A stretch of DNA of 64,000 bases, taken from positions 1,760,001 to 1,824,000 of the forward strand of contig OZ271918.1 in assembly GCA_965602015.1 (NCBI GenBank), in the 5' to 3' direction. The position numbers were made by a program, and so were the translations under genes. How positions within the stretch are numbered: position 1 is the first letter of the stretch; the number at the start of each line of letters is the position of its first letter. This DNA comes from Salinispira sp. (GTDB lineage Bacteria > Spirochaetota > Spirochaetia > DSM-27196 > Salinispiraceae). Shown here one piece after another: positions 1-64,000 of this stretch. The notes under the pieces were generated by a model. The model worked only from the letters and a program-made list of their open reading frames with translations. It was not told the DNA's origin and did not search any database.

Positions 1-588
1 TCCTCCCCCCATGAGCTCAGGTGCGGCGTAATCCGGCGTACCTGCGCCTCCTGACAGGGGGGATGGGCTGGCTTCCGCGGGCACATTATCTCCCCGGTGT
101 ACTGCGGTATCGGAAATGCTTCTCGCAAAACCAAAATCGCTGATCCGGAGGCTTCCGTCTGAGGAGAAGAGAATGTTATGCGGTTTGATGTCGCAATGAA
201 TGATTCCCAGCCGGTGAGCCGCATCCAGACCCTCGGCTATCTGCCTGGCAATTGAGAGGGCATCGGAAACCGGCAAGGCACCGAGGTCGAGAATTCTGTC
301 GCGAAGGTCGCCGCCGTCCAACAGTTCCATGGAAACGAAGAAATGTCCCGAATCCTCGTGCACCCCGAACACCCTGATTATTGCCGGGGAATCGATGCTT
401 TCGGTCAGATCGATCTCGTTGCGAATCAGTTTTCTTGCATTTTCATCCCGGGAGAGGTGGGGATGAAGAACCTTGATTGCGACGGACCTCCGCTTTGCTT
501 CATCATATGCCCGATAGACCGAGGATACCCCACCGGAACCGATGAGTTCCTGAACTAAAAAGCGGCCTGCCAGCACTGTCTGCTCCAT
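1..588 (-). CDS. Hanks-type Ser/Thr protein kinase, N-terminal part (runs off the window edge)
   Basis: Manual translation from ATG at 588 (RBS GGAGG): MEQTVLAGRFLVQELIGSGGVSSVYRA..VAIKVL..HCDIKPHNIL..ISDFGFA..GTPDYAAPE. Not in the ORF track. Confidence 0.93.
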   Translation of the reverse strand, partial: MEQTVLAGRFLVQELIGSGGVSSVYRAYDEAKRRSVAIKVLHPHLSRDENARKLIRNEIDLTESIDSPAIIRVFGVHEDSGHFFVSMELLDGGDLRDRILDLGALPVSDALSIARQIAEGLDAAHRLGIIHCDIKPHNILFSSDGSLRISDFGFARSISDTAVHRGDNVPAEASPSPLSGGAGTPDYAAPELMGGG

Positions 589-700
589 GTTACCTCCCGG
601 GACTCTATACTGTACCCATTTTGCGGACGGATATTCATTCTGCCCTTTTCCGGGCCGACTGGCAATGTTAAGATTCCATTGGAGATATTCATGAGGGATT

Positions 701-1411
701 ATGGAAAAAATTGAACGTCACCGGCCGAGCTCCCGCGATGTGGATTTAGCGCTGCGCTACCGGCCGAATGAAATCATGAATTACCTGGCGGATCTCGCGG
801 CCCGCCATGCGGAAGAAATCGGCTTCGGATATTACGATATGGATGCCCGGGGTATGTTCTGGGTAGTCCACCGCTTTTTGCTCGAAATCAAATCCCCACC
901 CCTGCTGGGAAGGGAACTGGAATGCATCTCAAGACCGTGGTTTCGCAAAGGATTAAAGGCCGACCGCCAGTTCATTCTCACAGATGGCGGCGTTGAGCTG
1001 CTGCGGGCTCACAGTTTGTGGCTCCTGGTCAGCAAAGAGAGCCGAAGACCCCTGCCCCTGCATCGCCACTTTGAGATTGTAGGAGAGCCGTTATTTGAGG
1101 ACGACCTGAGCTACCGGGGTCCCGAGCTTATGCCTGGCGAAAGACAGGCCGGAAGAACCGTGGCATATTCAGATGTCGATATGCACGGCCACTGCAACAA
1201 CTCCCGTTATGTCAGCTGGTGTCTGGACTGCTTTGAAGCCGGCTTTTGGGAGCATAATTATCCCCGGACAATGGATGTGCTCTTTCAGCGTGAGAGTTTT
1301 GCCGGCGATGACATCGATATTTATATACAAAGCTCAGGCCGCCATTACCGATTCGACGGCATGAGGGAAAACGACACAATTTTCACCTACTACATGACGT
1401 TGTCAGATTAG
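701..1411 (+). CDS. Acyl-ACP thioesterase (double hotdog fold)
   Basis: SDVDMHGHCNNSRYVSW motif; N-terminal DVD..RP..IMNYL; 236 aa. Confidence 0.85.
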   Translation: MEKIERHRPSSRDVDLALRYRPNEIMNYLADLAARHAEEIGFGYYDMDARGMFWVVHRFLLEIKSPPLLGRELECISRPWFRKGLKADRQFILTDGGVELLRAHSLWLLVSKESRRPLPLHRHFEIVGEPLFEDDLSYRGPELMPGERQAGRTVAYSDVDMHGHCNNSRYVSWCLDCFEAGFWEHNYPRTMDVLFQRESFAGDDIDIYIQSSGRHYRFDGMRENDTIFTYYMTLSD

Positions 1412-1446
1412 CAAGTTTTTGCTATGTTAATTGTGTAATGATTTCA
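1400..1446 (+). promoter_or_regulatory. Sigma70 promoter of perR plus a Fur/PerR-type operator over the start codon
   Basis: TTGTCA(1400-1405)-N17-TATGTT(1423-1428) with TG extension; TGTAATGATTTCA at 1434-1446. Confidence 0.6.
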
Positions 1447-1863
1447 AATAAGGAAAGGTCAACAGAGCACTTACGGGAGCACGGAATCAGCCCCTCGTAT
1501 CCCCGCAAGCGCATTCTCGAGTATTTGGTGGAAAAGCACAACCACCCGACGGTCTCGCGGATATACCTCGACCTGGTGGATGAAATACCGAGTCTTTCGA
1601 AAACCACGGTATACAACACCCTCAAACTCTTCTGCGAACAGCGCATAGCGGAGGAGATTACTATCGAGGGCAATGAAAAGCGCTATGATTTATTTAATCC
1701 CCGCCAGCATGCCCACTTCAGATGCGATATCTGTGGGGAACTGTTCGACATAGAACTTGAAACGCCGGTAGCCAGCGCATCGAGCCTGCGGGGCTACAGC
1801 GTGAGGCAACAGAGCATACACTTCAGCGGTACCTGCCCCGCCTGCAGCTCACAAACCGAATAA
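1438..1863 (+). CDS. perR: Fur-family repressor, PerR-like
   Basis: HPT..IY, SKTTVYNTL, HAHFRCDICG and GTCPAC zinc motifs; directly upstream of dps. Confidence 0.82.
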   Translation: MISNKERSTEHLREHGISPSYPRKRILEYLVEKHNHPTVSRIYLDLVDEIPSLSKTTVYNTLKLFCEQRIAEEITIEGNEKRYDLFNPRQHAHFRCDICGELFDIELETPVASASSLRGYSVRQQSIHFSGTCPACSSQTE

Positions 1864-1923
1864 TTTCGGAATTGCCTTCTTAGTTTCCCGCTATTTGCCA
1901 CGCATAGTTTTTTCAGATTTTTC

Positions 1924-1968
1924 TTGACCCAGCTTGGGTGTTATTGTATTTTTTTTGTAATGATTACA
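1924..1968 (+). promoter_or_regulatory. dps promoter and perfect palindromic operator TGTAAT-G-ATTACA
   Basis: TTGACC(1924-1929)-N17-TATTTT(1947-1952); palindrome at 1956-1968. Confidence 0.65.
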
Positions 1969-2005
1969 TTTTTTAATCGAAATCAATAATTTAAAGGAGC
2001 AGCAC

Positions 2006-2479
2006 ATGAGCGCAGCGTACATGAACAATGATGAAGCCAAACTGGCTGGCGTAGCCAAGGAACTCAACAATTACCTCGCAAATCTGGGACTATTGGACAT
2101 TAAACTCCACAATCTTCACTGGAACGTCGAAGGCAAAGAGTTTTTTTCGGTACACGCCAAACTCGAAGAATTTTACGACTATATCGGCGATGATCTCGAC
2201 GATGTGGCAGAACGGGTTCTCACCCTTGGGTTCAGACCTTTGGCTAGCCTGAAAGATTTCCTGGCCAATGCCACCTTAAGCGAGCTTGAAAGCACGGCAA
2301 TCGCCCCGATGGAGTCGTTAAAAATAGTGACGGCAGATTTTACGGTCATGCTTGAGCAAACCAGGAAGGTATTATCGCTAGCCGAAGATGCGGGCGACCA
2401 GGGCACGGTGGATCTCATGGCAGGGTACGTCGGCCGGTATGAGAAGACGCTCTGGATGCTTCACTCCACGCTCAAGTGA
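2006..2479 (+). CDS. dps: Dps DNA-protecting ferritin-like protein
   Basis: KLHNLHWNVEG.EFFSVHAKLEEFY..DDVAERV..LG, EKTLWML; RBS AAGGAG. Confidence 0.95.
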   Translation: MSAAYMNNDEAKLAGVAKELNNYLANLGLLDIKLHNLHWNVEGKEFFSVHAKLEEFYDYIGDDLDDVAERVLTLGFRPLASLKDFLANATLSELESTAIAPMESLKIVTADFTVMLEQTRKVLSLAEDAGDQGTVDLMAGYVGRYEKTLWMLHSTLK

Positions 2480-2503
2480 AGCAATAGCGTGCTACACAAT
2501 GCA

Positions 2504-3175
2504 TCAGGTCATCGCCGCCCGAATTGAAAGGAGCTGCATGACAAAGTGAACCGCCGCACCACCCAAAATAAACAGGTGAAAGATTTCATGGAAGGCGAAC
2601 AGCGCCCCCGATTTTCGGGGGCGTTTTATTGCATATATGACAGCCCCGATTGTATAAAGCACTCCGCCGCCGAGCATGGACCAAAAAATTTCCGGTGGCA
2701 TAATGCCGGACAGTGGTACTATTGCCCCAATGGCCACCCAACCCATTAAAACATAGATGAGCGGTGCAACCCAGCGCGGAGGCTTGGCGACAATGAGTTT
2801 ATACAGCACGCCGATGAGGGTCAGGCCCCACTGAAGCGCGAGAACAAGGACCCGCCAGGGGTCTTCATACCAAATGTACACTATGGGCGTATACGAACCG
2901 GCGATCATCACAAAAATCGCCATGTGATCCAGGATGCGACGGGTAGACTGTTCATTTTCCCGTTCTTTGTAATAGTGATAGCGGGCGCTTGAAAAAAACA
3001 TAAACATCGCCGATGCGCCGTACACACCGGATGCCGCGAGCAGATCCGGATGTCCCCACGCGCTAAGAACAAGCCAGATTGTCAATCCGATCCATATAAT
3101 AAACCCGGCAAAGTGAGTCAGGTAATTGACCCGCTCTCCCTCAAGCCGGGGGGTAATCGCTTCAGAAAAATTCAT
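2504..3175 (-). CDS. Hemolysin III / PAQR (TrhA-like) membrane protein
   Basis: ERVNYLTH, SARYH, LDHMAIFVMIAGSYTP, FHEIFHLF; about 7 TM. Confidence 0.9.
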   Translation of the reverse strand: MNFSEAITPRLEGERVNYLTHFAGFIIWIGLTIWLVLSAWGHPDLLAASGVYGASAMFMFFSSARYHYYKERENEQSTRRILDHMAIFVMIAGSYTPIVYIWYEDPWRVLVLALQWGLTLIGVLYKLIVAKPPRWVAPLIYVLMGWVAIGAIVPLSGIMPPEIFWSMLGGGVLYTIGAVIYAIKRPRKSGALFAFHEIFHLFILGGAAVHFVMQLLSIRAAMT

Positions 3176-3234
3176 GGGACAAGATTACAGGAGAATGCCA
3201 GGTTTTCCCAGTGGTACCCGAAGTCTTGAGGTAT

Positions 3235-4284
3235 TTATGACTTTTTTTTATAGAGCAGTTCATCTGCGCTGTGAATGACCTGCTTCACCGTTTTACCGCG
3301 ACTTCCCGCAATTCCATAGACTATAGAAAAACCCAACTGTTTGTACGGTTCGCAAAAGTCCCTGAACAGGGAATCGAGCTCCCTCATCCGGTTTTGAGCT
3401 CCCGGTTCCTCGGTTTCAGGAAAAACCATAATGAACTCATCTCCGCCGTAGCGGGCGCAGATATCATAGCTGCGGATATTACTATGTATCAGCGAAGCAA
3501 GGTCGCTGAGAATCTGGTCGCCGAAGTGACGGCCAAACTCTATATTGAGCTGTTTGAAGTTGTTTAGCCCGATAATCACCAGGCTGTAGTTCTTGCCAAT
3601 GCGCATGGCTCTGTCGTGTTCCCTATCCATATAATCAAGAAAGAAACGCTTATTGTACAAGCCGGTCAAATCATCGTGGATGCTGAGTTCATACACATCG
3701 CGGGTGAAGCGGGCATGCCGCTTTATCATATATATCGTTGAAGCAACCACCGCCCCGGATGCCACGGTAAAATTGAGACTCAAGTCCTGCATTCGGTACG
3801 CCTGATCACCATAGGCGGGAAACAACTCGGGAAACCATAATTCACTATGAAACAAAAACGGCATTTGAATGATCATGAGAGCGGGAAAAACGTATTCCCA
3901 GCTATTGCGGGCAGCAACAGTAGTGATAAACGCCGCAAGAAGAACCAGGTAGGGCATTGCCGAATCTGCTCCCGGAGACGTGAGATACCCGAAGGGCACC
4001 CACAAGACCGACAACACGATGAGAAAACTAAGCCGGGCAGCGGTGTACCACCCACCGCCCTTCTTTGCCATAAAATACCACAAAAGCGAAAGCAGCAGAA
4101 TTGCTGCACCGGTAATTATATTTACCGGAGGTCTGCGATTTATCAGATTTACCAACGCAAATAGCAGGCCGAGTGATGCCGTAGCCAGGCAGTAGACTTT
4201 AAACATGAGGTATCGAATGTCGTGGTCGTCATTTCCCGGCATCGGGGAAATCATTCCGCCTCCCGGATCCAGGGGATCCTTCAC
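3235..4284 (-). CDS. Membrane-anchored GGDEF-domain protein
   Basis: About 5-6 TM, then HDDLTGLYNKR, RYGGDEF, ADELLY; start uncertain. Confidence 0.88.
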   Translation of the reverse strand: MKDPLDPGGGMISPMPGNDDHDIRYLMFKVYCLATASLGLLFALVNLINRRPPVNIITGAAILLLSLLWYFMAKKGGGWYTAARLSFLIVLSVLWVPFGYLTSPGADSAMPYLVLLAAFITTVAARNSWEYVFPALMIIQMPFLFHSELWFPELFPAYGDQAYRMQDLSLNFTVASGAVVASTIYMIKRHARFTRDVYELSIHDDLTGLYNKRFFLDYMDREHDRAMRIGKNYSLVIIGLNNFKQLNIEFGRHFGDQILSDLASLIHSNIRSYDICARYGGDEFIMVFPETEEPGAQNRMRELDSLFRDFCEPYKQLGFSIVYGIAGSRGKTVKQVIHSADELLYKKKS

Positions 4285-4344
4285 ATTATCGGCCCAATAT
4301 CCCTCGGCATCGGCTCAGTATCGTCTGGTTGGTTCATGAGCTCA

Positions 4345-4737
4345 TCACTCTACCAGGGCATAGCTCAGCACAGCCGTTGAGGTGTACACGATGAGGTTTT
4401 GCGGCGAAGCGTAATCGATGAACACCCTGAGGTCTTCTTCCCCCGGGAGAGCCAGCGGATACACCTCGGAATTTTCGCCGAACCGTCTGGCCTGGGAAGC
4501 CAGAAGCTCCCCCTCGATTTCCTCGGAGAGGAAAGAAAAGACCAGGCGATAGGAAATGCTCTCTGAGCCCCGTATAAAATTGGGAAACTCAATCCTGTCG
4601 GGAAAGGGCAGCTCAGGATCAAGCTCGAGACTTTGTCCTTCCACATAGACGAAATTAAGGATGTACAGCGCTTCATCGGCGAAGGATAGCTGAGCAACAA
4701 GAATGCAAAAGATGAGAACCGCGGCAATTTTTTTCAT
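4345..4737 (-). CDS. Hypothetical exported protein
   Basis: MKK + hydrophobic signal peptide (LSFA/DE); upstream TATACT and GGGGG RBS. Confidence 0.7.
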   Translation of the reverse strand: MKKIAAVLIFCILVAQLSFADEALYILNFVYVEGQSLELDPELPFPDRIEFPNFIRGSESISYRLVFSFLSEEIEGELLASQARRFGENSEVYPLALPGEEDLRVFIDYASPQNLIVYTSTAVLSYALVE

Positions 4738-4817
4738 GATGAATCCCCCATCAGGAACAAGTATAGCCGCAGAAGCCGGTGCTTTCCAGAGGGTATAGGC
4801 CGCTATCGCTCTATCAC

Positions 4818-5912
4818 TCAGCGAACCCGGACATAATCAAACGGGTAGCTCTGGCTTTCCGACTGATCGCCAAAAACAGCCTCAGACTCGTCTCCCACAT
4901 TTATCCTGGTGAAACCGCTTATGCTGTCGAAGGCGCTGCTGTCAGGCATCGCACTAAAATCATTGGTCAGAGCAAGATCGTAATCAGAGCCGTTTATCTC
5001 GCCTCTTCTCACAAGTTGGGAAAACCGCCAGCCATAACTTCCGTTGAAATCGTCCCAGTTGCTCGTTCGTCCGACGTAAAACTCACCGGACCCCCGATCA
5101 AAGGTCAGGGTCATAAACATAACCTCGTCGGGAGAAAATTCATCGGCGACAGCTCCGCTGAGGGCAGTATTTGGATCGTTGCTGGAATTGTCCTGGGCTA
5201 CCACGTATGTTTCCACTTCGAGGTCGCGGTTTATGGCCACATAGAGGGGCAGATAGGTCAGACCAACGACGGCGGTGCCGCCGGGGAATGCTGTGGGATC
5301 ATTGAGATGTTCCGTTGCGACAAAACCCAGCCTGCTTGCCTCACTACCGTCCCAATAGTAAACCGTTTTGTACGTGTCGACCAAAAGAGACAGCTCTATG
5401 CTCTCGAGCTCAAGAATATTAATGGATTCGGGAAGAAAAGTCGTTTCCACAGCCCGGCCTCCATCCCTGGGGAAATACACATAGTCGTACGCAAGGTAGT
5501 CGTAGTCCGTTGGCTCGGCCCAGTCGCTGCCGTCTGCAGAAACACGGGTCTCAATACCCGACTGACTGGTATAGACAAAATGACCTTGCGACTCGATGTA
5601 GGCATACGCCTTTACCGCCGAACCGCCTGCAGTAAAAATCTGTATAGTTGAGATATCCTGAGTGACCGCTTCTTCATCAAAAAACGTCACTTCAAGGTCC
5701 TGATTGAATGCATTGGAAAGGTCATCTGAAACCAAATCGATGGTCGAATTTACGCTGATTGAAGCCACATTGACAAAATCGTCAATGCCGCCGTTTCCCA
5801 ACTCTATGCCTTCAATGGTCAATCGGATTCCATCTATATTCATAAATACATAGTCTGCACTCAATGCGGCGCCGAGTATGCAAAGAACTGCAAAGATACT
5901 ACACCGTTTCAT
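4818..5912 (-). CDS. Hypothetical exported acidic protein
   Basis: Signal peptide MKRCSIFAVLCILGAALSA; AGGAGG RBS; D/E-rich, beta-rich, 364 aa. Confidence 0.75.
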   Translation of the reverse strand: MKRCSIFAVLCILGAALSADYVFMNIDGIRLTIEGIELGNGGIDDFVNVASISVNSTIDLVSDDLSNAFNQDLEVTFFDEEAVTQDISTIQIFTAGGSAVKAYAYIESQGHFVYTSQSGIETRVSADGSDWAEPTDYDYLAYDYVYFPRDGGRAVETTFLPESINILELESIELSLLVDTYKTVYYWDGSEASRLGFVATEHLNDPTAFPGGTAVVGLTYLPLYVAINRDLEVETYVVAQDNSSNDPNTALSGAVADEFSPDEVMFMTLTFDRGSGEFYVGRTSNWDDFNGSYGWRFSQLVRRGEINGSDYDLALTNDFSAMPDSSAFDSISGFTRINVGDESEAVFGDQSESQSYPFDYVRVR

Positions 5913-5921
5913 CTCGACCTC

Positions 5922-6056
5922 CTACAACACATCCACATTTACATTGATAATAAAGGGCTCAGTGTCCGGCGGCGTTTGGTCCAAGGGTTCGGGAACGCAG
6001 GAAATGACGAGCAAAAGGCAAAGGAAAATAAGCAATGACAGCAGTAATTTGATCAT
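5922..6056 (-). CDS. Small (44 aa) putative lipoprotein, not in the ORF track
   Basis: GAGGAGG RBS; MIKLLLSLLIFLCLLLVISC-VPEPLDQTPPDTEPFIINVNVDVL*; its stop overlaps the RBS of the next gene. Confidence 0.7.
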   Translation of the reverse strand: MIKLLLSLLIFLCLLLVISCVPEPLDQTPPDTEPFIINVNVDVL

Positions 6057-6214
6057 GACTCCTCCTCGGTCTATGACATATGGTATGATTCGCTGGTAAA
6101 ACCATGAGGATAGGCTTTGGGAATATTAGGTAAAGCATAATACATGCGAGGATATGGCGGAGTACTTTCTCACTATTTTACTAAAGAAATTGCGTAGAAT
6201 CGGCATGTCATCAG

Positions 6215-7342
6215 TTAGCCCGGGATATTCACCGTGCAGCGGGAGACTTCAAGATCGACGGCGGGACCCGTACTTGCGCGGTTCCAGCGCTGCACAAAGC
6301 GCTTTCTCGGGGTTATCGATGCTCCCATCCGGGTTTTGTAGTCCATGTGCGGATGGCCGAGATTCCAGAACATAACGCCCCTGTTTTTCAGGTGGTCCGC
6401 AAGAGCATAGAGCTGCAGCTTACCGAAATTATTCCACTCGGGCACTCCCCGGTGGAAAAAACCGCTGAGAGAAGTGTAGGTTTTTCCGATGCTGTACCCC
6501 AATTCGCCGGCAGCCGGATATCGGTGGCTTGTTCCGCCACCCTGCCCGGGTTGCGGGGCTTTTTGCGCATGCAGTATTACAGACCATAGCCTGAAATTCC
6601 GGTCGATACCCCTGGATGTTTCCTCGCTCAAGCGCTTCAAAAGATCGATATAGGGTCCGCACAGCCAGCTTTTGGCGCCCCACACCCGGTTTAGCTGCTC
6701 AACGGCGGGGATTGGATCGTCGATTATCAAAAGTCGGACATCAAGTTCCTGGGCGATTCCCCGTTTCACAATTCGTTTGACAGCAGGGTCCGGACGGAGC
6801 GACTGCCAGTCGAGAACCGCATAGTCCTTTTGCAACTCGGGGATGAGCATCATCCGTCCCTCATCATTGTAGCTTGTTGAAATAAACCCCAGTTTGGCCT
6901 GCCTGCGATAAAAATCCGGGCTCCAGTCATCGCTCCAAAAGAGGTCCTGAGATTCGCCTTCGACAATACGCGTTTGAAGGTCGGGGGTCAGTTCGCGAAT
7001 GTCCAGACGCGGTATGCTGCCCGGGAGACGGAGATTCGACAAATCCCAGGCCAGGCCGCCGTCATCCGGCAGATCCGACGAGATTAACTCGAGCGCCCGC
7101 TGGGCCCGGGGTTGGTGTACCTCCTCAATTTCATTAAGAACCCCGGTTTGCCCCGCAATGCGGAGGCTGCCGGTGCAAACGATGATTGCGCTCTCGGGAG
7201 TGCTGAGGAAGAGGTAGAAAACCCCGGTTTGAGATGTCTCCTTTTTTCCGGGATCCACACTTATCAGGCCAAAAGAACTGCGATGGGTCGGTGCATGGCG
7301 GCGAAGCAGGTCGTCGAGGGCATTGCTGTCAGGGGCATCCAT
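6215..7342 (-). CDS. Divergent leucyl/phenylalanyl-tRNA-protein transferase-like (GNAT-fold) protein
   Basis: C-terminal AGELGYSIGKTYTSLSGF, GKLQLYAL..HL, WNLGHPHMDYK..MGA...R..F. Start moved to 7342 to avoid overlap with the divergent Nudix gene. Confidence 0.6.
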   Translation of the reverse strand: MDAPDSNALDDLLRRHAPTHRSSFGLISVDPGKKETSQTGVFYLFLSTPESAIIVCTGSLRIAGQTGVLNEIEEVHQPRAQRALELISSDLPDDGGLAWDLSNLRLPGSIPRLDIRELTPDLQTRIVEGESQDLFWSDDWSPDFYRRQAKLGFISTSYNDEGRMMLIPELQKDYAVLDWQSLRPDPAVKRIVKRGIAQELDVRLLIIDDPIPAVEQLNRVWGAKSWLCGPYIDLLKRLSEETSRGIDRNFRLWSVILHAQKAPQPGQGGGTSHRYPAAGELGYSIGKTYTSLSGFFHRGVPEWNNFGKLQLYALADHLKNRGVMFWNLGHPHMDYKTRMGASITPRKRFVQRWNRASTGPAVDLEVSRCTVNIPG

Positions 7343-7424
7343 TGGGAAAGTATGCACCATTGGAGGTTCAGCCACAAGAACTGAATCGTCGCCCGCTCCG
7401 GCCAATTTTATTATACTGCAAGCA

Positions 7425-8108
7425 ATGACTATTGATGAAATGAAGGTAATTCTCAGCCAGATTAGCTCTACTCCAGGGCGGATAATCGGATCCACGGAAT
7501 ACCGGGCGTCCTCGGTGGTCATCCCCCTTATACCCGGAAAGCGATTAGAAGATTGGCAGATATTGTACGAGAAGCGGGCGGCTCATATACCCCAGGGCGG
7601 CGAGAGCTGTTTCCCCGGAGGCAAGCTCGACCAGGGGGAGAGTCCGTTTGAAGCGGCGTTCCGCGAGCTTGATGAGGAGACGGGAATCACCGAGACCCAT
7701 ATCCTGTTTTCCGGATTCTACGGTACCCTGGTGAATCCCGGTGGCCGGCTACTGTACATCTACTATGCAGGCATTCATCCGGACGTCCAAACCAGGCCGA
7801 ACGAAGAGGTGGAAAAGCTTTTTACCCTCAGCCTGGGACAGCTCCTGGAGGCGGAAATTTCCGAGTACCATATTGCGACGAGCTTCACCAGTGATCCCGA
7901 TGATCGGGGCATTCCCTATAGCCGGTATAATCTGGGCTCTCCCTACCAAAGCTCCTGGAGAGGTGCTGATTTGCCGGTGTACTTTTACGAGGGTATGGAA
8001 AATCTGGTGTGGGGCATGACTGCGAAGATTACCCGGGACTTTGTACAAGACGTGTTTGGCGCAGCGCGTTCACAATCCGCTGGCAAAGCTACCCGGAATT
8101 TGCTCTGA
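7425..8108 (+). CDS. Nudix hydrolase, CoA pyrophosphatase (NudL/PCD1) type
   Basis: EKRAAHIPQGGESCFPGG..GE..EAAFRELDEETG Nudix box, NEEVE, VWGMTA; start re-assigned to ATG 7425. Confidence 0.88.
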   Translation: MTIDEMKVILSQISSTPGRIIGSTEYRASSVVIPLIPGKRLEDWQILYEKRAAHIPQGGESCFPGGKLDQGESPFEAAFRELDEETGITETHILFSGFYGTLVNPGGRLLYIYYAGIHPDVQTRPNEEVEKLFTLSLGQLLEAEISEYHIATSFTSDPDDRGIPYSRYNLGSPYQSSWRGADLPVYFYEGMENLVWGMTAKITRDFVQDVFGAARSQSAGKATRNLL

Positions 8109-11100
8109 TGAGCACCCGTATGTCGTCGATGGTATGAGTCATTAGGTTTTCGAAATCGGCGATGTCCGATTGATCGAGGCTGTGATCCGTGCGCAGTCTG
8201 CGGTGGAGCTTTTCCGATGCCCGGTAGATTGCCGTAATACCGAGATTTCCACTGGAGCCCTTCATTTCGTGAAAGAGATTCTCGAGTACCTCTGGATTCT
8301 CCCCGGCTTCTTGTAAACGGGTGATAAACGAATCGCTTTGGTCCACGAACATCTCGAGGGCCCGCACGACTACCAAAGGCTCGGCGATTGCCAATATATT
8401 ATCCGGCGAAAGCAGTGCCGTATCGACGCCGTCGGGAAATACAATGCCGTTGATCACCTGTTCGTCCCGGCTCCTGTCCTTGTCGGCATCGCCTTCAGTT
8501 GCCCCGTCCCGCAGGGAAGATGATATCTCGGGATTTTCAGTATCAGGTTTCCATGTCTCAAGGACGCCGAGGATATCAGCCCGGGAGACCGGCTTGGTGA
8601 GGTAGTCGTCCATTCCGGCTTCCCTTGCCTTCTTGCGGTCTTTTTCAAGGGCGTGGGCGGTCAGCGCGATAATGGGAATATTCCGGTGCAGCTCCCCGGC
8701 CTTGCCGCGGCGGATCATCCGGGTCGCTTCATATCCGTCTAGCTCGGGCATCTGGCAGTCCATAAACACCAGGCGGTAGGGATCTGACTTTTCCGCCTGA
8801 CGCAAACTGGCAATGGCTTCAAATCCGTTGCCCGCCACGTCGCAGTGCAGCCCGACGGATTCAAGCAGTTCACGGGTCACCAGCTGATTTATTTGATTGT
8901 CTTCCACAAGCAAAATGCGGAATTCCGCGGGCCAGGGACTGATGCTTGCCTGACGCCCGGATTCCCGTACAAGACTGCTCATGTAGCTTCGGGTGATAGT
9001 CGGTTTTTTTATCTCACCCGGACCGGTTTGACTGTCCCGCCCTATCAGGATAGACAGCATATCTTCCAGTTCATCGGGAACAACGGGCTTACTTAAAAAC
9101 CCGTCGCAGCGGCAGAGCCCGTCTTCCGGGTAGTTTGCCCCGACGGAGGTGAGCAGGACGAGCTTGAGATGCAAATGGTCAGGGCCTTTTATCTCTTCCA
9201 ATGCGCGGCAGAAATCCTCACCGGTAAAACCGGGCATGTTCATGTCCAGAAGAACAAAATCGAAAGGCTCGCTTCCCTCTTCCAGTTCCCTCAATGCGTT
9301 TTCCGGTCGGGAAAAGGACTCGGCGATTCCCCCCTGCCGTTGGACGAATTCCTCAAGGATTTCAAGGTTAACCGGATTATCATCCACAATAAGAAATCTC
9401 AGCCCGTCCAGGGGTACCCGATAAAAATGCCTGACCTCATTCCGGGGCAAAGCGAGTTCGAGGGTGACGGTGAAATTGCTTCCCTTTCCGATTTCGCTGG
9501 ACACATCAATATCGCCGTTCATCAGGTCGACCAGACGGCGGGTAATTGCCAGCCCCAGTCCGGTGCCCCCATAGCGCCGACTTGTAGACGCATCCACCTG
9601 TGTGAACTCGTCAAAAAGCCTCTCCAGGCCTTCATCGGGTATTCCGATTCCCGTATCGAGGACGGAAAACGAAAGCCTGATTGCATTGTCCTGGGTTTTA
9701 TCGGATCTCACCGAAACGGTTACCTGACCTTCGGTGGTGAACTTCACCGCATTGCTCACCAGGTTTGCGATTATCTGCCGTATTCTGGTGGGATCGCCGT
9801 TTACCGCCCGCTCATGCACCTCCCTGAGATCGAGAATGAGCTCTAGACCCTTTTCATCGGCCCGAAACGCCAGAGCCCGTATGCTCTCTCCGAACAGCGA
9901 CGGCAGGTCAAAATCATAGGTTTCCAGCTCCATGCGCCCCGCATCGATCTTTGAAAAATCAAGGATATCGTTGATTATAGTCAGCAGGGCTGCGGCGCTT
10001 TCCTCGGCCACCCGGACCTTGTGTTCCTGTTCGTCCGTCAACGTGCTGTTATGCAACAGACCCAGCATACCCATCACCCCGTTCAAGGGTGTTCGAATTT
10101 CATGACTCATCGTTGCGAGGAAATCGCTTTTTGCCCTGGCGGCATCCTCGGCATCGAGGCGCGCCTCCTCAAGCTGGTGCATTGCGGCGCGCTGATCGCT
10201 GATATCAATTAACACGCCGTCAATATGTCGCTGTCCTCCGCCATAATCACCCACAACGGTGCCCTGGTTTTTAACCCATCGAATCTCACCGCTTTTGTTG
10301 ATAATCCGGTACTCGACAGAAAAATCCGAGAGACCGTCCCCTACCGCAGCCAGTGCGCGTACCAGTCGATCCCGGTCGGCGGTAAATATAAGGGAAACCG
10401 GGTTGAGCGACTGGTTTGAGTAAAACTCCTGGGCAGAATAGCCAAACAGCTTTTCCGCGCGATCCGATATGAACAGCACGGTCAAGCGCTCGTCGTCGAT
10501 GCATCGGTAAACCACTCCGGGAATATTGGCAACAAGGGTGCGAAAGCGGCGCTCGTTTTCCGTCAGGAGACGCAATTGCTCCTGATTTTCATCGAGCATC
10601 TCATTAAACGATTGGGCGAGAATTCCCAACTCGCTTTTGCTTTTTACCTGTACCCGGATGTCCCGCCTTCCCATGCTCACCTGGTGAGCCAACTCGTTGA
10701 GATTTAAAATAGGCGCCACAATATAATGGGATACTGAGATTGCGGCGAGAACGGTGAACAATACCGCTGCAAGACCTGCGATGCTGATCAAGCGGTAAAA
10801 ACCGTATAACAGCTCGAGGGCGCTGGATTGATCGACGACGCTTACCTGGGCCCAGCGAATCCCCGGGAGAATCAAGGGAGCCACAACAGAAAGTTGAGGC
10901 TCTCCTCGCTCGTTCTGATAGGGAATCGCAAAGCTTTCACCGGGTCCGAGATTAGTGAACAGATTGTTATCCTGAAGAATTCTTCTCAGCTGGGCGGGGA
11001 TATCGGTGGTAAGAATGCTCTCCCGCTCTCCCCCGGGCAGAACCCGGTACCTCCCGTCCGAACCGGCGATAAAATGAGCAATTTCCGGGTCTCCGGAATT

Positions 11101-11775
11101 GCCAAAGAAATCAACCAGGTCATCCAGCCTCAATTGAATTGCCGCCGAACCGATGTAGCGGCCAGATTCGGAAAACAGGGGCGTAACAATAAAGTTGGCC
11201 AGAATATCGGCGGAGGGACGGTAGCGCTCAACATCTGAGAGGATGATTCGTTTTTCCAGAAGATTTCGGGCAAAGGCCTCGGCAAATAGGGTTCGGCTAT
11301 AGGGCCCGTAAAGCAGATTAGTCCCCAAATCCGCCTCTCCGGCCATGGTAAACAGAATGTTGCCCCGATAATCAATATAGAAAATGTCGTATATCATCGG
11401 CGTGAATTCCCAAATGGACGCTAATTCCCGTCTCAGATTTTCCGTCGCCGGGAGGTATGACTGAGATTCGACGAACTGCCCCAGGGGTAACCCGCTGTTT
11501 TCGTAGGCAGCTGATAGTTGCTCAAAGCCCGCACGTCGCAGAGCTGAGCCGCTGATGATATTCAGGTCGCCGATGCGCTCGGAAAACCAATCCCGCACAT
11601 GCTCGGCGGTGAGGAGCGAGGACTCCCGGAGTTTCTGCTCGGCCTGGGTGCGCAGAGCATCGCGGGTTTGAAAACCCGCGACCAGCGAGAGAAAGAAAAG
11701 AGGCGTCAATCCGATCACAATAAACCACAGGCTGAGGCTCACGGCAATCGGGCGGGTCCCTCGCCGCCGTTTCAT
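8089..11775 (-). CDS. Hybrid sensor kinase (Cache-HAMP-PAS-HisKA-HATPase-REC-REC-Hpt)
   Basis: MSHEIRTPLNG H-box, NAVKFT, DTGIG, GGTGLGL, two receiver domains, FHEMKGSSG Hpt; RBS GAGGAGG before ATG 11775. Confidence 0.93.
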   Translation of the reverse strand: MKRRRGTRPIAVSLSLWFIVIGLTPLFFLSLVAGFQTRDALRTQAEQKLRESSLLTAEHVRDWFSERIGDLNIISGSALRRAGFEQLSAAYENSGLPLGQFVESQSYLPATENLRRELASIWEFTPMIYDIFYIDYRGNILFTMAGEADLGTNLLYGPYSRTLFAEAFARNLLEKRIILSDVERYRPSADILANFIVTPLFSESGRYIGSAAIQLRLDDLVDFFGNSGDPEIAHFIAGSDGRYRVLPGGERESILTTDIPAQLRRILQDNNLFTNLGPGESFAIPYQNERGEPQLSVVAPLILPGIRWAQVSVVDQSSALELLYGFYRLISIAGLAAVLFTVLAAISVSHYIVAPILNLNELAHQVSMGRRDIRVQVKSKSELGILAQSFNEMLDENQEQLRLLTENERRFRTLVANIPGVVYRCIDDERLTVLFISDRAEKLFGYSAQEFYSNQSLNPVSLIFTADRDRLVRALAAVGDGLSDFSVEYRIINKSGEIRWVKNQGTVVGDYGGGQRHIDGVLIDISDQRAAMHQLEEARLDAEDAARAKSDFLATMSHEIRTPLNGVMGMLGLLHNSTLTDEQEHKVRVAEESAAALLTIINDILDFSKIDAGRMELETYDFDLPSLFGESIRALAFRADEKGLELILDLREVHERAVNGDPTRIRQIIANLVSNAVKFTTEGQVTVSVRSDKTQDNAIRLSFSVLDTGIGIPDEGLERLFDEFTQVDASTSRRYGGTGLGLAITRRLVDLMNGDIDVSSEIGKGSNFTVTLELALPRNEVRHFYRVPLDGLRFLIVDDNPVNLEILEEFVQRQGGIAESFSRPENALRELEEGSEPFDFVLLDMNMPGFTGEDFCRALEEIKGPDHLHLKLVLLTSVGANYPEDGLCRCDGFLSKPVVPDELEDMLSILIGRDSQTGPGEIKKPTITRSYMSSLVRESGRQASISPWPAEFRILLVEDNQINQLVTRELLESVGLHCDVAGNGFEAIASLRQAEKSDPYRLVFMDCQMPELDGYEATRMIRRGKAGELHRNIPIIALTAHALEKDRKKAREAGMDDYLTKPVSRADILGVLETWKPDTENPEISSSLRDGATEGDADKDRSRDEQVINGIVFPDGVDTALLSPDNILAIAEPLVVVRALEMFVDQSDSFITRLQEAGENPEVLENLFHEMKGSSGNLGITAIYRASEKLHRRLRTDHSLDQSDIADFENLMTHTIDDIRVLIRANSG

Positions 11776-11856
11776 ACATCCCTCCTCATTGTGTATTCGA
11801 AATACCCAGTACAATGCTCTATTATTATAGTACTACAGCCATCCAAGGGGGGCGAA

Positions 11857-12315
11857 ATGAATCGCCAGCTCATGCTCCATATATTATTAGCGCTTTCCTC
11901 AGTCGTGCTCATGTCTTGCGCCGGCGTCTCTTCAATTCCTGAACCACAGAGGGACTTCCCTCTTCGTGATACCCAATGGATACTTGAATATATTGAATAC
12001 GGCAGCGGTACCCGGCTGGCGCCGGCGGAAGACGAGGAGTACCGGCTTATTTTCGGCAGCGATGACCGGCTGTCGGGAACCGTGTACTGCAACGCCATAA
12101 GCGCCGCATACTCGGCAGCCGGCGGCGAGCTGTTTGTCGGGCCGATTGCCATAACCCGGGCTCTCTGCCCCCCCTCGGCGGTTGAACCGGTGTTTCTCGC
12201 CGGACTTAACAATATGACAGCCTATACAATTCGACAGGATCACCTCATCATTACTCCGGCCAATTACGACTGGACCATGGTGTTTTTTGCTGAGACAGTC
12301 GCGGAATCACCCTAG
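11857..12315 (+). CDS. META/HslJ-domain lipoprotein
   Basis: Lipobox LMSC; LRDTQWIL, SGTVYCN, ITRALCP motifs. Confidence 0.82.
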   Translation: MNRQLMLHILLALSSVVLMSCAGVSSIPEPQRDFPLRDTQWILEYIEYGSGTRLAPAEDEEYRLIFGSDDRLSGTVYCNAISAAYSAAGGELFVGPIAITRALCPPSAVEPVFLAGLNNMTAYTIRQDHLIITPANYDWTMVFFAETVAESP

Positions 12316-13026
12316 CTGGTCGGCAGACGTGGCTATTACCGTCCAACAGTTTTCGCCGTCACCAAAAGATACCCATTGCCCGCTGGTTTTCCACATATAG
12401 GAGTTCAGAGCGCAGAGAACCGAATCTAGGCGGTCCTCGAAATTTTTGTACTCCCGGGGGCTGAGGCCGTCAGAGCTTTGTGGCAGTTCGGGCAGGTCGC
12501 CCAGACCGACATGTTCCAGCTGCTCGAGCAGTAGCTGTGCTTCAGCTGTGCAGGATTGGGTATTCCGTCCGGATTTGAGCTTGTACGCCAGGGGATATCT
12601 GCCGGGAAACAGACCGGCAAGGATTCCCGTGGGAAAGGTTTCGCATAGCCTCTCCCCGAGGGTCATACCCTCCCGCCCCTTCAGCAGCGAAGCCAGCTGC
12701 TCGCCGCGAATGCCGCCGTAACGGCGCTGCATGAAGTCCCTCCCGGTTGCAAAAACCTTGAGCTTGTGCCCGTGAAAGCTCCAGCGCATAAGTTGAGAGT
12801 CGCAGGGCCTGCCGCCTGTTTTGTTCGGTACCACCAGGGGGCTGTCGATTGAGAGGGCAGCAATGGAGCTGTACCCCGCAAGGATTCGAATCAGGTCGTC
12901 ATCGCTGTACGCCGATGCGCTGCAATGACGGACCGTCTTGCTGCTGTCCATTACGCAAATTCCGCTTTGCCCGCCGGATGTCCAGGCTAAATCTATTCCC
13001 GCGTAGAATGGGGCGCTCTTGTCCAT
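12307..13026 (-). CDS. DUF429 family protein (predicted RNase H-fold nuclease)
   Basis: AGIDLAW, SIDSPL, GRPCD, ETFP, EDRLDSVLCA. Confidence 0.8.
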   Translation of the reverse strand: MDKSAPFYAGIDLAWTSGGQSGICVMDSSKTVRHCSASAYSDDDLIRILAGYSSIAALSIDSPLVVPNKTGGRPCDSQLMRWSFHGHKLKVFATGRDFMQRRYGGIRGEQLASLLKGREGMTLGERLCETFPTGILAGLFPGRYPLAYKLKSGRNTQSCTAEAQLLLEQLEHVGLGDLPELPQSSDGLSPREYKNFEDRLDSVLCALNSYMWKTSGQWVSFGDGENCWTVIATSADQLG

Positions 13027-13144
13027 ACCGTGAAACTACTGCTGTGGACATCATCAAGCAAGGGACGATGGGTTTTTCTTGCCCGTTATATAAAGTGGGT
13101 CTATGATTAAAATTAACTACTAAGGTAGTAATAGGAGATGATCA

Positions 13145-14722
13145 GTGAATGCCATCGAAACCGCCGGTATTTCCCATCCAAAAGCCTATCGGAACCTGCC
13201 AGCGGCAAAACTGTACGAGTATGCGTTGAAATACGAAGAGGGTTCTGCAATAACAGCCCAGGGAGCGCTGACCGTGCGCTCCGGTGAAAAGACCGGACGG
13301 AGCCCGAAGGACAAGAGAATAGTCGATAATCCGCAAAGCAGCGGCGATATCTGGTGGGGAGAAATCAACCGGGCCCTGGATGAACGGGTTTTTATGATCA
13401 ACCGGGAACGGGCAATTGATTACCTCAATACCCGGGAGAGGATATTCATTGTCGACGCCTACGCGGGCTGGGATGTGCGCCATCGAATAAAGGTCAGAAT
13501 AATCTGTGAGCGGGCTTACCATGCCCTGTTCATGTCGAACATGCTAATCCTGCCGGGCGATGATGAACTGGAGAACTTCGGGGAACCGGACTTTACCCTC
13601 TATAATGCGGGGAAGTTTCCCGCAAACCGCTATACCAGCGGAATGACCAGCAAGACCAGCGTGGACATTAATTTCGAGCGGGGGGAAATGGTCATTCTCG
13701 GTACAGAATACGCCGGAGAAATGAAAAAAGGCGTTTTTACCATCATGAACTACCTGATGCCCAAACGCGGCATGCTATCAATGCACTGCTCTGCGAATCA
13801 GGGCAACGGGGGAGATGTATGTCTGTTTTTCGGCCTATCAGGAACCGGCAAAACGACCCTTTCGGCAGACTCGCGCCGGCAACTCATCGGCGACGACGAG
13901 CACTGCTGGACCGCCGAGGGCATATTTAATATCGAGGGCGGCTGTTACGCCAAATGCATCGATCTGGATGAGAAAAAAGAACCGGAGATTTATTCCGCAA
14001 TACGATTCGGGTCGGTATTGGAGAATGTGGTGTATGACTCCATGCACCGGACTGTGGATTACTCGGACGACAGCATTACGCAGAACACCCGATGCTCGTA
14101 TCCCATACGCTACATAGCAAATGCGAAGATACCCTGCCTCGCCGGGCATCCCGACAACATTGTTTTTCTCACCTGCGACGCGTTCGGGGTTATTCCGCCG
14201 GTAAGCCGCCTCAACCCCGAACAGGCCATGTATCACTTTATTAGCGGCTATACTGCCAAAATCGCCGGAACCGAGCAGGGAATATCCGAGCCGCAGGCGA
14301 CCTTTTCAGCCTGCTTCGGCGCGGCCTTCATGGTCTGGCATCCGCTGCGCTACGCCGAACTTCTGGCACGGTACATCGAAGAACACCACACCCGGGTGTG
14401 GCTGGTTAGCACCGGTTGGACCGGCGGAGGCTACGGAGACGGTTCGCGCATCCCCCTTGAAACCACCCGGACAATAATTTCGGCGGTTCTCGGCGGGACC
14501 CTGGAGCATGCCCCGGTCCGGCGGCATCCGGTTTTTGGTTTCGATGTGCTGACACACATTCCGGATGTTCCCGATTCGATGCTGTGGCCCGAGGAAAGCT
14601 GGAAAGATAAAACGGCATACGCCAAGGCTGTAGATCATTTGGCAACGCTGTTTATTCAGAATTTCACTGCATACGAGACCGAGGGAAAGACTGCCCTCGC
14701 CGCGGCCGGCCCGAGACTATAG
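13145..14722 (+). CDS. pckA: Phosphoenolpyruvate carboxykinase (ATP)
   Basis: GRSPKDK, YAGEMKKG, GLSGTGKTTLS, IGDDEH, NIEGGCYAK. Confidence 0.97.
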   Translation: MNAIETAGISHPKAYRNLPAAKLYEYALKYEEGSAITAQGALTVRSGEKTGRSPKDKRIVDNPQSSGDIWWGEINRALDERVFMINRERAIDYLNTRERIFIVDAYAGWDVRHRIKVRIICERAYHALFMSNMLILPGDDELENFGEPDFTLYNAGKFPANRYTSGMTSKTSVDINFERGEMVILGTEYAGEMKKGVFTIMNYLMPKRGMLSMHCSANQGNGGDVCLFFGLSGTGKTTLSADSRRQLIGDDEHCWTAEGIFNIEGGCYAKCIDLDEKKEPEIYSAIRFGSVLENVVYDSMHRTVDYSDDSITQNTRCSYPIRYIANAKIPCLAGHPDNIVFLTCDAFGVIPPVSRLNPEQAMYHFISGYTAKIAGTEQGISEPQATFSACFGAAFMVWHPLRYAELLARYIEEHHTRVWLVSTGWTGGGYGDGSRIPLETTRTIISAVLGGTLEHAPVRRHPVFGFDVLTHIPDVPDSMLWPEESWKDKTAYAKAVDHLATLFIQNFTAYETEGKTALAAAGPRL

Positions 14723-14728
14723 GCCGGT

Positions 14729-15664
14729 CTATGGACGGCCCCGTGAATAGGAAGACTCATGGTGGAGCACCAGATCGGGAAACAGCTGTTCAACCCGTCG
14801 TAGCTGGGAGGGGTTGTAATCAGCAAGCAGCGAAGGATCGCTTATTCGGTGGAAGTCATGTCCGTCAAATCCATAGAGGCCCAGATATTCGGCATAGCGG
14901 CTTATGCCGGAAATATCCTGGTTTCTCATCATTTCGTTCAGGACGGCGTCGGACAAGCGGGATGTCGCCTGGGACAGATATTCCCGGTCAAGGCTATCTG
15001 TGGAGGCAACCAGCTCGGGCGAACTTCTTTCGGGGTTATATATCCTGATCGATTGAAGAAGCCTGATAAGATGGTCGGAAAAAATCGGGTCGTACCGGGT
15101 AATGATAATTTGGATCATGACGTTTCCGTGACGGCGAATAAACAGATAGGTCGCCGCTTCGGCAATGTCCCGAAGGATTAGCTCTCTGCGCCGAAAAACG
15201 GAAAATCTGTGGCGGGTCCCGCTCTCCCTGATGACGGGGGCCAGTTCCCCCGTCGGGTAAAAGTCGAAACCCTGGCGCCGGTAATCCGCCACCGTCCGCG
15301 CCACGATAAAATCATGGCTTGAATCGCCCACATTTCTCAGGCGTATCTGAACTTCCATTCCCCGGTTAAATTCCGGCATAAAATACAGACGAAACCATTC
15401 CCTGCCCAGGATGGCGAAGTTATAGTCCCCCTGCTCAACATTTGAACCGGCATACGCCATGCCCGGCACCAGATCAAGCTCAAAGCCCACCTCCCCGTTG
15501 ATGTAACCGCTGGGCGTGACGGTTCCGCCGGCAAAGCGATTTTCCACGGCGCACAATATCCTGAAGCTAAGCGCCGCTGCCATACCCAATGCGGCGAATA
15601 TTGTCATGAAGGTGTACAGGCGCTTTATCCGCCGTTTCTGTCTGTCCCGTCGGTTTTCCCTCAT
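14729..15664 (-). CDS. Hypothetical membrane-anchored protein
   Basis: Basic N-terminus plus one TM; no recognisable family; start chosen at ATG 15664. Confidence 0.6.
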   Translation of the reverse strand: MRENRRDRQKRRIKRLYTFMTIFAALGMAAALSFRILCAVENRFAGGTVTPSGYINGEVGFELDLVPGMAYAGSNVEQGDYNFAILGREWFRLYFMPEFNRGMEVQIRLRNVGDSSHDFIVARTVADYRRQGFDFYPTGELAPVIRESGTRHRFSVFRRRELILRDIAEAATYLFIRRHGNVMIQIIITRYDPIFSDHLIRLLQSIRIYNPERSSPELVASTDSLDREYLSQATSRLSDAVLNEMMRNQDISGISRYAEYLGLYGFDGHDFHRISDPSLLADYNPSQLRRVEQLFPDLVLHHESSYSRGRP

Positions 15665-15781
15665 AGGCCGGGAGATTACACCAGGAAAGCGGATAGCGCA
15701 ATGCGGGTTTCGGGACATTGGGTTGAATCTGTACCGGCCGATATTTTTTTGAACTATACTGGATGAGAGGAAGGTGATCTG

Positions 15782-17422
15782 ATGAACAAAATCGCAGGCA
15801 TTTATGCTGGGTCAAGTTATGAAATACGCCTAAAAGCCCCTATAGCAGCAGCCGTCGAGGTCGGGGTCGCCCTTCTTTTATTACCCTTAGCGCTTATCCA
15901 GTTTGCCGAAGATTCGGCGATTCAGGGTATCGCAATACTCGTGCTGGCGGGGGTGTTTATATTTACCCTCGTGCTACTTCTGAGGGGCCGCTACGACCTC
16001 TCGGTGCGGGTATTCAATGCTTCGGCGGCAACGGTGATGATTCTCAATCAATTTGTGCTTCAGGGCTACAGCAACGCTCTGACCTTTGCGCAGTTCGCCC
16101 TGCTTCAGCTCGCATTGCTGAGCCTCATTGCGCTGCTTATCCGCCAACGCTCGATATTCCGTCTCTACATTGTTCTCGCAGTGCTCAGTTTCTGGGGGTA
16201 TGTATTATTCGTGGTTGTAAGCGGTCAGTCGGCCCGGGTAGATATGCCATTTGTCAGTCAGCTCGATGTGGCGGGATTCACTCATACCCTGGGAATAATA
16301 GTTCTGTACCAGATGAAGCGGGTATTCGATTTGGTCACCCAGGATGCCGAAAGCCAGTTTGCGCAGAGCGAAAAGCAGCGGCAGGCGATGGACGGCATCA
16401 TGCGTCAGGCAGCGGCACAGCTTGAAGGGACTCTGGGATTAAAAACCGAGGCCGAATCCGCGGAGGCATCGACCCACCAGATTAACCGCAGGGTCGAGGA
16501 TATCGGCGCCCAGGTTGAACGATTACATACGATTTTCACAGATATGATGGAAGCCCTCAAGGACATCGGGGCCAATATGGACACCCTGTCAGACCGGGCC
16601 CAGGAGCAAAGCGCTAACGTCACCGAGTCCAGTGCGGCCATCGAACAGATGGTCACTTCAATAAACAGCGTGGCGGGAATCATAGACCAGCGGAAGGCCA
16701 GCGTTGAGGCCCTGCAGCGCACCGCAGACAGCGGAACCGAAACAATCAAGCGTACCGAGAACTCATTCAACGAGGTGGTAAACAAGATTACCAACATACG
16801 GGAAATTACTAGCCTAATAAGCGGAATAGCCGCGCAGACCAACCTCCTGGCCATGAATGCGGCCATCGAGGCGGCCCATGCCGGCGATGCGGGCCGGGGT
16901 TTCGCCGTAGTGGCGGACGAAATCCGCAAGCTCGCGGAAAATTCTTCGGTAAACGCCAAGAGCATCGCGGATAATCTGAAGGAACTGATTTCCAGCATAG
17001 AAACCGCCGGAGGCCAGGTGGCAGACACCGGAGATTCATTTTCGGAGATCCAGGCCGAGGTAAAGCAGGTAGCCGACGCCATGGACGAGATTTTCTCCAG
17101 CACCCAAGAGCTCAACAGCGGCAGCGGAGAGATACTCAAGGCTACGGCGAACCTCAGCGGTCTGACCACGAATGTCCTCGATTCTGTCGGAGAGGTGACC
17201 CGGGACAACAAAATTATCGCTTCAAATATTGAACATGGGGGAAGCGTCGCCGGAGAACTCAAGGTTGAGGCCGCTGATATTTCCCGGGAAAGCGAAAGCA
17301 TTGTCCAGGCGGCTACCAAAATTCTCGCAATGGCTCAAATCCTGACCCGACAGTCCGAAGCGCTGAATGATCACATGACAGCAGAGGACCATGAACCGGT
17401 CACCGAGGTTCAATCGCCCTAA
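15782..17422 (+). CDS. Methyl-accepting chemotaxis protein with multi-TM N-terminus
   Basis: [38 protein letters not shown] hairpin tip. Confidence 0.95.
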
Positions 17423-17499
17423 AAAGGTCTGACTTGGCTTTCCCTAAGCCTTCGCCGTCCGATAGTTCCCTATTTCTTGTATTTTCTCGATGGTTTTTA

Positions 17500-17555
17500 T
17501 TGACAGGTGTAATTTTAACTTATATATTTAGTGCACTACAACACTAGTACACTAA
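17500..17555 (+). promoter_or_regulatory. Promoter and YtrA-type GntR operator
   Basis: TTGACA(17500)-N17-TATATT(17523); inverted repeat TTAGTGCACTA-N6-TAGTACACTAA at 17528-17555. Confidence 0.75.
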
Positions 17556-17572
17556 TTTATTAGGAGTCAATA

Positions 17573-18448
17573 ATGATTAACTTGACAAATGTCGGCTTCT
17601 CCTACGGGAAGAAATCGCCGTTATTTTCAGGCCTGAACTTCCGCATCGATTCCGGAGGTATTTACGGCCTGCTCGGGAAAAACGGCGCGGGCAAAACCAG
17701 CTTTTTGAAGCTGAGCACCGGCCTGCTGTTTCCCCAAACCGGCAGCTGTGAAGTCTTCCGCAGGCCCGCCCATGACCGCTCCCCTTCACAGCTTTCGCAG
17801 ATCGCCTTTGTGCCGGAGGAGTTTGAACTGCCGTCAATGAGCGCGGCGAAATATTTCGAGCTTCTGAAGGACTTCTATCCTGGCTTTGACGCCGACGCAT
17901 TGGAGGATTATCTCGGCCAGTTTGAACTGGAAGCGTCGAATCAGCTCAGTCAGATGTCCTTCGGTCAGCGCAAAAAAGCCCTTCTGGCCTTCGTCATCGC
18001 AAGCGGAGCAAAGCTGGTAGTCCTCGATGAACCGACAAACGGCTTGGACATTCCCGGAAAGCAGGCTCTTCGGAAGATCCTCGCCGGAGTGGCGGACGAA
18101 GAGCGGGCGTTTATCATCTCAAGCCATCAGGTGCGGGATGTGCAGAGTATTATCGATCCCATCGTCATTTTGGATGAAGGAACAGTGGTGTTTAATGCTG
18201 ACCTTGAGACAATCAACCGACGACTGGCAGTGGTCCGGGTGGCTGAGGATGAACTGCCGCCCGACTCCCTCGCCTGGCAGCCCGCTGTCGGCGGAATGTC
18301 GGTACTGGTTCCCCGGACCGGTGCATACCAATCCGCCGGAGGAGAAATCGACATCGAGCTTCTGTTCCAGGCGGTGACCGAAAATCACCGGGCAATCGAC
18401 CAGTTGTTCGCCGAAGAAACCGCCGGTGCAACAGGAGGCAGGGTATGA
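17573..18448 (+). CDS. ABC-2 type transporter ATP-binding protein
   Basis: GKNGAGKTS Walker A, MSFGQ signature variant, LDEPT, SSH. Confidence 0.93.
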   Translation: MINLTNVGFSYGKKSPLFSGLNFRIDSGGIYGLLGKNGAGKTSFLKLSTGLLFPQTGSCEVFRRPAHDRSPSQLSQIAFVPEEFELPSMSAAKYFELLKDFYPGFDADALEDYLGQFELEASNQLSQMSFGQRKKALLAFVIASGAKLVVLDEPTNGLDIPGKQALRKILAGVADEERAFIISSHQVRDVQSIIDPIVILDEGTVVFNADLETINRRLAVVRVAEDELPPDSLAWQPAVGGMSVLVPRTGAYQSAGGEIDIELLFQAVTENHRAIDQLFAEETAGATGGRV

Positions 18449-19269
18449 ATTCAGTCAAACAAACAGTAATGAGAATATGGCAGTTAATGAAGCTCGAGGT
18501 GTACTCCCAAAAGCGCCGTATCTTCATCAGCGCTGCGGGAATTCTGGGAATATTTATTATACTTTCCCTTCTGTCGTGGTTATTTATGTCACCCGAAAGT
18601 TCGTTCGAACTCAACGGAACCGAAACGGAAAGTGGAGACAGCTATGGCCTGATTTTTATCATCTGGGCCCTGGTTCTCACCGCTGGAAGCTTTTTATCGC
18701 TTCATGCCAAAAGCCAGCAAATCGAATACCTGTTGCGGCCCGCATCCGGGGCGGAAAAAGTGGCTGCCAGCGTTCTTGTCACCACTGTGGGGTACTGGGC
18801 GCTTATGACCATCGGCTACCTTCTCAGCCTCCTGTTTTTGCAGCTGATGCGGTCGATTTTTGGCATTGAAGGCTCCCTCTTTCCCCGGGGATTTTTAGGA
18901 ACGAGTCTTCGCACACTGTACTCTTACCTGAGCATTCATGCTTTGGTGTTTTTCGCTGCGGTATATTTCAAGCGCAACGCCATCGGAAAGCTTTTGCTGT
19001 TTTCCGCCCTGGGCTTTTTTGCCCTGATGGTTCTCAACACCCTGGCAGCGCGGCTGATCTTCGCCCCGTATTTCGCCGATCCCGCATTGCTCGTGGGTAT
19101 TGAAACACGCCTCGGTTTTTATGATAGCTTCACACCCATCGACTTTATCCAGCAGCAGCTCGGCATTGATCTGCAGCAGGTTTATGATCTACGCCATGTT
19201 TTCGCCGCCGTCTGGATTGCCGTTCTTTGGGGCTTGAGCTGGCTGCGGTTGAGAGAGACAGAGGTCTAG
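18445..19269 (+). CDS. ABC-2 type permease
   Basis: About 6 TM, LLRPAS..EK motif; ATGA overlap with the ATPase gene. Confidence 0.82.
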   Translation: MNSVKQTVMRIWQLMKLEVYSQKRRIFISAAGILGIFIILSLLSWLFMSPESSFELNGTETESGDSYGLIFIIWALVLTAGSFLSLHAKSQQIEYLLRPASGAEKVAASVLVTTVGYWALMTIGYLLSLLFLQLMRSIFGIEGSLFPRGFLGTSLRTLYSYLSIHALVFFAAVYFKRNAIGKLLLFSALGFFALMVLNTLAARLIFAPYFADPALLVGIETRLGFYDSFTPIDFIQQQLGIDLQQVYDLRHVFAAVWIAVLWGLSWLRLRETEV

Positions 19270-19270
19270 T

Positions 19271-19642
19271 ATGGATTTTACCCAAGGCTCATCGATTTAT
19301 GAGCAGATAATGGAGCATGTACAGGTGTACGTAATAAGCGGCAAGTGGAATGGCGGAGACCGGGTTCCCTCGGTCCGCGATATGGCGGTGAGGCTCGGGG
19401 TGAACCCCAACACCGTCCAGCGGTCATACGCCCTGCTGCAGGATGAGGGGATTCTGGAAAACCGGCGGGGAATCGGCTACTTCATTGCCGACGCAGCTGA
19501 TCAAAAATCCCGAACACGGATGAAGGACGAGTTCATAAGCAGCGTCCTGCCCTGGCTCAAAAAACGCCTCGATCTGCTTGAAATAAGCAGCGAGGAACTC
19601 GGGGCTATGCTCGATGATTACAAAGCTCAACAAGGAGAATGA
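19271..19642 (+). CDS. GntR family regulator, YtrA subfamily
   Basis: IYEQI, PSVRDMA..LGVNPNTVQRSY, RRGIGYF; 123 aa; lies in an ABC operon. Confidence 0.92.
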   Translation: MDFTQGSSIYEQIMEHVQVYVISGKWNGGDRVPSVRDMAVRLGVNPNTVQRSYALLQDEGILENRRGIGYFIADAADQKSRTRMKDEFISSVLPWLKKRLDLLEISSEELGAMLDDYKAQQGE

Positions 19643-19644
19643 GA

Positions 19645-19752
19645 ATGAAAAAATGGACAAATACAATTTTAGCCGGCTTGTTTGTCGCGGCGTTTGTGGT
19701 TTCGACTATTGTGATGATTATTGTCCGCACTCGGTTGGACGCGGCGCTGTAA
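19645..19752 (+). CDS. Small (35 aa) single-TM protein, not in the ORF track
   Basis: AAGGAG RBS inside the gntR 3' end; MKKWTNTILAGLFVAAFVVSTIVMIIVRTRLDAAL*; lies before the terminator. Confidence 0.62.
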   Translation: MKKWTNTILAGLFVAAFVVSTIVMIIVRTRLDAAL

Positions 19753-19786
19753 GGCCAGTAGTAAAACCGCCCTTCGGATATTAGAT

Positions 19787-19821
19787 GGCGGGATGTCCTC
19801 TCGGACATCCCGCCGTTTATT
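19787..19821. terminator. Intrinsic terminator hairpin between the ABC operon and convergent katG
   Basis: GGCGGGATGTCC-tctc-GGACATCCCGCC followed by GTTTATT. Confidence 0.75.
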
Positions 19822-19848
19822 GTGTGGGGGCAGACACTTAACCGGTTT

Positions 19849-22643
<2,795 letters not shown>

Positions 22644-22808
22644 TGGGAGCTCCTAAACCTGATAGTAATACTAAACGATAATCAGAAATAGTACCAATTG
22701 ATTCTAACTCTTGGTGCATAGAGAAAATCTATAGTCTACCCGTTCTAACGCGGTCCTGGACGCCGCCGGTCTCTGCCGTGGGGCAGGCTTGCCGGTTGCG
22801 GCGGCAGA

Positions 22809-24761
22809 TCAGTCGGAAACGATCAGGTAACCGTAACCGGGTATCGCTGCCTGCGCCGTGGTCTCGTTTTCCCGAGTTGTGCCCAACTCCCCATCTCCCG
22901 CAAGCACTTCGCCGGCTTCAAGCCGACCGCTCCATGTGGACCCGGAAAAATTCACATATACCCGCAGACTTTGGGCATCTCCTCCCCTGCGGTAATATCG
23001 GCGAAAGGCATACACGCTCGGGTCGGGATTAGGGATATCCGAAAAGCCGCCGTATCGCAGGGCCGGAGTTGAATTTCGCAGGCGTATCAATCGGCGGTAA
23101 TGCTCCAGCATTGAGTTTTCGTTACCAATTTGGGATGCCACGTTCACCACCGTCCAGTCCGGACTAAGCGCCCGGTAGGGAACCACATCGCTAAATCCCC
23201 CATGGGGAGCGTCGGACCATTGCATCGGGCTTCTCAGTGAATAGTCACGCTGGAGTGAATTTTGACTGGTCATGCCGATCTCCTCGCCGTAATACACAAA
23301 GGGCACTCCCGGGATGGTCAGCAGCACCGCAGCAGCGCTTCGGGCCTTTCCCCGATTCCCCGCAAATCGATGAACCGGACGAAGCCCAGCAAACAGATCG
23401 TGGTTACTGAGAAACGGCGCGAGCACCGAGCCCCTGGTCCCCGAAGGATCCAGGCCGTCAAGCTGCATAAGCGCGGTCAGCATCCGCGAAGTCTCTTCGG
23501 CGTTTCCCCGGTCTATCATATCCAGCAAAAAGTGATTGGCACCGAAGGCAAAGCCCGAATGAAACTGGCGCTCATTGATGTATGCCGGATCCTGGTTTTC
23601 GCAGATGAGGAAGATATTGTCGTATTGATCAGCAATCTCCCGGTATCGGGCATAGTAGCGGTGGTTATCGCTCTGATAGCCCACATTACCCGGTCCGTTT
23701 TCGATAAGATGGTGAACCGCGTCGAAGCGGAATCCGTCCACTCCGGCATTGAGCCAGAACCGGAACACGTCCTGAAGATAATGTTCAACCGATGGATTAC
23801 GGTAGTTCCAGTCCGGCATACCTGACCAGAACGAACCGAAGTAATAGCCGTCCCCCCGCCGATGCCAGGCATCCTCGGCTGCATCAGGCGCCGACCATTT
23901 CCCCGGGTAGCTGTGTTCCCAGACAAACCAGTCGCGGTATGGAGAATGGGGGCCCCGGGCCGAATCGACAAAAAACGGGTGGCTGTCCGAGCAGTGATTA
24001 ACCACAAAATCAAGTATCACCCCCATACCTAGATTGTGGGCCGAGTCTACAAGCTCAAAAAAGTCATCGAAATTTCCGTAATCATCTTCGATATCAAAGT
24101 AGTCGATGGTGGCATATCCGTGGTCGTTGTCCGATGATTCAAGAATGGGCAGCATCCAAATGCCGCCGATTCCCAACTCCTTGAGATACGGCAGCCGCTC
24201 AATCAATCCCCTGAGGTCCCCGTGGCCGTCGCCGTCGGAGTCTGAAAAACTGCGGACAAAAACCTGATAAAACACTGCGCCGCGCCACCAATCGGCTGGC
24301 AGGACGGACTCCCGAGCCTCCACGGCCACCTGGGGTTCATAGCTTCGCTGCGCCCAGCCGCTGATGGCGCTTGGCCGGTACAGGGCAACCCGGCCGTCCT
24401 CATTATGAGAGACTATATTAACGTAACTGAGGCGGTCCGGCGGCAGCTGTCCTGAAAGCGAAATGCGGCTGGCAGCGAAGCTGTCGCCCCATTTCTCCGC
24501 CCCGAGCCAAAACTCCAGGGCATCGGCCGGACCGGGCAGCGGCCCCGGGCTTATCATCGCCTGATGTGTCCATCCTCTTCCCGCCGGAGGGGTAAAGAGC
24601 AGGGAGACTGCTTCGCGGTTTTTTTCCGTCACTATAATAAAATTATCGCGAAGCGGTTCAACAATGACAGCCGGCGGGGAGCTGACGCAAGATGAAACAA
24701 GCAACCCGGCCCAAAGAACGACGACGAAGAGGTTTCCAGTGCTTTTCATGTACGTCTCCAT
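22809..24761 (-). CDS. GH13 alpha-amylase/alpha-glucosidase family lipoprotein
   Basis: Lipobox VSSC; FYQVFVRSF.DSDGDG.GD, DFVVNH, GFRFDAVHH, LSNHD; alternative start at 24749. Confidence 0.9.
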   Translation of the reverse strand: METYMKSTGNLFVVVLWAGLLVSSCVSSPPAVIVEPLRDNFIIVTEKNREAVSLLFTPPAGRGWTHQAMISPGPLPGPADALEFWLGAEKWGDSFAASRISLSGQLPPDRLSYVNIVSHNEDGRVALYRPSAISGWAQRSYEPQVAVEARESVLPADWWRGAVFYQVFVRSFSDSDGDGHGDLRGLIERLPYLKELGIGGIWMLPILESSDNDHGYATIDYFDIEDDYGNFDDFFELVDSAHNLGMGVILDFVVNHCSDSHPFFVDSARGPHSPYRDWFVWEHSYPGKWSAPDAAEDAWHRRGDGYYFGSFWSGMPDWNYRNPSVEHYLQDVFRFWLNAGVDGFRFDAVHHLIENGPGNVGYQSDNHRYYARYREIADQYDNIFLICENQDPAYINERQFHSGFAFGANHFLLDMIDRGNAEETSRMLTALMQLDGLDPSGTRGSVLAPFLSNHDLFAGLRPVHRFAGNRGKARSAAAVLLTIPGVPFVYYGEEIGMTSQNSLQRDYSLRSPMQWSDAPHGGFSDVVPYRALSPDWTVVNVASQIGNENSMLEHYRRLIRLRNSTPALRYGGFSDIPNPDPSVYAFRRYYRRGGDAQSLRVYVNFSGSTWSGRLEAGEVLAGDGELGTTRENETTAQAAIPGYGYLIVSD

Positions 24762-24799
24762 TGACAGAATAGCAATTTGTAGTACAATCCATACTACAA
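24761..24799. promoter_or_regulatory. Overlapping divergent promoters with a putative TrmB operator
   Basis: Plus strand TTGACA(24761)-N16-TACAAT(24783); minus strand TGcTATTCT; perfect inverted repeat TTGTAGTA-N7-TACTACAA at 24777-24799. Confidence 0.7.
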
Positions 24800-24820
24800 T
24801 CGGTTTTGGGAGCGGTCAAG

Positions 24821-25621
24821 GTGCAAAAAATAATTGAACAGCTGCAAGCCCTCGGATTTTCCCGGATTGAGGCGCAGGTCTATTGCGATCTTGTGGTCCA
24901 TGGTAAATCAAACGGTTCGCAGCTGGCAAAAAAGATTAATATTGCCCGCTCGAGCGTGTACTCTGCTCTGGATCAGCTATACGCCAGGGGAATAGTGGAA
25001 CAGACGCCGGGGGAAACCCGGGAGTTTATTGCCCGCAACCCCGCGGAGCTCTTCCCGGCATTGGGAAGAAGACTACAGGAAACCGCAGGGCACATAGGCG
25101 AAAGCCTTGCCGCCCTTCACCGCCCGCCCGAGGAATCCCTTTTTATCAATATGAGCTCCCCGGAGGCCATGGAAGAACGGATAGGAGACATAATCCGCAA
25201 TAGCCAAAATGAATTGTACATCAACTGCGCAGGCAGTTTCTCCCGCTTCTATCCCGAATTACGGGATGCAGCGCATAGGGGCGTGGGCATTTGGATTTTT
25301 ACCTTTGATTCCCTGCCTGAGGCCGATTTCCCCTGCCGCATCTACGACAGGCCGCTACCGGACCCATGCATTGTCAGGCGGGTCATGCTTGTGGCCGATA
25401 TGAAACGGGGCCTGTTGGCCAGCGGTCCCCGGGGAGGCGAACTTTCGGGCACCTACTCGGAGAATCCCCTCTTCGTTTCGGTTTTGGCCGAGCATATTCA
25501 CCACGATATTTATCTTTACCGATTGCGCGAGCAATACCAGACTGACGTCGTCACACCGGGCATCCTGTTGGGAAGCCGGCTTGAACGGCGCGAGAAAGGA
25601 GAGAACTGTTATGAACAGTGA
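24821..25621 (+). CDS. TrmB family sugar-responsive transcriptional regulator
   Basis: LQALGFSRIEAQVY..L, IARSSVYSALDQL wHTH; GTG start after GGGAG. Confidence 0.88.
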   Translation: MQKIIEQLQALGFSRIEAQVYCDLVVHGKSNGSQLAKKINIARSSVYSALDQLYARGIVEQTPGETREFIARNPAELFPALGRRLQETAGHIGESLAALHRPPEESLFINMSSPEAMEERIGDIIRNSQNELYINCAGSFSRFYPELRDAAHRGVGIWIFTFDSLPEADFPCRIYDRPLPDPCIVRRVMLVADMKRGLLASGPRGGELSGTYSENPLFVSVLAEHIHHDIYLYRLREQYQTDVVTPGILLGSRLERREKGENCYEQ

Positions 25622-27473
25622 GTTTTACCAAGGCGTCGGACAACATCGGCGCGGCATGTTTTTACAGGTTGCAGGGGGGGTATTCCTGGTCCTGATAATG
25701 GCGGTCAGCGGCTGCGCAAGCCTGCCCGACCCCCTCCCCCTGAGCTACGGCGAAACAACGCCTTCCATACCCGCCGAGGTTCCCCGGTTCAGCTGGGACA
25801 ACGCCACCGTGTATTTTGTCATAACCGACCGTTTTTACAACGGGGATCCGAGCAATGACTTCAGCTACGGCAGATTCCAGGACGGCGACCAGGAAATCGG
25901 CACCTTCAACGGCGGCGATCTGGCGGGGCTGACCAAGAAGCTCAATGAGGGGTATTTCACCGAGTTGGGCGTGGATGCCATCTGGATTACGTCCCCCCTT
26001 GAGCAAATCCATGGCTGGGTCGGAGGCGGCAACGGTTCGTTCGCCCATTTCGCCTACCACGGGTATTACCACAAGGATTTCACGCAGATCGATGCCAACA
26101 TGGGAAGCGAAGAGGATTTCGCCGAGTTCGTCGATACGGCTCACAGCCGGGGAATCCGCGTAGTCCTTGACGTGGTGCTCAATCACCCGGGTTACAACAG
26201 CGTCCGGGATATGATTGAGTTTGATTTCGGCGGATGGAAGGGCGATCCCCTTCCTGCGGATTGGGTGCCCCAAAACGGCAACTGGCACAGCCATCACGAT
26301 TTTATCGACTACTCCGGCAGCGTTGACCAGTGGGCACGATGGTGGGGACCTCAGTGGATACGGGCCGGACTTCCGGGCTACACCCCGGCGGGCAGCGACG
26401 ACCTGACAAACAGCGTCGGTCTTCTGCCGGATTTTAGGACCGAGTCCAGCACAGCGGTCGACCTTCCGGTCTTCCTGTTGGAAAAAGCCGCGGCGGGAAA
26501 CAGCGGTGTTGAGCCGATTGAGGGTTTCACTGTTCGGGACTACCTCATCCACTGGCTCGTCGAGTGGGTAGAAAAATATGGAATCGACGGTTTCCGGGCC
26601 GACACTGCCAAGCATGTGGAGCTGGATGCCTGGAATGAACTCAAAACAGAAGCCCAGGCTGCGTTTGACCGGTGGAAGGCCGCTAATCCCGACAAGGTTA
26701 TCGATGACACTGATTTCTGGATGACCGGGGAGGTTTTCAGCCAGGGCGTTAACCGCAACAGCTATTTCGACAACGGTTTTGACTCGCTGATCAATTTTGA
26801 GTTTCAGATGGCCGCAGACCGGGCGATAGACACCAACGGCGTCATTGACGGCGAAATGCTCGACCCGCTCTATACTCGTTATGCGGAAAGCATCAACAGC
26901 GACCCCGGGTTTAATATGCTCTCGTACATCAGCAGCCACGATACGGTTCTGTTCAACGATACGACGGTGAGCAATAACGGCTACCGGGTCAACGGTAGAG
27001 CCACATCCGCCGAACGGCAGAAGGCTGCGGGGACGGTGTTGCTCATGGCGCCCGGGGCGGTTCAGATCTTCTACGGCGATGAAATCGGCCGTAAATACGG
27101 CCGCTACCTGGTCGGCGACGCGGGCCAGGGCACCCGGACTCCAATGGATTGGGATGCCATCGACGAGGAAATCCTCGAGCACTGGCAAAAGCTCGGTCAG
27201 TTCCGCAACCGGCATATCGCCGTCGGCGCAGGGGTACACCAGGCTATTGAGGTAAGAAACGCCGGGTATGCCTTCGCCCGCAGCTGGTACGGCCTTGACT
27301 CGGTCGTGGTGGTCACCGGAGCCCAGGGTCCTTTGCGGGTTCCCGTGGGTCAGATCTGGGCGGACGGAACGGTCCTCCGGGACTTTTACTCTGGTGAAAC
27401 AGCTGTGGTTGAAAACAGCCAGGTATCATTCACGGCAGCTAGCGGAACTCTGCTTATTGAGACCGGGGAATAA
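25611..27473 (+). CDS. GH13 alpha-amylase (MalS-like) lipoprotein
   Basis: WDNATVYFVITDRFYNGD, YHGYY, DVVLNH, GFRADTAKH, GEVF, SSHD; lipobox VSGC. Confidence 0.92.
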   Translation: MNSEFYQGVGQHRRGMFLQVAGGVFLVLIMAVSGCASLPDPLPLSYGETTPSIPAEVPRFSWDNATVYFVITDRFYNGDPSNDFSYGRFQDGDQEIGTFNGGDLAGLTKKLNEGYFTELGVDAIWITSPLEQIHGWVGGGNGSFAHFAYHGYYHKDFTQIDANMGSEEDFAEFVDTAHSRGIRVVLDVVLNHPGYNSVRDMIEFDFGGWKGDPLPADWVPQNGNWHSHHDFIDYSGSVDQWARWWGPQWIRAGLPGYTPAGSDDLTNSVGLLPDFRTESSTAVDLPVFLLEKAAAGNSGVEPIEGFTVRDYLIHWLVEWVEKYGIDGFRADTAKHVELDAWNELKTEAQAAFDRWKAANPDKVIDDTDFWMTGEVFSQGVNRNSYFDNGFDSLINFEFQMAADRAIDTNGVIDGEMLDPLYTRYAESINSDPGFNMLSYISSHDTVLFNDTTVSNNGYRVNGRATSAERQKAAGTVLLMAPGAVQIFYGDEIGRKYGRYLVGDAGQGTRTPMDWDAIDEEILEHWQKLGQFRNRHIAVGAGVHQAIEVRNAGYAFARSWYGLDSVVVVTGAQGPLRVPVGQIWADGTVLRDFYSGETAVVENSQVSFTAASGTLLIETGE

Positions 27474-27501
27474 CAAGCTACTATCCGTATAGCCAGGTAT
27501 T

Positions 27502-27536
27502 ACCGGAGCCCGAAGCTGGGCTCCGGTTTTTTTTTT
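27502..27536 (+). terminator. Intrinsic terminator
   Basis: ACCGGAGCCC-gaagct-GGGCTCCGGT plus a T run. Confidence 0.9.
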
Positions 27537-27595
27537 GATTCTTGCCCTGAATGGTTTGTTGAATTATTATTCAATTAAGATTCAGGAGGCATCAG

Positions 27596-28315
27596 GTGAG
27601 CAAAGCGACCCGTGACAAGGCTGTGGATTCGGATTTCGAGACCGAAGGACTGCCGCAGGAGTACGCGCCCAGTGAAATCCGCTACAGCGCCGGAGGCGCA
27701 GTGGAAGAAATCCTCAACAGCATTTCCCATTCGATTGGAGCGGGCATGGCAATTGCCGGGCTTGTGGTTCTCATCCTCCTGACCGCGGAAAATCCCGATC
27801 CATGGAAATACCTGGGCTTCAGCGTCTACGGGGCAACCCAAATACTGCTGTACCTGTCTTCAGCCCTGTTGCACGGCTTTGCGCCCTACCCCCGAGTGAG
27901 AACCTATCTGGCCAGACTTGATCATGCGGCGATATACCTGCTGATTGCCGGAACCTATACCCCCCTCTCGCTTATCATTCTGAGGGGAACTCAGGGATGG
28001 CTGATGTTCGCCATCGTGTGGGCTTTGGCGCTTTTCGGAATCATTATGAAAGTTTGGATCCTGAAGAAGCCCACGGTGTACATTGACGCCCTGTATTTAC
28101 CCATGGGTTGGCTGATTCTGCTGTTCGGCAGGGCCTTTCTGCAGGCTGCTCCTGCAGGATTCATACTGTGGGCGGTCATCGGCGGAGTGAGCTACAGCCT
28201 GGGCTTTATCTTCTATGCCTGGCAGAGGCTGAAATTCAGCCATCTGATTTGGCATATGTTCGTGCTCGCCGGAAGCATTTCCTTTTATTTGGGCTACTCG
28301 ATTTTTGTAACCTGA
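27596..28315 (+). CDS. Hemolysin III / PAQR (TrhA-like) membrane protein, second paralogue
   Basis: EEILNSISH, SSALLH, LDHAAIYLLIAGTYTP, HLIWHMFV. Confidence 0.92.
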   Translation: MSKATRDKAVDSDFETEGLPQEYAPSEIRYSAGGAVEEILNSISHSIGAGMAIAGLVVLILLTAENPDPWKYLGFSVYGATQILLYLSSALLHGFAPYPRVRTYLARLDHAAIYLLIAGTYTPLSLIILRGTQGWLMFAIVWALALFGIIMKVWILKKPTVYIDALYLPMGWLILLFGRAFLQAAPAGFILWAVIGGVSYSLGFIFYAWQRLKFSHLIWHMFVLAGSISFYLGYSIFVT

Positions 28316-28316
28316 G

Positions 28317-29240
28317 CTATTGGACCCGATAGCTCAAGGACAACCAGGGTATGGGGATTTCCAGGAGCTGGGGTCCGAACTCGTCAAAGGTAATCACCGT
28401 GAGCGCTCCAATATCCCAGCTGAAGCGGTTACCCACAATGCGGAATCCTAGCCCCACTATACCCGCACCGCTGTTCCAGCGGCCCTCATTGCTTCCCAGG
28501 AAGAACCAGTTCTCATTGATAAACGCCAAGGTCGAGGTAATGACCCGCTTTCCGCCCAGAGTTGCGGCGACTCCCTGTATACCGATGCTCCTGTCGGGGA
28601 AACCGATAATGACGCCGGTTCCGCCGGTGATGTTATTATCCTCGCTGCCTCCGGATGCCAGGGCATACGGCATTATCGCCGGGCTGAGATCATCAAAAAA
28701 ATCACCGGTCCAGTCGAAAATAAACAGCCCGCCGGCGGATACCGCAAACTGTGAGCCCACAGGCTGGGAAAACCGCCCGCTGATCATACCGGCGAACGGC
28801 GACACCGCACCCCATAGCGACATTCTGTCGCTGAGTCCGTAGCTCGATGTGATGACAATTATTTCCTGGGCGGCAACGTGGAAATCGCCGGCACCCATGG
28901 GGAAGGCCGTCGGCAGGAAGAGGAGCCGGTTGGAGACCGAATCCTGATAGAACTGTCTAGGGTCGCTTTCTTCGAGTATTACCGTCATGGTTTCGACCAT
29001 TTCGCTATTGATTAGAAGGTATTGGCCGTCGGGACTCAGGAGCTCCAAGCGCTCCCCAGTCGCCATGGTAAGGGTACCCTGAAAGCTCGCCCCGGATTCG
29101 GTTTCTACCCGTACCGGTTTGCCGAGATATTCTGTATACAGGTCCGCACTTCGGCCATTGGAAATTATCAGGTCCTCCCCGCTGACCGGGATTAGAAAAA
29201 ACGACAGCAATACTACACAGAGAATAATTCGACGTTTCAT
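28317..29240 (-). CDS. Hypothetical exported protein, possible outer-membrane beta-barrel
   Basis: Signal peptide; RLLFLPTA; alternating hydrophobic strands; C-terminal PWLSLSYRVQ. Confidence 0.62.
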   Translation of the reverse strand: MKRRIILCVVLLSFFLIPVSGEDLIISNGRSADLYTEYLGKPVRVETESGASFQGTLTMATGERLELLSPDGQYLLINSEMVETMTVILEESDPRQFYQDSVSNRLLFLPTAFPMGAGDFHVAAQEIIVITSSYGLSDRMSLWGAVSPFAGMISGRFSQPVGSQFAVSAGGLFIFDWTGDFFDDLSPAIMPYALASGGSEDNNITGGTGVIIGFPDRSIGIQGVAATLGGKRVITSTLAFINENWFFLGSNEGRWNSGAGIVGLGFRIVGNRFSWDIGALTVITFDEFGPQLLEIPIPWLSLSYRVQ

Positions 29241-29354
29241 GGCATCTCCTATCAGCCCGCTTATGTACTATATACCTGTACAAAAAAAGGAGCTACTGCG
29301 GTAAGAGCATTATTACGCAAGTAAAAATCGCTCCGCGGCATTACAATAGAAGGT

Positions 29355-30251
29355 ATGAATCCATCTGCCACACGCACCCTGACTGCCGTCGCTTATTTGA
29401 TAAGTTTCGCCTTCTTTTTTCCGGCCCCGGCCTTTCCGGAGGTGTTTGCGCCGCCTTTGTTTGATCTTTCCCCGCGGCATGAGAGCGGGCAATACTTTTT
29501 CCTGTCGTTAGATAAGTATATTACCCAACTCGAGGCGCAGCTTCCTGCAGAGAGCGCCGGGGATTCCCAATCGCCGCCTGGGGAAGCTGAGTATTCATGG
29601 TTGTATAATGTGGGCGGAGAACTGGAACTATTTTCCGGAAATCTTGCCCTTGACGGACCTGAACTGGTCTTCGACCTGCGGGCGTGGCTGGCATTCCTCA
29701 GCTCGCAGTCGCCTTTGGGCTACTGGAACTTTTTGGCGTCGGCATTCCATTCGGAGCTCCGGCCCAGGCTCGGCATTCACTTTAAGAATAAGAGCGTATT
29801 GTCGACATACTTCCGCCATTCATGTAAGCACGATCTTGATCAGTTCCGCAGGCTTGTCATTTATCAGCATATCGGCATGGGCCTTGAAATGCCGATTGTG
29901 GCAGCTGACCGCAGACTGCTGCCCCGTATGACCGCGGGGTTTGATATTGAGTATCGCCTGCCGGCAATCCTCCCTGATCAGCCCGAGGTCCCGGGGTTGC
30001 TGCCTCTGCGAATAGCCGGCGAAGCAGAGCTGCTGCGCTTTTCGGATGTAACCGGGCTGTGGGCCAGGGTCTATGGGTATTTCCCGGGCTTTGCCGTTCC
30101 GGATTACGCCCTTAGTCTGGGCTACCGCTGGGGCAAGTGGAGTGTGTACGCCAGCGTTGAGCGAATCAGCGACCCGCTCATCAGCTTCGAAAATCCCGGA
30201 CTCCGCATCATTTCACTGGGGATCCATCTCGATGGAATGCCGGGACGGTAA
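29355..30251 (+). CDS. Hypothetical exported protein, possible beta-barrel
   Basis: Signal peptide (PAFP); aromatic alternating strands; H.C.HDLD motif. Confidence 0.58.
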   Translation: MNPSATRTLTAVAYLISFAFFFPAPAFPEVFAPPLFDLSPRHESGQYFFLSLDKYITQLEAQLPAESAGDSQSPPGEAEYSWLYNVGGELELFSGNLALDGPELVFDLRAWLAFLSSQSPLGYWNFLASAFHSELRPRLGIHFKNKSVLSTYFRHSCKHDLDQFRRLVIYQHIGMGLEMPIVAADRRLLPRMTAGFDIEYRLPAILPDQPEVPGLLPLRIAGEAELLRFSDVTGLWARVYGYFPGFAVPDYALSLGYRWGKWSVYASVERISDPLISFENPGLRIISLGIHLDGMPGR

Positions 30252-30339
30252 TGCTGTATTCGCCCTGATGCTCAAACGCCGGCGGACCGGCCTTTTGAAA
30301 CGCGGTCCCGGTCCCATGGCGCCGGGCGACAGTTCGGTG

Positions 30340-30864
30340 CTATTCGCTCAGGCGCTGGATGAGTAACCGATTATAATCCGGAATATCCTCCACCACCCTT
30401 CCCCATACGATGTTCCCGTCAATAAGCGCCGCTTCATCAACCCATTGGGCTCCCGCATGAATCATATCGTCCTTAATGCCGAGAGAGCCGGTCGCCTTGC
30501 GCCCTTTGACTATGCCCGCGCTTGCTGCCGACCATCCGGCGTGACAGATAAAACCCAGGACCTTTCCCTGAGAGTCAAGCTCTTGAATAAGGCTTTTATA
30601 TTCTTCCACCCGCCTGAGCTTGTCGGGTGCCCATCCGCCGGGAACCAGAAGCGCATCAAGCTGGTCTGCGCTAAAATCCCCCGGACCAAACTCGGCTTCA
30701 GCCGTCATACCCCCGTGTTTGCCCTGATACACATCGCCGGCAGCCAGTCCCATAACCTTGATGTCCGCTCCCTCTTCTTTTACCCGCATGTAGACCGCCC
30801 AGAACTCGAGCTCTTCGAAGCCGGGTCCCACAAGCATGCCGACGGTTTTTCCGCGTAATTTCAT
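30340..30864 (-). CDS. DJ-1/PfpI family protein (type 1 GATase-like)
   Basis: GFEELE, VPGGWAPDKLR, ICHAGW nucleophile elbow. Confidence 0.92.
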   Translation of the reverse strand: MKLRGKTVGMLVGPGFEELEFWAVYMRVKEEGADIKVMGLAAGDVYQGKHGGMTAEAEFGPGDFSADQLDALLVPGGWAPDKLRRVEEYKSLIQELDSQGKVLGFICHAGWSAASAGIVKGRKATGSLGIKDDMIHAGAQWVDEAALIDGNIVWGRVVEDIPDYNRLLIQRLSE

Positions 30865-31056
30865 CGTATTGCCTCCTGAATGGGGTTCTGGTTAGAACAT
30901 ACGAAGGATTACCGTTGGTGTCATGGATTTTTACGGAAACTGGGAGAGACATCAGAATCGGGGCAGCTGGAATACATCAATCTCCGGTCCGGGTAATCCC
31001 TGGGACCGGAGAAATGAACAATCTATCTTGGTACAAATCAACGGATTTTACGCCGG

Positions 31057-32967
31057 CTATTCCCCGGCTTCCATGGAAATAACCAGGGCGCTCATGGGCT
31101 GCATTGTGTAGCGCGCGCCGAGGGCCGGGTCACTGCGATTGGTCAGCGTTTGGGCGCTGACGGTCTGCACGCTCCCCGAGCCTCTTTCGGTCAGCTGAAT
31201 CTGCTGTTGTGCTTCGAGACCCGCCAGTTCAAGTGCTGTCTCGGGTACTTTGAAAACGAAGTCCTGCACCTGGTCGTCGAAGTTAACAATAAACAGCAGG
31301 GCTTCCTGGTCGCTTATTCTGGCATAGGAGAACATGCGCCGCTGAGCATACCCGTCGGACTGATTGGCCTTGTTCGCGAAATGGAGCTCATAATAACTGC
31401 CGTTTCGCACTGCATGACTGGTGCCCGCAAGCTGCAGGATGTCCCGGTAGTCCGATCGAAGCTGAAGCTGAGCTTCACTCAGAGCTCCGCCGTCGAAAGC
31501 GCCCCCGTTGACCCAGGCCTGGAACTCCGGCACGCCCCAGTAGTCGAATATAGTGGTGCGATTGTCATCTCCGCCGAAACCCTCGGGGCCGTCGGCGGCC
31601 ACTCCGAGCTCCTGTCCGAAGTACACCATAACCGGCCCGCTTGATATCGTCGCGCTCATAAGCATGGCCGGCAGGGCTGCCCGGGGCTCCCCGGCGAACC
31701 CGCTGCTGGCAATCCGCATCTCATCGTGGTTCTCCAGGAAGTACAGCATATTCGGGCGAATCCCTTCAGCATCCCGCAGCGCCTGCTGCAGCCTTACCAG
31801 GCTTCCGCCGCCCTTGATAAGGGGCACCAGGGCGTCGTACAGCCCCACCTTGTCGTACAGCACATCGAAGTTGCCCCGGGAGATATACGGGCGGTATTGG
31901 CTCACATTGTAAATTTCGGCAATAAATGTTGAATCGGGAAAATCAGCTTTCACCTGGGGTATCGACCACTGCCAGAACTCGACGGGCACCATTTCGGCCA
32001 TATCAACCCTGAAGCCGTCAACCCCCATCTCGAGCCAGTACCGCATAATGTCAAGCATCTTTACCCAGGTCGAGGGAGGGGGATCGAATGACGCGTCGGG
32101 CCCGCCAGAGAAATTTCTCCCGTAGTTAAGCTTGATGGTCTCAAACCAGTCATTGATGCTCGGCTGGGGAGAAAATACATCGTTTCCCGTAGCCTTGGCC
32201 GGAGATTCGGCGAACATCCCGTCCTCCAGGGGATGGGTCCGATCGGGTCCCATGGGATCGTGACCGGCGGGCACCTCAAAATCACCGGATGGAAGGTAGT
32301 AAAAATTGTTGTCCCGGTGGAAGGGCAGCGTCGGATCGTCCTCGGCTCCCAGGTTGCTTACTCCCCTGTCCAGAAGGGGAAGAATGTCGGAACCGTAATC
32401 CCGAGCCACGTGATTACCCACCAGATCGATTATGACCTTTAGCCCCGCATCATGAGTCCGTTGGACAAGCGCGCGAAACTCATTGATGCGATTATCAACA
32501 TCTTCTGCGAGCATGGGATTCACATCGTAGTAGTCTTTAATGGCGTAGGGAGAGCCGGCAATGCCCTTAATGACGTCGGCATCATCACGTTCGATTCCGT
32601 ATTCACTCCAGTCGCTCATGGTGGCATGTTCAATAACCCCGGTGTACCAGATGTGGGTAAATCCCATCTCCCTCACTTCCCCGAGGGCTTCCTCGGTGAA
32701 GTCGTTGAAGGTTCCAACTCCGTTTTGCTCAAGGGTTCCGTGAATGACGTTGCTGTCATTGGTATTTCCGAACAGGCGCGTCATTACCTGATAGATTATC
32801 ATCTTGTTGTCTTCCAGCCGGGACAGATCCTCATTGGGGTCCGGCGCAGGGGCGCTTGGCGGAGGAGGCAGGGCCTGGCTGCCGGTACTCGTACAGGCAG
32901 CTAAAAACAGCACTACCGCAATCAGCGGGAATAATTTCAAAAGCCTTTGCATCACTTTACTCATCAA
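31057..32967 (-). CDS. GH13 glycosidase lipoprotein (GH13_38-like alpha-glucosidase)
   Basis: Lipobox LAAC; IIYQVMTRLFGN, GSPYAIKDY, GFRVDMAEMV, AEIY, ENHDE. Confidence 0.88.
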   Translation of the reverse strand: MMSKVMQRLLKLFPLIAVVLFLAACTSTGSQALPPPPSAPAPDPNEDLSRLEDNKMIIYQVMTRLFGNTNDSNVIHGTLEQNGVGTFNDFTEEALGEVREMGFTHIWYTGVIEHATMSDWSEYGIERDDADVIKGIAGSPYAIKDYYDVNPMLAEDVDNRINEFRALVQRTHDAGLKVIIDLVGNHVARDYGSDILPLLDRGVSNLGAEDDPTLPFHRDNNFYYLPSGDFEVPAGHDPMGPDRTHPLEDGMFAESPAKATGNDVFSPQPSINDWFETIKLNYGRNFSGGPDASFDPPPSTWVKMLDIMRYWLEMGVDGFRVDMAEMVPVEFWQWSIPQVKADFPDSTFIAEIYNVSQYRPYISRGNFDVLYDKVGLYDALVPLIKGGGSLVRLQQALRDAEGIRPNMLYFLENHDEMRIASSGFAGEPRAALPAMLMSATISSGPVMVYFGQELGVAADGPEGFGGDDNRTTIFDYWGVPEFQAWVNGGAFDGGALSEAQLQLRSDYRDILQLAGTSHAVRNGSYYELHFANKANQSDGYAQRRMFSYARISDQEALLFIVNFDDQVQDFVFKVPETALELAGLEAQQQIQLTERGSGSVQTVSAQTLTNRSDPALGARYTMQPMSALVISMEAGE

Positions 32968-33240
32968 TACCGTCCTTCTTTAAGCGCCGGGAATTAAAAA
33001 CCAACCCGGCAGCCGGGAATGTCGTGTCTACCGCCAAGTATGACATGAAATCCATAACGTGGCATCATGAAGATGCGAGCTTATGGATGTTTAGGGATAG
33101 TGTTTTTTTATTATGAGCATAAAATTTAATGGAATAAGTAGGCTTCCCGCGGAAAATCGATGTAAAATAGCCGGACAAAGCACTGTCGATGGCCAGCGAG
33201 CTGTCGTCGGTGTGATACCCTTTACTGAGTGGTATGATGC

Positions 33241-33738
33241 ATGATTAAAAAGGATTTTAGCCTTACGATATCCTCAGACTGGATGGAAATGCTCAGGGTA
33301 AATGAGCAGGCCCGGCGGTTTTTCCAAAGCTGCAATCTCCCCCGGGAAACCGTGGACACCTTTACCATGGTGGCATGCGAACTGGTAGAAAACGGCATCA
33401 AGTACGGGGGGACGGGAAACATAAAAAATGCTCCCCTCACACTCGCTCTTGATATCGATGGTCAGACCATCACCATTCAGGTATCCAACAGCACCAGCAG
33501 TGAAAACGGCTATCATCTAAGAGAACTGGACAGGACGCTTCAATGGATCCGCGGTTTTCAGGATCCCTTCCAGGCATATATTGAACGTCTCAAGCAAATT
33601 TCGAAGGAACCTTCAAATAAGGGCACAAGCGGTCTGGGAATTGTGCGAATCGCATATGAAGCCCGGGCGGCAATTGACTTTGTCCTCAGCGAGGACGATA
33701 CCCTCGAAGTCTCGGCGATCGCACGAATTTCAAAATAG
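33241..33738 (+). CDS. GHKL ATPase / anti-sigma-type Ser kinase (SiaB/Slr1658-like)
   Basis: N-box ELVENGIKY, IQVSN, QAYIERL, G-box SGLGIVRIAYE; start uncertain. Confidence 0.75.
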   Translation: MIKKDFSLTISSDWMEMLRVNEQARRFFQSCNLPRETVDTFTMVACELVENGIKYGGTGNIKNAPLTLALDIDGQTITIQVSNSTSSENGYHLRELDRTLQWIRGFQDPFQAYIERLKQISKEPSNKGTSGLGIVRIAYEARAAIDFVLSEDDTLEVSAIARISK

Positions 33739-33747
33739 GAGTGAGTC

Positions 33748-34125
33748 ATGAAAAGATTTAACGGCATTGAGGACGGGCCCCTGAAAGTTATCCGCAAAGA
33801 TGGGGAAAATCAGATTTCCGTATTTTTTTCCGGCAAAAGCATAGTCCGGGATCCATCTGAACTCCTGCAGCCGGCGCTCTTCGAGTTGCTTGAGGAAGCC
33901 GAGGACACCGGATCCCGGCTGGTCCTGGACTTTTCATCCCTGGAGTACATGAACTCATCGACCTTTACCCCGCTTGTCAAAACGCTGGAAAGAGCCCGAC
34001 TGGGCAAGGCCTCGGTAACGGTGATATACGATCAAAACGCCAAATGGCAGACAGTGTCCTTCACGGCGCTCATGATTTTTGACAGCGATGACGGCCGGGT
34101 CACCGTCAAGGGGATAAGCGAATAA
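33748..34125 (+). CDS. STAS-like phosphoacceptor protein (SiaC/Slr1659-like)
   Basis: GKS..RDP, LVLDFSSLEYMNSS (candidate phospho-Ser), WQ..SF. Confidence 0.75.
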   Translation: MKRFNGIEDGPLKVIRKDGENQISVFFSGKSIVRDPSELLQPALFELLEEAEDTGSRLVLDFSSLEYMNSSTFTPLVKTLERARLGKASVTVIYDQNAKWQTVSFTALMIFDSDDGRVTVKGISE

Positions 34126-35538
34126 ATGTCCCGAGACGACCTCAGCTATTCCGGCACCCTTGTCGACAGCGGGAAATCACTATCGGTAAGGGTGCGCATC
34201 GCTTCGCGTTACTCCCTATGGCTGCGCTTTGTCGGCAGGGAACCCCGGATCGTCGAAAAGCGCTTTGAGAAATTCAAGCTCCAACTAGAGGAACGGACTG
34301 TTGAAATGGGGCCTTGTGATTTGCGTTCGGATATCGGAGGGCTGGACGGAGAGTTGCGCCTCATCCCCCTGCGGTCAATTACTGACTTTGAAAAACTGCT
34401 GTTTCGCTCCAGAGTTTCGATTCTCGAGTCCGCAGCCCTCAATCTTCCGCTCATTCTCAGCTATAAAAACAGCATCGATACGGACTTCTCGCTGTTTGTG
34501 TCGGACCTGACCTATGACCTGAGCGCTTTTCGCGCCACATTGGATGAGATAGATGAGAACATCGCCGATGAACCAGAGCCCGTGCGCTCGGCCATCCGTT
34601 CTGGAATTATAGAAAGCGTCGGCGGTGATCTCATGGAAGTGCTCGAAAAGAAACACAAAACCCTGATCCGGATTACGGAAAACTGGACGGAAAAACAGCA
34701 CGAGCATCACGGCTATTTCTTCCGGCGCCAGTTATGGAGCATCATTCTCAGCTCGCCCATCATGACCCGGACAAACACCAAGCCCAGGGGCTATATCGGC
34801 GACTCCGAGATGATGCATATGATCTATCTCAATGATTATCAGGGCGCCAGCACCTTTGGGCAGATTCTGCACAAGTACTCAGTCGATCAGCCCGCAGCCC
34901 AGGCGGTGCGCAATCGCCGCAAGGATCTGTCCGAAATTCTGAGAAGGTTTATGGATGGGTGGGAACCTCAGGAGAGCCAGGGGGGAAAAGATGCCATGCG
35001 GGTTCTCTCGGTCGCCTGCGGTCCGGCCATGGAGCTTTCGGATATAATAAAAACCCGTGAAGATTGCTTCAGGCTTCATTTCTCCCTCCTCGATCAGGAC
35101 CCTCACGCCTTGGAGGAAGCCGCTTCTGTGGTTGAGAGCATAGAGAAAAAGCTCGACAGGCCCATCTCGGTTGACTTTCTCAAGGAATCGGTTCGAACCA
35201 TGCTGGTAACCCGGGAGCTGCAGGATAGATGGGGGCGTTTCGATTTTATCTATTCCATGGGTTTGTTTGATTACCTCACTCCTCCGGTTGCCAAGGCGGT
35301 AATAAAAAAACTGTACAATTTGCTGCTTCCCGGCGGCGAGATGATCATCGGGAACTTCTCAGTAGACAATCCGACCAAAACCTACATGGCATATTGGATG
35401 GACTGGTCTATAATATATAGAAGCAGGGAAGAAATGTACGCCCTCGGCGATGATCTTCCCGGCGCCCACACTGAGGTGGGGGTGGATGCTACGGGGATCC
35501 AGTTGTTTCTCCGGATTAATAAGGCGAAAGCGGAATGA
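34126..35538 (+). CDS. Class I SAM-dependent methyltransferase, PhcB-like
   Basis: KPRGYIGDSEMM.MIY, AVRNRR, SAM motif VLSVACGPA, LLDQD, FDFIYSMGLFDYL, GNF, MDW..IYR; 470 aa. Confidence 0.75.
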   Translation: MSRDDLSYSGTLVDSGKSLSVRVRIASRYSLWLRFVGREPRIVEKRFEKFKLQLEERTVEMGPCDLRSDIGGLDGELRLIPLRSITDFEKLLFRSRVSILESAALNLPLILSYKNSIDTDFSLFVSDLTYDLSAFRATLDEIDENIADEPEPVRSAIRSGIIESVGGDLMEVLEKKHKTLIRITENWTEKQHEHHGYFFRRQLWSIILSSPIMTRTNTKPRGYIGDSEMMHMIYLNDYQGASTFGQILHKYSVDQPAAQAVRNRRKDLSEILRRFMDGWEPQESQGGKDAMRVLSVACGPAMELSDIIKTREDCFRLHFSLLDQDPHALEEAASVVESIEKKLDRPISVDFLKESVRTMLVTRELQDRWGRFDFIYSMGLFDYLTPPVAKAVIKKLYNLLLPGGEMIIGNFSVDNPTKTYMAYWMDWSIIYRSREEMYALGDDLPGAHTEVGVDATGIQLFLRINKAKAE

Positions 35539-36953
35539 CGACTTCCGGCGATGTAAAAAACAAGCGTAGCAGGTTCGGCGACCGGGTAAAGCTGGACAAC
35601 ACCCCGGCAAATGAGGCTATTGACCGCAACGACTTTGAATGGTACCAGCAAAATATTGTCCATTCCTGGCTTCAAATAATAACCGCCCTCACCTTCGTTT
35701 TGGTCCCCCTGTTCTTTGTACTCGATATTGTGGTCACTCCCTCCGACCTTCTCCTGGATTTCGGGATTTTTCGGGCCAGTTCCACCATTATCGCACTGGC
35801 TCAATACCTGGTGGTCCGCCACACCCGGCCGCATAAGTACTCCTTCCTTCACGGGTATTTTGTGTCCCTCCATGTTGGGGGAGTCATCGCGCTGATGACC
35901 GTGTATCTCGGGGGGTTTCAGTCCGGCTACTATGTAGGACTGATAATGGTCATCATCGGCGCAAACTTGCTGATGCCATGGCACGCCAAACACACGGCGA
36001 TTAATGTGGCCATAATCATTGGCATGTATGTCAGCCTGAATCTGATATTCAGCGACACCGTCGATTGGATCAGCGCGGCGAACAACCTGTTTTTCCTCCT
36101 GGGCACCTCAATCATTTCCGTTGCCATCAATCACGTCCGATACAGCCTGATCCAAACGGAATTCTCGCTGCTGGTACAGTTGAAACAGGCCAGGGACGCC
36201 CTCTGGAGCGAAATGGAACTTGCAAAACAGGTACAAACCGCTTTGCTTCCCCAGGATTTACACATACAGGGTTATGAAATCTCGGTAACCTTCGAACCGG
36301 CCAAAGAGGTGGGCGGCGACTATTATGACGTCATTCAAACTCCCGGAGGTTCGCGGTACATCGCCATCGGCGACGTCGCAGGGCATGGCTTGGACTCGGG
36401 ACTCATTATGATGATGGCCCAGACCGCGGTAATGACTGTTGTCCAGGGAAATGAGGGCTGCTCGCCTTCGGAGGTGCTGCAAAGCGTCAACGCCGTCCTG
36501 CGGGAGAATATTCAGCGACTCGGGGCAAACCATTACATGACCATGACCGTTATCAAGCTCGAAGACGATACCATGCACATCGCCGGCCATCATCAGGACA
36601 TCATCGTCTATCGACACAAAAGCACCCAGGTAGAAACCCTGTCGGTGTACGGAAGCTGGCTCGGCATTACAGACGACATTAGCGGGTACGCTAAAACCAC
36701 CTCAATTCCCATGGCTGAAAATGACGCGTTTCTGCTTTTTTCTGACGGCGTCACAGAAGCCAATTCCGAATCCCGCGGCATGTTCGGTCAATCGCGCCTG
36801 ACCTCAATTTTCCAACGGACCGCCGCCTCAGGCCCCAGGGAGACCCTTCGGGAGGTCAGGGCTGCGGTAACATCCTTTCAGACTGAACAGGATGACGATA
36901 TGACCATGATCATGGTCAAAAAAACTTCGACTCTCCCCCCATCGCAGCGATAA
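35535..36953 (+). CDS. Membrane sensor (5-6 TM) fused to a PP2C/SpoIIE Ser/Thr phosphatase
   Basis: VGGDYYD, IGDVAGHG, FSDGVTE, DDMT metal motifs; coiled coil ELAKQVQ. Confidence 0.9.
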   Translation: MTTSGDVKNKRSRFGDRVKLDNTPANEAIDRNDFEWYQQNIVHSWLQIITALTFVLVPLFFVLDIVVTPSDLLLDFGIFRASSTIIALAQYLVVRHTRPHKYSFLHGYFVSLHVGGVIALMTVYLGGFQSGYYVGLIMVIIGANLLMPWHAKHTAINVAIIIGMYVSLNLIFSDTVDWISAANNLFFLLGTSIISVAINHVRYSLIQTEFSLLVQLKQARDALWSEMELAKQVQTALLPQDLHIQGYEISVTFEPAKEVGGDYYDVIQTPGGSRYIAIGDVAGHGLDSGLIMMMAQTAVMTVVQGNEGCSPSEVLQSVNAVLRENIQRLGANHYMTMTVIKLEDDTMHIAGHHQDIIVYRHKSTQVETLSVYGSWLGITDDISGYAKTTSIPMAENDAFLLFSDGVTEANSESRGMFGQSRLTSIFQRTAASGPRETLREVRAAVTSFQTEQDDDMTMIMVKKTSTLPPSQR

Positions 36954-36998
36954 AACGCCCAATGATACTATTAGCTCAGCGCGAAGGTAACAGGCTCA

Positions 36999-37937
36999 AT
37001 GACCGGAAGTAAACGCCTGATCACCGGTTACATCCGGATAATTCGAGTACCCCTGGCCTCAAGCGCCGCAGTCTGCGCGCTGGCCGCAGCCCTTCTCAGC
37101 GGACATACAATAGGAGGCGACGCACTCGAAACAGCCTCCCTCGTGGCAATGGTCCTGACAGTGTTTTTTCTCGCCTCGGGGACCATGCCGCTCAATGACC
37201 TCATGGATATTTCCGCAGACCGGATAAATGCGCCGGATCGTCCTCTGCCCTCCGGCATGATCAGCCCGGGCAGCGCGCTGGCCATTCATGGGATACACAG
37301 CCTGCTGGGTTTGATTGTCGCCGTATCTGCCGGCTTACCCGCCCTGATCTTTAGCGCGATAATTTACATCAACTCTAGCCTGTACAGCCTGTTCAAGAAG
37401 CGCCTTGCTTTTATACCCAATCTTCAGGTGAGCTTCTCTGTGGCGGCAGTGTTCCTCGCCTATCCTATCTTTGCAATATCCGCCCCCGCACAAATCCGTG
37501 AGGCAGTGAGCGGCGGGCTTCTGCCGGTGATCCTGCCCCTGGTGTTTTTGATAAGCCTGCAGCTGGAACTGGCCGGCGATATTCTTGATGCTCGCGGCGA
37601 TGGGGACGGCGGCGGCAAATCAATTGCCGTCTCATGGGGGCTGCTTACCGCCAAATTGCTTTTCGCGGCAATTGGCCTGGCTAATCTTGGGGTCTCTGGA
37701 ATGATACTCACCGGCGCATTGGAGTCCTCGGATTCCGGGGTACCGGGTTTTATCAGCAGAGGCATGGTAATTTTCGCTGCAAGCGCGACCGCCCTGTTTA
37801 CCCCGGGCTTCATCATAGCCACCTGGGATCCCGTAAAAAGCCGGCAAAGGGGAAAAATCGCAATAATTTCCTACTTCATTTTTATGACCATGGTAGTAAT
37901 GGGGGGAGCCTTGTTCTACCGTATAGCGGAATCTTGA
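36999..37937 (+). CDS. UbiA family prenyltransferase (DGGGP synthase-like subgroup)
   Basis: NDLMD...DRINAP.RPLPSG; second Asp motif DILDARGD; multi-TM. Confidence 0.85.
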   Translation: MTGSKRLITGYIRIIRVPLASSAAVCALAAALLSGHTIGGDALETASLVAMVLTVFFLASGTMPLNDLMDISADRINAPDRPLPSGMISPGSALAIHGIHSLLGLIVAVSAGLPALIFSAIIYINSSLYSLFKKRLAFIPNLQVSFSVAAVFLAYPIFAISAPAQIREAVSGGLLPVILPLVFLISLQLELAGDILDARGDGDGGGKSIAVSWGLLTAKLLFAAIGLANLGVSGMILTGALESSDSGVPGFISRGMVIFAASATALFTPGFIIATWDPVKSRQRGKIAIISYFIFMTMVVMGGALFYRIAES

Positions 37938-37992
37938 ACAGCTTTGCTATGTCTGGTATCGTTTTCTGATCAAAAACTCTATAGGCGGCATT

Positions 37993-39024
37993 ATGACAAA
38001 TACTCATCGTTTGACCATTACGCTGAGCTTCGCATTTTTTTTATTTTTCTCCTGCAGTGCTCCCGAACCCATCGACCCGCCCTCGATTACATTGACCAGA
38101 GAAGATGATACCATTCATATCCTCGGTACCTTTCACAAAATGACCGAGGCGATGTATTCGGAGATAACCTCAAGGGGAATCGCTGCGGAGTATTTTTTTG
38201 ATACGGCGACCATGTTTTTTTCCGAAGCCGGTGGTGATCCGATGACGAGGGCTGAGTTTGAACAGCTGCAAAAGCTAAGAACCGGGGACGGCGCCGGTCG
38301 CCCGAGCGTTGAAGATTTGCTGAGCCTATGGGATGCACCGATGCGAGAGGAGTTCCAAAATCTGGTAAATGACTACCCCCTCCTGGACCATACGGGTCGT
38401 CAGGCAACGCTTTATGCTTCCAGGCCTCACTATGCGGTAGATTTTCTTGAAACTGATCTTATCCCCAGAGCCTGGGGAATGCCCGTAAACTTCTCGATAG
38501 ATTCCATCTATAAAACTATGGCAAAGGAGCGAGGGTTTGCGGACAATGCGCTCGATGACCAGTTAATGATCTGGGAACTGAAGGATACCCTGGCGGATGA
38601 CGACGCGTTTATGGAGTATTTATTTTGCATGCTTCGCTTTCCGATGCAGCGGGAACAGATCGAAGCTGATCGTCTTGAAAAGCTGCAGTTATATGCAGAC
38701 AGCTGGAGCTCGGGAAAGCTTATTAGGATTGAGGATTATGACTTTGAGCATGATGACCGAGCCTGGAATGAACTTGACGCGGAGCTCCGTGCGGTTTTGA
38801 ATAATTTCTCCAGCAGCTGGCTGTGGAAACCCCGGGAAGAACGCTGGGTTTCGGTGATTGACCAGAACCTGTTGGAGAATCCCGGGCCGCAGACCCTTGT
38901 GCTGGCCGTAGGTTACGGACACCTCATGAGTCCGCCCTCCGAGTTTATTCCGCTCCTTGTGGCCGACAGTTGGGTGGTTGAACAGCAGCGGTTCGAGATT
39001 ACCGAATCAGCGAAGGAACAGTAA
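37993..39024 (+). CDS. TraB/GumN (Tiki-like) family lipoprotein
   Basis: Lipobox FFSC; ILGTFH, FSE, REERW, AVGYGHL motifs. Confidence 0.7.
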   Translation: MTNTHRLTITLSFAFFLFFSCSAPEPIDPPSITLTREDDTIHILGTFHKMTEAMYSEITSRGIAAEYFFDTATMFFSEAGGDPMTRAEFEQLQKLRTGDGAGRPSVEDLLSLWDAPMREEFQNLVNDYPLLDHTGRQATLYASRPHYAVDFLETDLIPRAWGMPVNFSIDSIYKTMAKERGFADNALDDQLMIWELKDTLADDDAFMEYLFCMLRFPMQREQIEADRLEKLQLYADSWSSGKLIRIEDYDFEHDDRAWNELDAELRAVLNNFSSSWLWKPREERWVSVIDQNLLENPGPQTLVLAVGYGHLMSPPSEFIPLLVADSWVVEQQRFEITESAKEQ

Positions 39025-39054
39025 AACCAGTCAGCGTATAAGCAAATAACGGGT

Positions 39055-40449
39055 TTACGATTGGCTCTGTGGGGCTTGAACCTCAATTCGGGGTATTGTC
39101 ATGCGGTAGCTGACGCCGTTGCCAGGGCTGCTTTCGACGCTGATCCTGCCGCCGACGGCCACCAGCAGATTATAGACCAAATTCATTCCAAGTCCGGTGC
39201 TGCCCTTGCCCCTGGCTGTGGTAAAAAACGGTTCAAAGTGATGCTTCAAGGTCTTCTCATCCATTCCCGATCCATTATCGGCGTAGCCCAGTTCCAATTG
39301 CCCGGCGCGAAGTTCAAATGAAATAGTAATGCGTCCGCCATGGCTGTTAATCCCGTGGGTCAGGCTATTACTGATAAGATTAGAGTACACCTGCCACAGA
39401 AGCCCCGGATACATTGCCAGGCGCAGACCTTGGGGTCCCTGAACATTCACGTCGAGATCTCCGCGGCTTCTGAGCTGCCCCTCCAAACTGCCCACGACCA
39501 TTTCCAGTTCATCCCTGATATCAACAATGCTGGCGGTCTGATGATGCAAATCTGCGGCGATGCGTTTGAAATTGGTCACCAGATTCCGGGCCGCCCCGAG
39601 ATTCCTCTCGGCAGCCTGGACGGCTTCAAGACCGGTACGGGTGAAATCCTGAAGCCGCGAACGGGTTAAATCACCAGAGGAAATGCTGCCGGATATTGAT
39701 TCGAACTCATTAAGGAGGTGACTGACGATTGTCACACTGTTTCCCAGGGGAGTGTTGATTTCATGACTGATACCCCCAACCATGGACCCCAGGGCGGCAA
39801 GTTTCTCCGATTCCACCAGTGCATTGGTGCGTTCCTGAACCGTCTCTTCCAGTTTTTCATTAATGCCTTCCAATTCAGAAAACAGATTTCTCGTCTGTTC
39901 GTTGATCGAAGTGCCCATAACCGCCGCCAGAATTATTAGGATGATAACCGCAAAATAATTATGGGCATACTCTTCCATTGGAATGCTGCTCTCGGGAACA
40001 ACCATGGCAAAAAAGTAATAGCTGATTATCGCAAGCGACAGGCCGGCGATGAGCACACTGTCCCGACGCTTGAGACTGATCAAGCCTGCGAGCAGTATGG
40101 TGAGCACGGAAAAGAGACCGAGATTATAGAGAAGCTCATGCCTCGGCGGCTCGGCGAGGTATACGGTTGAACTCAAGATGCTTAAGGAATATAAGAGGGT
40201 CAGAAGCACCGCAGGAGTGAAGCCGCCCCGATTAAGCAGCCAAAGATTCCCAAGCAGCAGCACGATCAGGATGGCCAGCATCGGGATCTTTGCCGTATAG
40301 CCTTCCAGAACCCATGCAAGACCGGTAAACGTAAGCGCGGACGGCACGAACAACATGTGGAGAAAAAAAAGCGCCCGGGCTCTTCGGTATGTAAGGGCTG
40401 ATTCACCCATGTACGCATCGAGGAATCGCTGAGTAAAGCTCTGATTCAT
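39055..40449 (-). CDS. Multi-TM sensor histidine kinase
   Basis: SEKLAALG..GISHEINTPLG, NSLTHG, DNGSG, FFTT, GLGM. Confidence 0.92.
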   Translation of the reverse strand: MNQSFTQRFLDAYMGESALTYRRARALFFLHMLFVPSALTFTGLAWVLEGYTAKIPMLAILIVLLLGNLWLLNRGGFTPAVLLTLLYSLSILSSTVYLAEPPRHELLYNLGLFSVLTILLAGLISLKRRDSVLIAGLSLAIISYYFFAMVVPESSIPMEEYAHNYFAVIILIILAAVMGTSINEQTRNLFSELEGINEKLEETVQERTNALVESEKLAALGSMVGGISHEINTPLGNSVTIVSHLLNEFESISGSISSGDLTRSRLQDFTRTGLEAVQAAERNLGAARNLVTNFKRIAADLHHQTASIVDIRDELEMVVGSLEGQLRSRGDLDVNVQGPQGLRLAMYPGLLWQVYSNLISNSLTHGINSHGGRITISFELRAGQLELGYADNGSGMDEKTLKHHFEPFFTTARGKGSTGLGMNLVYNLLVAVGGRISVESSPGNGVSYRMTIPRIEVQAPQSQS

Positions 40450-40533
40450 ATTCGTTTCTAAGTATACGTCAGAAAGCCCTGACTTTCACATACACAGAAC
40501 AGCGCTATTTTTCTGTATTTGCCCGCCAGGCAG

Positions 40534-40875
40534 CCGTGCCCTGGTCGGCGGCTTAGCTGCCTGCTCCCTCATGCAACCGTGCCCTGGTCGGCAGCTTAGC
40601 TGCCTGCTCCCTCATGCAACCGTACCCTGGTCGGCGGCATAGCTGCCTGCTCCCTCATGCAACCTTGGCCTGGTCGGCGGCTTAGCTGCCTGCTCCCTCA
40701 TGCAACCTTGCCCTGGTCGGCAGCTTAGCTGCCTGCTCCCTCATGCAACCGTGCCCTGGTCGGCGGCTTAGCTGCCTGCTCCCTCATGCAACCTTGCCCT
40801 GGTCGGCGGCTTAGCTGCCTGCTCCCTCATGCAACCGTGCCCTGGTCGGCGGCTTAGCTGCCTGCTCCCTCATGC
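40534..40875. repeat. Tandem array of 8 x 43 bp units with a palindromic core
   Basis: Unit CCKTGCCCTGGTCGGCRGCTTAGCTGCCTGCTCCCTCATGCAA starting at 40534, 40577, 40620, 40663, 40706, 40749, 40792, 40835; 0-2 substitutions per unit; no spacers. Confidence 0.97.
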
Positions 40876-41639
40876 CTCCTTGGATGACAGTAGCGTTTCA
40901 TTTGACGGGGGATGCCGGAGAACTCTATTGCCTCCCGGGGGCAAAGATGGTAGCAGCCCGCGCAGTTGGCGCAGTTATGATTCCAGACCGGATAGCCTGT
41001 TGATGGTGACAGCGAAATATTTTTAGTCGGGCAGACTTTTTCACAGACGCCACATGAGTCGCAGGCTGTATTAACACAAAAAACCTCATCGAGGCGGTGT
41101 TCACGGGACAATTGGTATGGCCCCCGAAAGAGCATATTGGACAGAAAAGACCCCAAAGGATGAAAGCTCATTGAACGGTAATTCTCTATGCCGTTAGACA
41201 CAGCATCTATGATTGTGGAGATTCGTTTTGAAGCCCGCCGGTAGTATGATTGGTGGGATCTTTTTTGGAATGCGGCAATCATCGGATGATTACCTGGCAT
41301 GGGAATCAGAAAGCCCGCGCTGACATCGACGCCTTTGTTACCGAGCCGGTCCGCCAGCATGCTCAGCGCGTCGCCGAACAGCCCCCCGCCGGTCAGGACA
41401 ATAGAGGCATAATCGATTGTGCCGAAATCCATCGTCTCGATGATTTCTTCCACATATACCGGCGGGCGGGCGAAATACACCGGAGAGATAATCCCCAGAA
41501 CATCTGCTTCAATCCTGCCGCCGGAGTATGACAGCGGTTCCGGCCGCGGTGAATCCAACCCTTCGGCCAATTCCTCCGCTACAGCCAGTGAGTTGCCGGT
41601 CCCGCTGAAATAGAGAAGTCTAATTGCTTTTTTACTCAT
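40854..41639 (-). CDS. EFR1 family flavodoxin-ferredoxin fusion
   Basis: YFSGTGNS flavodoxin loop; CDSCGVCEKVCP and CANCAGCYHLCP 4Fe-4S motifs; AGGAG RBS before ATG 41639. Confidence 0.9.
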   Translation of the reverse strand: MSKKAIRLLYFSGTGNSLAVAEELAEGLDSPRPEPLSYSGGRIEADVLGIISPVYFARPPVYVEEIIETMDFGTIDYASIVLTGGGLFGDALSMLADRLGNKGVDVSAGFLIPMPGNHPMIAAFQKRSHQSYYRRASKRISTIIDAVSNGIENYRSMSFHPLGSFLSNMLFRGPYQLSREHRLDEVFCVNTACDSCGVCEKVCPTKNISLSPSTGYPVWNHNCANCAGCYHLCPREAIEFSGIPRQMKRYCHPRRHEGAGS

Positions 41640-41781
41640 GTTTGCGCTCCTGCAGAAACTACCGCGCAATGATCGGGATATACAATCAGTAAGGAATAGT
41701 ATCCTGAATGAGGAAGTAAATGCCTGTTCACTTCGAAGTATATTTCATATCATGGATGATTGCCATTCCCAGGAGTCCGCA

Positions 41782-42609
41782 ATGCTGGAAATTCCCGAAG
41801 CCCACACAATCTCGAAGCAAATCGGCGATCGAATAAAAGGAAAGACAATAGCCGAGGTGATTCCGCTGAAATCTCCGAACAAACTCGCCTGGTATAACGG
41901 CGATCCGATGAGATACCCCGCACTTCTCACCGGCCTCACAATAGACACGGCAAAACCGATCGGCGGAATGGTTGAAATCCTTGCCGCTCAAATCTCAATA
42001 ATTCTCAGCGACGGAGTCGCGATCCGCTATTTTGAGCGGGATGAAAAGCCTGCAAAAAAGCATCAATTACTGATCAAATTCACAGACGAGAGTCATCTGT
42101 GCTTTGCAATCCAGATGTACGGCGGTATTATCGCTGTCCCAAAGGATACCTTCGATAACCCGTACTACCTGGCCGCAGTTCACGCTCCATCAATCCTTTC
42201 GGATACATTCGATATGCAGCATTTTCAAAGTCTTGTCGCCTCGGTAACTTCGAAGTCGATGAGCATAAAGGCCTTCCTCGCAACGGAACAGCGGATTCCC
42301 GGCCTGGGCAACGGTTCGCTGCAGGACATTTTATTCAACGCGGGAATCCATCCAAAAAAGAAGCTATCGGACCTGGCGGATTCGGAGGCAGAAACACTTT
42401 TTTATGCGATACGGAGCACCCTTCAGAAAATGATAGAAGATGGCGGTAGAGATACAGAGAAGGATCTCTTTGGCAATGCCGGCGGGTACCACACGATCCT
42501 CAGCAGAAAAACCGTTGGTACACCCTGTCCGCGCTGCGGAACCGAAATTACAAAGGCCCAGTACATGGGCGGCAGCATCTATTTCTGCCCATCATGTCAG
42601 TCGTTGTAA
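41782..42609 (+). CDS. Fpg/Nei family DNA glycosylase-like protein
   Basis: MLEIPE N-terminus, IKAFLATEQRIPGLGNG H2TH, CPRC..CPSCQ zinc finger; AGGAG RBS. Confidence 0.87.
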   Translation: MLEIPEAHTISKQIGDRIKGKTIAEVIPLKSPNKLAWYNGDPMRYPALLTGLTIDTAKPIGGMVEILAAQISIILSDGVAIRYFERDEKPAKKHQLLIKFTDESHLCFAIQMYGGIIAVPKDTFDNPYYLAAVHAPSILSDTFDMQHFQSLVASVTSKSMSIKAFLATEQRIPGLGNGSLQDILFNAGIHPKKKLSDLADSEAETLFYAIRSTLQKMIEDGGRDTEKDLFGNAGGYHTILSRKTVGTPCPRCGTEITKAQYMGGSIYFCPSCQSL

Positions 42610-42658
42610 TCCTCTGGCCAAGCGGGACGAAATCTCAATAAATCTACCGATATACCGA

Positions 42659-43606
42659 TCACTTCTTTTCAGAACCGGCTTTGAGAAGCTTTGTAGAATC
42701 AATATTTCTCTTGAGGGATTGCATGAGCAAATCAACAAAACCTTCTCTAAGTGATTCCGGTTGTATGACTTTGACATAGGGTGCCATGGCCAAAAGTTGT
42801 GTATACAGCCACTCGTTCACCTCGAAATACAGGTGTACGATTATCCTTTCATTCTCTACCCGGCAGTTCATCGGTCCGATAAAATCGGGCAATATATGCT
42901 GATTGTTGCGGTCTATTTCGAGGATGATTTTTTCCCGCACCCCGACATCTCTCCCGCTCTCCCATGGTAATTCCTCAGGCAGGTCTCTCACCCGGAATCT
43001 TTCATTCAAAAGCCTGCATTCGGCTATTCTGCCCAGCTTGAACATCCTGAAATCCGAACGGAGGTCGCAATATCCGAAGCTGTACCAGCGCGAGTCGATT
43101 AATACCAAGCTGTAGGGACAGAAGGTCCGCATAGTTATGGTAAATCGCACATCAAGGTAGGTCAATTCGACCTTGCGCTGTTCGTCTCGTGCTTTTGAAA
43201 GGACCGATAGATTTTTTTTCAAATCACTAGCTGAGTGGGCGGGATTTACCTGGACAAAAAGCTTGGAGTCTTTGATATCGTGAGCATCGAGGCTTGAAAA
43301 CTTCTGGTAGATCGAACTCACTTCGGCATGCGGCATGTGCGATTCGAGCTCCTTGAGAAAGGCGTAAAGCACTCCTGCTTCATTCTTGCTGAGAAAGCCC
43401 TTATCAAGCCTGAAACTATCATGCAGCTGATACCCTCCATGTACACCAACATCGGCATAGAGAGGAACACCGGCCATGGTAAGAGTATCGAGATCTCGCT
43501 GGATGGTACGGACAGAGACTTCAAAGTGTTCTGCGAGCTCCCTGGCGGTGACCTTCTTGGCGTTTATCAGCATCATCAGGATACCAATCAGTCTGTCGAT
43601 CTTCAT
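42659..43606 (-). CDS. YafY-like HTH-WYL transcriptional regulator
   Basis: MKIDRL, ELAEHFEVSVRTIQRD, GGY, WYSFGYC..R.DFRMFKL.RI; TATAAT at 43641-43646. Confidence 0.92.
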   Translation of the reverse strand: MKIDRLIGILMMLINAKKVTARELAEHFEVSVRTIQRDLDTLTMAGVPLYADVGVHGGYQLHDSFRLDKGFLSKNEAGVLYAFLKELESHMPHAEVSSIYQKFSSLDAHDIKDSKLFVQVNPAHSASDLKKNLSVLSKARDEQRKVELTYLDVRFTITMRTFCPYSLVLIDSRWYSFGYCDLRSDFRMFKLGRIAECRLLNERFRVRDLPEELPWESGRDVGVREKIILEIDRNNQHILPDFIGPMNCRVENERIIVHLYFEVNEWLYTQLLAMAPYVKVIQPESLREGFVDLLMQSLKRNIDSTKLLKAGSEKK

Positions 43607-43752
43607 GCCCAAGGAGTCCTCATATACAAGCGGATACCTGATTATAGAAGCGTCGATTTCCGTCGGCAAGGGTGCAGATATGGATCCCTGGCCATATTCA
43701 CGGACTCATCCGCGGCCACATCTTCCCATAGTCATCACCGGCTGCGCGTGTT

Positions 43753-44223
43753 TTACTTCGCAGTGTTATTCATAAAATCAACCTCATACCTCTGCTCGTT
43801 GTATCGCTGCTCGTGGTCGATAATCCTAGCATTGGTTAGGGTGATGCGCAAAACGATTGAATCCGGATTGTCCTCATCGCCGTGATGATCAAACCAGTCG
43901 AAGTACTGTTTCATTTTCCTGCGGATGTCAGCATTCTTTTCATCTTTGACCCAACCAAGGTTTTCGGCTATTCCGTCGGCGGTAAACCAGTCCAGCCCGG
44001 CAATCGCGACTTCATTATTTTTCGAAATCTCCAGCGTTTTACGACTTGATAACGATGAAGATACATAAAACCGCCCGTCCTCATAATAGGCATCGACCAT
44101 CCGGACCTGGGGGCGGGGCTTTTCGCTCGGTAAAAGAGACATCGTGGATAAGGCGATAACATTGTCCTTACCCTTTCCACAAAGCTCATCCAATAGCTTG
44201 ATGGCCTTTTCATACTTTTCCAT
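43753..44223 (-). CDS. Pyridoxamine 5'-phosphate oxidase-like FMN-binding protein
   Basis: VIALST, P.VRMVDAYY, S.K..EI..N.EVA; AAGGGAG RBS before ATG 44223. Confidence 0.8.
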   Translation of the reverse strand: MEKYEKAIKLLDELCGKGKDNVIALSTMSLLPSEKPRPQVRMVDAYYEDGRFYVSSSLSSRKTLEISKNNEVAIAGLDWFTADGIAENLGWVKDEKNADIRRKMKQYFDWFDHHGDEDNPDSIVLRITLTNARIIDHEQRYNEQRYEVDFMNNTAK

Positions 44224-44255
44224 ACGTAACTCCCTTACGTTCACATTACAGATTT

Positions 44256-44275
44256 TACGACCTGTACACGTCGCA
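44256..44275. promoter_or_regulatory. Putative WYL-regulator operator
   Basis: TACGAC-N8-GTCGCA upstream of the minus-strand -10 TAATGT (44243-44248). Confidence 0.5.
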
Positions 44276-44280
44276 CATGG

Positions 44281-45411
44281 TCATCTTTGACAGGCATATT
44301 CTTTTGCAAGCCATTTGTTGATGTAATGGCTACGTTCGAGGATCGAATCGTCCAAAGCGAGGCGGATCCCCTGACAACCCACCTGGCAGGGTTCATCCCG
44401 CAGTGTCCTGTCGCAGCCATACCCCCGGATAATTCGTTCCCGTAATGCGGGCGGAAATGTTTCGATGAGGTCCCCGTATGTATCTGCTTTTTTTGGCCGT
44501 ACCACGAGGCAGTATCCGTGCCTTGTGGAAAGCGAAAACTCCCACATTCTACGCTTGTACACATCTCGGGATGAAAGGTTTTGCCCGGTGTTTTTTCGCT
44601 GTGCATACGCAATGTGGGCTTCGAACGGGGACATGATTGCGGTACAAGTCATCCCCAAATCCACGTGCCGCTGGTGCAACTCGAGGGCGAACTCACTGAC
44701 ATGTTCGGGCAAGGGATGCACGAAGTTTTTTACTATCTCGATGTTATCACTGCCTTCGGCTTTGAGAAGATGATAATCGCAGCGCAGGAGATTGTCGCGA
44801 TTATTATCGTTCTTATAGCGCTTGATTCTGAGATCTCTGTCCGCAATCGAAAGGGCCTTGAGCCCGATTAACAGGAGAGGCGCTTTCGGGTATGTAACTG
44901 AAATTGGCGGCAGTTCCGCCGTCGGAAGCCTGTTCATCGTTACATCAATGCCGATAAAAGCGAATCCGCAGAGAGCTAAAAACCTCATACATAACAGAAG
45001 TTTTGAGGAAGAGTTCTTTGGTTTTCCTGTACTTTTGCTTTTTACTGGAATGGCGACAAACGAAGGGAGCTGATTAATCCGTAAAGCATCGCCGTCTTGA
45101 ATCCCGTAGTACCCGATGTCGGACAGCAGATCTGCGATTGTTAACAGAAAAGGATAATCGCCTGCACTCCGCGGTTTGCTCGGCACAGAGAAATAGTCTT
45201 GGCCGTCGTACATGAGACGATCAAAAAACCGGAGCAGGAAATCTCTGTACGAAACAACCCCATCTCGAATATCGGCTTCAGCTGCTACATGGTCAAAGCA
45301 GGGTCTCAGCGCGTAGTCCGCAGGTATACTCACCGGCACGAGATTTTTTATGAACTGAGCGATTTCACCGACAGATTGTGAAGACAAAAAATCGCCATGT
45401 CCGTTGCTCAT
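44281..45411 (-). CDS. Hypothetical protein with a Cys-rich C-terminus
   Basis: 376 aa open frame, GGAGG RBS, GYGCD..PC..GC. Confidence 0.75.
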   Translation of the reverse strand: MSNGHGDFLSSQSVGEIAQFIKNLVPVSIPADYALRPCFDHVAAEADIRDGVVSYRDFLLRFFDRLMYDGQDYFSVPSKPRSAGDYPFLLTIADLLSDIGYYGIQDGDALRINQLPSFVAIPVKSKSTGKPKNSSSKLLLCMRFLALCGFAFIGIDVTMNRLPTAELPPISVTYPKAPLLLIGLKALSIADRDLRIKRYKNDNNRDNLLRCDYHLLKAEGSDNIEIVKNFVHPLPEHVSEFALELHQRHVDLGMTCTAIMSPFEAHIAYAQRKNTGQNLSSRDVYKRRMWEFSLSTRHGYCLVVRPKKADTYGDLIETFPPALRERIIRGYGCDRTLRDEPCQVGCQGIRLALDDSILERSHYINKWLAKEYACQR

Positions 45412-45457
45412 CTGTGTAATCCTCCATCCTTTACGTTGATTCGAATCATAGAGGATG

Positions 45458-45483
45458 AATTATGACAACGTCATGTCGTAATT
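45458..45483. promoter_or_regulatory. Putative WYL-regulator operator
   Basis: AATTATGACA-N6-TGTCGTAATT upstream of the minus-strand -10 TATGAT (45445-45450). Confidence 0.62.
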
Positions 45484-45669
45484 GCGCTCATTTAGTATAA
45501 AAATATCGATTTTTTTCTGTGCCCGGCTCAGCTCGACGAGTAGTCGTCCTCCCGGTGCGCCGTCTCGTCGCTTGCCGCGCCTATCCGGGCGCTTGTCCTT
45601 GCTATTTGCTCGGAGGCTCAATTCGAGATTGTTCCTCGCTGGGAGGCTGCGGTAGGACCCGATTATCGC

Positions 45670-45982
45670 TTCGAGTCCCGTCCCTATATCTATATGCAAC
45701 AAAATCCATGGCCCTTCGGTACATGGATTTTGATGTGATCGGCCCTGGTCGGCAGCTTAGCTGCCTGCTCGGGCAAGCTGCCTCGGTGGCGGGACTCCGC
45801 TCTGGTCGCTGACTTCCTATCAGCTCCCTGCGCGCCGCCTCCGTGGCTAATCCGCCATCCCTGGCGGATTGCGCTCCCTATTCGGTCGCGCCGCTCCTCC
45901 GGTTCGAGTCCCGTCCCTATATACAACAAAATCCATGGCCCTTCGGACCATGGATTTTGTTGTCATCGGGGTGGCGGGACTC
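45670..45982. repeat. Direct duplication of the tRNA-Pro 3' end and its terminator, with a 42-bp insert
   Basis: 45670-45742 matches 45903-45969; 45738-45742 joined to 45785-45797 equals 45965-45982; insert at 45743-45784. Confidence 0.88.
45923..45963 (-). terminator. Intrinsic terminator after tRNA-Pro
   Basis: ACAACAAAATCCATGG-N9-CCATGGATTTTGTTGT perfect 16-bp stem. Confidence 0.85.
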
Positions 45983-46038
45983 GAACCCGCGGCCTCGTCG
46001 TCCCGAACGACGCGCGCTAGCCACTGCGCTACACCCCG
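45966..46038 (-). tRNA. tRNA-Pro (CGG)
   Basis: CGGGGTGTAGCGCAGTGGCTAGCGCGCGTCG-TTCGGGA-CGACG..GGTTCGAGTCCCGCCACCCCGA; CCA not encoded. Confidence 0.96.
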
Positions 46039-46107
46039 TTAGATGACCGCGGCGGTATGCCGCGGTATCGATTTATATAATATCCTCCAGAGCTATTCTG
46101 AAGGGGT

Positions 46108-46151
46108 AAAAAAAGGGATGATCTGGAGGCTTTCCTCTCGATCATCCCTTT
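46108..46151 (-). terminator. Terminator-like hairpin after tRNA-Asp
   Basis: Minus strand AAAGGGATGATC..GAGG-aaag-CCTC..GATCATCCCTTTTTTT. Confidence 0.7.
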
Positions 46152-46152
46152 A

Positions 46153-46226
46153 CGGGAGCGACGGGACTTGAACCCGCGACCTCCGGCTTGACAGGCCGGC
46201 GTTCTAACCAGCTGAACTACACCCCC
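46153..46226 (-). tRNA. tRNA-Asp (GTC)
   Basis: GGGGGTGTAGTTCAGCTGGTTAGAACGCCGGC-CTGTCAA-GCCGG..GGTTCAAGTCCCGTCGCTCCCG. Confidence 0.96.
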
Positions 46227-46525
46227 GTTCAGATCCGGGCTAATCGCCCGAATGCTCACGCAATATACATGGAACGCCGTTTTGCTGTCAACCGATTAAA
46301 TCGAAAAAGATTCCCTTTTTTGCGGGCTTTTACCGGCCGACCGGACTTCATGTATTTGCTTCTGACCGGCCCGGATCGGGTCAGAACGGCTTATCCACGA
46401 CGGTCGATCTCAATTGACATTGGTACTTTGCCGTGGTATTTTTTTCAATCTAATTTATTTCACTCACGGGTGCTGGGGTTTTCCCCCGTTTTTGCGCCTG
46501 TAATTCACTACTGAGGAACACATAC

Positions 46526-48049
46526 ATGCCCTCCAAAAAGAATAATCTCAAAAATTCCGAAGAAAAGGTGCAGACGGCGGCCATGCGCCACCCTGCCCTG
46601 TACGCTCTTTCCATTATCGTGCTGGTGGTGATCATCGCGGCATTTATAATCGGGCCCATTCTGGGTCAGGGTGCTGCCAATCCGAACTCCACTGTGTTCG
46701 GGGTTTTCCGGGGCGAAAAAATCGAGTTTGCCCAGGGCAGCTACTTTGTGCGGGCCTATCAGGGTCAGTTGGATCAGCTTCAGCAGCAGGCCGAAGAAAA
46801 CGGCAGCACCGTCGGACTTCAACAGGTATATACCGCCGCCCGAAACGCCTATGACTCCACGGTTTTTCGCCTTGCCCTCATTGATGAAGCCCGCAGGGCG
46901 GGAATGGTCGTTTCCACCCGCGAGGTGATCGAGACCCTCGCAAATGCGCCGGGTTTCCGGGACGAGAACGGCGATTTTTCTTCTGAACTGCTGCAGTCCG
47001 CCCTGGCGAATAATCCGAACCTCCGCGAGACAGTTCGGGAAGATATCATCTTTGACAAAGCTCAGCAGGATATGCTTTCCCGGGCAAATCTCAGCGATGC
47101 TGAGGTTGAGTTCATCGCCTCAATGGGTGATCCGCGCCGCATTTTCGATGTTGTGAGTTTTGATTTCACCGATTTTCCCGACGATCAGCTCCAAGCTTAC
47201 CTCGAAAATAACGGCGAACTGTTCCGAAACGTAGAAATTTCTTCCATTACCCTGGATTCTTTAGAGGAAGCCGAAGAACTACTTGCGAGACTTGAAACCG
47301 GCGAAGAAAGCTTCGAAGATCTTGCGGCTACGCTGAGCACGGATTTCTTTTCCGCTGAAGGCGGATCCCGTGGAACCGTATGGTTCTACGACATTCAGCG
47401 GGATTTTGAAGATGAAAGCGCCGCACAGCTCCTCTTTTCCCAGCCGGTAGGCGAGGCCGGAGAGATTTTTGCCGTCAGAGGGGAGAAGTTCGCGGTGTTC
47501 CGCTTGGACAGTGAAGTCCGGCAACCCGACCCGGAAAACCGTGATGTCCTCGAGCAGGTTAAGGGCTATGTTCTCAGCCTTGAACGGGGTCTTGTCTCGG
47601 ACTATTTCCGTGAGGAAGCCGAGGAGCTTTCCCGGCGCATCCAGGAAATCGGCTGGGCATCTGCCCTTGTGGAATCCGGCCTTGAAGCCGCTACCACCAG
47701 CGCCGTTGGTATGAACTACGGTGATCTGCCGCTGTTTCCCAACTACGAGTCGGTGAGTGCGGGAGTACTTTCCGGAGTTTCCAGCAGGGAAACCCTTATT
47801 GCCGATTTGTTTTCCCTCGATTTGGGTCAGGTTAGCGAACCGGTACAGCTCCGCGACCGGGTAGTCCTGGTACGCTACGCCGAAGAAGGAGAGCAGACCA
47901 CAGGTCAGAACGATTTTCTCCGGCTCTACATTCCCTTCCTCGCTCAGGAATATCTCACAGCGGAAATGCAGCGCAGCTATTCATCACCGGAAAATCTTCG
48001 GGACAATTTTGACGATACCTTCACCACCCTATTTATGGGATCGAACTAA
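46526..48049 (+). CDS. PpiD/SurA-like membrane-anchored parvulin chaperone
   Basis: N-terminal TM, SurA_N-like region, SFEDLA..LSTD.FS..GGSRG, LGQVSEPV. Confidence 0.82.
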   Translation: MPSKKNNLKNSEEKVQTAAMRHPALYALSIIVLVVIIAAFIIGPILGQGAANPNSTVFGVFRGEKIEFAQGSYFVRAYQGQLDQLQQQAEENGSTVGLQQVYTAARNAYDSTVFRLALIDEARRAGMVVSTREVIETLANAPGFRDENGDFSSELLQSALANNPNLRETVREDIIFDKAQQDMLSRANLSDAEVEFIASMGDPRRIFDVVSFDFTDFPDDQLQAYLENNGELFRNVEISSITLDSLEEAEELLARLETGEESFEDLAATLSTDFFSAEGGSRGTVWFYDIQRDFEDESAAQLLFSQPVGEAGEIFAVRGEKFAVFRLDSEVRQPDPENRDVLEQVKGYVLSLERGLVSDYFREEAEELSRRIQEIGWASALVESGLEAATTSAVGMNYGDLPLFPNYESVSAGVLSGVSSRETLIADLFSLDLGQVSEPVQLRDRVVLVRYAEEGEQTTGQNDFLRLYIPFLAQEYLTAEMQRSYSSPENLRDNFDDTFTTLFMGSN

Positions 48050-48067
48050 GCAAAATGGTGAAATAGT

Positions 48068-48098
48068 AAACCGGCTGGAGACAGCCGGTTTTTTTTTT
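48068..48098 (+). terminator. Intrinsic terminator
   Basis: AAACCGGCTG-gaga-CAGCCGGTTT plus a T run. Confidence 0.9.
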
Positions 48099-48115
48099 GC
48101 TATTCTGTTTTCCGA

Positions 48116-49930
48116 ATGGATCACAGCCAAGGCGAATTACCCAATATCGTTGTAGAAACCCGCATGCTTTACCCGAGAATTCACGACAGGGCTGAGTTTC
48201 GGCATCGATTTTCGCGACTGTTTCGCGAATCCCATTGCCTCTACCTGCTATTCTCCCCGGGGCTTGGCTACGGCGTCGATTGGCTCATTGACCATGATCT
48301 GCCCGAAGGCAGCAGACTCTTCATTTTCGAAGGCTGGGGGCCTCTCCACAATCTGTATTTCGCTGAAGAAACCCGGCAACAAAGAGAATCCGACCCCGCA
48401 CTCGAAGCACTAAAGCTCCCGGCGTTAAAGAGCGCACTCGATAATGCGCCTCACATCAGCTTCTGTCCCGCACGGGACATAATTTCCCAGAGACGATGGC
48501 TCCAGGACCTCATCGCCCTGCCTTCGCCAATCCGCCGGGTACGGGCTCTGCGCTTTTGCTCACATCCTCAGGGAATAAAAAAACAGTACGATGTTCTCGA
48601 ATCCGACGCAGTTCGGACAATCCGACAGCATTGGCAAAATCATTCGACGGCCCTGTATATGGCGCCACTCTGGATTCGCAATATAGTGCGCAACATTGTG
48701 GACTGGAGTGCAGATATCCGAATCTCCCAACAGCATTCGGGGACTAGAGCGCTATCCCACATGGAGACCCTGCGAAATGGACGGGAGGTCCTGCTTTGCG
48801 GTGCGGGAATCAGTCTCGAAGGTTCAATTCAGCAAATCGACAAAGCCCGCAAGAGCAAAGACCTGCTTATAGCCGCCGTAGACACCGCCCTCCCCGCCCT
48901 GCTTGCCGAGGGAATCGTGCCCGAGCTGGTTTTTATGCTCGAAGCTCAATTTGCAAATATGGATGATTTTATCTGCGACGGCGGTTTTCGACGTCTGGAG
49001 GATGCGAGAAGTACGGTTGTTCACGATATTTCCAGTCATCCCCCGACACTCCGCCGTTTTTCACGCCGTATTGCAGTTACCAGCCTTTTTGCTCATAGCT
49101 CCTTTTTTTCCGACCTGCCCATGGTAACGGAGGAGATTCCGCCTCTTGGATCTGTCGGGGTTGCGGCGCTCTACCTGCTCCTGCGACATACCCACGGGCA
49201 GATAACTGTCCAGGGTTTTGACTTTGCCTTCCCGCCGGGCCGCACTCATTGCAGGCAGGCACCCTTTCACCAGAGAATTTTACGGATATCCGGAAGACTT
49301 GAGCCCAGCGCACTGTGGGCGATAGAACAGCCGGTACATCGGCGGGTACAGGGAGAATACCTGGGAGGCGCCGGATCCCCGGCCGGTGGATATCTTCTCA
49401 GCGACAAGACTATGGAGGGCTACTTTGAACGCTTCTGCGAAGTCATCGCGCTGTACGGCCACTGGAGGGTCTGTGCCGGCGCTCACAGCGGACTTGCCTT
49501 CCCCCCGGGATTGCTCAGCTCCCGGTCCCATAGCACGGCCCGGACGGCTAACAAGCCGCGCACAGGTTCCGTTCCCGGTCCCGACAGGGAACTCGTGCAT
49601 ACCTGGCTATCGAGCATACATTCTGATCTAAAAGAGATTCGAGAAGGGTTCGCCCGCTTGCTTCTTGAGGTTGCCCCGCCGGCGGAACGCCATGCTGCAG
49701 TCGCCTTCAGCGGGATGTCCGCATCCATCTGGGCTCAAACCGCAGAGCTGCTCGAAAAACGGGATTTTATCTGGCGTTTTCTTCCGGGGATTACCGAGAT
49801 TACCTACAGCGCCCGTTTTGTCACCCTGGTTTCCCAAAGCCTTCCGTTTTGGATCCGTGAGATCGCGAAGCAGATACGTCGTCTGGAAAGCCGCGGGAAG
49901 GCGGTAAACATGGCAACAGGGGCGAAGTAG
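48116..49930 (+). CDS. Maf/MptE-like (DUF115) protein
   Basis: SPGLGY, W.RN..RN, LLCGAGISLE, AVDTAL, GSV, GFDFAF..G.TH. Confidence 0.75.
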   Translation: MDHSQGELPNIVVETRMLYPRIHDRAEFRHRFSRLFRESHCLYLLFSPGLGYGVDWLIDHDLPEGSRLFIFEGWGPLHNLYFAEETRQQRESDPALEALKLPALKSALDNAPHISFCPARDIISQRRWLQDLIALPSPIRRVRALRFCSHPQGIKKQYDVLESDAVRTIRQHWQNHSTALYMAPLWIRNIVRNIVDWSADIRISQQHSGTRALSHMETLRNGREVLLCGAGISLEGSIQQIDKARKSKDLLIAAVDTALPALLAEGIVPELVFMLEAQFANMDDFICDGGFRRLEDARSTVVHDISSHPPTLRRFSRRIAVTSLFAHSSFFSDLPMVTEEIPPLGSVGVAALYLLLRHTHGQITVQGFDFAFPPGRTHCRQAPFHQRILRISGRLEPSALWAIEQPVHRRVQGEYLGGAGSPAGGYLLSDKTMEGYFERFCEVIALYGHWRVCAGAHSGLAFPPGLLSSRSHSTARTANKPRTGSVPGPDRELVHTWLSSIHSDLKEIREGFARLLLEVAPPAERHAAVAFSGMSASIWAQTAELLEKRDFIWRFLPGITEITYSARFVTLVSQSLPFWIREIAKQIRRLESRGKAVNMATGAK

Positions 49931-49932
49931 CG

Positions 49933-51747
49933 CTAATCCTCGTCGTCGGTGCGCAGCACGGATAAAAAGGCGCTCTGCGGCAGTTCGACGTTTCCGACCA
50001 TCTTCATGCGCTTTTTGCCCTCTTTTTGCTTTTCAAGCAGCTTGCGCTTCCGGCTGATATCACCTCCATAGCACTTGGCGGTAACATCCTTGCGGAGGGC
50101 CCGAATAGTTTCCCGGGCGATGATCGTCGAACCGATGGCTCCCTGAATCGGAATCTGAAACTGGTGGCGCGGTATTTCCCTGGTGAGCTTTTTACAGACT
50201 TTACGGGCGCGGTACGCCGCATTATCACGGAACACCAGTTGGCTAAGGGTGTCGACGGATTTTCCGTTGATGAGTATATCGAGCCGGGCGAGGTCGGTCC
50301 TTCGGTAATCAATAATTTCATAATCAAAGCTTGCGTATCCCCTGCTGAGACTCTTCAGCCGGTCATAGAACTCGAACAGCACCTCAGCCAGAGGCATCTC
50401 GTAGATAACTTCCACCCGCTTCTCATCGAGGTAAATCATATCTTTTTGAATTCCCCGTTTCTCAAGAGCGAGGCTCATGAGATTTCCAATGTAATCCGTC
50501 GGGGTAATGATGCTCGCCTTAATGTAGGGTTCCTTGGAGTAGTCGATCTTTGTGGATTCGGGCATTTCCGTGGGGCTCTCCACCTCGACCATTTCACCGT
50601 TATTGAGAAATACCTCGTAGCGCACCGAAGGAGCCGTAAAAACGATTGATAGATCAAACTCGCGTTCAAGACGTTCTTGTACAACTTCGAGGTGAAGAAG
50701 GCCGAGGAAGCCGCATTTAAAACCGAATCCCAGAGCGACCGAGCTGTCCTTTTCGAAGAAGAGGCTGGCGTCATTGAGCTTCAGCTTGTCCATGGCTGCC
50801 GCCAGCTCATCGTAATCATTGCTGTCTACAGGATAAATGGATGAGTAGACCATAGGTTTAACTTCCCGGAAACCCGGCATAGGCGCCGCAGCGGGATTTT
50901 TCGCATCGCTTACGGTGTCGCCTACTCTAATGTCCCCGATGGTCTTTATTCCCGCAAGGAAATAACCGACTTCCCCGGCCTTGAGTTCGGCGCATGGTTC
51001 CAGTCCGATCTTGAAACGCCCGATCTCGTCAATCTTGTACCGGGAATTGGAACCCATAAACAGGATCTCCTGGCCTTTTTTAAAGCTTCCGTCAAAAATC
51101 CTGAAATGGACAACTACACCCCGATAGGGATCGTAATGGGAGTCGAACACCAGGGCCTTCGCCGGCGCTTCGGACTCACTTTGAGGACAGGGAATATCCC
51201 GAACGATTTTTTCAAAAAGCTCCTCGATTCCCACTCCCATTTTTGCGGAGATCTGCGCAGCATTATCCGCATCCAGACCCAGGTCGTGATCAATTTGCTT
51301 CATTATCCGGGGAATGTCGGCGGCGGGCATATCGATTTTATTGATTACCGGAATGATTTCGAGATCATGTTCCAGAGCCAGATAGAGATTCGAAAGGGTT
51401 TGGGCTTCCACCCCCTGGGTGGCATCCACGAGCAATAGCGCGCCTTCGCAAGAGGAAATGGCCCGGGAAACCTCATAGGTAAAATCCACATGGCCCGGGG
51501 TGTCAACGAAATTCAGCTGATATGTCTTGCCGTCTGCAGCGGTATACGGAACCGTAACGGCCTGACTCTTTATTGTGATTCCCCGTTCGCGCTCGATATC
51601 CATGGAATCGAGAATCTGATCCTTGTAATCCCGTTCGGCGATAATGTGTGATTTTTCAATAAAGCGGTCGGCCAGGGTCGATTTGCCGTGGTCGATGTGG
51701 GCTATGATACAGAAATTGCGTATCAGGGAGATGTCGTGTTGGCTCAT
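49933..51747 (-). CDS. lepA: Elongation factor 4
   Basis: IRNFCIIAHIDHGKSTLADR, ERERGITIK, DTPGHVDF, KCYGGDISRKRKLL. Confidence 0.98.
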   Translation of the reverse strand: MSQHDISLIRNFCIIAHIDHGKSTLADRFIEKSHIIAERDYKDQILDSMDIERERGITIKSQAVTVPYTAADGKTYQLNFVDTPGHVDFTYEVSRAISSCEGALLLVDATQGVEAQTLSNLYLALEHDLEIIPVINKIDMPAADIPRIMKQIDHDLGLDADNAAQISAKMGVGIEELFEKIVRDIPCPQSESEAPAKALVFDSHYDPYRGVVVHFRIFDGSFKKGQEILFMGSNSRYKIDEIGRFKIGLEPCAELKAGEVGYFLAGIKTIGDIRVGDTVSDAKNPAAAPMPGFREVKPMVYSSIYPVDSNDYDELAAAMDKLKLNDASLFFEKDSSVALGFGFKCGFLGLLHLEVVQERLEREFDLSIVFTAPSVRYEVFLNNGEMVEVESPTEMPESTKIDYSKEPYIKASIITPTDYIGNLMSLALEKRGIQKDMIYLDEKRVEVIYEMPLAEVLFEFYDRLKSLSRGYASFDYEIIDYRRTDLARLDILINGKSVDTLSQLVFRDNAAYRARKVCKKLTREIPRHQFQIPIQGAIGSTIIARETIRALRKDVTAKCYGGDISRKRKLLEKQKEGKKRMKMVGNVELPQSAFLSVLRTDDED

Positions 51748-51803
51748 TGGATGGCACTATATCAGAATCGATGGGCCGTATCAATTCCGCCCCGGTAGAG
51801 GAT

Positions 51804-52205
51804 TTACGGAAGTTCGATTCCGGATTTTCTGATTTCTTCCAGCAGTATGTCTTTCTGGATAGGCTTGACGATGTAGCCCGTTGCCCCGCCCCGATTAAAT
51901 GCCCGAATCACATTCGCAGGATCCTCGAGGGCAGTGGTCATAATTACCTTGACTTCCTCCGCGGAATTGATGCCCATTTCCTTCTCGGTGGAGCGTATAA
52001 GCTGGAGAGCCTGCTGCCCGTCAAGTTTGGGCATCATGATGTCAAGGAGAATTAAATCGTAGGGTTTCTTTTCGCTCCAGGCAAGCTTAAACGCGTCGAT
52101 TGCCTCTTCACCGTCAACAACGGTTTCGATGTCACCGTACTCTTTGAGAATTGCCTGCAGTAATCTTCGGCTTCCGAAATCGTCTTCAACTATCAAAAAA
52201 CGCAT
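51804..52205 (-). CDS. Single-domain response regulator (CheY-like)
   Basis: IVEDD, LLDIMMP, MTTA, IVKP all intact. Confidence 0.92.
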   Translation of the reverse strand: MRFLIVEDDFGSRRLLQAILKEYGDIETVVDGEEAIDAFKLAWSEKKPYDLILLDIMMPKLDGQQALQLIRSTEKEMGINSAEEVKVIMTTALEDPANVIRAFNRGGATGYIVKPIQKDILLEEIRKSGIELP

Positions 52206-52233
52206 TGATGCCCCCGTCGTTCTATCCTTTAGT

Positions 52234-54966
52234 TTACAGTATATTCGACATCTTTTCGATATCCTTTCTGATATTATTCAATATATCAAAAACTATCTCG
52301 CTATCCTCACGCCGGGCCGCAAGTTGAATCCTGAATAGATCATTCGCCATCAAATCGAGTTCGCGTTCAGCGCAATAATTGCGCAATGTCCCTGCCAGCT
52401 CGGCGACTTCGGCAAAATTGCCCGACAGGGTCTCGGAATTTATGGCTTCAAGCTTTTGACGGATATCCTGTCGCACACCCGTATGAGCTCGATCACTGTG
52501 CTCGGCTATTCGTTTCCCGAAGCTCATCAGCAGAGCCAGGTAATTCTCCGGCGATAAGTCGACCGTCCGGACGGGCAGAAAGCCGGAAGCCCGGTATCGT
52601 TCCTCCCGGGTAATAAGTTCCTGAACGGGAAAGGCGGCATCGAGAAAAACGAGGACCGGGCAGTTGTGGCCACTTCGTTTTCTCAACTGTTCAATGCCCG
52701 AGGTAAATTCCCGCAAGCTCTCGCCGGGCTCCAGCAAGCCTTCAGGCGATATGCTGGTGTCGAAGCTGACGACCAGGTCGACCGCCGCAGTGTCATCCAC
52801 GAGACGCAAATCCGAGATGCCGCGAACCTGGATTTCGGCGCTTCGCAAAGAATCAAACAAATCAACTATGGACGCGGGAATTTCCGTTTGCTGTCTGCCA
52901 TAGGCGATGCAGACTTTGCGCAGCGGCGGTAATTCACTCTCGGACTTGCCGGCCGGTCGTTTGGATGTTGCCACGAGGGCAGGGCGGAGAATCTCATCAA
53001 TTTGAAGCGGTTCGGCGACATAAAGGACGTCTAAACCGCTTCGGCCCCATATCTCCAAACCGCGGCTTGTCGGGGTCTTGCACACCATATGGGAAAAATG
53101 AGTATCGTCCCTGCTCTCCTTCTGGGTGAAAAAAACAATTGCCTCCCGGTTCCACGTGCTGCGGCTATCATGCATGAAGACTGGTTTTATGCCGGGAGTT
53201 ATCTCGAGCCGGGTGAGTTCGGCGTAGGTATCGCAGCGTTGATGTTTTAAATCCAGAAAATCCAACCAGCGCATCATGGATTCGGACCATCGCGGGTCAT
53301 CACCAATAAAAACCCATTCATAATGCCCTATCCTCTTCCGTATTTCCGCGGGAAGCAGGTCACTGACCTCGTCGCTATCCTGAACAAGCTTTTTGTTGAG
53401 GAATAAAAGATCCGAATCTTCGCGGTTCACAATAATTGATGCGGAGAATCGGCTCCCCCCGCCCCCTCCCTCGCAAAAGAGAATATCACCGCCCATCCTG
53501 AGGGCCAGGCGTTTGGCAATGGACAGGCCCAATCCGGTTCCGCCGTAGCTTCTCGTTGCCGTTGCGTCGATTTGGTAGAACGGCTCAAAAATCTTCTCCC
53601 GCTGATCTTCAGGAATTCCAATACCGCTGTCCTCTATATCAATTATCAGCTCCATCGGCTGACGAATTTCCGTCAGTGTGGTGGCATCCGGGGCTTCACG
53701 CTCATGTATCCGGCAGCTAATCCAGCCGGACGGGGTGAACTTCACGGCGTTTTGAAAGAGGTTCTCCATAATCTGGGCGATGCGGCCCTTATCTCCCCGA
53801 TAGATGCTGCGCATCCCCGGTTGGATTTCCATGTACACCCGCAGGTTTTTTCCCTGTGCCCGGCTAATCAGCGGCTCCAAGGTTTTGCCGATCAAGGAGG
53901 CGAGCTGAAACCGTTCGTACTCCAGGGTCAGCCGACGGGCCTCGAGCTTTGCATAATCGAGGATGGTGGTAACCAAGGTAGACAGGTTTCGGGTCGAACT
54001 CTTTAACAGCGAGAGGAATTCCTGTTGCTCCGGGTTCTCGGAGAGCTCGAGGGCCAGCTCGGCCATGCCGAGAATCGAGTTAAGGGGGGTGCGAAGTTCG
54101 TGACTCATATTAGAGATGAATTCGCTTCGGGATCTCGCATGAAGCTCTTCCTGGTGACTTGCTTCCCGTATTGATGTGGCGAACTGTTCAGCGCTCCGTT
54201 TATCGCGGATCACCACCAGGGTACCGATGGGCTCCTTTCGAAGATTATAGGTAGCATTCTGCTCAACCTCAACGGGGATTCTGCTGCCGTCGGAGCACAG
54301 CAGATCGGCCCGTTCAAGCAGGCTCATGCCGCCAAGCCGGGATTCGGATTCCTCAATGTTTTCGAGCTGTACCACATCATCAATTCCGCTGTTGAACAGC
54401 CTCAACACGGAAGTGTCCAAAATCCTTTCAGCGGCAAGGTTGACGTACTGAATCCTCCGATTGTTATCGACAATAAGCAGCCCCTCATCGACCGATGCGC
54501 TGCCGTTCGCCAGCCAGGCGTTGCTGCTGTACATGTCCCTGCTTCTGTGAAAATCTCCGATAACCTCGAGAATTTGCTTTTTAACCGAATCGGGGCTATA
54601 TGGCGGAATCAGGCTTCGATAGAGGTTCTTTAATCTCCGATACATCTCACGATGCTGGGGATCTCCCGGAGGTTCGCCGTACAGCATCACCGGCATCAAA
54701 TAATGACTTTTTAAATCCCAAATCGGGTGCCACGGAGTGAGGGACGGCTCAGCATGAGGATTGATAAGAAGGCAACTAGCACAATCCATGGCCACGGGCG
54801 AGGCAAAGAAATCAACCAGTTCATCGAGACTGATGGTTCGAATGTTGGGGAATCCCGCATCGCATAAGGCGTTGTAAAGCTCAAGATCGGGTTCGAAATC
54901 GGGATTGGCAATGAGCTGTACGCAGATGTTAGAAACCGTCAAATCGTTCGATATGTTCTGATCCAT
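52234..54966 (-). CDS. Cytoplasmic PAS histidine kinase with degenerate receiver/Hpt-like domains
   Basis: MSHELRTPLNS, NAVKFT, DSGIG, GGTGLGL; PAS YVNLAAERIL. Confidence 0.88.
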   Translation of the reverse strand: MDQNISNDLTVSNICVQLIANPDFEPDLELYNALCDAGFPNIRTISLDELVDFFASPVAMDCASCLLINPHAEPSLTPWHPIWDLKSHYLMPVMLYGEPPGDPQHREMYRRLKNLYRSLIPPYSPDSVKKQILEVIGDFHRSRDMYSSNAWLANGSASVDEGLLIVDNNRRIQYVNLAAERILDTSVLRLFNSGIDDVVQLENIEESESRLGGMSLLERADLLCSDGSRIPVEVEQNATYNLRKEPIGTLVVIRDKRSAEQFATSIREASHQEELHARSRSEFISNMSHELRTPLNSILGMAELALELSENPEQQEFLSLLKSSTRNLSTLVTTILDYAKLEARRLTLEYERFQLASLIGKTLEPLISRAQGKNLRVYMEIQPGMRSIYRGDKGRIAQIMENLFQNAVKFTPSGWISCRIHEREAPDATTLTEIRQPMELIIDIEDSGIGIPEDQREKIFEPFYQIDATATRSYGGTGLGLSIAKRLALRMGGDILFCEGGGGGSRFSASIIVNREDSDLLFLNKKLVQDSDEVSDLLPAEIRKRIGHYEWVFIGDDPRWSESMMRWLDFLDLKHQRCDTYAELTRLEITPGIKPVFMHDSRSTWNREAIVFFTQKESRDDTHFSHMVCKTPTSRGLEIWGRSGLDVLYVAEPLQIDEILRPALVATSKRPAGKSESELPPLRKVCIAYGRQQTEIPASIVDLFDSLRSAEIQVRGISDLRLVDDTAAVDLVVSFDTSISPEGLLEPGESLREFTSGIEQLRKRSGHNCPVLVFLDAAFPVQELITREERYRASGFLPVRTVDLSPENYLALLMSFGKRIAEHSDRAHTGVRQDIRQKLEAINSETLSGNFAEVAELAGTLRNYCAERELDLMANDLFRIQLAARREDSEIVFDILNNIRKDIEKMSNIL

Positions 54967-55014
54967 GTATTTTTACAGTATAGAGGATTCACCACAAAAT
55001 GGCATTGGGGTTTT

Positions 55015-56112
55015 TTACTTTATCCCGGTAGCCCCGAGAGGCGGAGAAAACATATGATTCAGTGTTTGGGCAATTACGTCTAGATGAAGAATCTGATGAC
55101 AATAACCGTGTTTTCGAGCCTCACCGGGCATACCGAATACCACTGAGCTTTCTTCATCCTGAATTATGCAATGCCCTCCGGCGTGAAAAATCTCTCCCAA
55201 ACCGATAACACCGTCATCACCCATCCCGGTTAAAAGGAGTCCCGTCGCCCTGTTGGCAAACCACATGGCCGCCGAACGAAAGAGCATATTTACCGAGGGG
55301 CGGTGCCGGCTCACCGGCGGCCCGGGAATCAGCTTGAAAAGTACTCGGTCATCCGGTGAATTGTACACGCAACCGTGCATGCTGCCTGGTATCAGGTAGA
55401 GATGGTCATTCTGGGCGGTCATTCCGTCGACAGCCAATTCCACGGCCTTTCCGCTGCGCCGGCTCAAATTTTGGGCGAACGGCTCGATAAACGAATCGGG
55501 CATATGCTGTACCATCACCATAGGCGGGTGACTGACCTGTACATCCTTGAGGATTCTAAACAGCGCCTCGGTTCCGCCGGTGGAAGCGCCGATAACGATA
55601 ACCTGTGATTTCGAACCGTTGTGTGCCCGGTCCTGGTATGGCAGCAGGGAGTCCGGGTGTACTTTTTCAAGCTGTTCGGCGAATTGAGGATTCCTAACCC
55701 GGGACAGGTCTTCCCGGTCACTTTCATCGGGTAGCTGTTCATAATGACGGTTCGACCCAATCATCAAAGCCCGTTCGATCAGCGCTTCGCGGTAGGGCTC
55801 CAGGTCTGAAATAACCCGGCTGTGCTCGAGGGTAAATGCGTTGGCCTGATTTTGCTCGCGCTGCTCCCGATGAAGAATCAGAATATGCTCATCAAGACGA
55901 TGCCTTCGGTCGACTATCCAAGCCCGGCTCCGCCGGTCCAGCAGCCTGTCCTCGACTATGAGCAGGTTGTGTACACAGTGCTCAAACTTGACAATGGCGA
56001 TATCGAGTGAGGCCGCAGTCAGCACCTGGTTAAAGCGCCCGGAATCCCTGCACACCCCCTGAAGCCATTGCCGGATCAACGCCGAGCTGTGCAGTACCAG
56101 GAGGTTGTTCAC
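55015..56112 (-). CDS. cheB: CheB-type methylesterase with a degenerate receiver domain
   Basis: GASTGG, VQHMP, HRPSV, LTGMGDDG, QDEESSVVFGMP. Confidence 0.88.
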   Translation of the reverse strand: MNNLLVLHSSALIRQWLQGVCRDSGRFNQVLTAASLDIAIVKFEHCVHNLLIVEDRLLDRRSRAWIVDRRHRLDEHILILHREQREQNQANAFTLEHSRVISDLEPYREALIERALMIGSNRHYEQLPDESDREDLSRVRNPQFAEQLEKVHPDSLLPYQDRAHNGSKSQVIVIGASTGGTEALFRILKDVQVSHPPMVMVQHMPDSFIEPFAQNLSRRSGKAVELAVDGMTAQNDHLYLIPGSMHGCVYNSPDDRVLFKLIPGPPVSRHRPSVNMLFRSAAMWFANRATGLLLTGMGDDGVIGLGEIFHAGGHCIIQDEESSVVFGMPGEARKHGYCHQILHLDVIAQTLNHMFSPPLGATGIK

Positions 56113-56519
56113 TCGGGAATCTCCACCGGTCCGCTGGGAATTCGAGCATATAACTCGAACATCTTGCCTGAAAGTTCGGCTTCGTCCATTTCGGAGTTTA
56201 CATACTCCCTGATGAGCTGCAGGCTTTCGAGCATAAACCTGGCTCGGGGCGGAGGAATTTCATCGCTGTATTCGCCGTCCTTGAGATTCAAACGCCTGAT
56301 CAGCCCGAGTACGGTCTCGGCAAGAGGCTGAATAGGCTCAAAGCCGAACATGACCGCAGAGGCCGACAACGCGGTAAACCCCCGGTACAGCGCTTCTGCG
56401 TTACCGGCTGACCGTTCGCCCTGAATCATTGGGCGAAGGAGGGCTTCGATGCCCCCAATGAGATGCCGACTTTCTTCGATGTACGCCGAATGGAAGCAGC
56501 TGCGGTCGCTGGCGCTCAC
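56109..56519 (-). CDS. Stand-alone CheA-P1/Hpt-like protein lacking the phospho-His
   Basis: F..AYIEES..LI..IE..L, EALYRGFTALSASAVMFGF. Confidence 0.65.
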   Translation of the reverse strand: MSASDRSCFHSAYIEESRHLIGGIEALLRPMIQGERSAGNAEALYRGFTALSASAVMFGFEPIQPLAETVLGLIRRLNLKDGEYSDEIPPPRARFMLESLQLIREYVNSEMDEAELSGKMFELYARIPSGPVEIPE

Positions 56520-56568
56520 AATAACCTTCCCTTGAAACCCCGCAGAGCGTGGTTTTTTTTTAATGGTA

Positions 56569-58479
56569 TTACAGGAAGCTGTTCAATTCAATAAAGTTTG
56601 CCAGTTGGAGCCCCTCCCTCAGATACCCGCCGCTGCGTTTTTGGATAATTATCTGTAGTACCGCAATATTTTGCTCCGGATCGAAGAACCAGTCGATGAG
56701 CTGGAAGGGATCGTTTTCGCTCAGGCCCGATTCATCGGCTATGCCGCCGGGGTAGACATCGGTAATGACGTATTCGCTCAGTCTGGTTCGCCGGGAAAGG
56801 GACTCCACCTGCATACCAAAAAGCGGGGGAAGCCAGCTGTCAACAAGGCGACGTTCGTCCAAAACCGCTTCCAGGGGTATGTGAGGCCGGCGGCCGCTGG
56901 CGGCCAACCTGATAAATTTCTCCTGGTCCGAAGAAAAACCTTCGATTCGGTAGAGCCGGTCCATGCCGCCGCGCAATAATCGTCTTTGGGCGTCCGGGAT
57001 TCTTCCAGGGTCAGCCCCGTCGATGGAGGTAATCACATCCCCGACGGCAAATCCCGCCCGGTATGCCGGCGAATCCGGAGACACATACAGAACCTCCAGA
57101 CCGGAGGCGTCTTCCCTGAGAGCCAGCCCGAGCCAGGGATGCTGCACTTCGCCCCCGTCAAACAGACGAGGGTAGATGAGAGTGATCCAGCTCGAAGGAA
57201 TGGCAAAATTCACCCCTTCGAATTGCTCGATTCCGGCGAAAACCACGCCGATTAAATTACCCTGGCGGTCAAAGAGGGGTCCGCCGCTATTGCCCGGATT
57301 CACCGGTGCGTCAATCTGCAGGGAATCACCGAGCTGCAGAAAGCGCCGGCCGGCGGCGGAGACAATGCCGGAGGTTACGCTGTTCTCCAAGCCGCCGGGA
57401 GAGCCGACGGCAAACAGCTGGCTGCCCGAACGAAGGGCGTCCCCGTTCTGAAAGCTCAGCAGCCCCCTCGCCGATCCCTCGACTTTTAAGAGGGCGATGT
57501 CGAACACCCTGTCATAGCCCACTACGCGGGCGGGTATGCGCAGGTCTGGGTTTTCACCGGGACGGATAAACAATTCGCTTCTTCCCTCGTATTCCGGGTC
57601 AACCTCTGACGCTATGACATGATAATTGGTAATTAAATAGCCGCGGGAATCCACGTAGAATGCCGTGCCGATGCTTCGCTCGGGGAATCCGACGCGATTT
57701 TGCACCCTGATGCCCTTGTCTACCCACACGGTCACCGAGGCATCTACGCCTATTTGAGCCTCCCAGGGAGCCTCAAGATACCGGCGATAGGACCCGTAGG
57801 GTTCGCTTTGGGTGTCCAGGGGGTAGTTTCTTTCAAGAGCGCTGAGGAGTACGGCAAGAAGTTTCCTGTTGTTGTGCCGCAAGGCTTCTTCAGAATAAAA
57901 ATCGAGGGCTTCTTTCTCCAGTCCGGCATCAACAACTCCGGACTCGCCCAATTCTTCTGCAGCCTGAGAAAAATAGAACAGCGCAAGACTGCCTTCGCCG
58001 GCGCTTCGGTGATACTCGGCGGCTGAGAGAAACAATCCGCTCATCTGGGGAATGTCGGCTGAATCAAAGGCAAAAGAACCTTCGGGAGACGGTTCAATCT
58101 CATTCCGATAACTCAACAGAAGCCGATAGTTTTGAAGGAGAGTATATTCATTGAATATGTCACCGGCATCCCTGGGGGTCTGGGCAGATCGGTCGGCGGA
58201 ACTGTCCCCCGGAAGGAGGGCCCTGTAGCCTTCGATGATGCGGTCGAGGGCGGCCACGCGATCCTGCAAAGGCAATTCGGCGCGAAACTGCTCCCGGCTC
58301 AAAAGAGCTGCGGCATCCAGGAGGTCGCGGGTGCTTTCGCCTTCCGACAAGCGTTCCAGCTCCGAAATGACAAAATCCTGATGCTCAAGCTCACGGTCGG
58401 GGGCAAAGACGATTGTCTGACTGGCACAGGAGACAGTGAGCAGCAATAGCAATGGCAAAGATATGGAGGATAATTTCAA
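56569..58479 (-). CDS. HtrA/DegP-like S1C serine protease lipoprotein with PDZ domain
   Basis: Lipobox TVSC; TNYHV, DIALLK, PGNSGGPL triad; PWLGL PDZ. Confidence 0.9.
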   Translation of the reverse strand: MKLSSISLPLLLLLTVSCASQTIVFAPDRELEHQDFVISELERLSEGESTRDLLDAAALLSREQFRAELPLQDRVAALDRIIEGYRALLPGDSSADRSAQTPRDAGDIFNEYTLLQNYRLLLSYRNEIEPSPEGSFAFDSADIPQMSGLFLSAAEYHRSAGEGSLALFYFSQAAEELGESGVVDAGLEKEALDFYSEEALRHNNRKLLAVLLSALERNYPLDTQSEPYGSYRRYLEAPWEAQIGVDASVTVWVDKGIRVQNRVGFPERSIGTAFYVDSRGYLITNYHVIASEVDPEYEGRSELFIRPGENPDLRIPARVVGYDRVFDIALLKVEGSARGLLSFQNGDALRSGSQLFAVGSPGGLENSVTSGIVSAAGRRFLQLGDSLQIDAPVNPGNSGGPLFDRQGNLIGVVFAGIEQFEGVNFAIPSSWITLIYPRLFDGGEVQHPWLGLALREDASGLEVLYVSPDSPAYRAGFAVGDVITSIDGADPGRIPDAQRRLLRGGMDRLYRIEGFSSDQEKFIRLAASGRRPHIPLEAVLDERRLVDSWLPPLFGMQVESLSRRTRLSEYVITDVYPGGIADESGLSENDPFQLIDWFFDPEQNIAVLQIIIQKRSGGYLREGLQLANFIELNSFL

Positions 58480-58483
58480 AATC

Positions 58484-60286
58484 CTACTCCGGCATTCTCC
58501 AGAGGGCCGATGACTCTGCGGGACGTAGTTCCCGGGGCAGTGACGAATATCTGTCGGCCGGGATGAGCTGTTCGACGCTTATAGTGCCGTTGACAAACTC
58601 AGCCAGGTATATGGTGCCCAAGTCATCCCTTCTGAGACGATATTGCAGGTCTCCATCCCGGTAATAATGTAGCAACTCAAATATTCCGTCGGCATTGGTA
58701 TCGTACCGCGATGCAATTATCTGGTTGCTCTCATACCGGCTCTGGTGAATCTCTCCGGCGGAGTTTCCGCTGGAAAACCTGCTTTCTACAAGATATATAT
58801 ACGGGGCGAAATCATCAATGAGAGTCTGTATATCCTCAAGTTCATTGAGAAAAAGGCCCTGATTCACCGCCGGTTCGGAATAGAGAAAAAAATCCTCGGG
58901 ACCGTTTTGTCCCTGGAGCATATCCAGAATACCGGCACGGAAGTTAAACGCAAAATCCCGGTTTTGTATGCGTACTGCAGGAAGGCGATATTGTTCTCCC
59001 GAGAGAAAATAACTGATCTCTTCGTCCCGGCCATCGCTGATCCTGGTGAGCTGGGCATGATGAACATCGGGGTAGCGCTCATACACGATTTCCAGGGTCA
59101 TGTCGGACTCGCGGATGATTAGTGCATAGGGAACCACCGTGCCGGCATCATCCCGATGGAACAAGATTTCCCGCTCCCTGATGTTATCCTGATTCCAATC
59201 GCTTCGTACAAGATGAATGGCCTGATTGAGGTACTGCACCTCAATTTCCGCATGGCCGTCCCTATCAGGATCGATGGACAGCAATGGGAAGTTCTCGAAC
59301 TGGAAGCGGAAAAACTCCTGGGAATCCGCAAGTTGCTCGAGATTCAGCTCGCGAACCGCCGAAAGCAGCATGTAATCCGTCAAAGCCAAGCCGCCTTCCA
59401 AATCAGCGAGATAGGCTCGACGCCGGGTATAGGGCAGTTCCTCAAGATAGATAAGCTCCGAAAGGGGATCGGGGTCGGGAAAACTCCGATATGCCGCAAG
59501 CATCCGCTGCCTGGCCTCCCCGACCTCCATTCCCAGTAAATACGTTAACATGGCCCGGGAAATATAGGGCAGCTCACGCTCATCCAGAAGACCCCGGTCA
59601 TAGCGTTGCCAGGCCTGGAGAAGCCAGCGGTAATCGCTGATCAACGGCAGCTCCTGAAAGATTATATTCAGTGATTTGAACCGGCGATCCTCCGGGTATC
59701 GGCTAAGCGCCCGTTGAAGAAGCCTTTCTGCGCCGGCGGAATCACCGGAGCGATACAGGCTGTGCAGCAAATCTACCAGAATATCCGAATAGTTCAGGTA
59801 GCTCATCCAGCGCCCGTCTGCAATGTACTGGGAATAAATGCTGTCGTAGCGCTTCATCTGCAACAGCAGCCCAATGTATTCCCTCTCGGCGTCGACGGCG
59901 GCGGTGTACTCCCATCGGGCAGAAATCAAGGCATTGTTCAGCTGTTCCGCGCCTTCAAGCCGACGTCCCTCGCGAACGCGTTTACGGCCCAAATGGAACA
60001 GGGCATCGCTGTTGTCCGGGTTGTATTCCAGGGCGGTTTGCAGAAGCTCCTCGGCCCGCATCGGACTATGGCCCGGTTCCCGAAGGAATTCCGCCATGAC
60101 CCGGGAAGAGATATTGCGATTCATGGCGTCATGTACATCGCTGTGTGCGTGGACAGTATCCTGAGCCATGAGCAAAGCGCTGCAAAGGAAATAAAAAACA
60201 GCTGCGGCTATATGCCGCAGCTGCCATGCATTGAGATTATCTGTTGTATTACTCGGCGCTGTCCGCTTCCCGGGATTCTTGAGCAT
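58484..60286 (-). CDS. Hypothetical exported TPR-like protein
   Basis: Signal peptide; ALEYNPDNSDA TPR-like; DxDxDG-type repeats near the C-terminus; start uncertain. Confidence 0.68.
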   Translation of the reverse strand: MLKNPGKRTAPSNTTDNLNAWQLRHIAAAVFYFLCSALLMAQDTVHAHSDVHDAMNRNISSRVMAEFLREPGHSPMRAEELLQTALEYNPDNSDALFHLGRKRVREGRRLEGAEQLNNALISARWEYTAAVDAEREYIGLLLQMKRYDSIYSQYIADGRWMSYLNYSDILVDLLHSLYRSGDSAGAERLLQRALSRYPEDRRFKSLNIIFQELPLISDYRWLLQAWQRYDRGLLDERELPYISRAMLTYLLGMEVGEARQRMLAAYRSFPDPDPLSELIYLEELPYTRRRAYLADLEGGLALTDYMLLSAVRELNLEQLADSQEFFRFQFENFPLLSIDPDRDGHAEIEVQYLNQAIHLVRSDWNQDNIREREILFHRDDAGTVVPYALIIRESDMTLEIVYERYPDVHHAQLTRISDGRDEEISYFLSGEQYRLPAVRIQNRDFAFNFRAGILDMLQGQNGPEDFFLYSEPAVNQGLFLNELEDIQTLIDDFAPYIYLVESRFSSGNSAGEIHQSRYESNQIIASRYDTNADGIFELLHYYRDGDLQYRLRRDDLGTIYLAEFVNGTISVEQLIPADRYSSLPRELRPAESSALWRMPE

Positions 60287-62168
60287 GGGTTTCCTCAGTC
60301 TTCTTGACCGGCGTTAACCCCAGTAATTCACGGACTTCTTCATCGCTCATGGTTTCTCTTTTGAGCAGCTCGTCCGCCAGGGTATCCAGTTTATCCTTAT
60401 TATCGGACAGAATCTTAAATGCTCGATCATAAGATTGGTTGAGTATTTTCCGGATCTGATCGTCGACTTGCTGTGCCAAATCCTCCGAATAGTCCTTGTG
60501 CTGAGCGAGCTCACGCCCCAAAAAGATTGGCTGGTCGTCCTGACCAAGGGAAATAGGTCCGAGCTCGCTCATGCCGTACGCGCAAACCATTTTGCGGGCG
60601 ATATCCGTGGCGGACTTCAAATCTCCAACCACCCCGTCGCTGGTGTCGTCGTATTCGAGCTTCTCGGCTATCATGCCACCGTAAGATATACAAATGCGAT
60701 CTTCGAACCAGCGCTGGGTGTGGTTGCTCCGGTCATTCTCCGGAAGGCTCCAGGTGACTCCGCCCGCCATGCCGCGGGGGATTATGGTTACCTTGTGCAG
60801 CGGGTCGGCATTCTCAAGATAGTAATGGAGAAGAGCATGCCCCCCCTCGTGATATGCCGTCATTCGGGCAGTTTCAGGAGTAACAGTCTTTGATTTTTTT
60901 GCAACGCCCATAAATACCTTGTCGCGGGCTTCTTCAAAGTCATCGCGGGTGACGTAACGGTTATTATTCCGGGCAGCCTGAAGGGCGGCTTCGTTCACCA
61001 AATTCGCAAGATCGGCACCGGATGCTCCGGGAGTTGCCCTGGCAATAATTTCCAGGTCTACCCCCCCGTCGAGGGGGACCTTTGCGGCATGTATTTTCAA
61101 GATAGCATGGCGTTCCTGAACATCGGGCATATCCACCACCACCCGCCGGTCGAATCGGCCGGGACGCAGAAGCGCAGGATCGAGAACGTCGACCCGGTTC
61201 GTGGCAGCCAAGATAATGACCCCGTCTTTTGTATCGAAACCGTCCATTTCAACGAGCATCTGGTTGAGGGTCTGCTCCCGTTCGTCGTGACCGCCGCCCA
61301 TGCCCGCACCTCGGGTTCTGCCGACGGCGTCGAGCTCGTCAATAAATATAATGCAGGGTGCGTTCTTCCGGCCCTGTTCAAAAAGGTCCCGGACCCGGCT
61401 GGCGCCGACGCCCACGAACATTTCCACAAAATCTGATCCGGACATGTGAAAGAACTTCACCCCTGCCTCGCCGGCCGTTGCCTTTGCTAGAAGGGTCTTC
61501 CCGGTGCCCGGCATACCGACAAGGAGAACGCCGGTGGGGATTTTGGCTCCCATATCTTCGAACTTCTTGGGGTTTTTCAAAAACTCGACCACTTCTTCAA
61601 GTTCGTATTTTGCCTCTTTTTGGCCGGCGACGTCGGCAAAGGTGATTTTCTTTTTATCTTCCTGATACAGCTTGGCCTTGCTCTTGCCAAAACTGAAGGC
61701 CCGATTGCCGCTTCCCTGGACCTGACGGAGCATAAACCAGATGAAAAATATGCCGATTACCCAGGGAAACAGGTTCAACAGCACAACCAGGGGGCTTACG
61801 GGGCTTTCCTCACCGTTGAGTACCACCCCATTCTGGGCGGAAATCCGTGAGATCAAATCCGGATCCGCATAGGGAATTCTGGTGGTAAAGCGCTCTTCAA
61901 CATTGTTTCTCCGCAGGCGACCCTCAATAAGCGAGTTGCCCACTATATTCACTTCCTCGACGATTCCGCTTTGGAGAAAACTGTTAAACTGGGAATAACT
62001 GATCTCCGTACCCGTTGGGGTCATATTCGGGAGAAGAAAGAGAACAAAGCTGACAAGGACGGCAATCAGCATGATTAACGCGAAACGGTTATTCCGGAAA
62101 TTGAAATTCAACGGCTGGTTAGGATCGCCGTTATTGTTTTTGTCGTTGTTTTGATTATTATCGTTCAC
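60249..62168 (-). CDS. ftsH: ATP-dependent zinc metalloprotease FtsH
   Basis: 2 [35 protein letters not shown]. Confidence 0.97.
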
Positions 62169-63729
62169 CTGCTGTACTCCACGTTTTTTCCGAATTTATG
62201 ATGCGAATGGGCAGTTTTTCGCCGCCTGACCATAGTATTTGCCATCGCTCCAAGGCAAAATCTGGAGCAATAACAGCTGCCGGTTTTCCATCGGCAAGAA
62301 TCAGTGGCAAAAACGGCCGCATCCATTCTCCGAAGTGCTCTAATACCCCTCGGTTTCCTGTTAAAAGATACCAAAATTCTTGCCAGGAATTAAGGGAATT
62401 TTGGAACAAAAGAAACCGGCCACAGGGTACCAGGTTTATCGTTCCTACTGACCTCTTATTGCTTCCCGGGCCCTTTTGATCTTTTTCCCGTTTAACACTG
62501 ATTGCTGCTCGGGAAACCGGAGAAAGCGTCCGGACCCCTCCGGGAAACAGTGGTAGAAAGTACCCTTTTTTTATGTCATCGGCAAGGGAGAGTGCCGAGT
62601 GCAAACGGCCCGCGGCGGTGAAGAACCCGAGGCCGTATCCCGGAAGGAGGAGTCTTTTAGATGTCTCCTCTGAGGTGCATAGCTCATCAAAGGCCGCATC
62701 GAGAACTTCGGCGGGAATCCTCAGGTCCTCATACTGCGCCTCGCACTTCTGTGAAGCGGAGAAAAAACTCATTCGCCGTTGTTGAGCGGTCATACTTCTC
62801 AGCTCTTCGAGACCAATATGCATATGCCCCTGTCCGAGCACTGCTCCCGCTCTCCAGAAATTGTTGTGCCCGCCGTCAGGTGAGGAAGACACATGCCCGG
62901 GCGCGGGAGTCCCGGCATATGCGTCATATTGTGTGTTCTGGCACGAGGAGAAATACAATCGGTCTACATTGGCATCGATATTTCCAAAGTGCCGTCCCAA
63001 TTCGGGCAAAAGAGAATTGCGCACATAATTCCTGCGGAATTTCTCCTGGGAGTTGCTGGGATCCTCGTTAAAGCTCAGCCCGTTGCTTTGCTGGTACTCG
63101 ATGATATCGGCCCGTGAGAGTTGGGGCGTCGCCAGTAAAAACGGCCGCAATATGTTTCCCGAAACCGGGGCCAATGCCGTGCGCACCGGATCCTGTCCCT
63201 GCAGAAAGGACATAAGCATCTGTTCCCGGCGGTCATCCGCATGATGGGCGGTGAGGACAAGTTCCCCGGCTGCGGCGGGGAAATCAGATTGCAGAGCGTC
63301 GCGAAAAATTCGCAACCTCAGCGTACGCGCTGCAGCCTCGGTGCCTCCAAGGGCTTTTGAGTACGATAAAACCAGCCCGTGCGGGGCGCGGTACACAATG
63401 AGGGGTACGCTAAAAGAGACGCAGAGGGATGAAATCACACAAAGATCGGAAACAGAATCCCTCTCCCTTCGAATTCCATGGTCAACGTGCAGTGCCCGGA
63501 TCTCCCAGCCTTCGTTCTCAAGCTCCCGGCGGCGCATTGCGAGCATATGCAAAAGCGTCACCGAATCCCTGCCGCCGGAAAGCCCGAGCCATAGTGTTTT
63601 TTTTCCGGACAGCCGCTTGTCCCGGCGGTATGTCCGAAGGAAATTAATGAGACTTTCCGCCACCCGATCGCTGAGCGGCTTGCCGGGGTCGGGGACTTGT
63701 GCCTTACCCCTGTGATTCAACGGGTTCAC
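62158..63729 (-). CDS. tilS: tRNA(Ile)-lysidine synthetase
   Basis: LSGGRDS PP-loop, HVDHGIR, EAAAR, TAHHADD, EDPSN, RRN.VR. Confidence 0.92.
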   Translation of the reverse strand: MNPLNHRGKAQVPDPGKPLSDRVAESLINFLRTYRRDKRLSGKKTLWLGLSGGRDSVTLLHMLAMRRRELENEGWEIRALHVDHGIRRERDSVSDLCVISSLCVSFSVPLIVYRAPHGLVLSYSKALGGTEAAARTLRLRIFRDALQSDFPAAAGELVLTAHHADDRREQMLMSFLQGQDPVRTALAPVSGNILRPFLLATPQLSRADIIEYQQSNGLSFNEDPSNSQEKFRRNYVRNSLLPELGRHFGNIDANVDRLYFSSCQNTQYDAYAGTPAPGHVSSSPDGGHNNFWRAGAVLGQGHMHIGLEELRSMTAQQRRMSFFSASQKCEAQYEDLRIPAEVLDAAFDELCTSEETSKRLLLPGYGLGFFTAAGRLHSALSLADDIKKGYFLPLFPGGVRTLSPVSRAAISVKREKDQKGPGSNKRSVGTINLVPCGRFLLFQNSLNSWQEFWYLLTGNRGVLEHFGEWMRPFLPLILADGKPAAVIAPDFALERWQILWSGGEKLPIRIINSEKTWSTAGER

Positions 63730-64000
63730 CCGCGGGGCTGTGAAGATCCTGGATGACTGATTCTACATCCCTACTAAGCAAAAGGAGAAGGTGATCGGAC
63801 AGGCGGCTAATCGAGGCGTCGAGTACTTCGCGTTCGGTTTTATGAGCTTCTCCGAGCACATGGCTAATAACTTGATCCTTGGAATCCGGTCGGCCGATTC
63901 CGATATAAAGCGGCCAGAAATCCCTGTCGAGGTAGGAAACGAGGGATTTTAATCCGTTATGTCCCGCGGTTCCGCCTCTTTTCTTAAACCTGACGCTCCC
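63704..64000 (-). CDS. pth: Peptidyl-tRNA hydrolase, C-terminal part (enters from the window edge)
   Basis: Manual translation GSVRFKKRGGTAGHNGLKSL..LYIGIGRP..VISHVL; not in the ORF track. Confidence 0.92.
   Translation of the reverse strand, partial: GSVRFKKRGGTAGHNGLKSLVSYLDRDFWPLYIGIGRPDSKDQVISHVLGEAHKTEREVLDASISRLSDHLLLLLSRDVESVIQDLHSPAGEPVESQG

Follow-up and report, generated by a model that had tools for sequence, protein, structure and literature searches.

The PhcB/PhcS pair, characterized in Ralstonia, supplies a diffusible signal together with the receptor for it (PMC7694676, PMC6989110). Adenylyl-cyclase membrane anchors are reported to be fatty-acid receptors (PMC11606603, PMC12505454), and ImcA is reportedly inhibited by the membrane protein IsmP (PMC10904736). 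Here, we describe a four-gene unit in which a PhcB-family methyltransferase and a PhcS-type sensor stand together with a kinase, a STAS protein, and a PP2C phosphatase. The unit lies in the window, the whole 64,000-nucleotide stretch of Salinispira sp. DNA that was analyzed. Its four genes are separated by 9 bp and then 0 bp (TAA-ATG), and the last two share a 4-bp ATGA overlap. A sequence-only reading had described this tight coupling, and the positions and spacing of the open reading frames (ORFs) agree with it; every motif that it quoted for the four proteins was found in the translations. The features are as follows.

33241 to 33738, + strand: stand-alone GHKL Ser/Thr kinase-like protein, slr1658/SpoIIAB-like, 165 aa (NCBIfam/Pfam, orthologue alignment, profile matches)
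33748 to 34125, + strand: stand-alone STAS protein, slr1659-like, 125 aa (Pfam/NCBIfam, profile matches)
33955 to 33957, + strand: Ser70 codon of the STAS protein, predicted phosphosite within M68-N69-S70-S71 (81/81 homologues, SpoIIAA MDSS, SiaC motif)
34126 to 35538, + strand: PhcB-family class I SAM methyltransferase, 470 aa (PhcB-clade profile, predicted fold, tree)
35535 to 36953, + strand: six-helix PhcS-type membrane sensor fused to PP2C/SpoIIE phosphatase, 472 aa (Pfam, profiles)
35628 to 36209, + strand: six-helix sensor domain, residues about 32-225 (conserved motifs, fold of ImcA/adenylyl-cyclase anchors)
36348 to 36920, + strand: PP2C phosphatase domain (Pfam SpoIIE 121 bits, invariant Asp columns)

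A divergent alpha-amylase gene lies upstream of the unit and a UbiA prenyltransferase gene lies downstream. A promoter scan gave one site versus 0.7 by chance. The insertion site was not mappable, as a complete same-genus genome had no synteny at the locus. The ORFs and Pfam searches revealed no cyclase, sigma factor, or response regulator inside the unit. The earlier reading had claimed as much; with respect to the cyclase, the claim holds for the window but not for related loci, since a PAS-GGDEF-EAL gene stands directly before the kinase in 18 of 80, among them the closest relatives.

The methyltransferase matched Pfam Methyltransf_31 above its cut-off (29 bits) and aligned with a PhcB-clade profile over 434 columns (hhalign probability 100%, E 5e-42, 24% identity). 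That profile was built from Paraburkholderia, Cupriavidus, and Massilia orthologues, with no Ralstonia PhcB among the 120 matches listed or in the plasmid collection. Of the published residue numbers, R22 agreed with the PhcB/PhcS/PhcQ orthologues used, and PhcS L161 and PhcQ R154 disagreed by raw numbering. In a quick tree of 90 rows, the window's methyltransferase fell in a clade separate from the PhcB clade (SH-aLRT 97 and 99). The earlier description of the enzyme as PhcB-like thus stands at the level of family homology but does not extend to membership in the PhcB clade proper. Its structural model (pLDDT 91.5) comprises a beta-rich N-terminal domain of seven strands (about residues 1-95), a helical region, and a catalytic domain with a methyltransferase fold, the fold neighbors of which are mostly small-molecule methyltransferases. 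The family also serves as the last domain of a KS-ACP-MT polyketide synthase, which fits acyl substrates, and many homologues carry the automatic JGI label "3-hydroxypalmitic acid methyl ester biosynthesis protein." Structure searches with the methyltransferase and the sensor returned no PhcB, PhcS, or CqsS entry, a result that says nothing on relatedness.

An Atlas lead (0.81) connected the N-terminal domain of the methyltransferase to a cluster of which 27% of the members contain PilZ. The hhalign probability for PilZ against this N terminus was 0.4, on par with controls, and the motifs RxxxR and D/NxSxxG, which we take to be the c-di-GMP motifs of PilZ, occurred in only 2 and 1 of 63 sequences, respectively. 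When the N-terminal domains of the window's clade and the PhcB clade were compared alone, there was no significant alignment (probability 0.5).

The sensor has six helices both by hydropathy and in its model (pLDDT 97), within the five to six transmembrane segments proposed before, and carries the conserved motifs L-D-x4-P, Y-Y-x-G-L, and N-x-F-F. Its profile matched the kinase behind the PhcB orthologue of a phcBSRQ-like locus with 57 bits, compared with 8.9 bits for the best other ORF among the 17,259 in the genome, and hhalign gave 96.8% against the PhcS-type sensor. The model is of six short-looped helices in the fold of an adenylyl-cyclase-type hexahelical anchor; it superimposed on ImcA (Z 16.4, rmsd 3.2, 199 aligned) and on mammalian adenylyl-cyclase anchors (Z 14.4, rmsd 3.2-3.5, 194-196 aligned), and the sequence profile matched human AC5 (E 1e-4). 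The phosphatase matched Pfam SpoIIE above its cut-off (121 bits, residues 272-462), and D262, D280, D404, D454, and D455 were invariant in 56 orthologues. These results bear out the earlier assignment of a PhcS-type membrane sensor fused to an intact PP2C.

Across 63 orthologues, the kinase retains an invariant N-box (E47-L48-x-E50-N51-x-x-K54-Y55) and G-box (G133-x-x-R136). Its profile matched SpoIIAB structures (E 0.003), that of the STAS protein matched TM1442 (E 1e-5) and SpoIIAA (E 0.018), and the two also matched RsbW and RsbV structures. Ser70 of the STAS protein is present in 81/81 homologues and aligns with the MDSS motif of SpoIIAA; the N-S-S around it matches the N67-T68-S69 motif reported for SiaC (PMC8457831). 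The best NCBIfam models were the slr1658 superfamily for the kinase (45.8 bits) and the slr1659 superfamily for the STAS protein (29.9 bits), neither reaching its cut-off of 100. Pfam matches to HATPase_c_2, DUF6272, STAS, and SiaC were all under cut-off, as were the models for SiaA (67.6, cut-off 700), SiaB (14.7, cut-off 85), and SiaC (17.9, cut-off 24.5). The partner-switch residues (kinase E47/N51, STAS S70, and the five PP2C aspartates) are all invariant. Judged by sequence, the kinase, STAS protein, and PP2C form a partner-switch module with catalytic and phosphoacceptor residues intact, for which phosphotransfer is predicted. Of the proposed SiaABC-type switch, the three parts with intact residues are present, but the kinase and STAS protein score higher on slr1658/slr1659 than on SiaB/SiaC and pass no cut-off.

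Of 80 genome loci, 67 showed the order kinase-STAS-methyltransferase-sensor/PP2C, as did all 37 metagenome loci with enough flanking sequence; parts were lost or rearranged in 8 of the 80. The genome loci indicate that the four-gene arrangement is not due to chance, and it spans many bacterial phyla. Among 251 genomes surveyed, strong kinase matches occurred in the same 21 as the methyltransferase clade, and the slr1658/slr1659-like kinase was tied to the methyltransferase in 21/21. The four genes are therefore co-conserved, as had been anticipated. The sensor was found in all 30 methyltransferase-positive genomes and, without the methyltransferase, in 16 of 221. Distant methyltransferase loci adjoined this six-helix sensor in 12 of 20 cases; of the 8 without it, five have a different, 7TM-type kinase next in line. 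Elsewhere, the sensor is joined to other outputs, namely kinases, cyclases, and chemoreceptors, and some of these fusions occur where the genome has no methyltransferase. All three orphan sensors examined were chemoreceptors in genomes with no methyltransferase match, consistent with an externally available ligand. The window's genome has one sensor and one methyltransferase. Clustering of neighbors, which was noisy and included wrong-frame ORFs, gave no conserved partner membrane protein among the loci, and no sigma factor was seen among the recurring neighbors inspected. In a coevolution analysis of 78 paired loci, no protein pair exceeded neighbor-swapped nulls; since this included the expected kinase-STAS pair, the test was without power. 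A kinase-methyltransferase mirror-tree link was rejected, its partial correlation having fallen from 0.47 to 0.24 after columns were equalized.

We lean toward a reading in which the unit joins the PhcB-family methyltransferase and PhcS-type sensor to the kinase/STAS/PP2C switch and a fatty-acyl methyl ester signal is read by the sensor-phosphatase. The methyltransferase likely methylates a fatty-acyl compound, yielding a membrane-permeant methyl ester that likely binds the six-helix sensor. The ligand-bound sensor is predicted to reset the phosphatase, which opposes the kinase, and with it the phosphorylation state of STAS Ser70, and the switch most likely works by direct enzyme binding, by analogy with SiaC acting on SiaD. 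The PAS-GGDEF-EAL protein, whose gene immediately precedes the kinase gene in many close relatives, is the likely target there. A genome search found no orthologue of it in the window's genome, and no remnant of the gene was found upstream of the kinase, so the output here would be feedback on the methyltransferase or an unlinked protein. The methyltransferase, as the one enzyme common to all complete copies of the unit, is itself the second candidate target, with feedback on signal synthesis. The cell would thus likely make a fatty signal and likely read it via a kinase/phosphatase switch and not the usual two-component relay.

The sensor might instead read the enzyme's substrate, either a membrane lipid or a free fatty acid, with the switch activating or silencing the methyltransferase so that this lipid is removed or modified, and with nothing passing between cells. 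The reported response of the sensor's structural relatives to free fatty acids (PMC11606603, PMC12505454) is consistent with such intracellular lipid homeostasis, as are the methyltransferase being the one enzyme shared by all complete copies of the unit and the lack of a linked downstream output in the window's genome. Four loci point the same way, in that the kinase still adjoins the methyltransferase after loss of STAS and PP2C, with kinase motifs decayed in two. However, the signal of the characterized relatives PhcB and PhcS is diffusible, with PhcS as the receptor (PMC7694676, PMC6989110), and second sensor copies drive kinases, cyclases, and chemoreceptors, also in enzyme-free genomes, and we regard homeostasis as rather improbable. 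That the enzyme modifies a protein, for example a receptor, as CheR does in chemotaxis adaptation, seems very improbable: its CheR matches were weak (Pfam E 0.01; CheR1 structures E 0.07-0.27), PhcB-clade homology is far stronger, and both the small-molecule fold neighbors and the polyketide synthase domain argue against it.

ImcA, which gave the closest structural match, is reportedly under the control of a partner protein (PMC10904736), so the six-helix fold can do without a methyltransferase-made ligand. The sensor could then bind no small ligand and answer to a partner protein or to the physical state of the membrane, with the methyltransferase as a co-regulated effector making a secondary metabolite, and the 16 genomes with a sensor and no enzyme would be in keeping with this. 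We think it unlikely, as the enzyme never occurred without the sensor (30/30 genomes), the two genes remain neighbors in distant clades whether the layout is tandem, divergent, or convergent, and the loci share no partner membrane protein. It is likewise unlikely, and slightly more so, that the family is a signaling system of which the window's copy is a truncated, largely idle relic whose c-di-GMP output gene has been lost. The nearest relatives, L001 and L014, both have the PAS-GGDEF-EAL gene directly upstream, and the methyltransferase was not found in 7/7 genomes of the same family. Against decay, the four reading frames are intact with every invariant residue kept, the three larger genes are genome-like in base composition, and 60 of 80 loci likewise lack the PAS-GGDEF-EAL orthologue.

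The methyl ester reading, if true, extends Phc-type signaling to spirochaetes, sulfate reducers, halophilic gammaproteobacteria, and several little-studied phyla and makes a Ser/Thr phosphatase with a partner switch the readout of an autoinducer. We know of no quorum-sensing system that works in this way, and a literature search found none. The unit is a real, conserved, and apparently undescribed variant of Phc-type signaling; neither it nor any mention of PhcB-like/PhcS-like homologues was found in a search of the main text of openly available papers. The unit would also connect PhcS-type sensors with adenylyl-cyclase membrane anchors, whose ligand question is still debated, and provide receptor-synthase pairs in which the ligand can come from the neighboring enzyme. 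A bolder reading, which we hold to be rather improbable, is a cross-phylum lipid-ester language. PhcB-family synthases would make clade-specific methyl esters, and adenylyl-cyclase-type six-helix receptors would carry swappable outputs (PP2C, histidine kinase, CheA-like kinase, cyclases, and eavesdropping chemoreceptors in nonproducers); in the window's clade, the kinase/STAS pair would bind the synthase, so that autoinduction would need no transcription factor. The isolates Natronospirillum operosum G-116, Saccharospirillum sp. HFRX-1 and MSK14-1, and Aquisalimonas sp. APHAB1-3 carry the four-gene unit, which is thus directly testable.

Compared with Phc (phcBSRQ of Ralstonia/Cupriavidus/Paraburkholderia), the unit has a homologous methyltransferase followed directly by a homologous six-helix sensor. 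In contrast with Phc, its methyltransferase belongs to a separate clade at 24% identity, its sensor ends in a PP2C (SpoIIE) and not a histidine kinase, it lacks the PhcR/PhcQ receivers, and kinase and STAS genes precede the methyltransferase. With SiaABCD of Pseudomonas aeruginosa, it shares a membrane PP2C, a stand-alone kinase, and a small protein with an N-S/T-S motif, phosphorylation of which is predicted for the unit, as well as the adjacent c-di-GMP enzyme in 18/80 related loci. However, the unit falls far under the SiaA, SiaB, and SiaC cut-offs, has another input domain, and embeds a methyltransferase; the adjacent enzyme of its relatives is PAS-GGDEF-EAL, absent from the window's genome. 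Among family models, those of the slr1658/slr1659 superfamilies fit the kinase and STAS protein best, although NCBIfam cut-offs are not reached, and profiles of these two proteins match structures from the SpoIIAB/SpoIIAA/SpoIIE and RsbUVW systems. The unit differs from all three in having no sigma factor among the neighbors inspected and in being tied to a methyltransferase in 21/21 genomes. Finally, the sensor resembles class III adenylyl-cyclase hexahelical anchors and ImcA in fold (Z 14.4-16.4) and in the AC5 profile match (E 1e-4), but identity is 10-13% and the output of the unit is a phosphatase.

Re-reading the window reproduced exactly the four open reading frames of the sequence-only reading, with their lengths, spacings, and motifs:

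33241-33738, + strand, GHKL kinase-like protein
33748-34125, + strand, STAS-like protein
34126-35538, + strand, methyltransferase
35535-36953, + strand, six-helix sensor fused to a PP2C phosphatase

The SpoIIE phosphatase and the class I methyltransferase scored above cut-off in family scans, while the kinase-like and STAS-like proteins fell below it, with the slr1658 and slr1659 superfamily as top models. Kinase residues E47, N51, and K54 and phosphatase residues D262, D280, D404, D454, and D455 are invariant among orthologues. STAS S70 was present in 81/81 and aligns with the SpoIIAA phosphosite motif; it also lines up with N67-T68-S69 of SiaC (PMC8457831). The window's genome has one copy each of methyltransferase and sensor. 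Two more PP2C/STAS/kinase clusters at other sites of the genome (G000:C1:3706530-3710782 and 3772901-3775890) are possible cross-talk partners. A UbiA-family prenyltransferase gene (36999-37937, same strand) lies 45 bp downstream of the unit and is absent from the recurring neighbors listed for related loci.

Scanning species genomes yielded 162 confirmed relatives, the best 80 of which were analyzed. The gene-neighborhood survey that had been proposed supported conservation: automatic scoring recovered the order kinase-STAS-methyltransferase-sensor/PP2C in 64 of these 80, and inspection added three complete loci (L026, L033, and L056); five were cut by contig ends and eight deviate. L013, L038, and L056 have a broken frame yet entered the count as complete. 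Of the best 80 of 360 metagenome loci, 37 had sufficient flank on both sides, and all of them carried the complete unit; in the other 43 one flank or both were too short, and L187, one of these, was without STAS and PP2C. Because both sets are biased toward close relatives and share lineages, the genome and metagenome counts are not independent. In L063, L064, L066, and L068, one or two additional STAS paralogues lie upstream of the kinase.

By record title, the relatives cover Spirochaetota, halophilic Gammaproteobacteria, Thermodesulfobacteriota, Calditrichota, and Neomarinimicrobiota, as well as SAR324, Myxococcota, Bdellovibrionales, Nitrospirales, and Lewinellaceae. Among 251 genomes sampled evenly from the window's phylum, the 21 that matched the kinase subfamily (E < 1e-45) were exactly those that matched the methyltransferase clade (E < 1e-160). 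The methyltransferase was not found in any of seven same-family genomes, and the distribution of the unit is patchy. The window's host is probably a spirochaete: a quick tree placed Spirochaetaceae records nearest the window, with same-phylum genomes interleaved with named Spirochaetota.

The methyltransferase had been called similar to PhcB, the Ralstonia quorum-signal synthase. In place of the Ralstonia sequence itself, the PhcB clade was represented by Paraburkholderia, Cupriavidus, and Massilia orthologues, among them a Paraburkholderia graminis plasmid enzyme that is 67 to 69% identical to Cupriavidus proteins. The plasmid's gene order, methyltransferase-kinase-receiver-receiver, is the phcBSRQ layout, and its enzyme has R22, a residue reported to be conserved across Ralstonia, Cupriavidus, and Paraburkholderia (PMC6989110). 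Family membership stood (profile against profile, probability 100, E 5e-42, 24% identity over 434 columns), but a quick tree built on the catalytic region separated the two clades (support 97 and 99; long branches). By sequence, then, the enzyme is a PhcB family member and not a strict orthologue. Its model (pLDDT 91.5) has the class I methyltransferase fold, with an uncharacterized Bordetella protein as top match (Z 19.3, rmsd 3.2, 253 aligned). A degenerate PilZ barrel is one possible identity for the beta-rich N-terminal domain, which lacks the c-di-GMP motifs; in a profile comparison, PilZ scored no better than controls. A PhcB-family methyltransferase also sits at the end of a KS-ACP-MT polyketide synthase, suggesting acyl substrates. 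In that synthase (L114:9613-12750, Enterobacter ludwigii plasmid), the terminal domain could possibly serve chain-release methyl esterification.

No Pfam family covers the six-helix sensor domain. A locus-derived profile matched the N terminus of a kinase like PhcS, the Phc receptor (57 bits; hhalign, 96.8%); the best unrelated frame of 17,259 in the window's genome scored 8.9. The profile also matched human adenylyl cyclase 5 (E 1e-4). The closest structures to the sensor model (pLDDT 97) were ImcA, at Z 16.4, and the anchors of mammalian cyclases, at Z 14.4, far ahead of the next rows at 8.8 and of mycobacterial cyclase Cya at 8.6. Adenylyl cyclase anchors are reported to be fatty-acid receptors (PMC11606603, PMC12505454) and to be designed like CqsS, a quorum receptor (PMC4821796). 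ImcA is reported to be under the control of a partner protein (PMC10904736), which counts against a fatty-acid-receptor reading of the fold. The domain is modular: outputs of 32 further copies scanned from 44 listed were 17 histidine kinases, 6 Hpt-HATPase kinases, 4 PP2C phosphatases, 2 adenylate cyclases, and one each of GGDEF-EAL, HD, and MCP.

The sensor adjoins a distant methyltransferase in 12 of 20 loci (L081-L083, L090-L093, and L097-L101); the other eight comprise six of a shorter clade, one short contig, and the polyketide synthase. The shorter clade (L102-L107; about 370 aa, no N-terminal domain) is followed in 5/5 inspected loci by a protein with a common N terminus, and the two scanned were HisKA_7TM-GAF kinases. 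There, the PhcB-family enzyme directly precedes a 715-aa HisKA_7TM-GAF kinase, a pairing with another receptor type. On a Pararhizobium plasmid (L083:3646-6993), a short PhcB-family methyltransferase is divergent from a sensor-GGDEF-EAL gene, and the enzyme has matches in 125 Rhizobium plasmid records too. In L097:370-9656 and L098, a REC-PAS-adenylate cyclase is flanked by two dissimilar methyltransferase/sensor-PP2C units set back to back; in one of the two, the enzyme bears PilZ and the receptor is of the PP2C-TPR type.

Across the 251 genomes, the sensor occurred in 30/30 methyltransferase-positive genomes versus 16/221 others. Inspection of three of those 16 showed each sensor to be a chemoreceptor with no methyltransferase nearby:

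L196:3818-5386, orphan six-helix sensor-MCP fusion
L197:3906-5474, orphan six-helix sensor-MCP fusion
L198:4140-5426, orphan six-helix sensor-MCP fusion

Their genomes have no methyltransferase match, consistent with detection of a compound that other cells produce. One genus had a strong sensor match in 6/6 genomes.

The absence of a cyclase from the operon holds for the window but not for all of its relatives. A PAS-GGDEF-EAL orthologue (profile score > 860) was present in 20 of the best 80 loci. In 18 of them, the window's two nearest relatives included, its gene lies immediately ahead of the kinase gene and in many cases overlaps the kinase start. The window's genome contained neither an orthologue (best score 484, catalytic domains only) nor a remnant of the gene. 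In L012:5030-7585, PAS-GGDEF-EAL and kinase share a single frame of 851 aa. If the fusion is real, it would indicate what the switch targets, but an error of one base where the genes overlap would look identical. Loci of another family have a REC-PAS-adenylate cyclase ahead of the kinase (2/2 scanned), and in many loci of sulfate reducers a second sensor kinase lies downstream. A constant four-gene core therefore has outputs that vary by locus. By analogy with SiaC-SiaD (10.1101/674879, PMC8457831), an enzyme is the probable binding partner of the STAS protein or of the kinase. In four loci, the kinase and the methyltransferase remain neighbors and both STAS and PP2C are missing; in one locus the two share a frame, and in one STAS occurs without the kinase. 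These loci hint at a possible kinase-methyltransferase link. In coevolution tests on 78 paired loci, no protein pair exceeded the neighbor-swapped nulls, the expected kinase-STAS pair included, so these tests had no power.

Loci L020:7384-12368, L054:7331-12362, and L187 encode kinase, methyltransferase, sensor-Hpt-HATPase, CheX, and a CheY-like receiver, without STAS or PP2C; this variant is a Phc-type input on a chemotaxis-like relay. L049:7896-12301 and L051:7884-12386, also without STAS or PP2C, carry methyltransferase, a kinase with decayed motifs, and a sensor histidine kinase.

We lean toward a Phc-type signal, a lipid methyl ester, that a partner switch driven by the phosphatase reads out. 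The main rival, intracellular sensing of the methyltransferase's own substrate, appears rather unlikely. No description of the four-gene unit was found in the open-access literature searched. The unit resembles Phc at its input and SiaABC at its relay but is a member of neither system.
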